Sequence record: SRR20825006_218
Direction: 5' to 3' (one strand)
DNA: 42,120 nt
Shown: in pieces, positions 1 to 42,120 of the stretch
Layout: each line of letters starts with the position of its first letter
How positions within the stretch are numbered: the first letter of the stretch is position 1
Program-made: the position numbers and the translations under genes
Notes under the pieces: model-generated
Seen by the model: the letters and a program-made list of their open reading frames with translations, nothing else
Database searches by the model: none
What the model was told of the DNA's origin: nothing

Positions 1-5
1 GAACT

Positions 6-48
6 AAAAAAACGATGTCTGAGCGGAGCCAAAGACGGAGTTTTTTTT
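6..48 (-). terminator. Hairpin/REP-like element flanked by A- and T-runs; likely terminator for the 76..378 gene
   Basis: AAAAAAAC-gat-GTCT-gagcggagccaa-AGAC-gga-GTTTTTTTT; lies about 30 nt past the stop of the minus-strand gene. Confidence 0.4.
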
Positions 49-75
49 GTCTTACTCACTAAAAGACCTACAACA

Positions 76-378
76 CTACAACACTGTGTAAATTAAGACT
101 GTCATTGAAACCACAACAACTGCAACAAACAATCCAACCACCCATTTCATTGGAGCCAGTGCAATATTCGCTGCATTTGCCGCCATAGTAGTTACTGAAA
201 GAAAAATTAACGGAACGGTTTGTTCCTCAACACTCAGGTTACTGCAAACAAAAGCCACCGCTACCGAAGCAATACAGCTCTGAATAAGGATCCCAATAAA
301 TAAGATCCCGTAGCGATTAAACTCTACTGTCTTCCAAAATTCAGCAAGTTCTTTACTTGTTTCTTTCCGTTCCATCAT
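76..378 (-). CDS. Small integral membrane protein (about 3 TM), hypothetical
   Basis: 100-aa ORF with three hydrophobic stretches; divergent from the Crp/Fnr gene. Confidence 0.8.
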   Translation of the reverse strand: MMERKETSKELAEFWKTVEFNRYGILFIGILIQSCIASVAVAFVCSNLSVEEQTVPLIFLSVTTMAANAANIALAPMKWVVGLFVAVVVVSMTVLIYTVL

Positions 379-432
379 TTTATATTTAGTTTATTATTTC
401 TTCATGTAAAGTTCTGAACTAGCGAATGGTTT

Positions 433-454
433 ACTTATGACTTAGATCATAAGT
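433..454. promoter_or_regulatory. CRP/FNR-type operator ACTTATGA-N6-TCATAAGT
   Basis: Perfect 8-bp inverted repeat with 6-nt spacer (TGA-N6-TCA core) between the divergent membrane-protein and Crp/Fnr genes. Confidence 0.75.
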
Positions 455-486
455 GGAAGTCGAGATTATTCGTTAATTTGTAGAAC

Positions 487-1083
487 ATGATCGAAGAATC
501 CATCCTTCTGGAATACCAAGCTGTAGAGCGACATTACGCCAAAGATGAAATCGTGTTTTCAAAAGGGGATAAACCGCGGTTTTACTTTCAACTAATTTCT
601 GGCGAGATAAAAATGAACTCATACAATGATGCCGGGAAAGAATTTATCCAAGGAATATTCTCCGACAATAGAAGTTTTGGAGAACCGCCTCTTTTGGGAA
701 ATTTCGATTATCCTGCAAACGCAATTGCTCTGAAGGATTCACGGGTTCTCATCCTAGGGAAAGACCGATTCGTTGAATTGCTTTTGGCAAACCCAACAAT
801 TCACTTGGAGTTTACTCGAATTTTAGCTGATCGCCTATACTACAAAGCAATCATGGCGTCCGGAAACTCCAACGAAAAGGCGGAAGAACGAATTTTAACG
901 CTCATCGACTATTTAAAATTTCATATCTATAAAATTCCAAAGGAAACCCCGTTTGAGATTGACTTGACCCGTCAACAAATAGCCGATTTGACAGGACTTC
1001 GGGTCGAGACTGTGATTAGAACACTCAAAAAAATGGAAGAGAAAAATGAAATTCATATTGCGAAGAGAAAACTCTATCGTTGA
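487..1083 (+). CDS. Crp/Fnr family transcriptional regulator
   Basis: cNMP-binding-like N-domain (SFGEPPL, YPANAIA) and C-terminal HTH LTRQQIADLTGLRVETVIRTLKKM; no FNR Cys cluster. Confidence 0.95.
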   Translation: MIEESILLEYQAVERHYAKDEIVFSKGDKPRFYFQLISGEIKMNSYNDAGKEFIQGIFSDNRSFGEPPLLGNFDYPANAIALKDSRVLILGKDRFVELLLANPTIHLEFTRILADRLYYKAIMASGNSNEKAEERILTLIDYLKFHIYKIPKETPFEIDLTRQQIADLTGLRVETVIRTLKKMEEKNEIHIAKRKLYR

Positions 1084-1111
1084 ACATAAATCGATTACCT
1101 AATAAAAGAAA

Positions 1112-1513
1112 ATGAAAACAATAGACTCAAGAGTAGATCTGCAATTACTGATCAATCTATTCTACGAAAAAGTAAGAGCAGATGAATCGCTTGGCCCCAT
1201 TTTCAACACGGTGATTCCAGAAGAAAAATGGCCCGAACACCTAGAAAAACTCACCGATTTCTGGGAAACGAGTTTATTTGGAGCCAAGAAATACAAAGGA
1301 AATCCATTACTCAGTCATCAAGAAGCAGATGCCAAAGTTGGAAATACTATAGAAAATGAACACTTTGGAAAATGGCTTTACCTTTGGTTTCAAACGATAG
1401 ATGAATTGTTCACAGGTGAACGCGCCCAAAGAGCAAAAGACGCTGCCAGAAACATGTCTATTGTCCAATATGTCGCAATTTGGAAGGCGAGAAACAAGCA
1501 CATTACGAGCTAG
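1112..1513 (+). CDS. Group III truncated haemoglobin
   Basis: FYEKVRADESLGPIF, HLEKLTDFWET, Y.GNPL..H and HFGKWLYLWFQTIDELF motifs typical of trHbP/Ctb. Confidence 0.93.
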   Translation: MKTIDSRVDLQLLINLFYEKVRADESLGPIFNTVIPEEKWPEHLEKLTDFWETSLFGAKKYKGNPLLSHQEADAKVGNTIENEHFGKWLYLWFQTIDELFTGERAQRAKDAARNMSIVQYVAIWKARNKHITS

Positions 1514-1529
1514 TTACGATCGTAGGGAA

Positions 1530-1952
1530 TTAACGAATCGCGATTGAAATACTTTTATCTTCTTGAACAGAAACCTTTGACTCCGAAAATGATGGGGCAC
1601 TGAACGTTCCTCGAGCATTATTAGAAAATCCATATCGCTCAGTTGGAACTCCAAAGAAATTCTTGTCGAGCTTTCCATTTTTGTTGACATCCTGATAGAC
1701 GGCCACGGCGTAAGTATTTTTGGGAAGTCGCGGAAGTGTGTATTTTCCATCTTCTAGCTTGCTTACCGCAATTTTAGCATACTTAAATGGACTTGAATCA
1801 CTTGGAAAATCATCCGTGGACCTATAAATGGCCATTACTAAATTCCCTTTTTCTCCATCGAACCCAGTTACTTTAACTGATAAATCAACAGACTCAGCTG
1901 GGATCATTGCTAATTGACAAAAGGCAAGGCCTATAAAAAGTGATTTTATCAT
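1530..1952 (-). CDS. DUF2141 domain exported protein
   Basis: Signal peptide; YAVAVYQDVNKNGKLDKNFFGVPTERYGFSNN signature. Confidence 0.9.
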   Translation of the reverse strand: MIKSLFIGLAFCQLAMIPAESVDLSVKVTGFDGEKGNLVMAIYRSTDDFPSDSSPFKYAKIAVSKLEDGKYTLPRLPKNTYAVAVYQDVNKNGKLDKNFFGVPTERYGFSNNARGTFSAPSFSESKVSVQEDKSISIAIR

Positions 1953-2045
1953 TGTATCTAAAATTAACAGAAAAACAGCATTGACAAAACCCTGTTATTC
2001 ATTTTTGAGATCATCTTTCCCCCGATTTACTCGATTGCTTATCTC

Positions 2046-3593
2046 CTATTCTGAAACGCTATTCTTTGCAATTTCCTGCATACATTTCATCCCATCAATT
2101 GCCGCTGAGATAATTCCTCCCGCATATCCTGCACCTTCTGCGCAAGGATAAAGCCCTTTCACATCTGGATGCTGTAATTGTTCATTTCTCGGAATCTGGA
2201 TCGGTGATGAAGTTCTAGACTCTGGAGCGTGCAATACGGCTTCATTGGTAAAGTACCCGTTCATCTTTCCTCCAAAGTCCTTAAACGCCTTCCGAAGACG
2301 TCTTGCAATCATATCTGGAAGCACTTTGTTTAAGTCAACACTTGCCAACCCTGGTTGATAAGACGTTTTAGGCAGTGTTTTCGAGATCCGACCTTCAACG
2401 AAATCAATCATCCTTTGAGCGGGAACTTTTTGCGTTTTCCCTGCGGCTTCCCAACATTTCTTCTCAACCATTTGTTGGAATTCAAGGCAAACCATTGGAT
2501 TCGTTTTGTAATCGTCGAAGTCTTCTGGAAACACTCCTACCACAATTCCTGAATTTGAATATGGGTTATTTCGCTTACTCGGCGACCAACCGTTGGTAAC
2601 CACTTCTTCCTGATTGGTGGAACAAGGAGCAATAATTCCTCCTGGACACATACAAAACGAATACACTCCTCGACCATCTACTTGGGTAACCAAACTATAG
2701 GATGCTGGTGGAAGAAAATCATCGTTTAACCTTCCATGATATTGAATTGTATCGATTAATTCTTGTCCATGTTCTATTCGCACGCCCAACGCAAATCCTT
2801 TTGCCTCAAGTTTCCATCCTTTGGAGTGAATCAATTCAAAAATGTCTCGTGCAGAATGTCCAGTTGCCAAAATAACATGCTTCAACATTCGTTTTTCGGT
2901 ACCATTGATTTCCACTCCAACGATTTCTCCATTTTCTGCTAGAAGATCTGTAACCTTTGTATCGAAATGAACTTCTCCCCCATGCTCGATAATCGTTTCG
3001 CGCATAGAAACAATAATTTGAGGGAGTTTATTTGTTCCAATATGTGGATGAGCGTCTACTAGAATTTCCTCTGTTGCGCCAAAATGCACAAACCATTCAA
3101 GAGCCTTTTGAACATCTCCACGCTTCTTAGATCGCGTGTATAGCTTGCCATCGGAATAGGTTCCTGCACCGCCTTCCCCAAAACAATAATTTGATTCAGA
3201 ATTAACAATTGATTCTTTATTCAGCAATGCCAAGTCACGTCTTCGTGATCGAACATCTTTACCTCGTTCAAAAATGATTGGTTTGAGTCCTAGTTCCAAC
3301 GCTTGAAGCGCAGCGAATAAACCAGCTGGACCTGCTCCAATGATTCCTACTTCAGGCTTATCGTTTACATTTTTTGGTTCGAAAGAAGAAAGAGATTCTT
3401 CAGTTTCACCTGATAAAAAAACGTCAAACGTCGCATTGATTTTTATCTGACGCTTTCGTGCATCCACGGATCGTTTCTTCCACTTAAATGAAAATGCTTC
3501 ATTTAAACGAAGTTCATCCTGAATGCGTTTACGCAAATAAACGTCATCCTTTGCCTGCTCTGGGGTAATCTGAAACTGAATACTTTTCGCCAT
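2046..3593 (-). CDS. NAD(P)/FAD-dependent oxidoreductase (uncharacterised FAD-dependent dehydrogenase family)
   Basis: GAGPAG Rossmann motif, FGEGGAGTYSDGKL, SFCMCPGG, ESRTSSP, GAGYAGGI. Confidence 0.92.
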   Translation of the reverse strand: MAKSIQFQITPEQAKDDVYLRKRIQDELRLNEAFSFKWKKRSVDARKRQIKINATFDVFLSGETEESLSSFEPKNVNDKPEVGIIGAGPAGLFAALQALELGLKPIIFERGKDVRSRRRDLALLNKESIVNSESNYCFGEGGAGTYSDGKLYTRSKKRGDVQKALEWFVHFGATEEILVDAHPHIGTNKLPQIIVSMRETIIEHGGEVHFDTKVTDLLAENGEIVGVEINGTEKRMLKHVILATGHSARDIFELIHSKGWKLEAKGFALGVRIEHGQELIDTIQYHGRLNDDFLPPASYSLVTQVDGRGVYSFCMCPGGIIAPCSTNQEEVVTNGWSPSKRNNPYSNSGIVVGVFPEDFDDYKTNPMVCLEFQQMVEKKCWEAAGKTQKVPAQRMIDFVEGRISKTLPKTSYQPGLASVDLNKVLPDMIARRLRKAFKDFGGKMNGYFTNEAVLHAPESRTSSPIQIPRNEQLQHPDVKGLYPCAEGAGYAGGIISAAIDGMKCMQEIAKNSVSE

Positions 3594-4321
3594 TATCCTT
3601 CAAAGATAAGCGAGAACCACCATCCTTTGCTATAAAATTGATCGATTGGATTGGAAACAGGCGTATTGTCTTGAATAAACGAATTTCTGAGTCCATGCGA
3701 GTACTTTAATTCCATTCCAAATTTGAAATACTCTGCGAAGAATTCTACGCCACCTCCAATTTGACCTTGAAAATCAAATTTCTTCATTTTTATGAACGGA
3801 TTCACGAAGTTCTGACTTGCTTCTTGTTGCGATTGAAGGTCGATTGAATATTGTCCACCAATCAACACGTAAGCCGCAAAATTATTTAATCTCAAGGTTC
3901 TAAATTGGAACATTACTGGAAAATCTAGGCTCGTTGAACTAATTCGCTCAACATTTATAGAGTCGCCTGTATAAGAATCGTCAATAAATCGATAATTCAG
4001 CACTCGTTCCTGAAAAGAAAGCGTAGGAATAAATCTTAGTCTAACAACTGGCGTTCCCAACTTCAGTGTACTCACAATTCCCAGTTGACCTCCTGGAGTG
4101 GATTCAGCCGTTAATGATGTTACTCCGTACGTTTCAAACGCATCGGCTTTGTTGTACAGTGTATAATTCGAAGTATTTCCACCGAGCATAAACCCGAAAT
4201 GAATTGTACGCTCATCAAAACGACGATAATTCTGTGGTTTATCTTTTTGAGAAAACGCACAAAACGACATCGAGAGAAAGAATATTGCTAAAAACTTCAT
4301 GTTAATCAAACGGAAACGCAT
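3593..4321 (-). CDS. porT: T9SS/gliding outer-membrane beta-barrel PorT/SprT
   Basis: Signal peptide (start may be ATG 4300), HFGFMLG, LRFIPTLSFQER, C-terminal FSLIFEG; position after ubiE as in other Bacteroidota. Confidence 0.85.
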   Translation of the reverse strand: MRFRLINMKFLAIFFLSMSFCAFSQKDKPQNYRRFDERTIHFGFMLGGNTSNYTLYNKADAFETYGVTSLTAESTPGGQLGIVSTLKLGTPVVRLRFIPTLSFQERVLNYRFIDDSYTGDSINVERISSTSLDFPVMFQFRTLRLNNFAAYVLIGGQYSIDLQSQQEASQNFVNPFIKMKKFDFQGQIGGGVEFFAEYFKFGMELKYSHGLRNSFIQDNTPVSNPIDQFYSKGWWFSLIFEG

Positions 4322-4338
4322 TCTCCTTTATTGTAAAA

Positions 4339-5082
4339 TTATGATTTCTTTACTCCTGAATATATTGTAGCTATTCCGCCGGTTACCGTGCGTGCCTTTA
4401 CATCTGTGTAACCAATCTTCTCCAAGATCTCTGTAAACGCTTTGCCTTCTGGGAACGCTGCCACCGATTCAGGTAAATAAGTGTACGCTCTTGCGTCTTT
4501 TGAAATCCGTTTTCCAAAGAAAGGAATGATTCGCTTTGAGTAGAATCCGAACAATTGTTTCATTGGAAATTTCTTCGGTTTTGAGAACTCCAAAATGACC
4601 GCTTTTCCCCCTGGGCGAAGAACACGAAGCATATCCGCTAATCCTTTTTCGAGGTTCTCGTAGTTTCGAACGCCAAAACCAACTGTCAGGGCATCAAAAT
4701 ATCCATCTTCAAAAGGCAGCTCTTCTGAATCACCGATGCGCATTTGCACAATGTGATCCACTGCTTTCTTTTTCATTTTCTCAATTCCAACATCAAGCAT
4801 TCCTTGAGAAATATCGACTCCGATCACTTCTTTTGGGTTTAGTTTTAATGCAGCAATTGCGAAATCACCTGTTCCCGTTGCGATATCTAAAATTCGCTGA
4901 GGCTTAATATCAACTAACTCACGAATCGCCTTTCTTCTCCATCCTTTATCAATTCCAAGTGATAAAAAATGATTGAGAAAATCATATCGACCCGAAATCT
5001 TGTTAAACATTTCTGCCACTTCTTCTTTTTTAGAAGAACTCTCTCTGTTGTATGGCTTTACTTCTGTTTTCTCTTCTGTCAT
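4339..5082 (-). CDS. ubiE: Demethylmenaquinone methyltransferase UbiE/MenG
   Basis: [28 protein letters not shown] motif, [17 protein letters not shown] at 5082 preferred over TTG 5103. Confidence 0.95.
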
Positions 5083-5099
5083 ACTCGTATCTATTTTGA

Positions 5100-6929
5100 T
5101 CAACCGATCATGGTGTGTCCCTCAGGATACTTATAATTTCTACTGATTACTTTTTTACCTACTAAGTACGCAAGCGTTAGCGTTCCTACCCGTCCAATAA
5201 ACATTGCTACAATGAGCACAAACTTTCCAGCCGAGCTCAATTCGGGTGTAATTCCACGGGATAATCCAACGGTACTCGCCGCGGAAACATGTTCAAAGAC
5301 TAAATCCATGAAATCGTATTTACCCGTTGCCAAAAGGTCGGCCTCCGTTATTGAAAGAATAAATGGACCAATAATATTACCGATAACGAAGAACATGAAG
5401 ATCGAATATGCTTTTAAGATCGTGTCGTTCGTAAGTGTTCTTTTGAACAATTCTGTATGCTTTCTTCCTTTAATTGTTGAAATAACCGACGCACACATAA
5501 TTGCGAATGTTGAAGTCCTGATTCCCCCACCCGCTGAACCGGAAGACGCTCCAATGAACATTAAAAAGAGAAATACAATCAACACAGGCATGGTAAGGTC
5601 TGTTGTATTGACGACATTAAATCCTGCATTTCTGGTTGTCATTGACTCAAACAACGCCGTTACTGTAGCTTTCAGAGGATTCATCCCTTGCAAACTATGA
5701 TTCCATTCAAAGATCATGAAGACGACTGCCCCAAAAACCAACAATCCTAGTGTGAAATAAAGAGAAACTTTCGTTCCGAACTCGATGGTTTTCCAAGGCT
5801 TTCGCATTCGCTCTCGCAGTCTGCTAATTTCAAAAATATCAAACACGTAGATCATTCCGAATCCTCCTAAAAAGAACAGGATCATTACAACTGTGTGTAC
5901 GAATGTATTATTAATTACATCGGGATGCATTAGACCGCCTTGCAGCGTGGAAAGTCCAGCATTGTTGAATCCCGAAAGTGCATGGAACGCGGATTGAAAC
6001 ACCCTATTTCCTGAATCTTCAAAAACCCCTTCACTTCCAAAGCCAATGAAAAGTAAAATGAACCCAATAATTTCTATGGAAGTTGACCAAACTACAATCT
6101 TAGCGAGCATCGACTTTGCTTTTAGGATCGAATCTCGATTTACAAAATCTTCTATTACCTCGTGGTATTTAATTCCTACACCAAATTTGGCGACAACCAA
6201 CATAATCGCACCAAATGCAATGGTGTTTAAGCCTCCCAGTTTGATTAAGATCAGTACGATCATTTGCCCTTTAAATGTCAGAGCGCCTGCCAAGTCGACA
6301 GTTGATAATCCAGTAACGCTCACGGAAGACATTGACAGAAACAACGCATCTGTAAACGGCATTCCACCTTCAATTCGCGACATTTCAGGAAGCATGAGCA
6401 ACAGCCCACCGACCAAGGTCATCATTGCAATCGAAATCGTGAATAACCATCCTGGGTGAATTTTTAACCAAGGGCGATATTTTCCTTCCTTCAATAAATT
6501 ATTGACGATAATGATAAAGATGAACAGTTGGACAAAAATCGTTGAGAACGTTCCGAAATCTCTGAATCCCATAGACTCGAACAACGGCTCGATAATCATG
6601 GTTCCGAACAAATTATAGGCGATTCCTTCGACCAATAACAGTGCAACAATTATCCCCTCAAACCAGTTATCTCTAATGAACTGGGGCGGATTAAAATCAT
6701 AAAACAGTTTGGTTAAATATCTTAGGATATAAAAACCAAAACTGACTTCTAAAATCCCGAAACACGTTGCCTTGGAAGCCGGTGTTAGTTCAAATCCGTA
6801 ATAATAAACGAGTACACAAATCGCTATAAGTGAAACGAGAACGTTCAACGCTGAAAGTAATCCCAACACTTTCGGCTTAGAATCATAAATCAAGAGATTT
6901 ACGCGTTCACGAAACTCGCGAATGTTCAT
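5100..6929 (-). CDS. trkH: Trk/Ktr potassium uptake membrane subunit (KtrB/TrkH family) with N-terminal TM extension
   Basis: Four pore-loop motifs [41 protein letters not shown] overlap with upstream rfaE1. Confidence 0.92.
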
Positions 6930-7915
6930 ACTTCTTTTAAGTTTTCTATCTCTTGCATGAGTAGTTTCGGATCAATTGGAGCGACTCCGCTTACTTCGCA
7001 TACTAAACCGCCTGATAAATTCGCAATGTCAGCGATTTCTTTCAATGGTAATCCTGCCGTTAAACAAAGCGTTGCAACAGCAATTACTGTATCTCCAGCT
7101 CCGCTCACATCAGCAATATTTCTGATGTGCGCAGGAATATAATTTTTGTCCTCCCCTTCTTTGATAAATACGCCGTATTCCGAAAGTGTCACAAAAGTGA
7201 TCCTGTTTTCAAGCTGTTTTTCCAATTCTTGCACCGCTCGTTCAAAATCAACACGATTCTTTGACAAATCAAAATGAATTCCAACGCCCTCCTTTAATTC
7301 TTTCAAGTTTGGCTTAAACAATGTTACTCCCTTGTATTCAAAGAAGTTATCCTTTTTTGGATCAACTGTTACTGGAACATCGTATTGTTTCGCTAGGGCG
7401 ATGGTTTCTTGAATTACACGAGTTGTGAGAACACCTTTATTGTAATCTTCAAGAATAATTGCATCCAATCCATTTTGGAGCATTTTTGCAATCCTATCAA
7501 TCAACGCTGATTCTTCTTCGGTAGAAATTGGCACCAAATCTTCTTCGTCAATTCTCAGAAGGTGTTGATTATTTCCAATTACTCTTGTCTTAATTGTTGT
7601 TTGGCGGTCTGGACTTTTCACCAACGCTTCCGTTGACATTCCATTTTTCGCCAATAAATCTGAAAACAAGTTTCCTCCACGATCTGCGCCAATCACAGCA
7701 CACAAAATAGGATCAGCTCCCAATGCGGAGATATTCAACGCTACATTCGCAGCCCCACCTAAACGATCTTCCGTTTTTGTAAGGTTAACGATTGGCACCG
7801 GTGCTTCTGGACTTATTCTGCTTACTTTTCCTCGTAAATATGCATCAATCATTACGTCACCAACCACAAGGATTCGTTTGGTTTTAAACTGATTAAATAA
7901 GTCCTGAACGTTCAT
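6926..7915 (-). CDS. rfaE1: D-glycero-D-manno-heptose-7-phosphate kinase (HldE/RfaE domain I, PfkB family)
   Basis: VGDVMID.Y..G.V.RISPEAPVP, GGAANVA, DYNKGVL, VDPK, DVSGAGDTV. Confidence 0.92.
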   Translation of the reverse strand: MNVQDLFNQFKTKRILVVGDVMIDAYLRGKVSRISPEAPVPIVNLTKTEDRLGGAANVALNISALGADPILCAVIGADRGGNLFSDLLAKNGMSTEALVKSPDRQTTIKTRVIGNNQHLLRIDEEDLVPISTEEESALIDRIAKMLQNGLDAIILEDYNKGVLTTRVIQETIALAKQYDVPVTVDPKKDNFFEYKGVTLFKPNLKELKEGVGIHFDLSKNRVDFERAVQELEKQLENRITFVTLSEYGVFIKEGEDKNYIPAHIRNIADVSGAGDTVIAVATLCLTAGLPLKEIADIANLSGGLVCEVSGVAPIDPKLLMQEIENLKEV

Positions 7916-9108
7916 TAAGCTAATTTTTCCAATGCAACTTTAACACGATTCATTGCTTCTGTCAGCACCTCTTCAGATGCAGCATAAGAAATTCGGATAC
8001 AGTTATCGTCTCCAAAGGCATCACCAGAAACAAGTGCCACGTTCGCTTCACTTAAAAGGTACAATGCTAATTCGTTGCTATTGTTAATGACTTTTCCGTT
8101 GTATTGTTTGCCGAAAAAAGACGAAATATCAGGGAAAACGTAAAATGCTCCACCTGGAACATTCGATTTCACACCTTCCATGGAGTTCAATGCATTTAGT
8201 ACCAAGTCACGTCTTCCATTAAACGCAGCCACCATATCTTTCAGAACAGCAGGATCAGCATCCAAGGCGGCAATTGTTGCTTTTTGGGTAATTGAGCATG
8301 TCCCAGAAGTAAATTGACCTTGCATTTTAGCACATGCCGAAGCGATTTCTTTGTTCGCTCCCATGTATCCTAATCTCCAGCCAGTCATTGCCCATGCCTT
8401 TGAAACTCCGTTTACGGTAACAACTTGGTCGAAAATCTCGTCAAATTGAGCTAAACTCTCGTGTTTTGATGAAAAATTGATGTGCTCATAGATTTCATCG
8501 CAAATCACAACCATTTTTGGATGCTTTTGGATTACGTCAGCGAGTGATCGCAATTCTTCTTTGCTATACACCGATCCAGTTGGATTACACGGCGTAGAAA
8601 AAATCATCATTTTGGTTTTATCCGTAATGACTTTCTCAAGTTGTTCGCCCGTAATTTTAAAATCCGTTTCTAATCCAGCGTTTACGATTACTGGAATTCC
8701 TTCCGCTAATTTTACAATTTCGATATATGAAACCCAATATGGAGCTGGGATAATTACTTCGTCTCCTTTGTTTACCACACTCATCACTACATTCGCAATG
8801 GATTGTTTGGCACCTGTTGAAACGACAATTTGATCTTTTTTGTAGTCAAGATTATTATCTCTTTTGAACTTTCTTGAAACTGCCTCACGCAAATCATCAT
8901 ATCCAGGGACTGGCGTATATGTGGTGAAATTATCATCCAAGGCTTTCACGGCTGCTTTTTTGATAAAGTCAGGAGTGTGAAAATCAGGTTCACCCAGACT
9001 AAGAGAAATCACGTCGATTCCTTGGGCTTTTAATTCGCGACTTTTCTGAGACATAGCAATTGTTGCTGACTCTTCCATGGTCATTATTCTATCCGAAAGT
9101 TCAATCAT
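7915..9108 (-). CDS. aspC: Aspartate aminotransferase (class I/II PLP-dependent)
   Basis: GEPDF, NPTG, DEIY, SKAWAMTGWRLG (PLP Lys); start 9108 fits the TAGTTTTG promoter box at 9136-9143. Confidence 0.92.
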   Translation of the reverse strand: MIELSDRIMTMEESATIAMSQKSRELKAQGIDVISLSLGEPDFHTPDFIKKAAVKALDDNFTTYTPVPGYDDLREAVSRKFKRDNNLDYKKDQIVVSTGAKQSIANVVMSVVNKGDEVIIPAPYWVSYIEIVKLAEGIPVIVNAGLETDFKITGEQLEKVITDKTKMMIFSTPCNPTGSVYSKEELRSLADVIQKHPKMVVICDEIYEHINFSSKHESLAQFDEIFDQVVTVNGVSKAWAMTGWRLGYMGANKEIASACAKMQGQFTSGTCSITQKATIAALDADPAVLKDMVAAFNGRRDLVLNALNSMEGVKSNVPGGAFYVFPDISSFFGKQYNGKVINNSNELALYLLSEANVALVSGDAFGDDNCIRISYAASEEVLTEAMNRVKVALEKLA

Positions 9109-9135
9109 TTTTACACGCGTAAAATAAGTAAACCA

Positions 9136-9143
9136 CAAAACTA
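9136..9143 (-). promoter_or_regulatory. Bacteroidota primary-sigma -7 box (TAGTTTTG) for the aspC operon
   Basis: Matches TAnnTTTG about 28 nt upstream of ATG 9108. Confidence 0.55.
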
Positions 9144-9243
9144 CATAAAAGCGTTAAAGCGGAACGAAAAACGGCAACAAGTTTTAAGTGTTCGTTGTGG
9201 ATAAAAAGCCTACTTTGCTTGGCTTTCTATCTGTAAAATCTCC

Positions 9244-9251
9244 TATTTTTG
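9244..9251 (+). promoter_or_regulatory. -7 box TATTTTTG for the acyltransferase pair
   Basis: TAnnTTTG ending 8 nt before ATG 9260; a TTG lies about 22 nt further upstream. Confidence 0.5.
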
Positions 9252-9259
9252 GATTCCTT

Positions 9260-10078
9260 ATGACAAAAGTTAAATTCATAGACGTAGAAGGAATCATTAA
9301 AAGTAAAAATCCCAAATTACTTAAATGGCTTCCGCGATTCGTTGTTAGATACCTAAAAAGGATTATCCATCAAGACGATATTAACGACTTTCTGAACAAA
9401 AACAAAGACAAGAAGAATGCGGAATTTTGCGATGAAGTGATCAAATACTTGGATTTAACTACAAACGTAAAACACATAGAACGCATTCCAAAAAGTGGAA
9501 AAATTGTTATCGCAATGAATCATCCATTGGGCGGTATGGACGCTATTGTCTTGATTTCTGCATTGAGTAATCACCGTCCAGATTTAAAATTTCTTGTCAA
9601 CGATATCTTGCTCAACCTAGAAAGTTTGGGTGATTTATTTGTCGGTGTGAATAAACACGGGAAAAATTCTCAAGACACGCGAAAAAGTATTGAGGCGGTT
9701 TTCCAATCTGAAAGCGCTGTTTGTATTTTCCCTGCAGGTCTTGTTAGCCGAAAAATAAAAGGTGAAGTGAGAGATTTAGAATGGAAAAAGACCTTTGTCA
9801 CATACGCACGTGAGAATGACCGAACAATCATCCCAGTTCACATTGAGGGCAAATTATCGAACTTCTTTTACCGTCTTCACCGATTTCGTACTTTTTTAGG
9901 TATAAAAGCAAACATTGAAATGTTGTATCTTTCGAACGAGCTTTTTAAACAACGGAAAACTCACATTGAATTCACGGTGGGAGAACCAATTGAAGAATCA
10001 CTTCTCAAAAGCCCTCAGGGAGATCGAAAAATTGCCCAACTAATAAAAGAAAGAGTTTACTCACTCGCTAAGCATTAA
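9260..10078 (+). CDS. PlsC-superfamily acyltransferase (GlsA/OlsA-like O-acyltransferase)
   Basis: NHPLGGMD (HxxxxD), CIFPAGLVSR, DLEWKKTF; ATG at 9260 preferred over GTG 9188. Confidence 0.88.
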   Translation: MTKVKFIDVEGIIKSKNPKLLKWLPRFVVRYLKRIIHQDDINDFLNKNKDKKNAEFCDEVIKYLDLTTNVKHIERIPKSGKIVIAMNHPLGGMDAIVLISALSNHRPDLKFLVNDILLNLESLGDLFVGVNKHGKNSQDTRKSIEAVFQSESAVCIFPAGLVSRKIKGEVRDLEWKKTFVTYARENDRTIIPVHIEGKLSNFFYRLHRFRTFLGIKANIEMLYLSNELFKQRKTHIEFTVGEPIEESLLKSPQGDRKIAQLIKERVYSLAKH

Positions 10079-10082
10079 ATTA

Positions 10083-10997
10083 ATGGAAACGATAATAGCA
10101 CCTATAGATAAAAGTGTTCTTTTGCAAGAACTAAATTCTAACCGATTTCTTAGAAAAACGCGCAAAGGAGACAATGAAATTTACTGCGTGAATGTACATA
10201 ACTCACCAAATGTCCTCAAAGAAATTGGTCGACTGAGAGAAGTTACTTTTCGGGCTTCAGGTGGAGGAACAGGACTTTCCATGGATTTGGATGATTTCGA
10301 CACTTCAGAAAATTGCTACCAACAACTGATTGTTTGGTCGCCAGAAGATCAGGAAATTATTGGTGGATATCGCTTTATCCTTTGCAAAAACTCCATTTCT
10401 TCAACGGGAGAAATTGAATTGTCTACGAGTCATTATTTTGATTTTACGGAGAAGTTCGTCACAGATTACTTACCAAATACCATCGAATTAGGAAGAAGTT
10501 GGGTTCAACCAAATTTCCAACCATCCGTGAATCCAAGAAAAGGTCTTTTTGCGCTTGACAATATTTGGGATGGATTGGGTGCCGTTGTAAAAAATTATAA
10601 TGACATCAATTACTTTTTTGGAAAAGTGACGATGTATCCGAGCTACAATAAAGAATCGCGTGATTTCCTCCTTCATTTCATGCATCATTTTTTTCCAGAT
10701 AAAGAACAGTTAATGAAGCCGTTTCACCCACTTCAAGGAACACCAAACACGGAAGAATACTCGAAGTTGCTCAGTGGTCTCGACTTTAAGGAAGGGTTCA
10801 AAGTGTTGAATTCATTTGTCAGAGAGCGCGGAGAATTCGTTCCACCACTCGTAAATATCTACATGCATCTTTCACCAAGCATGAAAACGTTTGGAACAGC
10901 TGTAAATCCTGAATTTGGAAATGTCGAAGAAACAGGAATCTTAGTTACGCTAGATGATATCTACGAAGAGAAAAAGGAGCGACACATGAACTATTAG
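10083..10997 (+). CDS. GNAT-family N-acyltransferase (GlsB/OlsB-like amino-lipid synthase)
   Basis: EIGRLREVTFR..GGGTG, DLDDFD, IIGGYR, IELGRSWV, VPPLVNIY; 4 nt downstream of the acyltransferase. Confidence 0.88.
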   Translation: METIIAPIDKSVLLQELNSNRFLRKTRKGDNEIYCVNVHNSPNVLKEIGRLREVTFRASGGGTGLSMDLDDFDTSENCYQQLIVWSPEDQEIIGGYRFILCKNSISSTGEIELSTSHYFDFTEKFVTDYLPNTIELGRSWVQPNFQPSVNPRKGLFALDNIWDGLGAVVKNYNDINYFFGKVTMYPSYNKESRDFLLHFMHHFFPDKEQLMKPFHPLQGTPNTEEYSKLLSGLDFKEGFKVLNSFVRERGEFVPPLVNIYMHLSPSMKTFGTAVNPEFGNVEETGILVTLDDIYEEKKERHMNY

Positions 10998-11045
10998 GTT
11001 GAATTCGACACCTATTTTCAAGGTTAAAATTCAGTAAACTCGGTC

Positions 11046-11687
11046 TCATCGGGCGATTCTATATTTTGATGGATCACTTTCCTTTGTATCCTTAGGCAAC
11101 TCTCGAACGAGCCCAAAATTAAATCCTGCAACTAACTTAATGTAATTTTGACTTCCGTTCATATTCCCTTCTAAAGCAAGGTTCACCCCAATAAATTCAC
11201 CTGTTAAAAACGACAAATCTGCGCGATAGGTAAAACCAAAGATATCTCTAGTAGAAACATTATATATAAAATATTTTGTCCCAGTTCCCATTGATGAGGA
11301 TTGCCCTTGGACTATTTTTATATCCGTATATTCTGTGAATCTCCCGTAAGAAGGACCTATTTTAAGACACCACTCCGCTCCACTTAGTGTCCGTGTTGTC
11401 ATTCCAAAGGTCCATGAATAATTTTCCAAGTTGTTCTTTAATTGATAGTGTTCTGAACTAAACCATCCTTTTGGGACAGTATAACTCGGCCCTGTAGGGA
11501 AACTTGAATTTGAAAAAAGTAGTGAACTTGAGTAATTATCGAACGCATGAACGGTTAAACCGAGATTCAATTGGCGAACAAAACCATAACCAACTTGAAA
11601 ATACATTCTGTTCACTATATTTTGCGAAAAACAAGTACCAAAAAATCCAGAGAACACAAGAACCGATAAAAGTTTAACCTTCATCAA
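11046..11687 (-). CDS. Hypothetical exported protein, probable small outer-membrane beta-barrel
   Basis: Signal peptide; alternating aromatic/Gly beta-strand pattern, near-terminal AGFNFG. Confidence 0.65.
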   Translation of the reverse strand: MMKVKLLSVLVFSGFFGTCFSQNIVNRMYFQVGYGFVRQLNLGLTVHAFDNYSSSLLFSNSSFPTGPSYTVPKGWFSSEHYQLKNNLENYSWTFGMTTRTLSGAEWCLKIGPSYGRFTEYTDIKIVQGQSSSMGTGTKYFIYNVSTRDIFGFTYRADLSFLTGEFIGVNLALEGNMNGSQNYIKLVAGFNFGLVRELPKDTKESDPSKYRIAR

Positions 11688-11748
11688 ATGAATTTACGAA
11701 GTTTTACTCGATTAAAAATCAAACGGTCAATACAAAAAATCGAATTGG

Positions 11749-12243
11749 TTAATGCTCGTGGTGCTCTTCAGAGTCCTCCGTCATGAGTGATTTAAACCAA
11801 TGCTCAAGGGTTTCTTTTTGCTCAGCAGATAACTTCGCATCGCCGTGAGTCCATGTATACGAAGATAATGGCATTTCACCTTCCTCGACTTCCTCGGCAC
11901 ACTCATCCAATTTGTGATTTCTCTTTCCTTCAGGATAGTTTCCCCAATCCGAAAAATTCAGGTGTTCTCTTCCTTCTTCAATGTGATCGGCTAAAAACCA
12001 CGAAACTGGTGCAACATTAGAATACCAAGGATACTTAGTTTCGTGTGAATGACAATCGTAACATGCATTCTCGATCAACGTTTTCACTTCATCAGAAGGT
12101 TTGTGAATTTCCAAGAAATCAAGTTCCGCAACAATTGGCGGATTCGTTTTATCAATTCTAAAGAACTGCATTATAAGAAAAACTGCCAATAGTCCAATTA
12201 GTATCTTCTTTCCTATTTTACGCTTTTTTGTTGCCATGATCAA
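11749..12243 (-). CDS. Haem-binding domain protein (monohaem cytochrome c, Haem_bd family)
   Basis: N-terminal anchor, ACYDCHS (CxxCH), YPWYS.VAPVSW, LNFSDW, EMPLSSY. Confidence 0.9.
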   Translation of the reverse strand: MIMATKKRKIGKKILIGLLAVFLIMQFFRIDKTNPPIVAELDFLEIHKPSDEVKTLIENACYDCHSHETKYPWYSNVAPVSWFLADHIEEGREHLNFSDWGNYPEGKRNHKLDECAEEVEEGEMPLSSYTWTHGDAKLSAEQKETLEHWFKSLMTEDSEEHHEH

Positions 12244-12335
12244 TGATTTGAGACGAATCTAGTAATTATTCAGAAAAAAGCACCCTCTATTACCCGAACT
12301 ATTTGTTCAACCATACAAAATACTAACCTCTTAAA

Positions 12336-12704
12336 TCAAACTCCCGCCTTTTGAAAAATAACCTGAAGCTCTTTGTCTATCGGAAACGGTTTCATTGGTG
12401 GGACATTTGCTCCTCCTGGATTACCAACAGGAACTTTTCCAACGAAAGATTTAACTCCCCCAACGATCAATCGAGGAAGTTGCCCGAAAATTTCTTTTCC
12501 ACTCTTAATTTTGAATCCAAACTGCAACATTTTCCAATGCACATACGTGTGTGCGAATGGATATTTCTGACCAATAATGTGCGCTCTTTCCAGATGATTC
12601 CATGCTAGAGAGAGGTTTTCACTTTGCAACTCATTTCTGTACTTGTCAAGTTCCTCCTCAAAATATGGTTTGAGCGATTTTGGTATGGAAGTATATAGTT
12701 TCAT
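12336..12704 (-). CDS. DUF3703 domain protein
   Basis: AWNHLERAHIIGQ, H..VHWKML, P.GNPGGANV signature. Confidence 0.85.
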   Translation of the reverse strand: MKLYTSIPKSLKPYFEEELDKYRNELQSENLSLAWNHLERAHIIGQKYPFAHTYVHWKMLQFGFKIKSGKEIFGQLPRLIVGGVKSFVGKVPVGNPGGANVPPMKPFPIDKELQVIFQKAGV

Positions 12705-12843
12705 TGGTGTACTTTTTAATAAATGTACAATTTAAGAGAGTCAATTAGTGAGAGTTCAATAACAAATTTCGCTTTTTACCATCAGTCATCCAAAATTTAT
12801 GTACTTCACTCTTAAACAAGTCGAATTGGAAATTTCTGACAAC

Positions 12844-12875
12844 AAAAAAGGCATTCAACTCAATGAACACCTTTT
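12844..12875 (-). terminator. Intrinsic terminator of the ECF sigma gene
   Basis: Minus strand AAAAGGTGTTCA-ttgagt-TGAATGCCTTTTTT; the G-U pairs form only on the minus strand. Confidence 0.7.
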
Positions 12876-12897
12876 GAACTTAACGTTCAACCGAAAT

Positions 12898-13494
12898 TTA
12901 AAAATGTGTCACCATTTGGTGTTTATCAATCATTTTTCTCAGATTGATCAGTGCGTATCTCATTCTTCCGAGAGCAGTATTGATACTAATCCCTTCTTCG
13001 TCTGCAATATCCTTAAAGGACATTTCTTTAAAAATTCGTTTTTTGAGAATCTCTTTTTGGGAATCTGGAAGAAACTCAACGAGGTCAATCATTTGTTGCT
13101 CCAACTCAATGCGCGTCATCGACTCTTGCACATTTTCCTCTTCTAACTTAATCGTATGGAATACGTTGTAATCCTCTCGTTGAGAAGAAGACTCTGAAAT
13201 CATCCGTACTTTTGAGTTCTTTCTGAAAAAATCGATAATTAAATTGTGTGCAATTCTCATCGCCCAAGGAAGAAATTTCCCTTCTTCATTATACGCCCCT
13301 GCTTTCAGCGTGTTGACGATTTTAATAAAAGTATCCTGAAAAATATCCTGCGCTAATGCCGTATCTCTTACTTTTAAATAAATGAAACGGTATATTTTAT
13401 CCTTATGACGCATTAAAAGCACCTCAAAGGCCTTTTCACTCCCACCAACATATGCACTTACCAGCGCGCGATCTTCGAAATTATTCATAGCCAT
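12898..13494 (-). CDS. ECF RNA polymerase sigma factor (conserved Bacteroidota type, divergent from uvrA)
   Basis: Region 2 DIFQDTFIK...YNEEGKFLPW..RIAHN; region 4 MSFKDIA...SINTALGRMRYAL. Confidence 0.93.
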   Translation of the reverse strand: MAMNNFEDRALVSAYVGGSEKAFEVLLMRHKDKIYRFIYLKVRDTALAQDIFQDTFIKIVNTLKAGAYNEEGKFLPWAMRIAHNLIIDFFRKNSKVRMISESSSQREDYNVFHTIKLEEENVQESMTRIELEQQMIDLVEFLPDSQKEILKKRIFKEMSFKDIADEEGISINTALGRMRYALINLRKMIDKHQMVTHF

Positions 13495-13665
13495 AGCTTA
13501 CCGTTTAGTAGTTTAACAAAAATCAAACTGTGTTTTAAGGGTAAAAATGTGCTATAGGCGCGTCGTTTTTTTTATGAATTGAAAGACTAAACTATGGAAA
13601 GTAAATCAATAATCAAAACATTTTAAAAGTATTTTTCTTCTTCCTGATATTTGCGCGAGTGTTCG

Positions 13666-13673
13666 TATCTTTG
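13666..13673 (+). promoter_or_regulatory. -7 box TATCTTTG for uvrA
   Basis: Exact TAnnTTTG; supports a start at TTG 13699 rather than 13651. Confidence 0.55.
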
Positions 13674-13698
13674 GATTGCACTAAAAAAATGTTCCATT

Positions 13699-16497
13699 TT
13701 GAAGCAAAAATTCATCGAAATCAAAGGCGCTCGGGTTCACAACCTAAAAAATATTGACGTTAAAATTCCACACGGAAAATTTACCGTAATTACAGGGTTG
13801 TCCGGATCTGGAAAATCTTCCCTAGCCTTTGATACGCTTTATGCAGAAGGGCAACGTCGTTACATCGAGAGTTTGTCTTCGTATGCGCGCCAATTCTTAG
13901 GGAAACTCAATAAACCAGAAGCTGATTATATAAAAGGTATCGCTCCAGCTATTGCTATCGAGCAAAAAGTATCTTCCACAAATCCAAGATCAACGGTTGG
14001 AACAAGCACCGAGATTTACGATTATTTAAAAGTTCTTTTCTCCCGAATTGGAAAAACGATTTCGCCAATTTCTGGCAACGAGGTGAAAAAACATGATGTT
14101 TCTGATGTTGTCGACTTTTTACGAAGTAAAGAATCTGGAGAAAAATGCCTCATCCTCTGCCCTCTTTCTGGCTTCAAAAAATATGGAACTGAGCGACAAA
14201 TTGAAATATTAAAGCAACAAGGATATGTTCGCCTTTTCTTAAATGGTGATTTTTTGGTGATTGATGAAATCATCGTTAATCCTCCAAAAGGAATTGAGGA
14301 CGCTTTTTTGGTGATTGACAGAATTAGCATCGATTTTTCTGATGAGGATGCGGTTTCACGTTATGGAGATTCTATTTCACTCGCCTTTGCAGAAGGAAAT
14401 GGAAATTGTACCATTCTTTCAATGAAGGACGAATCTTTCCAGAATTTCTCGAATAGATTTGAATTGGACGGTCAAGAATTTCAAGAACCAAATGAACACT
14501 TTTTTACATTCAACAATCCTTTTGGAGCTTGTAAATCGTGCGAAGGTTTTGGCCAAGTAATTGGAATTGATCCCAAATTGGTAATTCCCAATAAAGACTT
14601 AAGTGTTTTTGAAGGCGCCATACTTCCATGGAAGGGTGAAACGATGAGTAAATACCGCGATCAGTTTATCGATCAAGCGGGAGATAAAGGATTTCCCATT
14701 CATCGAGCAATTTCTGAACTAACGGAGGAAGAATTGGACCTTCTCTGGAATGGTGCTCGCGGAGTAAAAGGAATCAACAACTTCTTTTCCTTCGTAGAAA
14801 GTAAATCCTATAAGATTCAATACCGTGTAATGCTTTCGCGTTACCGTGGAAAAACGCTTTGTCCAGAATGCCGCGGAACGAAACTTAGAGGCGATGCAAA
14901 CTATGTCAAAATCGCTGGTAAATCGATCTCCGATGTTGTTTTGATGCCCGTTAACCAAGGATTACAATTTTTCTCGGAACTCACCGTAAATGAACACGAT
15001 ACGCAAATTACGAAGCGTATTTTACCAGAAATCACAACCCGACTTCAATTCTTGGATGAAGTTGGACTCGGATATTTGACCCTGAATCGCCAATCGAATA
15101 GTCTTTCGGGAGGAGAATCACAGCGAATCAACCTAGCAACATCACTGGGCAGTAGCTTAGTGGGATCGATGTATATTTTGGACGAACCTTCTATTGGACT
15201 TCACCCTAAAGATACAGAACGTTTGATCTCCGTTTTAAAGTCTTTGCGAGACCTCGGGAATACTGTGATTGTCGTAGAACACGAGGAAGATATTATGAAA
15301 GCCGCGGATGAAATCATTGATATTGGTCCAGAAGCAGGTATTTTTGGAGGAGAAATTGTGTTTCAAGGAACGCACGACCAACTTATTGGCGCAAAGAATA
15401 GTTTAACAGCAGCATATTTGACTGGCGAACTAGAAATCCCAGTTCCCAAGCGAAGAAGAGCTTCTAAAAACAAACTCGTAATCAGCGGTGCAAGACATCA
15501 TAACTTAAAGAACTTAAACGTAGAATTCCCTTTGCACAGCTTGGTTTGTGTAACTGGAGTAAGCGGGTCAGGAAAATCAACCCTTGTAACGGATATTTTG
15601 CTCCCAGCGGTTAAAAAGGAGCTTGGGATTTATGGCGATTCAATCGGTGAATTTAGTGGGCTGAGTGGAGATTTTAAAATGGTGAAAGCTGTTGAATTTG
15701 TGGACCAAAACCCAATTGGAAAGTCATCTCGAAGTAACCCAATCACGTACGTTAAGGCTTTCGATGACATCCGAGATCTTTTCACGAAACAACCGTTGGC
15801 CAAAAGTAGAAACTACAAACCTGGATTTTTCAGTTTTAATGTAGATGGCGGACGTTGCGAAGTGTGCGAAGGAGAAGGAGAAATTACAGTCGGGATGCAG
15901 TTTATGGCAGATATCCACTTGCCTTGCGATCAATGCAATGGCTCGAGATACAAAGCAGAAACGTTAGACATATTGTATCGCGACAAATCGATTGCTGATA
16001 TCCTGGAAATGGACGTTGCAACAGCTTACGCCTTTTTCCAAGAAGGAGATTCCAGAATCGAAGAGAAAATTGTTGTGAAAATTGAACCCCTCGTGAATGT
16101 TGGACTTGGATACTTAAAACTTGGTCAAGCGTCAAGCACACTTAGTGGTGGAGAAGCACAGCGGATCAAACTAGCCTCTTTTCTAGCAAAAGGAACAAGC
16201 GCTCCTCCGACATTATTTATCTTCGATGAACCCACAACCGGACTCCATTTCCATGATGTAAACAAGCTAATTATTGCATTCAATGCCTTAATCGACGCTG
16301 GACATTCGATTATTGTCATCGAACACAACTTAGATGTTATTAAATGCGCGGATCACATAATTGATATAGGTCCCGAAGGAGGTTCGGCAGGAGGAAACAT
16401 TGTTTTCACTGGTACTCCAGAGGAACTAGCGAAATTTGAGGGTGGTTATACAGGTCAATATTTAAAAGAAAAAATAGTTGCCGTGTTAACCAATTGA
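13699..16497 (+). CDS. uvrA: Excinuclease ABC subunit A
   Basis: GARVHNLKN, two Walker A motifs (GLSGSGKS, GVSGSGKS), LSGGE signatures, CxxC zinc fingers, DEP Walker B. Confidence 0.98.
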   Translation: MKQKFIEIKGARVHNLKNIDVKIPHGKFTVITGLSGSGKSSLAFDTLYAEGQRRYIESLSSYARQFLGKLNKPEADYIKGIAPAIAIEQKVSSTNPRSTVGTSTEIYDYLKVLFSRIGKTISPISGNEVKKHDVSDVVDFLRSKESGEKCLILCPLSGFKKYGTERQIEILKQQGYVRLFLNGDFLVIDEIIVNPPKGIEDAFLVIDRISIDFSDEDAVSRYGDSISLAFAEGNGNCTILSMKDESFQNFSNRFELDGQEFQEPNEHFFTFNNPFGACKSCEGFGQVIGIDPKLVIPNKDLSVFEGAILPWKGETMSKYRDQFIDQAGDKGFPIHRAISELTEEELDLLWNGARGVKGINNFFSFVESKSYKIQYRVMLSRYRGKTLCPECRGTKLRGDANYVKIAGKSISDVVLMPVNQGLQFFSELTVNEHDTQITKRILPEITTRLQFLDEVGLGYLTLNRQSNSLSGGESQRINLATSLGSSLVGSMYILDEPSIGLHPKDTERLISVLKSLRDLGNTVIVVEHEEDIMKAADEIIDIGPEAGIFGGEIVFQGTHDQLIGAKNSLTAAYLTGELEIPVPKRRRASKNKLVISGARHHNLKNLNVEFPLHSLVCVTGVSGSGKSTLVTDILLPAVKKELGIYGDSIGEFSGLSGDFKMVKAVEFVDQNPIGKSSRSNPITYVKAFDDIRDLFTKQPLAKSRNYKPGFFSFNVDGGRCEVCEGEGEITVGMQFMADIHLPCDQCNGSRYKAETLDILYRDKSIADILEMDVATAYAFFQEGDSRIEEKIVVKIEPLVNVGLGYLKLGQASSTLSGGEAQRIKLASFLAKGTSAPPTLFIFDEPTTGLHFHDVNKLIIAFNALIDAGHSIIVIEHNLDVIKCADHIIDIGPEGGSAGGNIVFTGTPEELAKFEGGYTGQYLKEKIVAVLTN

Positions 16498-16550
16498 TTA
16501 TCAGATTTAATATTTTCTTGCTAAAAATGTTAATTATTGAAATTTACGAT

Positions 16551-16558
16551 TACCTTTG
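16551..16558 (+). promoter_or_regulatory. -7 box TACCTTTG for the cold-shock gene
   Basis: Exact TAnnTTTG 23 nt upstream of ATG 16582. Confidence 0.6.
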
Positions 16559-16581
16559 TCCTTTATATTTACAATTATACA

Positions 16582-16773
16582 ATGAAAAAAGGAACAGTAA
16601 AGTTTTTCAACGAATCTAAAGGATTTGGATTTATCGTTGAAGAAGGATCAGGACAAGAGTACTTCGTACACGTAACTGGATTAATTGACGAAATTCGTGA
16701 CGGCGACACAGTTGAATTCGAATTGAAAGAAGGTAGAAAAGGATTGAATGCAGTAGACGTTAAAGTCGCTTAA
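16582..16773 (+). CDS. Cold-shock protein (CspA family)
   Basis: MKKGTVKFFNESKGFGFI (RNP1), YFVHVT (RNP2); 63 aa from ATG 16582. Confidence 0.97.
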   Translation: MKKGTVKFFNESKGFGFIVEEGSGQEYFVHVTGLIDEIRDGDTVEFELKEGRKGLNAVDVKVA

Positions 16774-16797
16774 GATATATCATTATTACTTTTTTGC

Positions 16798-16832
16798 AGC
16801 CCGTTTATCTTAGATAAGCGGGCTTTTTTTTT
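16798..16832 (+). terminator. Rho-independent terminator of csp
   Basis: AGCCCGTTTATC-tta-GATAAGCGGGCT followed by a T-run. Confidence 0.9.
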
Positions 16833-16868
16833 GTGGTTATAATTGTGAATATTGTCGAGTCCCGAGTC

Positions 16869-16891
16869 ATCACGGATTGGAAATCCGTGAT
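16869..16891. repeat. REP-like palindrome ATCACGGATT-GGA-AATCCGTGAT
   Basis: Perfect 10-bp stem, no U-tract; followed by a GATAACAGA direct repeat (16889-16897, 16899-16907). Confidence 0.6.
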
Positions 16892-16998
16892 AACAGACGA
16901 TAACAGAACAAAACAACAATATGAAATGAAACCACATCTTCACCGTCTAAACGCATATATAGACCATCATAGAATGAAGTAATTTTTATCTTACGAGC

Positions 16999-18123
16999 AT
17001 GAAGTGGACCTCGAGCATTGCTTTTCTACTAATTCAACTGAGTTTGTTTGGACAGCCAACGGATAGCACTCAGGCGATTTCGGATGCCGACACTTCTAAT
17101 TCGCGTTCCATCATCCCACTTCCTATTGCGTTTTATCTTCCAGAAACACGATTGGGCTTTGGCGGGTTGGTGAACTTCTCCTATACATCCGGGAAATCTT
17201 ATGCCATTCGCCAAAAAACAAATCCTTCTAGCATACAATTGGGGGGAGCATACACACTAAACAAACAAGTCCTTCTTTATCTATCATACAAAGTATTTTC
17301 TAAAGAAAACAACTATTATGGTTTCGGAGAAGCAGGATATTACGTTTACAACTACAATTTCTACGGTGTTGGGAATTTTGTTGATGGGCATGAAGAAATT
17401 TACGATGTAAACTACCCGCGAATACAACTCAATTTTCTCCGAAGAATAGCTCGAAATACTCCGAAGAAAGTAAGCCACTATTTAGGTCCAAGATACTGGT
17501 TTGAAAAATACAAGATTCAACAACTAGATTCTACGGGACTTCTTTTTAATGAAAATATTCTCGGAATTAAGGACAATACAACCAGTGCTCTTGGCGTCGT
17601 TTATTTTATCGACTCCCGTGACAATGTTTTCTTTCCTTCAAAGGGAATCACAGGAGAAATGAGCTTTCAGTATGATCATCCATCCTGGGGAAGTAATTAC
17701 AAATTTGCTCGTGTTGCAACAGATGTGAGTTGGTACCATCAATTTAAATGGAGAGATATTATCGCTACGAATGTTTATGGTTCTCTCATTTTTGGTGATG
17801 CTCCCTTTAGTAAATTATCCCTACTTGGAGGAACAAAACGAATGCGCGGATATTATGAAGGTCGCTACCGAGATGACAATTCCCTTGTTCTTCAATCAGC
17901 ATATCGTAAACATCTGTTTTGGAGAATTGGAGCAGAAGCTTTTGCCTCAGTAGGATCTGTTTTTCCTCAAGATGATTTTAGTCAACTTACAAAGGTAAGG
18001 TTCGCTGGCGGAATGGGACTGAGAGTGTTACTGGACAAAGAGCGAAAAATAAATTTACGGATTGATTATGGATTTGGCTATAAATCGAGCGGGCTCTATG
18101 TCACACTTGGTGAAGCTTTTTAA
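16999..18123 (+). CDS. Omp85/BamA-TamA family outer-membrane barrel lacking POTRA domains
   Basis: Signal peptide, P..FY.PET..GFG, DSRDNVFFPSKG, LGG...MRGYYEGRYRD (VRGY-like), C-terminal LGEAF. Confidence 0.88.
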   Translation: MKWTSSIAFLLIQLSLFGQPTDSTQAISDADTSNSRSIIPLPIAFYLPETRLGFGGLVNFSYTSGKSYAIRQKTNPSSIQLGGAYTLNKQVLLYLSYKVFSKENNYYGFGEAGYYVYNYNFYGVGNFVDGHEEIYDVNYPRIQLNFLRRIARNTPKKVSHYLGPRYWFEKYKIQQLDSTGLLFNENILGIKDNTTSALGVVYFIDSRDNVFFPSKGITGEMSFQYDHPSWGSNYKFARVATDVSWYHQFKWRDIIATNVYGSLIFGDAPFSKLSLLGGTKRMRGYYEGRYRDDNSLVLQSAYRKHLFWRIGAEAFASVGSVFPQDDFSQLTKVRFAGGMGLRVLLDKERKINLRIDYGFGYKSSGLYVTLGEAF

Positions 18124-18201
18124 ACAATCAAAGTTGAAATGTTCTATTGATTAGATCATTCTAACAACTACATTACACAAATTAAGGAAAAATAAATTCA
18201 C

Positions 18202-18229
18202 AAAAAAAGCGATCATTTCTGATCGCTTT
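18202..18229. terminator. Bidirectional terminator between convergent genes
   Basis: AAAGCGATCA-tttc-TGATCGCTTT with a 7-A run on the left. Confidence 0.8.
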
Positions 18230-18250
18230 AATTCTTATCGTTAAGATAAA

Positions 18251-18664
18251 TTACTTTTTCTCGTATTTGATAATGTCTCCATCAGTATCTTTCAACCACA
18301 TTTCGTCATTAGACAAACGAACAATTGTAGAACGCTCGATATCAGTAGATCCAAAGAAAGTGAAAGTCAATTCCAATTGCTCTTTATCTGAAGCGAAATC
18401 CCAACTTCCATTCAAAGAAAAGTTTCCTCCTGGATCGTTAGAATTAATAATCGCTGTTCCATCTTTTGTCAATTCTAATGTTGCTGGATCACTATCCGCA
18501 GTCACAGTTCCGTCGCTTTCTACGTACTCTTTAGCATCCCAAACACCAGTTACACGTGCTTTCTTAGTACGCAAGCTAAATCCTGGTCCTTCTTCATACT
18601 TACCACAAGACGCTACTGAAAGTACCGTTACTGCAGCCAAAATAAATCCAATTGTTTTTTTCAT
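18251..18664 (-). CDS. Lipocalin-like lipoprotein
   Basis: Lipobox VASC, KYEEGP..SLR.KK.R..G.W, G.W beta-barrel pattern, IVRLSNDEMWL. Confidence 0.8.
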   Translation of the reverse strand: MKKTIGFILAAVTVLSVASCGKYEEGPGFSLRTKKARVTGVWDAKEYVESDGTVTADSDPATLELTKDGTAIINSNDPGGNFSLNGSWDFASDKEQLELTFTFFGSTDIERSTIVRLSNDEMWLKDTDGDIIKYEKK

Positions 18665-18840
18665 TTTTTTAGGTTTTGTATTGATGTGCCGAATTTATGA
18701 ACTAAAAACCAATAAATCTCTAGATTTAACAATAATATAAGGTTTCAATCATATTTTAGGGAATCTCTCAATTTGCCATTTAGAGAAATATATTGGTGAA
18801 TTTCTTCTGATAAATGTCGTAAGCTTATGTAAATCAACGG

Positions 18841-18868
18841 AAAAAGTCCCTCATTGCTGAAGGACTTT
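18841..18868 (-). terminator. Intrinsic terminator (GCAA tetraloop)
   Basis: Minus strand AAAGTCCTTCA-GCAA-TGAGGGACTTTTT. Confidence 0.75.
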
Positions 18869-19034
18869 CCTAGTTAACACCTCACTAAAACTATACATTA
18901 GTTAGGAAAACGCGTGTGAAACGCCCAATTGTTTTCCCAGAATAAAATTAAGTAATATTATTGACTAATCGCGATGAATATCAATTTTCAACCTATAAAC
19001 AGGTCTTTTTTAAAGACTAAACTAAAGAATCTTT

Positions 19035-19295
19035 TTAGTTGGACTCACTTTCCAAACGATATTTGACCTCTAACCATCCGCCACCATTATCGCAGTCAAG
19101 TCCCTTACCTTGAAAATAAGCCGTTGCTTGACCACTTCTTCCACCGCTTAAACAACAAAACAAAATTGGCTCTGGCAAAGCAATTACCTCAGACTCTCTT
19201 TCAACAACCTCATTAAGAGGAATATTGATTGATCCAGGAACATGCCCTTGCTCATATTCAACTTGCGTTCTAACGTCTACTACGGTATATTTCAT
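19035..19295 (-). CDS. Rhodanese-like domain protein (single domain)
   Basis: VVDVRT..EY..GHVPGSINIPL and active-site loop CLSGGRS. Confidence 0.93.
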   Translation of the reverse strand: MKYTVVDVRTQVEYEQGHVPGSINIPLNEVVERESEVIALPEPILFCCLSGGRSGQATAYFQGKGLDCDNGGGWLEVKYRLESESN

Positions 19296-19496
19296 TGGAA
19301 ATTATTTGGGTTAAAGATAATCCTAAATTTTATTTTCAAACCTTCACAGTTAAAAAAAGTGGGGTAATCGTTAAAATTATATTGTTAATCGATTAGGGGC
19401 TTTCTATTTCCCTCTGAGAATCATTTATTTAATAAAAAAGACAATTTTGTGTTTACCTTTTTGGGTTCGTAACATTAACAGGAAAGAACAGGTAAA

Positions 19497-20030
19497 ATGA
19501 AAAACCAAATGGATATTACCGCACAGCGTGAACTGAAAGAACTCTATAAAAAATGGCCAGAAACAAAGCGATTTCTCAAATCTTTGGGATGCCCAACTAA
19601 GGATGCTGAGGATATTTTTCAAGAAGGATTATTGATTTACATCAGAAAAAAATCTACTGAAGATTTTAAGTTGGAATCAACGGCCATCGCTTATGTTAAA
19701 AGCACGTGCAAATTTCTTTGGTACAATCAATCGAGAAAAGAAGCAAAACATAGAACGGTGGAACTTACTGAAGTATCTTTCGACGATTCGGATGAATGGA
19801 TCCAAAAGGAAATGTACCTAAATCAACTTGAGAGCGCCATTCAACGGATTGGTGACAAATGCCAGGAGTTGCTTCGACTCTTCTACTCGGCGGGTTGGAC
19901 AATGAGTGCCATTGCGGAGAAAATTGGATTAAGAAACGACAAAGTGGCGAAGGCACAGAAGTACCGTTGTCTGAACAAAGTCAAAGAATTGATCCAAGAA
20001 GAAAATCCTGTTCAAACTAGTCACCTTTAA
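19497..20030 (+). CDS. ECF RNA polymerase sigma factor
   Basis: DAEDIFQEG region 2; region 4 C..LL..FY...MSAIAE..G...VAKAQKYRCL. Confidence 0.9.
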   Translation: MKNQMDITAQRELKELYKKWPETKRFLKSLGCPTKDAEDIFQEGLLIYIRKKSTEDFKLESTAIAYVKSTCKFLWYNQSRKEAKHRTVELTEVSFDDSDEWIQKEMYLNQLESAIQRIGDKCQELLRLFYSAGWTMSAIAEKIGLRNDKVAKAQKYRCLNKVKELIQEENPVQTSHL

Positions 20031-20040
20031 TTGTTACGCC

Positions 20041-22452
20041 ATGAACCCAAATATTACTAAGATCATCGACCAATACCTCACGGATGAGTTGTCATCAGAA
20101 GATAAAGCCGCATTTGAAGCGAAAATGGAGCAATCAGAACCTTTACGAGACGAAGTCACACTCCAACAATCCATTATGAAAGGAATAGAACGAAATCATC
20201 AACGCTCAGAAATTCAAAAAGTTGCGAAACGTTACCATGGATTTAAGACATTAAAATGGATTGGACTTTCCGTTGTTGCTTTAGCTGCGATAGCTGTTTC
20301 AGCGTACCTGATTCAGTCAAACATGAATAAACCGTCCACTGAAAAAGAACAGGCTTTTGAATTGTCGGAAACCGTTACACAAACACTCAGTTCCATTCAC
20401 TACTTTGAGAACGTTCCTGTAGAGTTGTTTTCCGTTCCTGAAGGCGGCGCTGTTGAGCTTTCAAAATCTGGAGTTTTACTCTCAGTTCCTGAAAATGCTT
20501 TTATGAAAGATGGACTTCCCTACTCTGGAAATGTGATTGTCCATTATCAAGAAGCACGTAAAAGCAGCGACATTGTTAAAAGTGGACTCAGCACAACGTC
20601 TGGCGATCAATTACTTCAAACGCAGGGAATGTTTTCCGTTCAAGGTTTTACAGCCGATGGAAAAGCATTGGAATTTAACCCAAAAGTGGGCGTTTATGTG
20701 CAAGTTCCTGTGGAAGAACATCTAAAAAGCATGCAGTTGTTCGATGGAATCACTCAAAAAGATGGAACGATCGATTGGCAAAACCCGGAAAAATTGGTGA
20801 AAATTCCCGTTCCAGTAAATATGAGTGAACTCGATTTTTATCCAACTGGTTATGAAGCCAAACTGGATGAACTGAAATGGAAGAAAAACAAAGCATCTAG
20901 AGACAGTCTGTATTTGAGTTTTGAGGAGGTTAGTAACGTTGATCAACCAAAGGAAATAACTGGTAAGTTTCTCTTTGAGACGAATTGTGCTGTATGTCAC
21001 CACCCTTCGCAAGATGGAACTGGTCCGAAGCTAACTAATGTCCGAGCGAAATGGAAAACAGGAGGTGCAAAAGAAGGTTCAATTTACCAGTGGGTTAATA
21101 ACTGGCAAATTGCTGCTGAAAAGGATCCTTATGCGAGAAATGTAAGTCGGCTAAAACCAACAGCAATGATCTCTTTCACACACTTAAAGCGAAATCAAAT
21201 TGATGCTATTTTTGATTACATCGACCTCAAAACCTCTCCTGTAATGACTGGTCCAAAAATTGAAACAATTCCAATTAACCCTAATGATTCTGCTACCTAC
21301 CCTACCCTAGCTGGTATTTCTGACAACTGTTTTGAACGCATCTCCCCTTCCAAAGTACTCGCGTTTTGGAATAAAAAATTCAACAACACCAATCTTGCGA
21401 CGCGTGAATTTGAAACACGCATGCGTGCAATTCATGCCACTTGCAACGATCAAGTGTTAGAGAAGTACACGAGGAACCTCAAAAAACCGATCAGTGAAAT
21501 TGATCAGGAAGTCGTATCAATGGGATATTCTACTTTCCAGAAATTCGTTGAGGAAGGAGTTGGTGTTGTAAATCCGAATAATCCACATATCGCTGGACTC
21601 CAAAAATTCTATGAGCAAGGAATAGACGCCTTGAAAAAACGAAATAAAACCTACCAAAACCTAGATCAGAAGAAAAAGGATAGTTGGGATAAAAAAACGG
21701 ATGAACTCCGAAGCAAAGAACAACAGCGCACAGCGAAAAGAAATGTGGAGTCATTCGAAGAAGAAAATAAGTACAATTTAGACAACGTCTACAAGCAGCT
21801 CGGCTATTCGAAAGGATTTACCATCAAACGCGGAAGCAAAGCAAAAGTGGGTGCACGAACATTTACAGGTCCAGCAATTAAAAACATCGATGCGTACGTT
21901 CGGGAAGCAACAGCAAATCGATCATCAGCTACGTTAGTCGATCCAACTACTGGAAAAACGGCTCAGTTGACTTACAATAAATTCACTTTTAACGTAGCAA
22001 ATCCATCGCAGTACATTAAGTTATATGCGTATTTGTTCCCTCATGAACTCAAAAGTTATCAGCGAATCGATGGTGCGAATGGAAAATTTGATTACCCGCT
22101 GAACAATGACATTCTTTATGACGTTGCGGTGGTCGGAATTACCGAAACGGGCTATGCTTACTTTCAAAAACAGACAATTCGATCAGGTGAATTGGGGACT
22201 ATTTCGTTGGAATCACTTACAGAGTCAGATTTAGAAGCCAGCATAGAACAACTCAACGGCAAGCGAATCTCGCGAGCGAAACCGATTGGAGACGAATTAA
22301 AATGGTTATTCAGAGAAAAAGCCGATTACAAGGAACAGCAAGTTCGCAAACAAATGAGACAGTTTAGAGAAGAATTGGCCCAGGTTATTTTTCCTTGTTA
22401 CTCATTATCTGAACGTAGCTATCCAGATAATAGCCATCCATTCGGAATATAA
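20041..22452 (+). CDS. Putative anti-sigma membrane protein with internal c-type cytochrome domain
   Basis: N-terminal IDQYL..ELS.ED..AFE (anti-sigma-like), one TM (about aa 73-91), GKFLFETNCAVCH (C316-H320), GPKL, distal Met376 in AMISF, coiled-coil-like stretch. Confidence 0.8.
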   Translation: MNPNITKIIDQYLTDELSSEDKAAFEAKMEQSEPLRDEVTLQQSIMKGIERNHQRSEIQKVAKRYHGFKTLKWIGLSVVALAAIAVSAYLIQSNMNKPSTEKEQAFELSETVTQTLSSIHYFENVPVELFSVPEGGAVELSKSGVLLSVPENAFMKDGLPYSGNVIVHYQEARKSSDIVKSGLSTTSGDQLLQTQGMFSVQGFTADGKALEFNPKVGVYVQVPVEEHLKSMQLFDGITQKDGTIDWQNPEKLVKIPVPVNMSELDFYPTGYEAKLDELKWKKNKASRDSLYLSFEEVSNVDQPKEITGKFLFETNCAVCHHPSQDGTGPKLTNVRAKWKTGGAKEGSIYQWVNNWQIAAEKDPYARNVSRLKPTAMISFTHLKRNQIDAIFDYIDLKTSPVMTGPKIETIPINPNDSATYPTLAGISDNCFERISPSKVLAFWNKKFNNTNLATREFETRMRAIHATCNDQVLEKYTRNLKKPISEIDQEVVSMGYSTFQKFVEEGVGVVNPNNPHIAGLQKFYEQGIDALKKRNKTYQNLDQKKKDSWDKKTDELRSKEQQRTAKRNVESFEEENKYNLDNVYKQLGYSKGFTIKRGSKAKVGARTFTGPAIKNIDAYVREATANRSSATLVDPTTGKTAQLTYNKFTFNVANPSQYIKLYAYLFPHELKSYQRIDGANGKFDYPLNNDILYDVAVVGITETGYAYFQKQTIRSGELGTISLESLTESDLEASIEQLNGKRISRAKPIGDELKWLFREKADYKEQQVRKQMRQFREELAQVIFPCYSLSERSYPDNSHPFGI

Positions 22453-22562
22453 GCCTCAAGAACAAAAGGTTAGCAAACTGGGGATTTCAAGATTAATTTT
22501 CACCTCAAAAAAGATTGATATAGCCTTAACAAAGACGTTACATCCAAACCAAGAAGACAGGC

Positions 22563-22570
22563 TACTTTTG
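22563..22570 (+). promoter_or_regulatory. -7 box TACTTTTG for pstS
   Basis: Exact TAnnTTTG 14 nt upstream of the ATG. Confidence 0.55.
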
Positions 22571-22584
22571 CCAAAAAAACAATT

Positions 22585-23511
22585 ATGACGAACACTCGTT
22601 TTTTCAGCAAAAACTCCCTTTTATTCACACTTTTTATCCTCTTCGGACTCTTCTCTTGCACGAGAAAAGAAAGCAATGAGCGTAAAACAACCATTTCTGG
22701 ATCCAATACAGAAGCTCCAGTAAGTCAACTTTTAGCCGATGCGTACTTAAAAAAACATCCAGATGCACGTTGGATACAAATAGCTTCTGAGGGATCGAAT
22801 AGCGGAATTAACGAGTTTCTTAACGGCAAAGTGGATATTGCTAACTCATCTCGAAAAATGACCCCAGATGAATTTCAACAAGCAAAGAAAGTGGGGATTA
22901 ATCCTATCGAAGTTATTATTGCAAACGACGCATTGTGCATTATCACACACCCAAGACTTGGTGTCGACAGCCTTTCGATTGAACAAATCAGAGGAATTTA
23001 CGCTGGAAATATCAAAAACTGGAAAGAAGTTGGAGGTCCAGACGCTTCAATTAGATGCTACGGAAGAAACAAGCTTTCTGGAACCCGCGATTATTTGGAA
23101 AAAAGTATTCTCGGACATGCTTCTCATTCTAAGCTATTCGAAAGAGACAATACGCAAGATCTGATTGAAATTCTTCGAAAAGATCCTTATGGAATTGGCT
23201 ATGCTGGGATTGGAAATTTGATGGAGGACGGAAAACCAACCAGCGATGTTTGGGTAATGAACATCTATTCGGAGCAATATGCCGCTGTTTCACCCTTTGA
23301 AAGATCGAAAGTAATTACAGGTGAATACCTTTTGTCTCGACCATTGTATCAATATTTCAACGGAATTCCCGACGGAGAAATAATGCGCTTCCTACAGTTT
23401 GAACTTTCCACAGAAGGGCAAGAAATTGTCAATAAATCTGGATTTTACCCAATTCTTGACACACACAGAGCATTAAACCGCGAAAATGGAGTCTACTACT
23501 TCGACAAATAA
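22585..23511 (+). CDS. pstS: Phosphate-binding lipoprotein PstS-like
   Basis: Lipobox LFSC, GSNT, GSNSGI, DIANSSR, NWKEVGG, R...SGT, Y.LSRPLY. Confidence 0.85.
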   Translation: MTNTRFFSKNSLLFTLFILFGLFSCTRKESNERKTTISGSNTEAPVSQLLADAYLKKHPDARWIQIASEGSNSGINEFLNGKVDIANSSRKMTPDEFQQAKKVGINPIEVIIANDALCIITHPRLGVDSLSIEQIRGIYAGNIKNWKEVGGPDASIRCYGRNKLSGTRDYLEKSILGHASHSKLFERDNTQDLIEILRKDPYGIGYAGIGNLMEDGKPTSDVWVMNIYSEQYAAVSPFERSKVITGEYLLSRPLYQYFNGIPDGEIMRFLQFELSTEGQEIVNKSGFYPILDTHRALNRENGVYYFDK

Positions 23512-23515
23512 ACCT

Positions 23516-23550
23516 AAAAAAACCTTCCTTGGCATCGTCAAGGAAGGTTT
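23516..23550. terminator. Terminator between convergent pstS and GIN-domain genes
   Basis: AAACCTTCCTTG-gcatcgt-CAAGGAAGGTTT; the 7-A run gives a U-tract on the minus strand. Confidence 0.85.
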
Positions 23551-23616
23551 CTCGAACACGATTTCTTTTAACTGTACCTAAAAACAAAGAAACCGACTTA
23601 TGAAAACTCTTTAGGC

Positions 23617-24705
23617 TTATTTCTGTTTTACCTTTCCTATTGCATTATTTTGGATCTCTTTTTCTGACGGATTTCCTTTATATAAAACATTTCCGACACC
23701 ATTTGCTTTAATATTAATGCTTCGAGTGGCATTCACCTGAACATCGCCAACTCCATTGTGAACTACATTGAGTGTATCAAAAACGAAATCGTAACCTTTA
23801 AAATCTCCAACTCCGCTGTATGATATTTCGCCTGAGTTCGATGCTCCAATTAACTTCACATCTCCAACACCTAAAAAATCGCCAATTAAATGAGTGCATT
23901 CTAATTCTAGTTCAGTATCTCCGACACCGCTCAGCCACAATCTCAATTTTTCCCCTTTAATAATCGATTGGCTTGTTAAATTACCTACACCGTCATGATG
24001 AATTTCTCGAATATCTTTAGTCACGGTGATATGAAGTACTCCTTCCTCAAGAAGCGCATCGCTTAATTCACCCGAACAATCCGTACAAAATACACCATCC
24101 TTCACTTTGTAGTCTGTAATTTCAGTGAAGGTTCCATTTACTTCCACCTCGACTTTTGGCACTGATCCTTGCTTAATTACTACGTCATAAATTCCGTCAA
24201 TGTGCACCGTATGAAAATCCTGCGCAGGAGATCGTTTCTTTGCAATGGGCATTACAGGCGCTGATGGTTGAGCGGGCTGAATGTTTAATGAAGGGTTAAT
24301 CGGTTGTATTGGAGCAATTGGCAGCATTGGATCCGGTGCCATTGTTAGTTTCTTTTTCCGTCTTGTAGAGTCAAACACAAATACTGGATCGTTCTTTTCT
24401 GGCTTCACTGAATTATCAGCAGTCAACTGTGCCTTTTCCGAATTTGGAGAATTTTGTTTCTCTGAAGTTTTGGGATTCACTGAACTTAAAATGACGACTC
24501 CCGCAACAATTCCACTTGTAATAATTGAACCTGTGATCATGATAATAGATTTTTTAATGAAGATTAATTTCAACTTAGCTAAGACACCGAGTCCTACTGT
24601 TGCCGCCGCAGCCATACCTACCCAAGCCGTTACTTCTTTTACCGAAGTTTCTGCTGGAGTATTTCTCGCAGTTGCAAACAAACCGTCTAACTCATTATTT
24701 GTCAT
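23617..24705 (-). CDS. Membrane-anchored GIN/DUF2807 beta-solenoid protein (putative anti-sigma)
   Basis: Short N-terminus, hydrophobic segments, Pro-rich linker, six GVG[DN] repeats spaced 18-21 aa, terminal YKGNP; ATGA overlap with the sigma gene. Confidence 0.82.
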   Translation of the reverse strand: MTNNELDGLFATARNTPAETSVKEVTAWVGMAAAATVGLGVLAKLKLIFIKKSIIMITGSIITSGIVAGVVILSSVNPKTSEKQNSPNSEKAQLTADNSVKPEKNDPVFVFDSTRRKKKLTMAPDPMLPIAPIQPINPSLNIQPAQPSAPVMPIAKKRSPAQDFHTVHIDGIYDVVIKQGSVPKVEVEVNGTFTEITDYKVKDGVFCTDCSGELSDALLEEGVLHITVTKDIREIHHDGVGNLTSQSIIKGEKLRLWLSGVGDTELELECTHLIGDFLGVGDVKLIGASNSGEISYSGVGDFKGYDFVFDTLNVVHNGVGDVQVNATRSINIKANGVGNVLYKGNPSEKEIQNNAIGKVKQK

Positions 24706-25229
24706 GCTGTTAATTCTTTTTGTTTCACATTGTCGGTTCTAAGCACGTCTAACAGTGCTTGTCTACCTCGTGCAAGTCTTTGCTTAATCGCTGAAATCCC
24801 GGCACCTTGCAACTCCGCAATTTCAGCGATTGAAAATCCAGAAATTTCATACAACACAATCGTCTCGCGTTGAATTTCTGGAAGTTGAGCAAGTGCAGTA
24901 TACAAAAGCTCATTATTATCATTCTGTTCTGCGTTCATTGAGCGATCTTCTACTTCTGAAAATTTCCGATCATCGCTGAACTGAACAGGTTTTTTCTTTT
25001 TGTGAGCATTGGCCAATACTCGAATGGTAATTCCGAAAAGAAAATAAAGAAATGCTTTAGGTGATTCCACTGCCTCGAACTTTTCAAAGGCGATTACAAT
25101 GGAGTCATGCATAACATCTTTGTAATCTAGGTCACCATAAGTTCTTGCACGACAAAAACGTTCAAAATTTGCATGTACCGGTTCGTACAATTCCATGAAT
25201 GCTTTTTTCTTGTCTTGCTTATCTTTCAT
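24702..25229 (-). CDS. ECF RNA polymerase sigma factor
   Basis: DVMHDS...AFEKF, AFLYFLFGI..R, LPEIQRE..VL.EISGFSIAEIA......AIKQRLARGR. Confidence 0.92.
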   Translation of the reverse strand: MKDKQDKKKAFMELYEPVHANFERFCRARTYGDLDYKDVMHDSIVIAFEKFEAVESPKAFLYFLFGITIRVLANAHKKKKPVQFSDDRKFSEVEDRSMNAEQNDNNELLYTALAQLPEIQRETIVLYEISGFSIAEIAELQGAGISAIKQRLARGRQALLDVLRTDNVKQKELTA

Positions 25230-25240
25230 TTCCTATTAGG

Positions 25241-25269
25241 TAGATGTCTTCAAGGTCGGAAAAGTTACA
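25241..25269 (-). promoter_or_regulatory. ECF-type promoter TGTAAC-N17-CATCTA (probable autoregulation)
   Basis: Minus strand TGTAACttttccgaccttgaagaCATCTA ending 11 nt before the sigma ATG; AAC-containing -35 and C(A/G)TC -10 pattern typical of ECF promoters. Confidence 0.65.
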
Positions 25270-25321
25270 ATGACGAAGAAAAAAATAACGGAAATATGAT
25301 TTTACCTCTGGAAATCAGTCT

Positions 25322-26020
25322 TTAATGACCGAAGAATTTCCACAAAGGATCTTCTGGAACTGGAGCAGTTACCTTAATGAGATCTCCTGATGTTGGATGT
25401 TCGAATTCAATGCTTCTGGCATGTAAACAAATGGACGCGTCTTTGTTGGAACGTTTTGCTCCATATTTCAAGTCTCCTTTAATTATGCAACCAATATGCG
25501 AAAGTTGACAGCGAATCTGGTGATGTCTCCCAGTCTCCAATTCTATTTCAAGAAGGTGATATTTATCCGAAGAAGAGACTAATTTATAATGTAAAATGCC
25601 TTTTTTAGCGCCTTCGATCATTTTTTCGTAGACGTAAGATTTATTCTGCTGCTCGTTCTTTTTTAGAAAGTTCGTGAGTGTTCCAGATTTTGCGGGAGGA
25701 GCTTTTTCTACAATTGCCCAATAGATTTTGTTAGTTTCCTTATCCCGAAACTGTGCATTTAAACGAGAAAGTCCTTTACTCGTACGAGCAAAAACAACAG
25801 CTCCAGAGGTAGGGCGATCCAATCGGTGAACGACTCCGCAGAATACGTTTCCCGGTTTGTTATACTTCTCTTTGAGATACGATTTGATAATTTCAGGCAG
25901 CGGTTTATCCTTCGTTTTATCTCCCTGCACAATATCTCCCGCCTTTTTATTCACCACAATTGTGTGATTGTCCTCGTGGAGAACTTCAATTCCGAAATTG
26001 TTTTGCTGCGTGTTTGTCAT
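25322..26020 (-). CDS. RluA-family RNA pseudouridine synthase
   Basis: VHRLDRPTSG (catalytic Asp), LETGRHHQIR, GDLKYG, LHA; TACCTTTG box at 26040-26047. Confidence 0.95.
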   Translation of the reverse strand: MTNTQQNNFGIEVLHEDNHTIVVNKKAGDIVQGDKTKDKPLPEIIKSYLKEKYNKPGNVFCGVVHRLDRPTSGAVVFARTSKGLSRLNAQFRDKETNKIYWAIVEKAPPAKSGTLTNFLKKNEQQNKSYVYEKMIEGAKKGILHYKLVSSSDKYHLLEIELETGRHHQIRCQLSHIGCIIKGDLKYGAKRSNKDASICLHARSIEFEHPTSGDLIKVTAPVPEDPLWKFFGH

Positions 26021-26092
26021 AGTTACTGAGTATCGTTGACAAAGGTACTAATCCAAACTTTAGATTGACCTCAATCCTCGCAAGCTGATAGA

Positions 26093-26716
26093 TTATTTAT
26101 TCCCCAAAGGTCTAAACGGAATTGACCATTGATAACGGATCGCTAATACGCGAATTGCAATCACCACACCTATAGAAACGAGCATTCCAATCCAATTGTA
26201 TTCAAACGTAGTTCGCAAAAAGTAGTATACTAACGCTCCAAAAAGGCACGCAAACGCATAAATCTCTTTTCTGAAAATAAGAGGGGCTTGGTTCGAAAGA
26301 ACATCTCGAAGCACTCCACCGAAAACAGCGCTTACCACTCCCATCATTATCGCAACCACTGGTGATAATCCCAATGCAAGAACTTTTTCCATTCCTAGAA
26401 TTGTAAACAATCCTATTCCTATGGTATCAAAGATGAAAAAGGTACGTCGCAATTTGCGTAAAAAATCCATCATAAAATAAATCGCTGGGATTGTAGAAAG
26501 GATGATATAAATGTGAACATCGCTTTCCATCCATGCAACGGGAGTAGAACCGATCAGTAAATCTCTCAATGTTCCACCACCAATGGAAGTAACAAAAGCC
26601 AAGATAATCGCCCCGAAGAAATCGAATTGCTTTTCAACGGCAACAATCGCTCCCGAAATTGCAAAAACAAACGTTCCAATGTAATCCAACGTAAGTATGA
26701 TCTCTTCCTGTCCCAT
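26093..26716 (-). CDS. Trimeric intracellular cation channel family (YadS/UPF0126) membrane protein
   Basis: GTFVFAISGA, GGGTLRD, DTIGIGLF, GGVLRD duplicated motifs. Confidence 0.93.
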   Translation of the reverse strand: MGQEEIILTLDYIGTFVFAISGAIVAVEKQFDFFGAIILAFVTSIGGGTLRDLLIGSTPVAWMESDVHIYIILSTIPAIYFMMDFLRKLRRTFFIFDTIGIGLFTILGMEKVLALGLSPVVAIMMGVVSAVFGGVLRDVLSNQAPLIFRKEIYAFACLFGALVYYFLRTTFEYNWIGMLVSIGVVIAIRVLAIRYQWSIPFRPLGNK

Positions 26717-26768
26717 AGTGCAAAACTAATCATGTTCAGGAGATGAACTACTATGTTTTCACCACAAA

Positions 26769-27692
26769 CTAGTTCTCTTTGTATTCTATTTTTCTTCTTC
26801 TTTCTTCGTCTCTTTGACGTTTCGTTTCTATCTCTGTATTTGAAACTGCCTTTGAAACACCTCGAGTGATTCCTGAAAATAATCCTGATGCATAAATTCC
26901 GACACTAAAAGTAAATCGATTCATACGTTGCTCTTGATAGTAGCGCGTGGAAGATGACAACTCAGAATTAAAGAACTCGTGAAGCGATGTAGAATATTCT
27001 CCTTCTTTAATTGTATTCATTTGCTGATTAAACTTGACGAATACTCCTGCTTGAGCAAATCCGAAGTAAGCAGACACTTCATTTGTTACCACATTTCCTT
27101 TAAATTCTCGTGCTCTTCCGACCCAATCATACATGAAACTGTGCTTTACCAAAAAATTCTTGTAGCTAAATGCGGTATGAAGTCCTAGTCCATATTGACT
27201 TCCGCCCAATTGAAGAGGTTCATAATTAGATGCTTTTGGTGTGAATCGATACAACGAATATTGCCATTGAACTCCACCGTACATGTTCACATAAGGCGTG
27301 ATATTTGTTCCAGCTCCGAACCTGAAAGGAAGCAGAATCGTTTGGTCATAGTTTCCAAAGTCTTTTTTATACCAAGGTTCTTTTTCCTTTTTCTTTAAGA
27401 TCGAATTTTGAACCCAAACGTATCCCACATCCAATACGAACGATCCATCCAAATGAAAATAAGTATGTTTTGTAAAAATATCAGCGGCTAATTCTGTACT
27501 TCCTCCTTTAAACCTTATTGTAGAGCTGTCTGAATAATCAATATTACTACTGTAATCAGCTGGATTCTTATAGAAATTAACGTTATTTCTTTTATATCCA
27601 AGTGCACTTAGATCAGATCCGTACCAATTTTCCATTTGAGCACTAGCAAAAAGCGGTGCAATCAAGATTAAACCAACGATTATATTTCTCAT
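26769..27692 (-). CDS. Hypothetical exported protein, probable outer-membrane beta-barrel with charged C-terminal tail
   Basis: Signal peptide MRNII...ASA-Q from ATG 27692 (ORF is open to 27707); aromatic-rich alternating strands. Confidence 0.7.
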   Translation of the reverse strand: MRNIIVGLILIAPLFASAQMENWYGSDLSALGYKRNNVNFYKNPADYSSNIDYSDSSTIRFKGGSTELAADIFTKHTYFHLDGSFVLDVGYVWVQNSILKKKEKEPWYKKDFGNYDQTILLPFRFGAGTNITPYVNMYGGVQWQYSLYRFTPKASNYEPLQLGGSQYGLGLHTAFSYKNFLVKHSFMYDWVGRAREFKGNVVTNEVSAYFGFAQAGVFVKFNQQMNTIKEGEYSTSLHEFFNSELSSSTRYYQEQRMNRFTFSVGIYASGLFSGITRGVSKAVSNTEIETKRQRDEERRRKIEYKEN

Positions 27693-27855
27693 GCTTTTTT
27701 TAAACAAAAATCGTTAGTCCTTATGATGACTACAATACGATGTTCTACGTACATTGAATTACGCATCAATGATGGAACACAAAATTACCTTGTGGATCAG
27801 TTTACGTGAAGATGAGAAGATGATTATGAAAACAAGCTTGGGCGCGAGGAGAGAA

Positions 27856-28542
27856 TCACTTTATCCCCAAGTTTCCAGCTTTCCACTCTTGAACGAGTTT
27901 TGCCCACGAATAAGGGTTGAGTAGATTATTAGCAGGAAGTTGGTTCTGCGTGTAAATTCTCGTTTGATTCTGATTTTGAACAAATGAGTACGAATAGGAC
28001 GCGTCATTCTCTAATTTAGCAGCTGCGAATGCTAAACTTTCACCCGAAAGTTCCCTTTGAGCACGACGAATGGCATCATCATAAGGTCGCATGTCAACAA
28101 AAGCACGAGCGAAATCTTCTCGTGAAGGCCAAGGGTAAACTTCGACAGCAGGAAGTTGTACGGTATCAAATTTCATGACGTGAATCATGGAGTATCTATT
28201 GTCTTTTAGCGTATCTGGAACGATAAACGTGGATGTTTTATGTCCATAAAAAGAAAAATAGAGCGTATCTCCGGGTAAAGCCACCAAAGAAAAATAACCG
28301 AAGTAGTCGGCGATTACACCTCGTCGTGCTGATTTATCAAAGACTGTAGCGTAAGGTAATGGATCTAATGTCTCCTCCGTTACTACAACTCCTGAAAGCT
28401 GTACTAGGTTGGAATCCAGCAGCACAGAGTCCGCTTGAGAGAACGAATTGTTACTCCAAACGATACAAATAACTGCTAACCAAAAAAACTTCAACAATTT
28501 CAATAGATTTATTTTACCAACAAGAGTAGCCAATATAATCAT
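27856..28542 (-). CDS. Carboxypeptidase-regulatory-like domain exported protein
   Basis: VQLSGVV....LDPLPYATV....RGV..D..GYFSL....GDTL.FS..G, LPAVEVYPWPS. Confidence 0.82.
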   Translation of the reverse strand: MIILATLVGKINLLKLLKFFWLAVICIVWSNNSFSQADSVLLDSNLVQLSGVVVTEETLDPLPYATVFDKSARRGVIADYFGYFSLVALPGDTLYFSFYGHKTSTFIVPDTLKDNRYSMIHVMKFDTVQLPAVEVYPWPSREDFARAFVDMRPYDDAIRRAQRELSGESLAFAAAKLENDASYSYSFVQNQNQTRIYTQNQLPANNLLNPYSWAKLVQEWKAGNLGIK

Positions 28543-28616
28543 TTCTTCAAAGATATTTTCGATTCTTTAACAAATCCTTCACAGTATTAGTGAGACGTCT
28601 ACTCAAATATTTATGT

Positions 28617-28624
28617 TACTTTTG
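28617..28624 (+). promoter_or_regulatory. -7 box TACTTTTG for guaB (a divergent TATCTTTG box lies on the minus strand at 28548-28555)
   Basis: Exact TAnnTTTG matches on both strands of the divergent intergenic region. Confidence 0.55.
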
Positions 28625-28654
28625 CAAGAATTTATTTCTTAAGTAAGTTCATTT

Positions 28655-30127
28655 ATGTCTCTTTCAAATCTCGCAGAAATTAAAGAAGGTTTAACCTACG
28701 ATGACGTGCTTCTCGTCCCTGCATATTCAGAAGTTCTTCCCAAAGACGTTGTATTAAAAAGTAAGCTGACCAGAAACATCGAGGTAAACACGCCTATTGT
28801 ATCTGCTGCAATGGATACAGTAACAGAATCCAACTTGGCAATTGCTATCGCTCAACAAGGAGGAATCGGTGTTGTACATAAGAATATGTCCATCGAAGCT
28901 CAAGCTCTTGAAGTTCGAAAGGTAAAACGGTCGGAAAGTGGAATGATTCTCGATCCAGTAACATTATTGGAAAGCGCAATCGTATCGGATGCACTCCTTT
29001 TGATGAGAGAAAACAAAATCGGAGGAATTCCAGTTATTGACGAAAACCATATCCTAAGAGGTATTGTTACCAATCGTGACTTGCGTTTTGAAAAAAATCA
29101 GCAACGTCCAATCAAAGAGGTAATGACTTCTAAAAACATCATTACAACTTCAGAGAATACCGACCTAGCAACAGCCGAAGGAATTCTTCAAGAAAACAAA
29201 ATCGAAAAATTACCTGTGGTGAATGATCAAAATAGATTGATCGGTTTAATCACCTTTAGAGATATTATCAAAGTAAAAGAGCATCCAAACTCATGTAAAG
29301 ATCAATACGGTCGTTTACGTGTAGCTGCGGCTGTTGGAGTTACAAATGATACACTGGACAGAGTAACTGCACTTGTAGAAGCTGGAGTTGATGCCATTGT
29401 AATTGACACAGCTCACGGTCACACTGAAGGTGTTGTAACAAAATTGAAAGAAGTAAAAGCACAATTCCCAAATGTTGATGTAATCGTTGGAAACATTGCA
29501 ACTGCTGAAGCAGCATTGTATCTTGTAGAAGCCGGTGCTGATGCAGTGAAGGTAGGAATTGGACCTGGGTCAATTTGCACTACGCGAATTATTGCTGGTG
29601 TTGGAGTACCTCAATTAACTGCAGTTAACGAAGTGGCTAAAGCACTAGAAGGTACAGGAGTTCCTGTGATCGCAGATGGCGGAATTCGCTACACTGGGGA
29701 CCTTGTAAAAGCAATTGCAGCTGGAGCAGACACAATCATGCTCGGATCCATGTTTGCAGGTGTTGAAGAATCTCCTGGAGAAACTATTATCTATCAAGGG
29801 CGAAAATTCAAAACTTATCGCGGAATGGGATCGCTTGAAGCCATGCAACAAGGTTCAAAAGACAGATACTTCCAAGATAGTGAGGATGATGTGAAAAAAT
29901 TAGTTCCAGAAGGAATTTCAGGTCGCGTTCCATTTAAAGGAAAATTAGACGAAGTAATGTATCAAATTATTGGTGGATTAAGATCGGGAATGGGATACTG
30001 TGGAGCACCTGATATAGAACGACTTAAAGGAGCGAGATTTGTAAGAATTACAGCCGCGGGAATGCACGAAAGTCACCCACATGATGTTACGATTACAAGA
30101 GAGGCACCAAACTATAGCTTAAAATAA
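28655..30127 (+). CDS. guaB: IMP dehydrogenase
   Basis: [19 protein letters not shown] pair, [11 protein letters not shown] (catalytic Cys), YRGMGS, VPEG. Confidence 0.99.
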
Positions 30128-30200
30128 TTCGTCTATCACTTCGTAAATCAAAAATGCCTGTCTATTTTTGACAAGCTAAAAAAACTAAGTAAACACTATT

Positions 30201-32156
30201 ATGAACAAACTGATTGCATTTGCATTAACACTAATGATCGGAACTTCTGTTTTCGGACAAGATCCTGTCATCATGACAATTAATGATAAGAAGATTACTA
30301 AATCAGAATTTCTTCAAATTTATTTAAAGAACAATGATAATCCGAAGTACGATCAAGCTTCTCTCGACGAGTATGTTGAATTGTTCAAAAGATTTAAGTT
30401 GAAAGTAGCCGAAGCTGAATTGTTAGGATACGATACAATTCCGAAGTTAGTGAGAGAATTAGACGGATACGAGAAACAATTGGCTCGTCCATACATGATC
30501 GACTCTTCTAAAAACGAATCATTGATTCGCGAGGCTTATGACAGAACAATCAATGAAGTTCGCGCTTCGCATATTCTTATCCGTTGCGAGCCAAACGCTT
30601 CACCGGCAGACACGTTGATCGCTTACAACAAGATCATGGCGCTTAAAAAGCGTATTGAGAAAGGTGAGCCATTTGATCGCGTTGCAAAAGGTCCAGGAGG
30701 TTCAGAAGATCCAAGTGCAAAAAACAATGCGGGTGACTTAGGTTACTTCAATGCATTCCAAATGGTTTATCCATTCGAAGATGCAGCCTACTCTACTCCA
30801 GTTGGTACTATTTCAGAGCCATTTAGAACTCGTTTCGGTTATCATATCGTAAGTGTTGCAGACAAGCGCACAGCGAGAGGAACAATTGAAACGGCGCACT
30901 TAATGATTTCGATTGATCAAAACGCAACTCCAGAAATGGAAAACGACGCAAAGAAAAAAATTGATGAATTATACGACCTAATTCAAGCAGGAGAATCTTT
31001 CGAAGATTTAGTTGCTGAGCATTCAGATGATCCATCTTCAAGCAAAAAAGGCGGTGTTCTTCCAACTTTTGGAACAGGATCAAGCACACGTATGGTTCCT
31101 GAATTTACAGAAGCGGCATTCGCATTGAAAAATGACGGTGACATCAGTAAGCCAGTAAAAACAGACTACGGATACCATATCATTAAACGATTGAAATTGA
31201 CACCTGTTCCTTCATTCGAAACAATGAAAAAGGAATTAGAAGGAAAAGTAGCTAAAGATGTTCGTTCAGAGCGATCTCAAGCTTCATTCATTTCTAAATT
31301 GAAAAACGAATACGGGTACAAAGACAAGTCTAAATCTGGTTTGAAATGGTTCTACAAGAACTTAGACTCTACGTATTCAGCTGGAAATTTTGACTTTAGC
31401 AAATTAAAATCGAACAAAGTAATGTTCAAATTAGACGGTAAAAAATTCCGTCAGCAAGATTTCGTTCCTTTCTTGAAAAAATCAAATCGTTCTGCAGGAG
31501 ATAATGTTCAAGGTGCCATCGGAACTTTTCACAAAGACTGGGAGAAAGAAGCAATTCTTGACTACGAGCAATCGCGTTTATCAGCTAAATACCCAGCTTA
31601 CAAAGCACTTACAACTGAGTACCACGACGGAATCCTTCTTTACGAAGTAATGTCTGACAAAGTGTGGAACAAAGCAATGAAGGACACTGTTGGTCTGAAA
31701 GAATTCCATTCGAACAATGCAGCAAACTATGTTTGGGGTAAACGACTAGATGCGGACATGTTTGAATGTGCAACAATGGATATCGCAACGAAAACGAAAG
31801 AATTATTAGCGATCGATACATTAACAGCAACAACTGTTACACGAATGATGAACGAGTCGTCTGCTTTAAATGTTAAGCACAAGCGTAGTAAGTTTGATCT
31901 TGATAAAACAGAAGCTCTAAATAATGCGCCATCACCGTTGAAGAAAGGTCCAAACGATATTTACGAATTCGGAGGGAAATACTATTTCGTGAATGTAGTT
32001 GAAGTTCTCGAGCCAGGGCAAAAAGAGTTCAGCGAGGCAAAAGGAGCAATCACTTCAGACTACCAAAACTACTTAGAAGCTGAATGGCTTAAAGAATTAG
32101 AGCAAAAACACATTGTTACTATCAATAAAGACGTACTTTACAACCTTGGTAAATAA
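30201..32156 (+). CDS. Periplasmic parvulin-type peptidyl-prolyl isomerase (two PpiC domains)
   Basis: Signal peptide; VRASHIL...SEDPSA..NAGDLG..MV.PFEDAAY...FGYHI and a second SDDPSS..GG.L...YGYHII. Confidence 0.93.
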   Translation: MNKLIAFALTLMIGTSVFGQDPVIMTINDKKITKSEFLQIYLKNNDNPKYDQASLDEYVELFKRFKLKVAEAELLGYDTIPKLVRELDGYEKQLARPYMIDSSKNESLIREAYDRTINEVRASHILIRCEPNASPADTLIAYNKIMALKKRIEKGEPFDRVAKGPGGSEDPSAKNNAGDLGYFNAFQMVYPFEDAAYSTPVGTISEPFRTRFGYHIVSVADKRTARGTIETAHLMISIDQNATPEMENDAKKKIDELYDLIQAGESFEDLVAEHSDDPSSSKKGGVLPTFGTGSSTRMVPEFTEAAFALKNDGDISKPVKTDYGYHIIKRLKLTPVPSFETMKKELEGKVAKDVRSERSQASFISKLKNEYGYKDKSKSGLKWFYKNLDSTYSAGNFDFSKLKSNKVMFKLDGKKFRQQDFVPFLKKSNRSAGDNVQGAIGTFHKDWEKEAILDYEQSRLSAKYPAYKALTTEYHDGILLYEVMSDKVWNKAMKDTVGLKEFHSNNAANYVWGKRLDADMFECATMDIATKTKELLAIDTLTATTVTRMMNESSALNVKHKRSKFDLDKTEALNNAPSPLKKGPNDIYEFGGKYYFVNVVEVLEPGQKEFSEAKGAITSDYQNYLEAEWLKELEQKHIVTINKDVLYNLGK

Positions 32157-33009
32157 AACGTACATACCTCTTTTTCAGGCTAGCTTGATCGCTAGCCTGT
32201 TTTGTTTTGTCCTGATCTCATGTGGCGACAGTGAAACGGTTGTTGCAAAAATGGACGATGTTCAATTGACAGAGCACGACGCGATCATTCTAATGGAGCA
32301 CCTCGGCTACGATAGAAACGATCCCAAACAATACAACGCATTCTTAGAACAATGGTGCGAAAACGAAATGTACAAGGCAGAACTGAAAATGACTAATCCA
32401 GAGCAATCAAGATTAGTAGAACTGCGCTCGGCTTCCATTTCAGGTGATCTTGCAAAATATTACCTTCAAGAAACACTCATAAAGCAGCATTTAGACACCA
32501 TTGTTGGTAAGGAAGAAATCAGTCAGTATTACGACGAACACAAGGAAGATTTTTTGCTCCACGATTACATAGTGAAAGCACTTTACTTTAAAATCCCCAA
32601 TGGAGCCGATTTTAAATCAAAAGACATCGATCAAGCCTTCCTGTTAAAAAATGATAAAGACCTTTCGAAAGTTAATTCTTATGCCAAACTTTACGCGGAG
32701 AACTATTATTTCAACGATTCCAGTTGGACTTTTTTCAATGAATTGGTGAAAGATATTCCTTTGAAAAACTATAACAGAGAAAACATCGTTCTTAACAGAA
32801 GTAAAACGTATTTTTCGGATGACCAATTCACGTATTTCTTGAATATCATCGATTTTAAATTGAAAGATGATGTTCCTCCGTTGGAATTTCTATATGACCA
32901 AATTAAAGAAATCATTGTTTTACGAAGACTGCAAAAATTAAAAGAAGAAAACGAATCAACAATGATTCAACGAATAAAAAAGAAACATGAGATTAGCATT
33001 AATAATTAG
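32146..33009 (+). CDS. Conserved lipoprotein of the guaB-surA cluster (PPIase/chaperone-associated)
   Basis: Lipobox LISC (Cys at 32221), EISQYYDEHKEDF, PLEFLYDQIKEII; start uncertain (TTG 32146 or 32113). Confidence 0.78.
   Translation: MVNKTYIPLFQASLIASLFCFVLISCGDSETVVAKMDDVQLTEHDAIILMEHLGYDRNDPKQYNAFLEQWCENEMYKAELKMTNPEQSRLVELRSASISGDLAKYYLQETLIKQHLDTIVGKEEISQYYDEHKEDFLLHDYIVKALYFKIPNGADFKSKDIDQAFLLKNDKDLSKVNSYAKLYAENYYFNDSSWTFFNELVKDIPLKNYNRENIVLNRSKTYFSDDQFTYFLNIIDFKLKDDVPPLEFLYDQIKEIIVLRRLQKLKEENESTMIQRIKKKHEISINN
32176..32208 (+). terminator. Terminator-like hairpin after the PPIase gene, overlapping the next gene's signal-peptide codons
   Basis: CAGGCTAGC-ttgatc-GCTAGCCTG-TTTTGTTTT, about 20 nt after stop 32156. 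Confidence 0.55.
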
Positions 33010-34330
33010 TACAATCCTGCTTTCGAGCTCAATGCTCAACGCGCAAAAAACAATTGATCAAATTGCGGCACAAGTAGGTGAAAACATCATTCTTCTTTCT
33101 GATATTCAGGCACAAAAACTTCAAGCGCTTCAGGCGGGAGTTGAAGTTAATAGCGAACTAGATTGTTCAATATTGGAAGAACTCATGTATCAAAACCTTC
33201 TGATTAATCAGGCAAAACTCGATAGTCTTGATGTGAGCGATGCTCAAGTTGACGCTGAGATGGAGCAAAGAATCAGAGTTATTGAGAATCAAATTGGAGG
33301 ACGAGAAAAAATGGAAGCCTTCTACGGAAAGACAGTTGGAGCGATAAAAAATGAATTTAGACCCATCATTCGCGATCAAATGTTAGCCCAAGAAATGGAA
33401 CGTACAATTGCTATGGACGTCTCAATTACGCCGCGCGAAGTGGAAGTTTTCTTCAAGAAAATCCCAGTGGACAGCATCCCGTTGATTAACTCTCAGCTGA
33501 GCTTCCAACAAATTGTAATTTATCCTCAAGTAACCGCGTTAGACAAAGAACGAGCTTATAAAGATTTGAATGAAATTCGCACTAGTATTCTTGACGGGCA
33601 ATCGTTCAGCACGCAGGCTAGAATTCACTCGATGGATCCTGGAAGCGCGAGTAAAGGAGGAGAAATAAAAGCATCAAAAGGAATGATGGTAGCGCCTTTC
33701 GAAGCAGCTGTATTTAGCTTAAAGAAAGGAGAAATTTCCGAAGTGTTTGAATCTGAATACGGTTACCACGTAGTGAAACTCATCGAACGATTGGGAGATG
33801 ATTACACCTGTCAACACATTTTGATCTCTGCGGAATTCGACCCAAATGCTCTCGAAGCAGCCGCTGCACGTTTAGATTCGTGCTATACTGAAATCAAATC
33901 TGGGAAACTTTCTTGGGACGATGCCGTGATTAAATACTCAAATGATGAGTCGACAATGCAAAACAAGGGAATCATTACGAATCCGATCACTGGAGAGCAA
34001 ACATGGGACATGGAAGACTTGAACCAAGTAGATCAACAAATTTACTTGCTTACAAATCAGTTGGAAGTTGGCGATATTTCTCAACCGAACCTTTACACAA
34101 ACGTTTATGAGCGCAAGCAAGGAGTTCGGATCGTTCGCTTGTCAAAAAGAACAGATCCCCACCGAGCGAACTTAACGCAAGACTATTCATTAATCACACG
34201 TGCAGCTGAGAACGATAAGAAGCAGCGCATGATTAACGAATGGGTAGCTTCAAAAATTTATAGCACATACATTCGAATTAATGCTCCTTTCGATCAATGC
34301 GACTTTCAGAACGCTTGGTTGAAGAAGTAG
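32987..34330 (+). CDS. surA: SurA-like chaperone/peptidyl-prolyl isomerase
   Basis: IDQIAAQVGENIILLSDI N-domain, HSMDPGSA.KGG, MVAPFEAAVF.L..GEIS...EYGYH. Confidence 0.88.
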   Translation: MRLALIISTILLSSSMLNAQKTIDQIAAQVGENIILLSDIQAQKLQALQAGVEVNSELDCSILEELMYQNLLINQAKLDSLDVSDAQVDAEMEQRIRVIENQIGGREKMEAFYGKTVGAIKNEFRPIIRDQMLAQEMERTIAMDVSITPREVEVFFKKIPVDSIPLINSQLSFQQIVIYPQVTALDKERAYKDLNEIRTSILDGQSFSTQARIHSMDPGSASKGGEIKASKGMMVAPFEAAVFSLKKGEISEVFESEYGYHVVKLIERLGDDYTCQHILISAEFDPNALEAAAARLDSCYTEIKSGKLSWDDAVIKYSNDESTMQNKGIITNPITGEQTWDMEDLNQVDQQIYLLTNQLEVGDISQPNLYTNVYERKQGVRIVRLSKRTDPHRANLTQDYSLITRAAENDKKQRMINEWVASKIYSTYIRINAPFDQCDFQNAWLKK

Positions 34331-34366
34331 AAAAACTATCTTTAAGATTCTAAATCATCAGATACT

Positions 34367-35320
34367 ATGTCAGACAAGGCTGCAATAGACCAATTAGTAG
34401 TTCATTACAACGAACTAAAAAATGAAATTCATAAAGTAATCGTTGGACAAGACGATGTAGTTGATCAAGTGTTGATCTCCATCTTTTCGAAGGGACATTG
34501 TTTATTGGTTGGAGTTCCAGGTCTTGCGAAAACACTTTTGGTAAATACCATCTCTGATTGTCTTGGACTTGGATTTAACCGGGTTCAGTTCACGCCTGAC
34601 TTAATGCCTTCGGATATTATCGGTTCCGAAGTACTCGATGAAAAACGCGAATTCAAATTCATCAAAGGTCCATTGTTTTCGAACATCGTTCTGGCAGATG
34701 AGATTAATAGAACCCCTCCAAAAACGCAATCGGCGCTGTTAGAAGCGATGCAAGAACGATCTGTTACTGCTGCGGGAACAACGTACAAATTACCAGCTCC
34801 TTTCTTCGTTTTGGCAACACAAAACCCGATTGAACAAGAAGGTACTTATCCCCTACCCGAAGCTCAATTAGACCGTTTCATGTTTAATGTTTGGGTAGAT
34901 TATCCAACATTTGCTGAGGAAATGGCGATTGTTAAAGCAACGACTTCGAACCAAACGATAGAACTGAAAGAAGTAGTTTCTGGAGAACAAATCATTCAAT
35001 ATCAGGACTTGATTAGAAGAATTCCTGTAGCTGACAATGTCCTTGAATACGCTGTAAAATTGGTTTCTAAAACCCGCGCAAACGGTGAAAATGCTCCGAA
35101 GATTACCAAAGATTATATTACTTGGGGAGCAGGACCGAGAGCTTCACAATACTTAATTGTTGGGGCAAAATGTCACGCTGCTTTGAACGGTAAGTACTCT
35201 CCAGATATTGAAGATGTGAAAGCTGTTGCAAAACCTATTCTTCGCCACCGATTGGTTAGAAACTACCGCGCAGAAGCAGAAGGGTATTCGATGGATCGAA
35301 TTATTGAAGAATTGCTGTAA
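34367..35320 (+). CDS. moxR: MoxR-family AAA+ ATPase
   Basis: GVPGLAKT Walker A, RVQFTPDLMPSD, LADEINRTPPKTQSALLEAM, ATQNPIEQEGTYPLPEAQLDRF. Confidence 0.95.
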   Translation: MSDKAAIDQLVVHYNELKNEIHKVIVGQDDVVDQVLISIFSKGHCLLVGVPGLAKTLLVNTISDCLGLGFNRVQFTPDLMPSDIIGSEVLDEKREFKFIKGPLFSNIVLADEINRTPPKTQSALLEAMQERSVTAAGTTYKLPAPFFVLATQNPIEQEGTYPLPEAQLDRFMFNVWVDYPTFAEEMAIVKATTSNQTIELKEVVSGEQIIQYQDLIRRIPVADNVLEYAVKLVSKTRANGENAPKITKDYITWGAGPRASQYLIVGAKCHAALNGKYSPDIEDVKAVAKPILRHRLVRNYRAEAEGYSMDRIIEELL

Positions 35321-35498
35321 GCATCTACAAAGCGCAGAGAAACCATAGATCGATTAAGCAAGACTGGAGAGTTATCATATTGTCAATAAGTCAACTCTAG
35401 TTCCAAGCGACCTATTCATAAACTTTTGGGAACCGCCTAAAATCAAGAGAACCGTTCGATTTGGCTCTTTTCCGTATATTTGATTCAACGTTAAGAAA

Positions 35499-37358
35499 AT
35501 GACCATGAACAAATTAGTATCCCATTTCAAATATAAAATACTGATTTTTCTGCTCCTAAGTTGTTTTGGTAACGTGAACGGTCAAACACTAGATTCCACG
35601 CGGATCGCGGATTTCTTCAGTCCCCAGAACTTACCTCAAATCACTCAATCTTCCAAAGACTCCATTTATAAGTTAATTGGTGAAGATTTGATCTTACAGG
35701 ATATTTATCACTTTCAGGAAGCGAAGTTGAATCTTCAAACAGGAAATTTTGATGAAGTTATTAAAATCGTAAATAATTGGACTTCGCACTATCCTAAGGA
35801 GCTTCCACCATACTCGAAAGCCAAATTTTACAATATCATTGGATCGGTGTATGCCAACAAACAGGAAACCAAACGGGCCATTAATTTTTTCGAAAAAGCG
35901 CTGCGCTTAAGCGAAGAGGCAAATGAAGGTTTATCTGCTGCCATGCTGGAAAGCAACATTGCAAATATGTATTTTTCATTGGTTGATTATGAATCGGCCT
36001 ATCAACATGTTGCAAAAGGTTACCAAGAGATGAAAAAGCACCCCGATCACCATTTTTACAGCAGTTTAATGGCTATTTTAAGTATTTCGGAAGCTAAAAT
36101 TGGGAAAATGGCCGAAGCCAAAAAGCACGGTCGAATTGCACTCGAAATTGCCGAAAAAAAAGGTGATGTAATTGCGTTAATCGTATCCAATTTAGCCCTC
36201 GGTGAAGTGGCGAATAGCGAGAAAAAGTATGGCGAAGCAAAAGTATATTTATTGACATCGCTAGAACTCAGTGAAAAGTATCAACAGACATCGTTTATCA
36301 TTCTTAATTCGATCGGTTTAATGACTGCGAATTTAGGGATGAAAGAGTATTCTTCTGCGGTTCAATTTGGTGAAAAAGCATTGGATTTAGTGAGTGAAGG
36401 CGGAGATCAGACGACAAATTATTCGATCAAAAGAAACTTGGCTGCTGCCTATTTCGAGACAAATCAACCAGTGAAGGCCTATGAATTGATGCACGACGCT
36501 CATGAGATTTTCCGAACAACGAATAGCATCGAGAACAAAAAATCCATCAACGATCTCTTATTGAAATACGATACAGAGAAAAAAGAAAAACAACTCGTTG
36601 CCAGTAAAAATGAATTGCTGCAAAAGAAAATTGAGCAGAGTAACCTGATGATCATTTTAGGACTGCTTGCTGCGCTAACCATTGGTCTGATATCCACAAT
36701 CATTTTTATTCGTCATAGAACGAAAGTCCGAATCGCACTGATGAAAACGGCACAGGAAAAAAGAGTCATTCAAGCCGCTTTTGACGGAGAAGAAGTAGAA
36801 AGAGAACGAATTGCGCGCGAATTGCACGATGGTGTAGCATCCAATTTGATCGCCGTTCGCTACCAACTGATGGCAAATAAGCGAATCCCTCAGGAGGACA
36901 AAACACATTTCGACGGAATTCTTTTACAAGCCCATGAAGACATGCGGCGACTTTCACACAACTTGGCACCGTTTTCCATTGAAAAATTTGGATTCAAAAA
37001 AGCATTGAATCAATTCGCTAGCGACAATTCTAACGAAAACTGCCTCATTACTGCATCGGTGATTCCATCTGAAGCAATTCTACCAAAAGATAAAGCGAGC
37101 ATCTTGTATCGCGTAGCGCAAGAACTCACACAGAATGCCATTAAACATGCGAGTGCATCCGAAATTTCCATTCAAGTGATTGTTGAAGATAAAATATCTC
37201 TGATTGTTGAAGATGATGGGAAAGGATTCGTCTTTGAGCAAAAGAAAGACTCAAATGGAATGAGTAGTATCACGAAACGAGCAACCGAATTAAATGGTGC
37301 ATTTGAGGTCGACTCGAACCCCAAGCATGGAACGATCACCAAATTTACCATATCCTAA
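35499..37358 (+). CDS. TPR-repeat sensor histidine kinase (HisKA_3)
   Basis: Signal peptide, helical TPR-like repeats, one TM, ERERIARELHDG H-box, ELTQNAIKHA N-box, EDDGKGF; TATATTTG box at 35475-35482. Confidence 0.92.
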   Translation: MTMNKLVSHFKYKILIFLLLSCFGNVNGQTLDSTRIADFFSPQNLPQITQSSKDSIYKLIGEDLILQDIYHFQEAKLNLQTGNFDEVIKIVNNWTSHYPKELPPYSKAKFYNIIGSVYANKQETKRAINFFEKALRLSEEANEGLSAAMLESNIANMYFSLVDYESAYQHVAKGYQEMKKHPDHHFYSSLMAILSISEAKIGKMAEAKKHGRIALEIAEKKGDVIALIVSNLALGEVANSEKKYGEAKVYLLTSLELSEKYQQTSFIILNSIGLMTANLGMKEYSSAVQFGEKALDLVSEGGDQTTNYSIKRNLAAAYFETNQPVKAYELMHDAHEIFRTTNSIENKKSINDLLLKYDTEKKEKQLVASKNELLQKKIEQSNLMIILGLLAALTIGLISTIIFIRHRTKVRIALMKTAQEKRVIQAAFDGEEVERERIARELHDGVASNLIAVRYQLMANKRIPQEDKTHFDGILLQAHEDMRRLSHNLAPFSIEKFGFKKALNQFASDNSNENCLITASVIPSEAILPKDKASILYRVAQELTQNAIKHASASEISIQVIVEDKISLIVEDDGKGFVFEQKKDSNGMSSITKRATELNGAFEVDSNPKHGTITKFTIS

Positions 37359-37368
37359 TTAACACTTA

Positions 37369-38001
37369 ATGAAACTATTAATTGGAGACGATCATGAACT
37401 AATTTCGGCAGGTATTATCGCCAATTTTATCGCGAATGGTCGCACCGACGACTTTAAAACAGCGAAGAATAAAACAGAGTTGATTCAACATCTGAACAAT
37501 GAATCCTTCGATGTGCTCATCCTTGATGTTCAATTTGGAAAAGACGATGCACGTCAAATAATTCAGGAGATTGACGAAATGGGCATCGAGCTAAAAAAAA
37601 TTGCCTTGTCTTCACACGAAGAAGAATTGACCGTAAAGTCCGTTCTCGCCTCCGGATTTCAGGCCTATGTTTCGAAACGTGCTCCCTTGGAAGAACTGAT
37701 TGAAGCCGTGGAATCGGTTGTAGCCGGAAAGCAGTATGTTTCGAAAGATCTCGAACGAAGATTGTTCGCTTCCCTATTCTCCCAAGACGTATTTTCCGAT
37801 GAAATTAGATTAACTAAGCGCGAGAAAGAAGTTCTAGAGAAAATTCAAGAAGGACTCTCAACCAAAGAAATCGCAGAATTATTATTCCTAGCGGAAAAAA
37901 CAGTCGAAACCTACCGTTCCAATTTATTATTAAAATTTCAAGTGAAAAATGTAGCAAGCCTCGTAAGGGAATCTATTCTCAAAGGGTACATTTTTCGTTA
38001 G
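37369..38001 (+). CDS. NarL/LuxR-family response regulator
   Basis: GDDH acidic pocket, ILDVQ phospho-Asp, LTKREKEVL...GLSTKEIAE.L....TVETYRSNLL.K HTH. Confidence 0.95.
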   Translation: MKLLIGDDHELISAGIIANFIANGRTDDFKTAKNKTELIQHLNNESFDVLILDVQFGKDDARQIIQEIDEMGIELKKIALSSHEEELTVKSVLASGFQAYVSKRAPLEELIEAVESVVAGKQYVSKDLERRLFASLFSQDVFSDEIRLTKREKEVLEKIQEGLSTKEIAELLFLAEKTVETYRSNLLLKFQVKNVASLVRESILKGYIFR

Positions 38002-38010
38002 TCTCAAAAC

Positions 38011-38053
38011 TCAGGGTTTACCCTCGATTCCATTTCAGCAATTTCCCCCCTCG
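38011..38053 (+). promoter_or_regulatory. Candidate response-regulator binding site
   Basis: Palindrome AGGGT-TT-ACCCT (38013-38024) and a degenerate second copy TCAGCAATTTCCCC starting 24 nt after the first TCAG. Confidence 0.4.
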
Positions 38054-38145
38054 TAATTCGATCTTCATTCCTTGACCTTTGATCTATCGGACTTACGGTT
38101 CAAACCCATCGTTCGATTAACGAATTAATGATTAAAAAAACGAAC

Positions 38146-39294
38146 ATGAACAAGTTAATCTTCTCAATTGCTCTTCTCGGGTGTATTTCTACCAGTTGTA
38201 AAAAAGATCCAGTACCCAATCCTGACGGTACTTTTCCTGGGTGTATCGAATTGTCTGGTTCGCAAAATACAGCACTCACTTTAACCAATCACGTTGCAGA
38301 TCCTAACGTTCCTGACTACTGTATTACTGGGGATTACTTCATAAAAGCAGCTGTAATTGTACAACCTGGAGTCACTATTCAAATCAAGAACGGTGTTAAA
38401 ATTCACGTGCAAACCAACGGCTATTTTAACTGCATGGGAACAGCAGCGGAACAAATTAAGATTAAAGGAGAGAGTCCTCTTGTTGCTGGACAATGGGAAA
38501 ACATTCATTTCAGCACTAACGACGTAAACAATCGGTTAGTTTACACGAACATTGATGGTGGAGGAAATTCAACCACTTACCCTGCGATGGTGTTTGTTGG
38601 TTTCCAAGGATCTGTACTCATCGATAATTGTATTATTTCTAGCAGCTCTACAAACGGGATTATGACTGAATCATCTTCGTCGAACCTCGGTGGAATCTCA
38701 AATTGCTCGATTAATCTGTGTGAATCGTATCCAATTGTTATTAATTCTCGCTTAGTTGGTGCGCTTGCCTCTTCCATAAGCGGAGGTGGAAATACATATG
38801 ACCTGATCGATGTGAGTAGTTCACAATTACAAAATCCCGTTACATGGCGTCCTACTGGTTTCCCATATCACATCAATGGAAGCTTAGGAATTGCTTCTGA
38901 CCTCACAGTAGAGTCTGGTACTTTCTTCAGGTTTGCTGCTGGTTCTGAAATGAGAATCGAGAATAATGGTTCATTAAATTGTATCGGCACTTCATCCGAA
39001 AATATAACTTTTACGGGGGATACTAACATTCCAGGATCTTGGGAGGGGATCGTTTTTTCGGGATCATCAAGCCCATTGAACCGTTTCGAGTTTTGTCAAT
39101 TTTCTTACGGTGGTGGTAACGCAACTTATGAAGGAATGATTACACTTTGGGTGAATGCGTATGCACGGATAGGAAATTCTTCCATCATGAACAGTTCACG
39201 TTGGGGAGTTTTTAATAACAACGGGGCAAATACATTCATCGATGATGGAAACAATACGTGGGGAGGAAACGTTTTGGGAAATGTTGGAACCTAA
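38146..39294 (+). CDS. Surface lipoprotein with right-handed beta-helix repeats (internal duplication)
   Basis: Lipobox STSC-KKD; two about 93-aa copies of V.PG/ESG...NG.L/FNC.GT...I...G....G.W..I.F......N......GGG. Confidence 0.82.
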   Translation: MNKLIFSIALLGCISTSCKKDPVPNPDGTFPGCIELSGSQNTALTLTNHVADPNVPDYCITGDYFIKAAVIVQPGVTIQIKNGVKIHVQTNGYFNCMGTAAEQIKIKGESPLVAGQWENIHFSTNDVNNRLVYTNIDGGGNSTTYPAMVFVGFQGSVLIDNCIISSSSTNGIMTESSSSNLGGISNCSINLCESYPIVINSRLVGALASSISGGGNTYDLIDVSSSQLQNPVTWRPTGFPYHINGSLGIASDLTVESGTFFRFAAGSEMRIENNGSLNCIGTSSENITFTGDTNIPGSWEGIVFSGSSSPLNRFEFCQFSYGGGNATYEGMITLWVNAYARIGNSSIMNSSRWGVFNNNGANTFIDDGNNTWGGNVLGNVGT

Positions 39295-39406
39295 GAGTTG
39301 GTTTCGAGTCAAACTCTGAAAAAATAATCCATACACCATTTCTTTTACTCAAGAATACTAACAAGTAATCGATGTCATTGATTATCTCAACTAAAAAATA
39401 CCATTT

Positions 39407-40531
39407 ATGAAACGAATAATTTATATCTCAGCCCTGTTTTGTCTTTCAACTTCAACAGTTTCGGCGCAAACAAATAACACCTTCTTTCTCGGTCATAGTT
39501 TGATCAATTTTGATGTTCCGAATATGGTCGACAAGTTCTCAATAGCGAGTAGTGAAGTCTTTTCGTACGATGCGAACATTGGTAATGGCGCAACCTTAAA
39601 TTGGCATTGGGACAATCCCACCACTGGAGAAGGAAGTCAATGGGACCTAACACTTCCCAACGGAGGATATGAAAATTTCATATTAACGGAAGCTGTACCT
39701 TTAGAAAATCACCTTCAGTTCAGTAACACATATCGCTACACGGATAGCTTATGCAGCTTTGCGAATCAATACAATCCGAACATTCAATACTACATCTACG
39801 AAACGTGGCACTGTACAAATAGTGGGAACGGAAGTACATCGGGAGCAGGAGGAACACCATGTGATTGGGATCCGAATAGCACTATTCCGTGGAGAGATCG
39901 AATTGATCAAGATTTATCACGATGGGAAAGTATTGCGGACAGTATCAATTTGATTCACACGAATCCGATGTTGGTTATACCGACAGGCCAAGCAATGGGA
40001 CGATTAGCCGATAGCATCCAAAGTGGCGCGGTTCCTGGATTATCGTCTATCTTGGATTTGTTTGTTGACACTTATCATCTCGATAATAGAGGGAATTATT
40101 TTCTTGCATGTGTGGTGTATGCAGTCATTCACGAAACCTCTCCAGTTGGATTACCCAATCAGGTGACCAACCGATTTGGTAATTTATACACCGAATTTCC
40201 AACGACCGCGCAGGCAACTATTTTACAAGAAATAGCATGGCAGACTGTGTGTGATTATCAGAGAGACGGCGTAACTTGTTCAACAACAAATTCTATTGCG
40301 GAAAATGAAAAAACGCAGTTTACTGTTCATCCGATTCCTGCTAACGAACATTTGACCATTCAATATGACGCATTTTCGGAGGCTGTACCGTACAGTATTT
40401 ATGATAGACTCGGGAAAATCGTTCAAAATGGGGACGTCAATTCTTCCACAACGACTGTGAATATTACCGAATTATCCACAGGTGTGTATTTTATCCGCTT
40501 GGAAGATCGAACAGTGAAGTTTGTAAAATAG
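39407..40531 (+). CDS. T9SS-secreted SGNH/GDSL-like hydrolase
   Basis: Signal peptide, FFLGHSL (block I Ser), YETW, DTYH (DxxH), type A CTD VHPIPA...IYDRLGKIV...LSTGVYFIR...VKFVK. Confidence 0.8.
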   Translation: MKRIIYISALFCLSTSTVSAQTNNTFFLGHSLINFDVPNMVDKFSIASSEVFSYDANIGNGATLNWHWDNPTTGEGSQWDLTLPNGGYENFILTEAVPLENHLQFSNTYRYTDSLCSFANQYNPNIQYYIYETWHCTNSGNGSTSGAGGTPCDWDPNSTIPWRDRIDQDLSRWESIADSINLIHTNPMLVIPTGQAMGRLADSIQSGAVPGLSSILDLFVDTYHLDNRGNYFLACVVYAVIHETSPVGLPNQVTNRFGNLYTEFPTTAQATILQEIAWQTVCDYQRDGVTCSTTNSIAENEKTQFTVHPIPANEHLTIQYDAFSEAVPYSIYDRLGKIVQNGDVNSSTTTVNITELSTGVYFIRLEDRTVKFVK

Positions 40532-40578
40532 CTTCATGGAAAAGTCGTCCATGTAATTTACCCTACAACTAATAAAAT

Positions 40579-40618
40579 GAAACCCGCGTTTGATATGCTT
40601 ATCGAATGTGGGTTTCTT
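40579..40618 (+). terminator. Long hairpin between convergent genes
   Basis: GAAACCCGCGTTTGATA-tgct-TATCGAATGTGGGTTTC with G-U pairs on the plus strand. Confidence 0.7.
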
Positions 40619-40707
40619 GATAAATTCTTTCCCTTTTCCAAAAAAAGAAGAGCTTCTATGAAAATGTTCGACACAAATACATCGCACCGAAACGTTTTTA
40701 AACTGTG

Positions 40708-41010
40708 TTACAATTTCTTTCCCTGAATCAACAGTGACGAACGAATGGAATCTTCCTTCAAGTGCAAAAATTGTTTTCGCTCCTCGTCCCTTGCAAAATT
40801 GTGGAAGTCTTGCTCCGAATCGAATTCAACGAGGTGAATTTCATACGGTTTTTCGATGTGACTTTCAATATAAGCGTCTTCACTCGGTCTCACACGGAGC
40901 GTTAAACGACCATTATATTTTAAAATAATAGGAATCGCCAAGGCTTCAAATTCATGAAAAACCTCTTCTTTTCCTTTAATAATGTAGATAAGTTGCGTTA
41001 AGTATATCAT
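40708..41010 (-). CDS. DUF1330-like (dimeric alpha-beta barrel) protein
   Basis: FHEFEA..IPII.KYNG......RP, PYEIHLVEF.SE.DF..F..D..R. Confidence 0.8.
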   Translation of the reverse strand: MIYLTQLIYIIKGKEEVFHEFEALAIPIILKYNGRLTLRVRPSEDAYIESHIEKPYEIHLVEFDSEQDFHNFARDEERKQFLHLKEDSIRSSLLIQGKKL

Positions 41011-41012
41011 TT

Positions 41013-41402
41013 CTATTCAGTATAATTGACTATTGCCCTGTTTACTTCTCCGTTCGCATTAAACATCACAAGTTCTGCCGATTTACGATTTGTGGCTGTG
41101 TTCAGGTAGTACATTGTTAAACTGTTCACACCTATCAATAAGTCTAAGAGTTCAAATCGCAAGTTAGGAATCGACTTCAATCCGACACTCCAATATTCTC
41201 TTACGTTTTCCTTTCCGACAACTACCCCACCCGTTTCTGGAAATCGTTTTAATGCCAGTGGACTCTCTATTGTGAAATCGTCACTATAATGCGACAAAAT
41301 TCGATCGAGGTCATGCGAATTCCATGCGGCTATCCATTCCTCGGAAAATTCCTTTGCAAAATCAATTGTAATCACGCGTGTCCAGTTTAAGTAACCATCC
41401 AA
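41013..41402 (-). CDS. SnoaL-like / NTF2-family protein
   Basis: EWIAAWNSHDLDRILSHYSDDF..ESP, GKENVREYW, LRFEL; real start may be GTG 41375. Confidence 0.88.
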   Translation of the reverse strand: MDGYLNWTRVITIDFAKEFSEEWIAAWNSHDLDRILSHYSDDFTIESPLALKRFPETGGVVVGKENVREYWSVGLKSIPNLRFELLDLLIGVNSLTMYYLNTATNRKSAELVMFNANGEVNRAIVNYTE

Positions 41403-41530
41403 ATATACTTTAAATTAAACAGCAACAATTAACCGTACAATCAAAAGTAATCACCAAAAGTCGACACTTAAATTCTTCTTAAAATGCGCGAAATTGACTA
41501 TCTTGGAGAACGACCTTCAACTTTCTTTAT

Positions 41531-41575
41531 ATAGATATTTTCTATGGATGTATAAACCATATAATAAATTTCAAT
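41531..41575 (+). promoter_or_regulatory. OxyR/LysR-type operator upstream of katG
   Basis: ATAG-N7-CTAT (41531-41545) and ATAA-N7-CAAT (41561-41575). Confidence 0.65.
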
Positions 41576-41604
41576 AGCTAGTTAAGTGTAATTTAGAACC
41601 ATAA

Positions 41605-42120
<516 letters not shown>

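What the first reader, a model, noticed from the sequence alone, without database searches (positions are those of the whole stretch)
19497..22452. ECF sigma + anti-sigma-like protein with an embedded cytochrome c: candidate haem-c redox-sensing transmembrane signalling system
Seen: the sigma gene is followed 10 nt later by an 803-aa ORF. It has a short cytoplasmic N-domain (IDQYLTDELSSEDKAAFE, the pattern of Bacteroidota anti-sigma N-termini), one TM helix and about 710 extracytoplasmic residues. Residues about 307-395 (nt 20959-21225) form a complete class I cytochrome c: GKFLFETNCAVCH, GPKL, a distal Met in AMISF and the closing IDAIFDYI helix. Established: ECF sigmas are typically held by co-encoded single-pass anti-sigmas whose outer domain senses the signal. 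Inference: here the sensor may be a covalently bound haem reading periplasmic redox state or a gas/ligand. I know of no characterised anti-sigma of this architecture.
Basis: partly seen in the sequence, partly recalled or inferred. Interest (0 to 1): 0.8.

Follow-up and report, generated by a model that had tools for sequence, protein, structure and literature searches.

The report
Anti-sigma factor carrying a cytochrome c
A stress-type sigma factor gene is paired with a membrane-spanning inhibitor whose outer part carries a haem-binding cytochrome c domain, but that domain is one of several interchangeable plug-ins in a large uncharacterised protein family, so it is probably an optional input, not the core sensor.

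Summary
An ECF-type sigma gene (19497-20030) is followed 10 nt later by an 803-aa ORF. This ORF has an N-terminal anti-sigma-like domain, one TM helix and a class I cytochrome c at aa 305-400 (Pfam PF00034 35.3 bits; fold Z 8.9).

- **Pairing:** 20 of 21 related loci with enough upstream DNA have the sigma gene directly upstream. A predicted sigma/N-domain complex scores 0.83, against 0.02 for the best control.
- **Promoter:** a conserved promoter-like motif (TGTTTACC-N13-AACAT) precedes the sigma gene.
- **Cytochrome c is optional:** it fills a variable slot between two conserved periplasmic domains. Only 109 of 248 family members have it. Its presence changes at least 49 times on the core tree, and a 78%-identical relative lacks exactly this segment.
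- **Other inserts:** paralogues in the same genomes carry TonB_C or weak DsbD_N-like inserts instead.
- **Haem site:** where the module is present, CxxCH is kept in 105 of 105 distinct modules. The distal Met is kept in only 74 of 105.
- **Closest relative:** the N-terminal domain of the ActA-like subunit of alternative complex III (50-63% identity).

I read it as an ECF sigma/anti-sigma pair with a plug-in haem-c input module. Function is inferred only.

The parts
19451..19475 (+). Promoter-like motif GTTTACC-N13-AACAT, ending 21 nt before the sigma start codon. It is the likely autoregulated ECF promoter.
   Evidence: The same motif sits at the same place upstream of the sigma homologues in related loci. 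It is the only exact match in the window. In 10 related genomes, 12 of 19 exact pattern hits lie just before family sigma genes, against 6 hits of the reversed control.
19497..20030 (+). ECF-type sigma-70 family factor, 177 aa, divergent.
   Evidence: TIGR02937 scores 50.3 bits against a cut-off of 42.9. Homologues of 29-54% identity lie directly upstream of family anti-sigma genes.
20041..22452 (+). 803-aa single-pass anti-sigma-like protein with a modular periplasmic part.
20041..20250 (+). Cytoplasmic N-terminal helical domain (aa 1-70), the presumed class-I-type anti-sigma domain. It has no Cys, so it is not zinc-binding.
   Evidence: VIA-align Z 5.5 to MucA-cyto 8z6g_A, RslA 3hug_B and RsiW 5wuq_C. 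Predicted complex with the sigma: ipSAE 0.83 in three runs, best control 0.02. Weak NF052375 hit.
20254..20322 (+). Transmembrane helix (aa ~72-94).
   Evidence: A hydrophobic stretch read directly from the sequence, continuous with modelled helix 33-94.
20362..20928 (+). Conserved periplasmic domain A (aa ~108-296): a juxtamembrane beta-sandwich with a ZU5/GAIN-like fold, plus two helices.
   Evidence: Occupancy is about 1.0 across the family. The domain-only model has pLDDT 80.9. Most of the top 20 VIA-align rows are ZU5, FIIND or GAIN chains, at Z 3.5-5.7. No Pfam hit.
20953..21240 (+). Class I cytochrome c module (aa 305-400) with C316-x-x-C319-H320 and M376, sitting in the family's variable insert slot.
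   Evidence: PF00034 at 35.3 bits. Z 8.9 to 6cun_A and 2l4d. CxxCH kept in 105 of 105 modules and Met in 74 of 105. 50-63% identical to ActA-like N-terminal domains.
21241..21336 (+). Low-confidence linker (aa 401-432).
   Evidence: pLDDT below 50 at aa 399-413 and 416-429. Family occupancy is 0.28 at aa 401-420.
21337..22410 (+). Conserved periplasmic domain B (aa ~433-790): a helical bundle, a long helical hairpin, a beta-sandwich and a C-terminal helix. Function unknown.
   Evidence: Occupancy is about 1.0 and most 10-residue blocks have mean pLDDT of 90 or more. Only generic sandwich matches, Z about 5, for aa 643-727. No Pfam or Atlas lead.

Best explanation
This is a two-gene, probably autoregulated ECF sigma/anti-sigma cassette. 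It belongs to a large uncharacterised family centred on Crocinitomicaceae and related Flavobacteriales.

The anti-sigma holds the sigma with its cytoplasmic N-terminal helices, crosses the membrane once, and exposes a conserved periplasmic scaffold. The scaffold has a ZU5-like sandwich next to the membrane and a helical/sandwich C-terminal domain. A surface loop between the two scaffold domains is a slot that holds different accessory domains in different members. In the window's copy it holds a covalent-haem class I cytochrome c (His320/Met376). That module belongs to the same lineage as the extra N-terminal domain of the ActA-like multihaem subunit of alternative complex III.

Most likely the haem module is an optional input. 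Its redox state is set by the same periplasmic electron carriers that serve the respiratory chain. That state would bias the scaffold towards or away from the event that inactivates the anti-sigma, presumably regulated proteolysis. The released sigma would then transcribe its own operon from the TGTTTACC-N13-AACAT promoter, plus targets that are still unknown.

Shown by computation: the architecture, gene linkage, module variability, conservation of the haem motif, the promoter motif and a predicted sigma/N-domain interface.

Inferred only: haem loading, any redox response, proteolysis and the regulon.

My odds for the separate steps:
- sigma/anti-sigma pair: 0.9
- module binds haem c: 0.85
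- module feeds into sigma control: about 0.4
For: **Linkage.** There are 31 distinct family loci. Of these, 21 have at least 300 nt upstream of the anti-sigma gene, and 20 of the 21 have the sigma homologue directly upstream. The one exception, L110, has also lost the N-terminal domain.

**Binding.** The predicted complex of the sigma with aa 1-72 scores 0.83 in each of three runs; the best of 3 controls scores 0.02. This mark was reached by 51 of 78 solved complexes and 2 of 108 mismatched pairs. The runs share at least 89% of contacts and the partner's pLDDT is at least 85. The interface covers sigma residues 5-50 and 105-166. The N-domain resembles MucA, RslA and RsiW (Z 5.5 each).

**Topology.** The cytochrome lies C-terminal to the single TM helix, on the side where c-type haem is attached. 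That haem c is attached on the periplasmic side is established knowledge, not tested here.

**Haem site.** C, C and H are kept in 105 of 105 distinct modules, which were selected by BLAST and not by motif.

**Divergence from an electron carrier.** The distal Met is kept in 74 of 105 anti-sigma modules, and 5 more have a Met within 4 columns. In ActA-type domains it is kept in 65 of 66.

**Input-slot pattern.** Same-genome paralogues, each with its own sigma, carry different inserts:
- cytochrome c against DsbD_N-like plus TonB_C (G187)
- cytochrome c against TonB_C (G001)
- cytochrome c against weak DsbD_N-like (G132)

**Autoregulation.** The motif lies upstream of the sigma gene in the window and in related loci, and before 12 family sigma genes in 10 genomes.
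Against: **The module is dispensable for the cassette.**
- 139 of 248 members lack it.
- At least 49 gains or losses are forced by well-supported branches; 67 is the parsimony count, against a shuffled mean of 81.
- P0002, 78% identical, lacks exactly aa ~298-400.

**The window's copy looks like an electron carrier.** It keeps His/Met ligation, which is typical of electron-transfer cytochromes and not of ligand sensors.

**No respiratory gene carries the motif.** The promoter motif was not found in the ACIII (actA-like) loci L008-L080 in the PWM scan.

**Other limits.**
- The complex prediction may pass from memory of solved sigma/anti-sigma structures (caveat).
- The ASD structural matches are only Z 5.5 on a helical segment.
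- Pfam does not detect sigma region 4, and region 2 only weakly.
- There is no experimental datum of any kind.
Confidence: 0.45

Rival explanations
1. The cytochrome c is a passenger. The signal is sensed by the conserved scaffold (domains A and B), for example an envelope or cell-surface cue. The inserted domains (cytochrome c, TonB_C, DsbD_N-like and others) do separate periplasmic jobs, or merely tether the protein. They would have no effect on sigma release.
For: - The scaffold and the sigma linkage are conserved with or without the module.
- The module turns over very fast, and a near-identical relative has a clean deletion of it.
- His/Met ligation is intact in the window's copy.
- The only repeated non-sigma candidate target of the promoter motif is an exported OmpA-family protein. 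It is found in two genomes as 66%-identical orthologues, with a paralogue also preceded by the motif. This points to the envelope, not to respiration.
Against: - CxxCH is kept in 105 of 105 modules, which shows the module is under selection where present.
- The Met ligand is replaced in about a quarter of anti-sigma modules but almost never in ActA domains. This suggests a function other than plain electron transfer.
- Paralogous pairs in one genome differ mainly in the insert. That is the usual signature of input diversification.
Confidence: 0.35
2. The haem is a small-ligand (NO, O2, CO, sulfide) sensor and not a redox-state reader. Ligand binding would displace the distal residue and trigger anti-sigma inactivation.
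For: About 26 of 105 family modules have lost the distal Met while keeping the covalent haem site; the replacements are His, Gln, Ser and others. Known periplasmic haem-c sensors exist in chemoreceptors: GSU0582/GSU0935 (PMC3460858, abstract seen) and a haem-c Cache domain (PMC12889525, abstract seen).
Against: The window's own copy keeps Met376 and closely resembles the ActA-type consensus. The fold is a class I cytochrome c, not PAS or Cache. Nothing here tests ligand binding.
Confidence: 0.1
3. The 803-aa protein is not an anti-sigma factor at all. It would be a membrane-anchored cytochrome or structural protein that merely lies in an operon with a sigma gene.
For: - NCBI-style names of homologues are 'c-type cytochrome', 'cytochrome c' or 'hypothetical protein'.
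- The anti-sigma model hit is far below its cut-off: 21.9 bits against 100.
- One member (L110) exists without the N-domain and without a sigma.
Against: - Tight linkage in 20 of 21 loci, with 0-130 nt gaps or overlaps.
- The N-domain and the sigma are lost together in L110.
- The predicted complex passes at 0.83 against 0.02.
- The N-domain resembles three solved anti-sigma domains.
- The same sigma family also pairs with shorter proteins that share only this N-domain and TM helix.
Confidence: 0.05

Closest known systems
Class I (RsiW/RslA/MucA-type) single-pass anti-sigma factors of ECF sigma factors
   Same: Co-transcribed with the sigma. A short N-terminal helical domain is predicted to sit between sigma regions 2 and 4. 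There is one TM helix and an extracytoplasmic C-terminal part. The N-domain aligns to 8z6g_A, 3hug_B and 5wuq_C at Z 5.5.
   Different: No Zn motif, because aa 1-70 contain no Cys. The periplasmic part is about 710 aa and matches no known anti-sigma sensor domain (no Pfam hit outside the cytochrome). It carries an inserted cytochrome c. The sigma is too divergent for Pfam region 4 to be detected.
N-terminal class I cytochrome c domain of the ActA-like (QrcA-like multihaem) subunit of alternative complex III in Crocinitomicaceae
   Same: Best-segment identity to the window's module is 42-63% in 73 loci, mostly 50-63%. Both share the motifs GGAKEGSIYQWVNNWQ and IDAI.D and the CxxCH/Met ligands. 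Both are periplasmic.
   Different: The ActA-like proteins are about 445-490 aa. They continue into c7/c3-type multihaem domains and are followed by an ActB-like gene. They have no sigma neighbour and no promoter motif. On the domain tree the two sets separate with 2 changes, and a single split is not excluded. The Met ligand is kept in 65 of 66 ActA domains against 74 of 105 anti-sigma modules.
Periplasmic haem-c sensor domains of Geobacter chemoreceptors (GSU0582, GSU0935) and haem-c Cache domains
   Same: A covalently bound c-type haem sits in the extracytoplasmic input part of a transmembrane signalling protein (PMC3460858 and PMC12889525, abstracts seen).
   Different: Those are PAS or Cache folds feeding chemotaxis or other transducers. 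Here the fold is a class I cytochrome c, the output is an anti-sigma domain, and the haem domain is an insert that many family members lack.
ZU5 / FIIND / GAIN beta-sandwich domains (ankyrin, UNC5, NLRP1, adhesion GPCRs)
   Same: Domain A folded alone gives the following as its top structural matches, covering most of the sandwich:
- ankyrin ZU5: 3ud1_A (Z 5.7, rmsd 3.1, 105 aligned) and 3f59_A (Z 5.5)
- AnkB: 6m3q_E (Z 5.2)
- GAIN domains: 6v55_A (Z 5.0) and 5kvm_A (Z 4.9)
- NLRP1: 6x6c_E (Z 4.6)

An ESM Atlas lead to ZU5 scores 0.76.
   Different: The Z values are modest and Foldseek finds nothing at E of 0.001 or better. There is no Pfam ZU5 hit. There is no invariant His in domain A, and no conserved Ser, Thr or Cys at the position that roughly matches the FIIND cleavage site by my own extrapolation from the aligned ranges. 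Self-cleavage of that type is therefore not supported.

Membership tests
ECF (group 4) sigma-70 factors | Matches the ECF sigma profile, with only regions 2 and 4 and a length of about 170-200 aa | tested here: met
   TIGR02937 scores 50.3 bits against a cut-off of 42.9, covering aa 19-164 of 177. Pfam Sigma70_r2 is only E 0.013 and region 4 is not reported, so it is a divergent member.
ECF (group 4) sigma-70 factors | Co-encoded cognate anti-sigma and an autoregulated promoter | tested here: met
   The neighbour is conserved in 20 of 21 informative loci. A conserved motif lies 21 nt upstream of the start codon. Promoter activity itself was not tested.
Class I anti-sigma domain (ASDI) | An N-terminal helical domain that binds sigma regions 2 and 4 | tested here: inconclusive
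   The predicted complex scores 0.83 against a best control of 0.02, but it may pass from memory of solved complexes. Z 5.5 to three solved anti-sigma domains is within the range of chance for helical segments. The NF052375 hit is far below its cut-off.
Zinc-binding anti-sigma (ZAS) subfamily | H-x3-C-x2-C zinc motif in the N-domain | tested here: not met
   aa 1-72 contain no cysteine (sequence).
Class I cytochrome c (PF00034) | CxxCH near the N-terminus of the domain, a distal Met, and a three-helix core fold | tested here: met
   PF00034 at 35.3 bits against a cut-off of 21.3. C316, C319, H320 and M376 are present. Z 8.9 to 6cun_A and 2l4d.
Class I cytochrome c (PF00034) | Covalent haem actually attached, with periplasmic location | not testable with these tools
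   Only topology (C-terminal to the single TM helix) and 105 of 105 conservation of CxxCH speak for it.
Alternative complex III subunit ActA | Multihaem c7/c3-type domain, encoded next to actB | tested here: not met
   The window protein has a single CxxCH and no multihaem Pfam hit. It has a sigma neighbour instead. Only the monohaem module is homologous.
ZU5/FIIND/GAIN autoproteolytic domains | Beta-sandwich fold | tested here: inconclusive
   Consistent top matches, but Z is only 3.5-5.7. Foldseek finds nothing significant.
ZU5/FIIND/GAIN autoproteolytic domains | Conserved His plus a Ser/Thr nucleophile at the cleavage strand | tested here: not met
   No His is among the invariant or nearly invariant columns of domain A in 29 or 85 sequences. 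By my own rough mapping from the aligned ranges, the region around aa 262-272 has no conserved Ser, Thr or Cys.
Haem-c PAS/Cache periplasmic sensors | PAS or Cache fold holding the c-type haem | tested here: not met
   The haem-bearing segment aligns to class I cytochromes only.

The most novel reading that the evidence does not exclude
A family of ECF anti-sigma factors has a plug-in slot for periplasmic input domains. One lineage captured a monohaem cytochrome c of the respiratory chain (the ActA N-domain lineage). This would let the redox poise of periplasmic electron transfer directly set the activity of an alternative sigma factor. It would be a haem-c-based anti-sigma sensor, a signalling logic not yet described.
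Probability: 0.3. Interest if true: 0.8.

Novelty: new variant of a known kind. Interest (0 to 1): 0.6.

Why it matters
ECF sigma/anti-sigma pairs are among the commonest bacterial signalling devices, yet for most of them the signal is unknown. This family offers several things.
- **Size.** The representative library holds 395 representative proteins (one per 50%-identity cluster) matching at E of 1e-30 or better. About 50 of 201 sampled genomes of the family of G001 have a full-length member (my count).
- **Unannotated scaffold.** The periplasmic scaffold has no Pfam annotation.
- **A natural experiment.** The same scaffold occurs with a cytochrome c, a TonB_C domain, a DsbD_N-like domain, other unknown domains or only a short linker. 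These often occur as paralogues in one genome.

If the inserts are inputs, the cytochrome version would be the first anti-sigma factor that reads a covalently bound haem, and it would couple respiration to transcription. The family would also be a tractable model of how sensory modules are swapped. If the inserts are passengers, the family still defines a new conserved anti-sigma sensor with a ZU5-like juxtamembrane domain. Cultured Fluviicola taffensis carries named homologues (P0072, P0086), so this is testable.

Tried and rejected
**Own genome.** No whole genome is held for the window, so paralogues, ACIII, cytochrome maturation genes and regulon sites in the window's own organism could not be examined.

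**Fold searches.**
- Foldseek against the PDB gave no match at E of 0.001 or better, either for the whole model or for domain A alone.
- Domain B gave only generic beta-sandwich matches (Z about 5).
- The ESM Atlas gave no named lead for domain B, and only a 0.76 ZU5 lead for domain A.

**Autoproteolysis of the GAIN/FIIND type.** I considered this because of the fold and rejected it for lack of a conserved His or nucleophile. Self-cleaving anti-sigma factors (FecR-type, RsgI SEAL) are recalled from memory, not from a call.

**Regulon.**
- Beyond the sigma promoters, exact motif hits (7 of 19) are no more frequent than the reversed control (6).
- Only the OmpA-family orthologues recur.
- hhalign of domain A against that OmpA protein is weak (probability 31%).
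- No motif was found in the ActA loci. That PWM was trained on the sigma sites, so their recovery is circular.

**Other checks that found nothing.**
- No direct repeats that would explain module excision; only short chance-level repeats.
- No plus-strand terminator after the gene, and sigma-70-type promoter hits at chance level.
- Earlier scan notes by sequence returned nothing.

**Literature.** (passages of PMC7826278) found no anti-sigma with a c-type haem. The supplementary tables of PMC7826278, which list ECF group contexts, were not read and might name this group.

**Size limit.** I scanned 19 selected members instead.
Full report
**Observation.** The window holds ORF 19497-20030 (+, 177 aa) and, 10 nt later, ORF 20041-22452 (+, 803 aa).
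- The first ORF passes NCBIfam's ECF sigma superfamily model (TIGR02937, 50.3 bits, cut-off 42.9). All subfamily models are far below their cut-offs. Pfam sees region 2 only weakly (E 0.013) and does not report region 4. It is therefore a divergent ECF-type sigma.
- Pfam Cytochrom_C matches aa 308-394 (35.3 bits, cut-off 21.3, E 3.1e-8).
- An AlphaFold2 model built on 85 family sequences is confident (mean pLDDT 84.4, pTM 0.64).
- In an all-against-representatives structure search, aa 305-400 align to class I cytochromes: 6cun_A (Z 8.9, rmsd 2.4, 86 aligned) and 2l4d (Z 8.9, rmsd 3.5, 93 aligned).
- Foldseek's top row is also R. marinus cytochrome c, at E 0.03 only.

**Is it a sigma/anti-sigma pair?** Four lines agree.

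1. Gene linkage. I collected family loci from a species-representative genome collection and from genomes of the family of one such locus.
   - After removing 5 duplicates there are 31 distinct loci.
   - 21 of them have at least 300 nt upstream of the anti-sigma-like gene.
   - 20 of those 21 have a homologue of the window's sigma on the same strand, with gaps of -52 to +130 nt.
   - The exception, L110, starts just before the TM helix. It has lost the N-terminal domain together with the sigma.
   - Other neighbours are not conserved.
2. Structure. Residues 1-48, 2-64 and 1-78 of the model align to the cytoplasmic domains of MucA (8z6g_A), RslA (3hug_B) and RsiW (5wuq_C), each at Z 5.5. This is suggestive but within the range that helical segments reach by chance.
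3. Predicted complex. The sigma with aa 1-72 scored 0.83 in all three runs, and the best of three controls scored 0.02.
   - That mark was reached by 51 of 78 solved complexes and 2 of 108 mismatched pairs.
   - The runs share at least 89% of contacts and the partner's pLDDT is at least 85.
   - The contacts involve sigma residues 5-50 and 105-166, that is both regions.
   - Because sigma/anti-sigma complexes have been solved, this pass may partly reflect likeness to them.
4. Other partners of the same sigma family. In other loci the same sigma family pairs with shorter proteins (315-333 aa) that share only the N-domain and TM helix.

The N-domain has no cysteine, so it is not a zinc-binding (ZAS) type.

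**A conserved promoter-like motif.** The intergenic DNA upstream of the sigma genes is otherwise diverged. It shares TGTTTACC-N13-AACAT(C/T)T at a fixed distance from the start codon.
- In the window the motif is at 19451-19475, 21 nt before the ATG. It is the only exact match in 42 kb.
- A weight matrix from 11 sites found 14 hits in 746,392 nt of window plus loci, all directly upstream of family sigma genes. This is circular for the training sites; the new sites are L095 and L108, and L084 duplicates L001.
- A degenerate exact pattern searched in 10 whole genomes gave 19 hits, against 6 for the reversed control. Of the 19, 12 sit 43-44 nt (from motif start) before family sigma genes.

Positive autoregulation is therefore likely.

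The remaining 7 hits are no more than the control rate.
- The only recurrent one is an exported OmpA-family protein of about 465 aa. It is preceded by the motif in two genomes (66%-identical orthologues), and a further OmpA-domain protein is preceded by it in one of them.
- No motif was found in the 73 ActA-type loci.

**The family and the place of the cytochrome c.**
- The 803-aa protein has 238 relatives at E of 1e-3 or better in the word-indexed search, of which 120 are listed. Most are named hypothetical, 'cytochrome c' or 'c-type cytochrome', from Crocinitomicaceae, Fluviicola and Flavobacteriales.
- A full HMMER pass over 1.84 billion representatives gives 2356 hits at E of 1e-3 or better and 395 at 1e-30 or better.
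- Column occupancy shows a conserved N-domain and TM helix, a conserved domain A (aa ~120-297) and a conserved domain B (aa ~433-790). Between A and B lies a variable segment (aa ~298-432).

The variable segment contains CxxCH in:
- 66 of 121 sequences;
- 50 of 138 full-length representatives;
- 109 of 248 full-length members pooled.

Members without CxxCH have one of the following there:
- a short linker (52-70 aa);
- a recurrent module of about 45 aa with no Pfam match;
- TonB_C (for example P0073 and P0118, 53-58 bits);
- a DsbD_N-like domain that stays just below the Pfam cut-off (23.3-24.7 bits against 25);
- other domains without a Pfam match.

On a tree of the core, with the insert columns removed, presence of the cytochrome changes 67 times by parsimony. 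At least 49 changes are forced by well-supported branches, and the shuffled mean is 81. The nearest relatives of the window protein illustrate this:
- P0001 (79% identity) has the module.
- P0002 (78% identity) lacks exactly aa ~298-400 and keeps the downstream linker.

Paralogous sigma/anti-sigma pairs in one genome differ in the insert:
- G187 has a tandem of one pair with cytochrome c and one with DsbD_N-like plus a C-terminal TonB_C.
- G001 has cytochrome c in one pair and TonB_C in another.
- G132 has cytochrome c in one pair and a weak DsbD_N-like match in another.

**Origin and state of the module.** Seventy-three of the 80 genome loci returned for the query are not family members.
- They encode proteins of about 445-490 aa whose N-terminal ~100 aa have 42-63% best-segment identity (mostly 50-63%) to the window's module.
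- These proteins continue into c7/c3-type multihaem domains and match QrcA below its cut-off.
- They are followed by a ~1000-aa QrcB/QrcC-like, TAT-variant molybdopterin-type protein.
- That is the ActA/ActB arrangement of alternative complex III; the naming comes from my knowledge of ACIII, not from a tool label.

On a domain tree (105 anti-sigma modules plus 30 of 66 ActA-type domains drawn at random), the two sets separate with 2 changes, and one split is not excluded. This fits a single capture followed by many losses or exchanges.

Among modules selected by BLAST (E of 1e-5 or better, at least 70 aa aligned), the two Cys and the His are kept in 105 of 105 distinct anti-sigma modules and in 66 of 66 ActA-type domains. 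The distal Met column is Met in 65 of 66 ActA-type domains but in only 74 of 105 anti-sigma modules, where His (9), Gln (8), Ser (5) and others replace it. Only 5 of those 31 have a Met within four columns.

So the covalent haem site is under selection wherever the module exists, while the sixth ligand has become free to vary. That would be expected if the module no longer works as a plain electron carrier. The window's own copy keeps Met376 and is close to the ActA-type consensus.

**The conserved scaffold.** Neither domain A nor domain B has a Pfam match.
- Domain A folded alone (pLDDT 80.9) finds ZU5, FIIND and GAIN chains in most of its top 20 rows:
  - 3ud1_A: Z 5.7, rmsd 3.1, 105 aligned
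  - 3f59_A: Z 5.5
  - 6m3q_E: Z 5.2
  - 6v55_A: Z 5.0
  - 5kvm_A: Z 4.9
  - 6x6c_E: Z 4.6
- Only 5 chains in 48,161 reach Z of 5 or more.
- Foldseek finds nothing significant. The ESM Atlas gives ZU5 only as a 0.76 lead.
- I take this as a probable ZU5-like sandwich. There is no sign of the self-cleavage chemistry of FIIND/GAIN, because no His is conserved in the domain.
- A related domain occurs at the C-terminus of an exported LRR protein (hhalign probability 93.9%, E 1.5e-7).
- Domain B is a helical bundle, a long helical hairpin and a sandwich, and gives only generic matches.

**How it most likely works.**
- Shown by computation: architecture, linkage, module variability, conservation of the haem motif, the promoter motif and a predicted binding interface.
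- Inferred: the anti-sigma sequesters the sigma at the membrane, and an event on the periplasmic scaffold leads to its inactivation. By analogy with other single-pass anti-sigma factors (from general knowledge), that event is probably regulated proteolysis. The sigma then drives its own operon and unknown targets.
- Role of the cytochrome: the module sits in a loop between the two scaffold domains, where a redox-linked change could alter their packing or accessibility. Because it shares ancestry with a respiratory-chain domain, it may exchange electrons with the same partners. I give about 0.4 to the module feeding into sigma control at all, and 0.45 to the overall explanation as worded.
- Main rival (0.35): the inserts are passengers and the scaffold senses something else. 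Ligand sensing (0.1) fits the Met-less relatives better than the window's copy.

**Comparison and novelty.** As a device it is an ECF sigma with a class-I-type anti-sigma, which is a known kind. Three things are new.
- The periplasmic scaffold.
- The insert slot.
- A class I cytochrome c as part of an anti-sigma.

Known periplasmic haem-c sensors are PAS or Cache domains of chemoreceptors and other transducers (PMC3460858 and PMC12889525, abstracts only). My full-text searches found no anti-sigma with a c-type haem:
- 'anti-sigma factor', 'cytochrome c', ECF, haem-binding, Bacteroidetes;
- anti-sigma, CXXCH, ECF;
- passages of the ECF re-classification paper PMC7826278 (its supplements were not read).

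I rate it a new variant of a known kind, with interest 0.6. It is not low, because the modular family is large, unannotated and testable in cultured Fluviicola.

Noticed in passing
window 23617-25229 (-): A second ECF sigma (24702-25229; Sigma70_r4_2 53.6 bits, TIGR02937 61.4 bits) overlaps by 4 nt a 362-aa protein (23617-24705). That protein has a hydrophobic segment and a DUF2807/GIN domain (101 bits). It is probably another sigma/anti-sigma pair, about 1.2 kb from the first.
   Followed up: partly
window 11749-13494 (-): A third sigma-like gene (12898-13494, Sigma70_r2 50.6 bits) lies upstream, on the same strand, of a DUF3703 protein (12336-12704) and a PF14376 'Haem_bd' protein (11749-12243, 172.8 bits). 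This is another sigma next to a putative haem-binding protein.
   Followed up: no
window 22585-23511 (+): A PstS-family phosphate-binding protein homologue lies 132 nt downstream of the anti-sigma gene, with no transporter genes beside it. It scores 131.5 bits on PBP_like_2 and 193.5 bits on TIGR02136, just under that model's cut-off of 206.6. It is not conserved next to the pair in other loci.
   Followed up: partly
window 19497-20030, sigma residues C32, C122, C158: The sigma family has invariant Cys122 and Cys158 and a nearly invariant Cys32 in 16 sequences. This is unusual for ECF sigmas and could be a metal or thiol site. Residues 123, 126-127 and 155-160 lie in the predicted anti-sigma interface.
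   Followed up: no
window 20041-22452, residues C468 and C786: Two periplasmic cysteines in domain B are conserved in at least 90% of 85 family sequences. They may form a disulfide between the helical bundle and the C-terminal end.
   Followed up: no
L110:1456-3723 (-): A family member that begins just before the TM helix. It has no anti-sigma N-domain and no sigma upstream, but keeps the cytochrome c (CSSCH) and both scaffold domains. The periplasmic part can therefore exist without the sigma link.
   Followed up: partly
L130:2433-3434 (-), L132:629-1576 (+), L133:641-1621 (+): Sigma homologues of 56-58% identity, preceded by the same promoter motif, are paired with short (315-333 aa) proteins. 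These share only the N-domain and TM region with the window's anti-sigma (29-32% identity over aa 1-65 to 1-110). L132's protein has a weak WG_beta_rep hit.
   Followed up: partly
L111:98-1501 (-) and L121:1535-2926 (+); also the OmpA-domain ORF in L113: Exported OmpA-family proteins of about 465 aa (66% identical between two genomes) are preceded by the sigma-type motif about 34 nt before the ATG. They are the only recurrent candidate regulon members.
   Followed up: partly
L119:1-1469 (-): An exported LRR protein is preceded by the motif. Its C-terminal part is homologous to the anti-sigma's domain A (hhalign probability 93.9%, E 1.5e-7). The ZU5-like domain therefore also occurs outside the anti-sigma family.
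   Followed up: partly
L008-L080, e.g. L024:3899-5260 (+): The ActA-like multihaem subunit next to an ActB-like gene carries an extra N-terminal class I cytochrome c domain in these Flavobacteriales genomes. It is highly conserved (Met kept in 65 of 66).
   Followed up: partly
L082:1474-5313 and L131: Two family sigma/anti-sigma pairs lie in tandem in one genome (G187 contig 8). Each has its own promoter motif (L127, L128), and they carry different inserts.
   Followed up: partly
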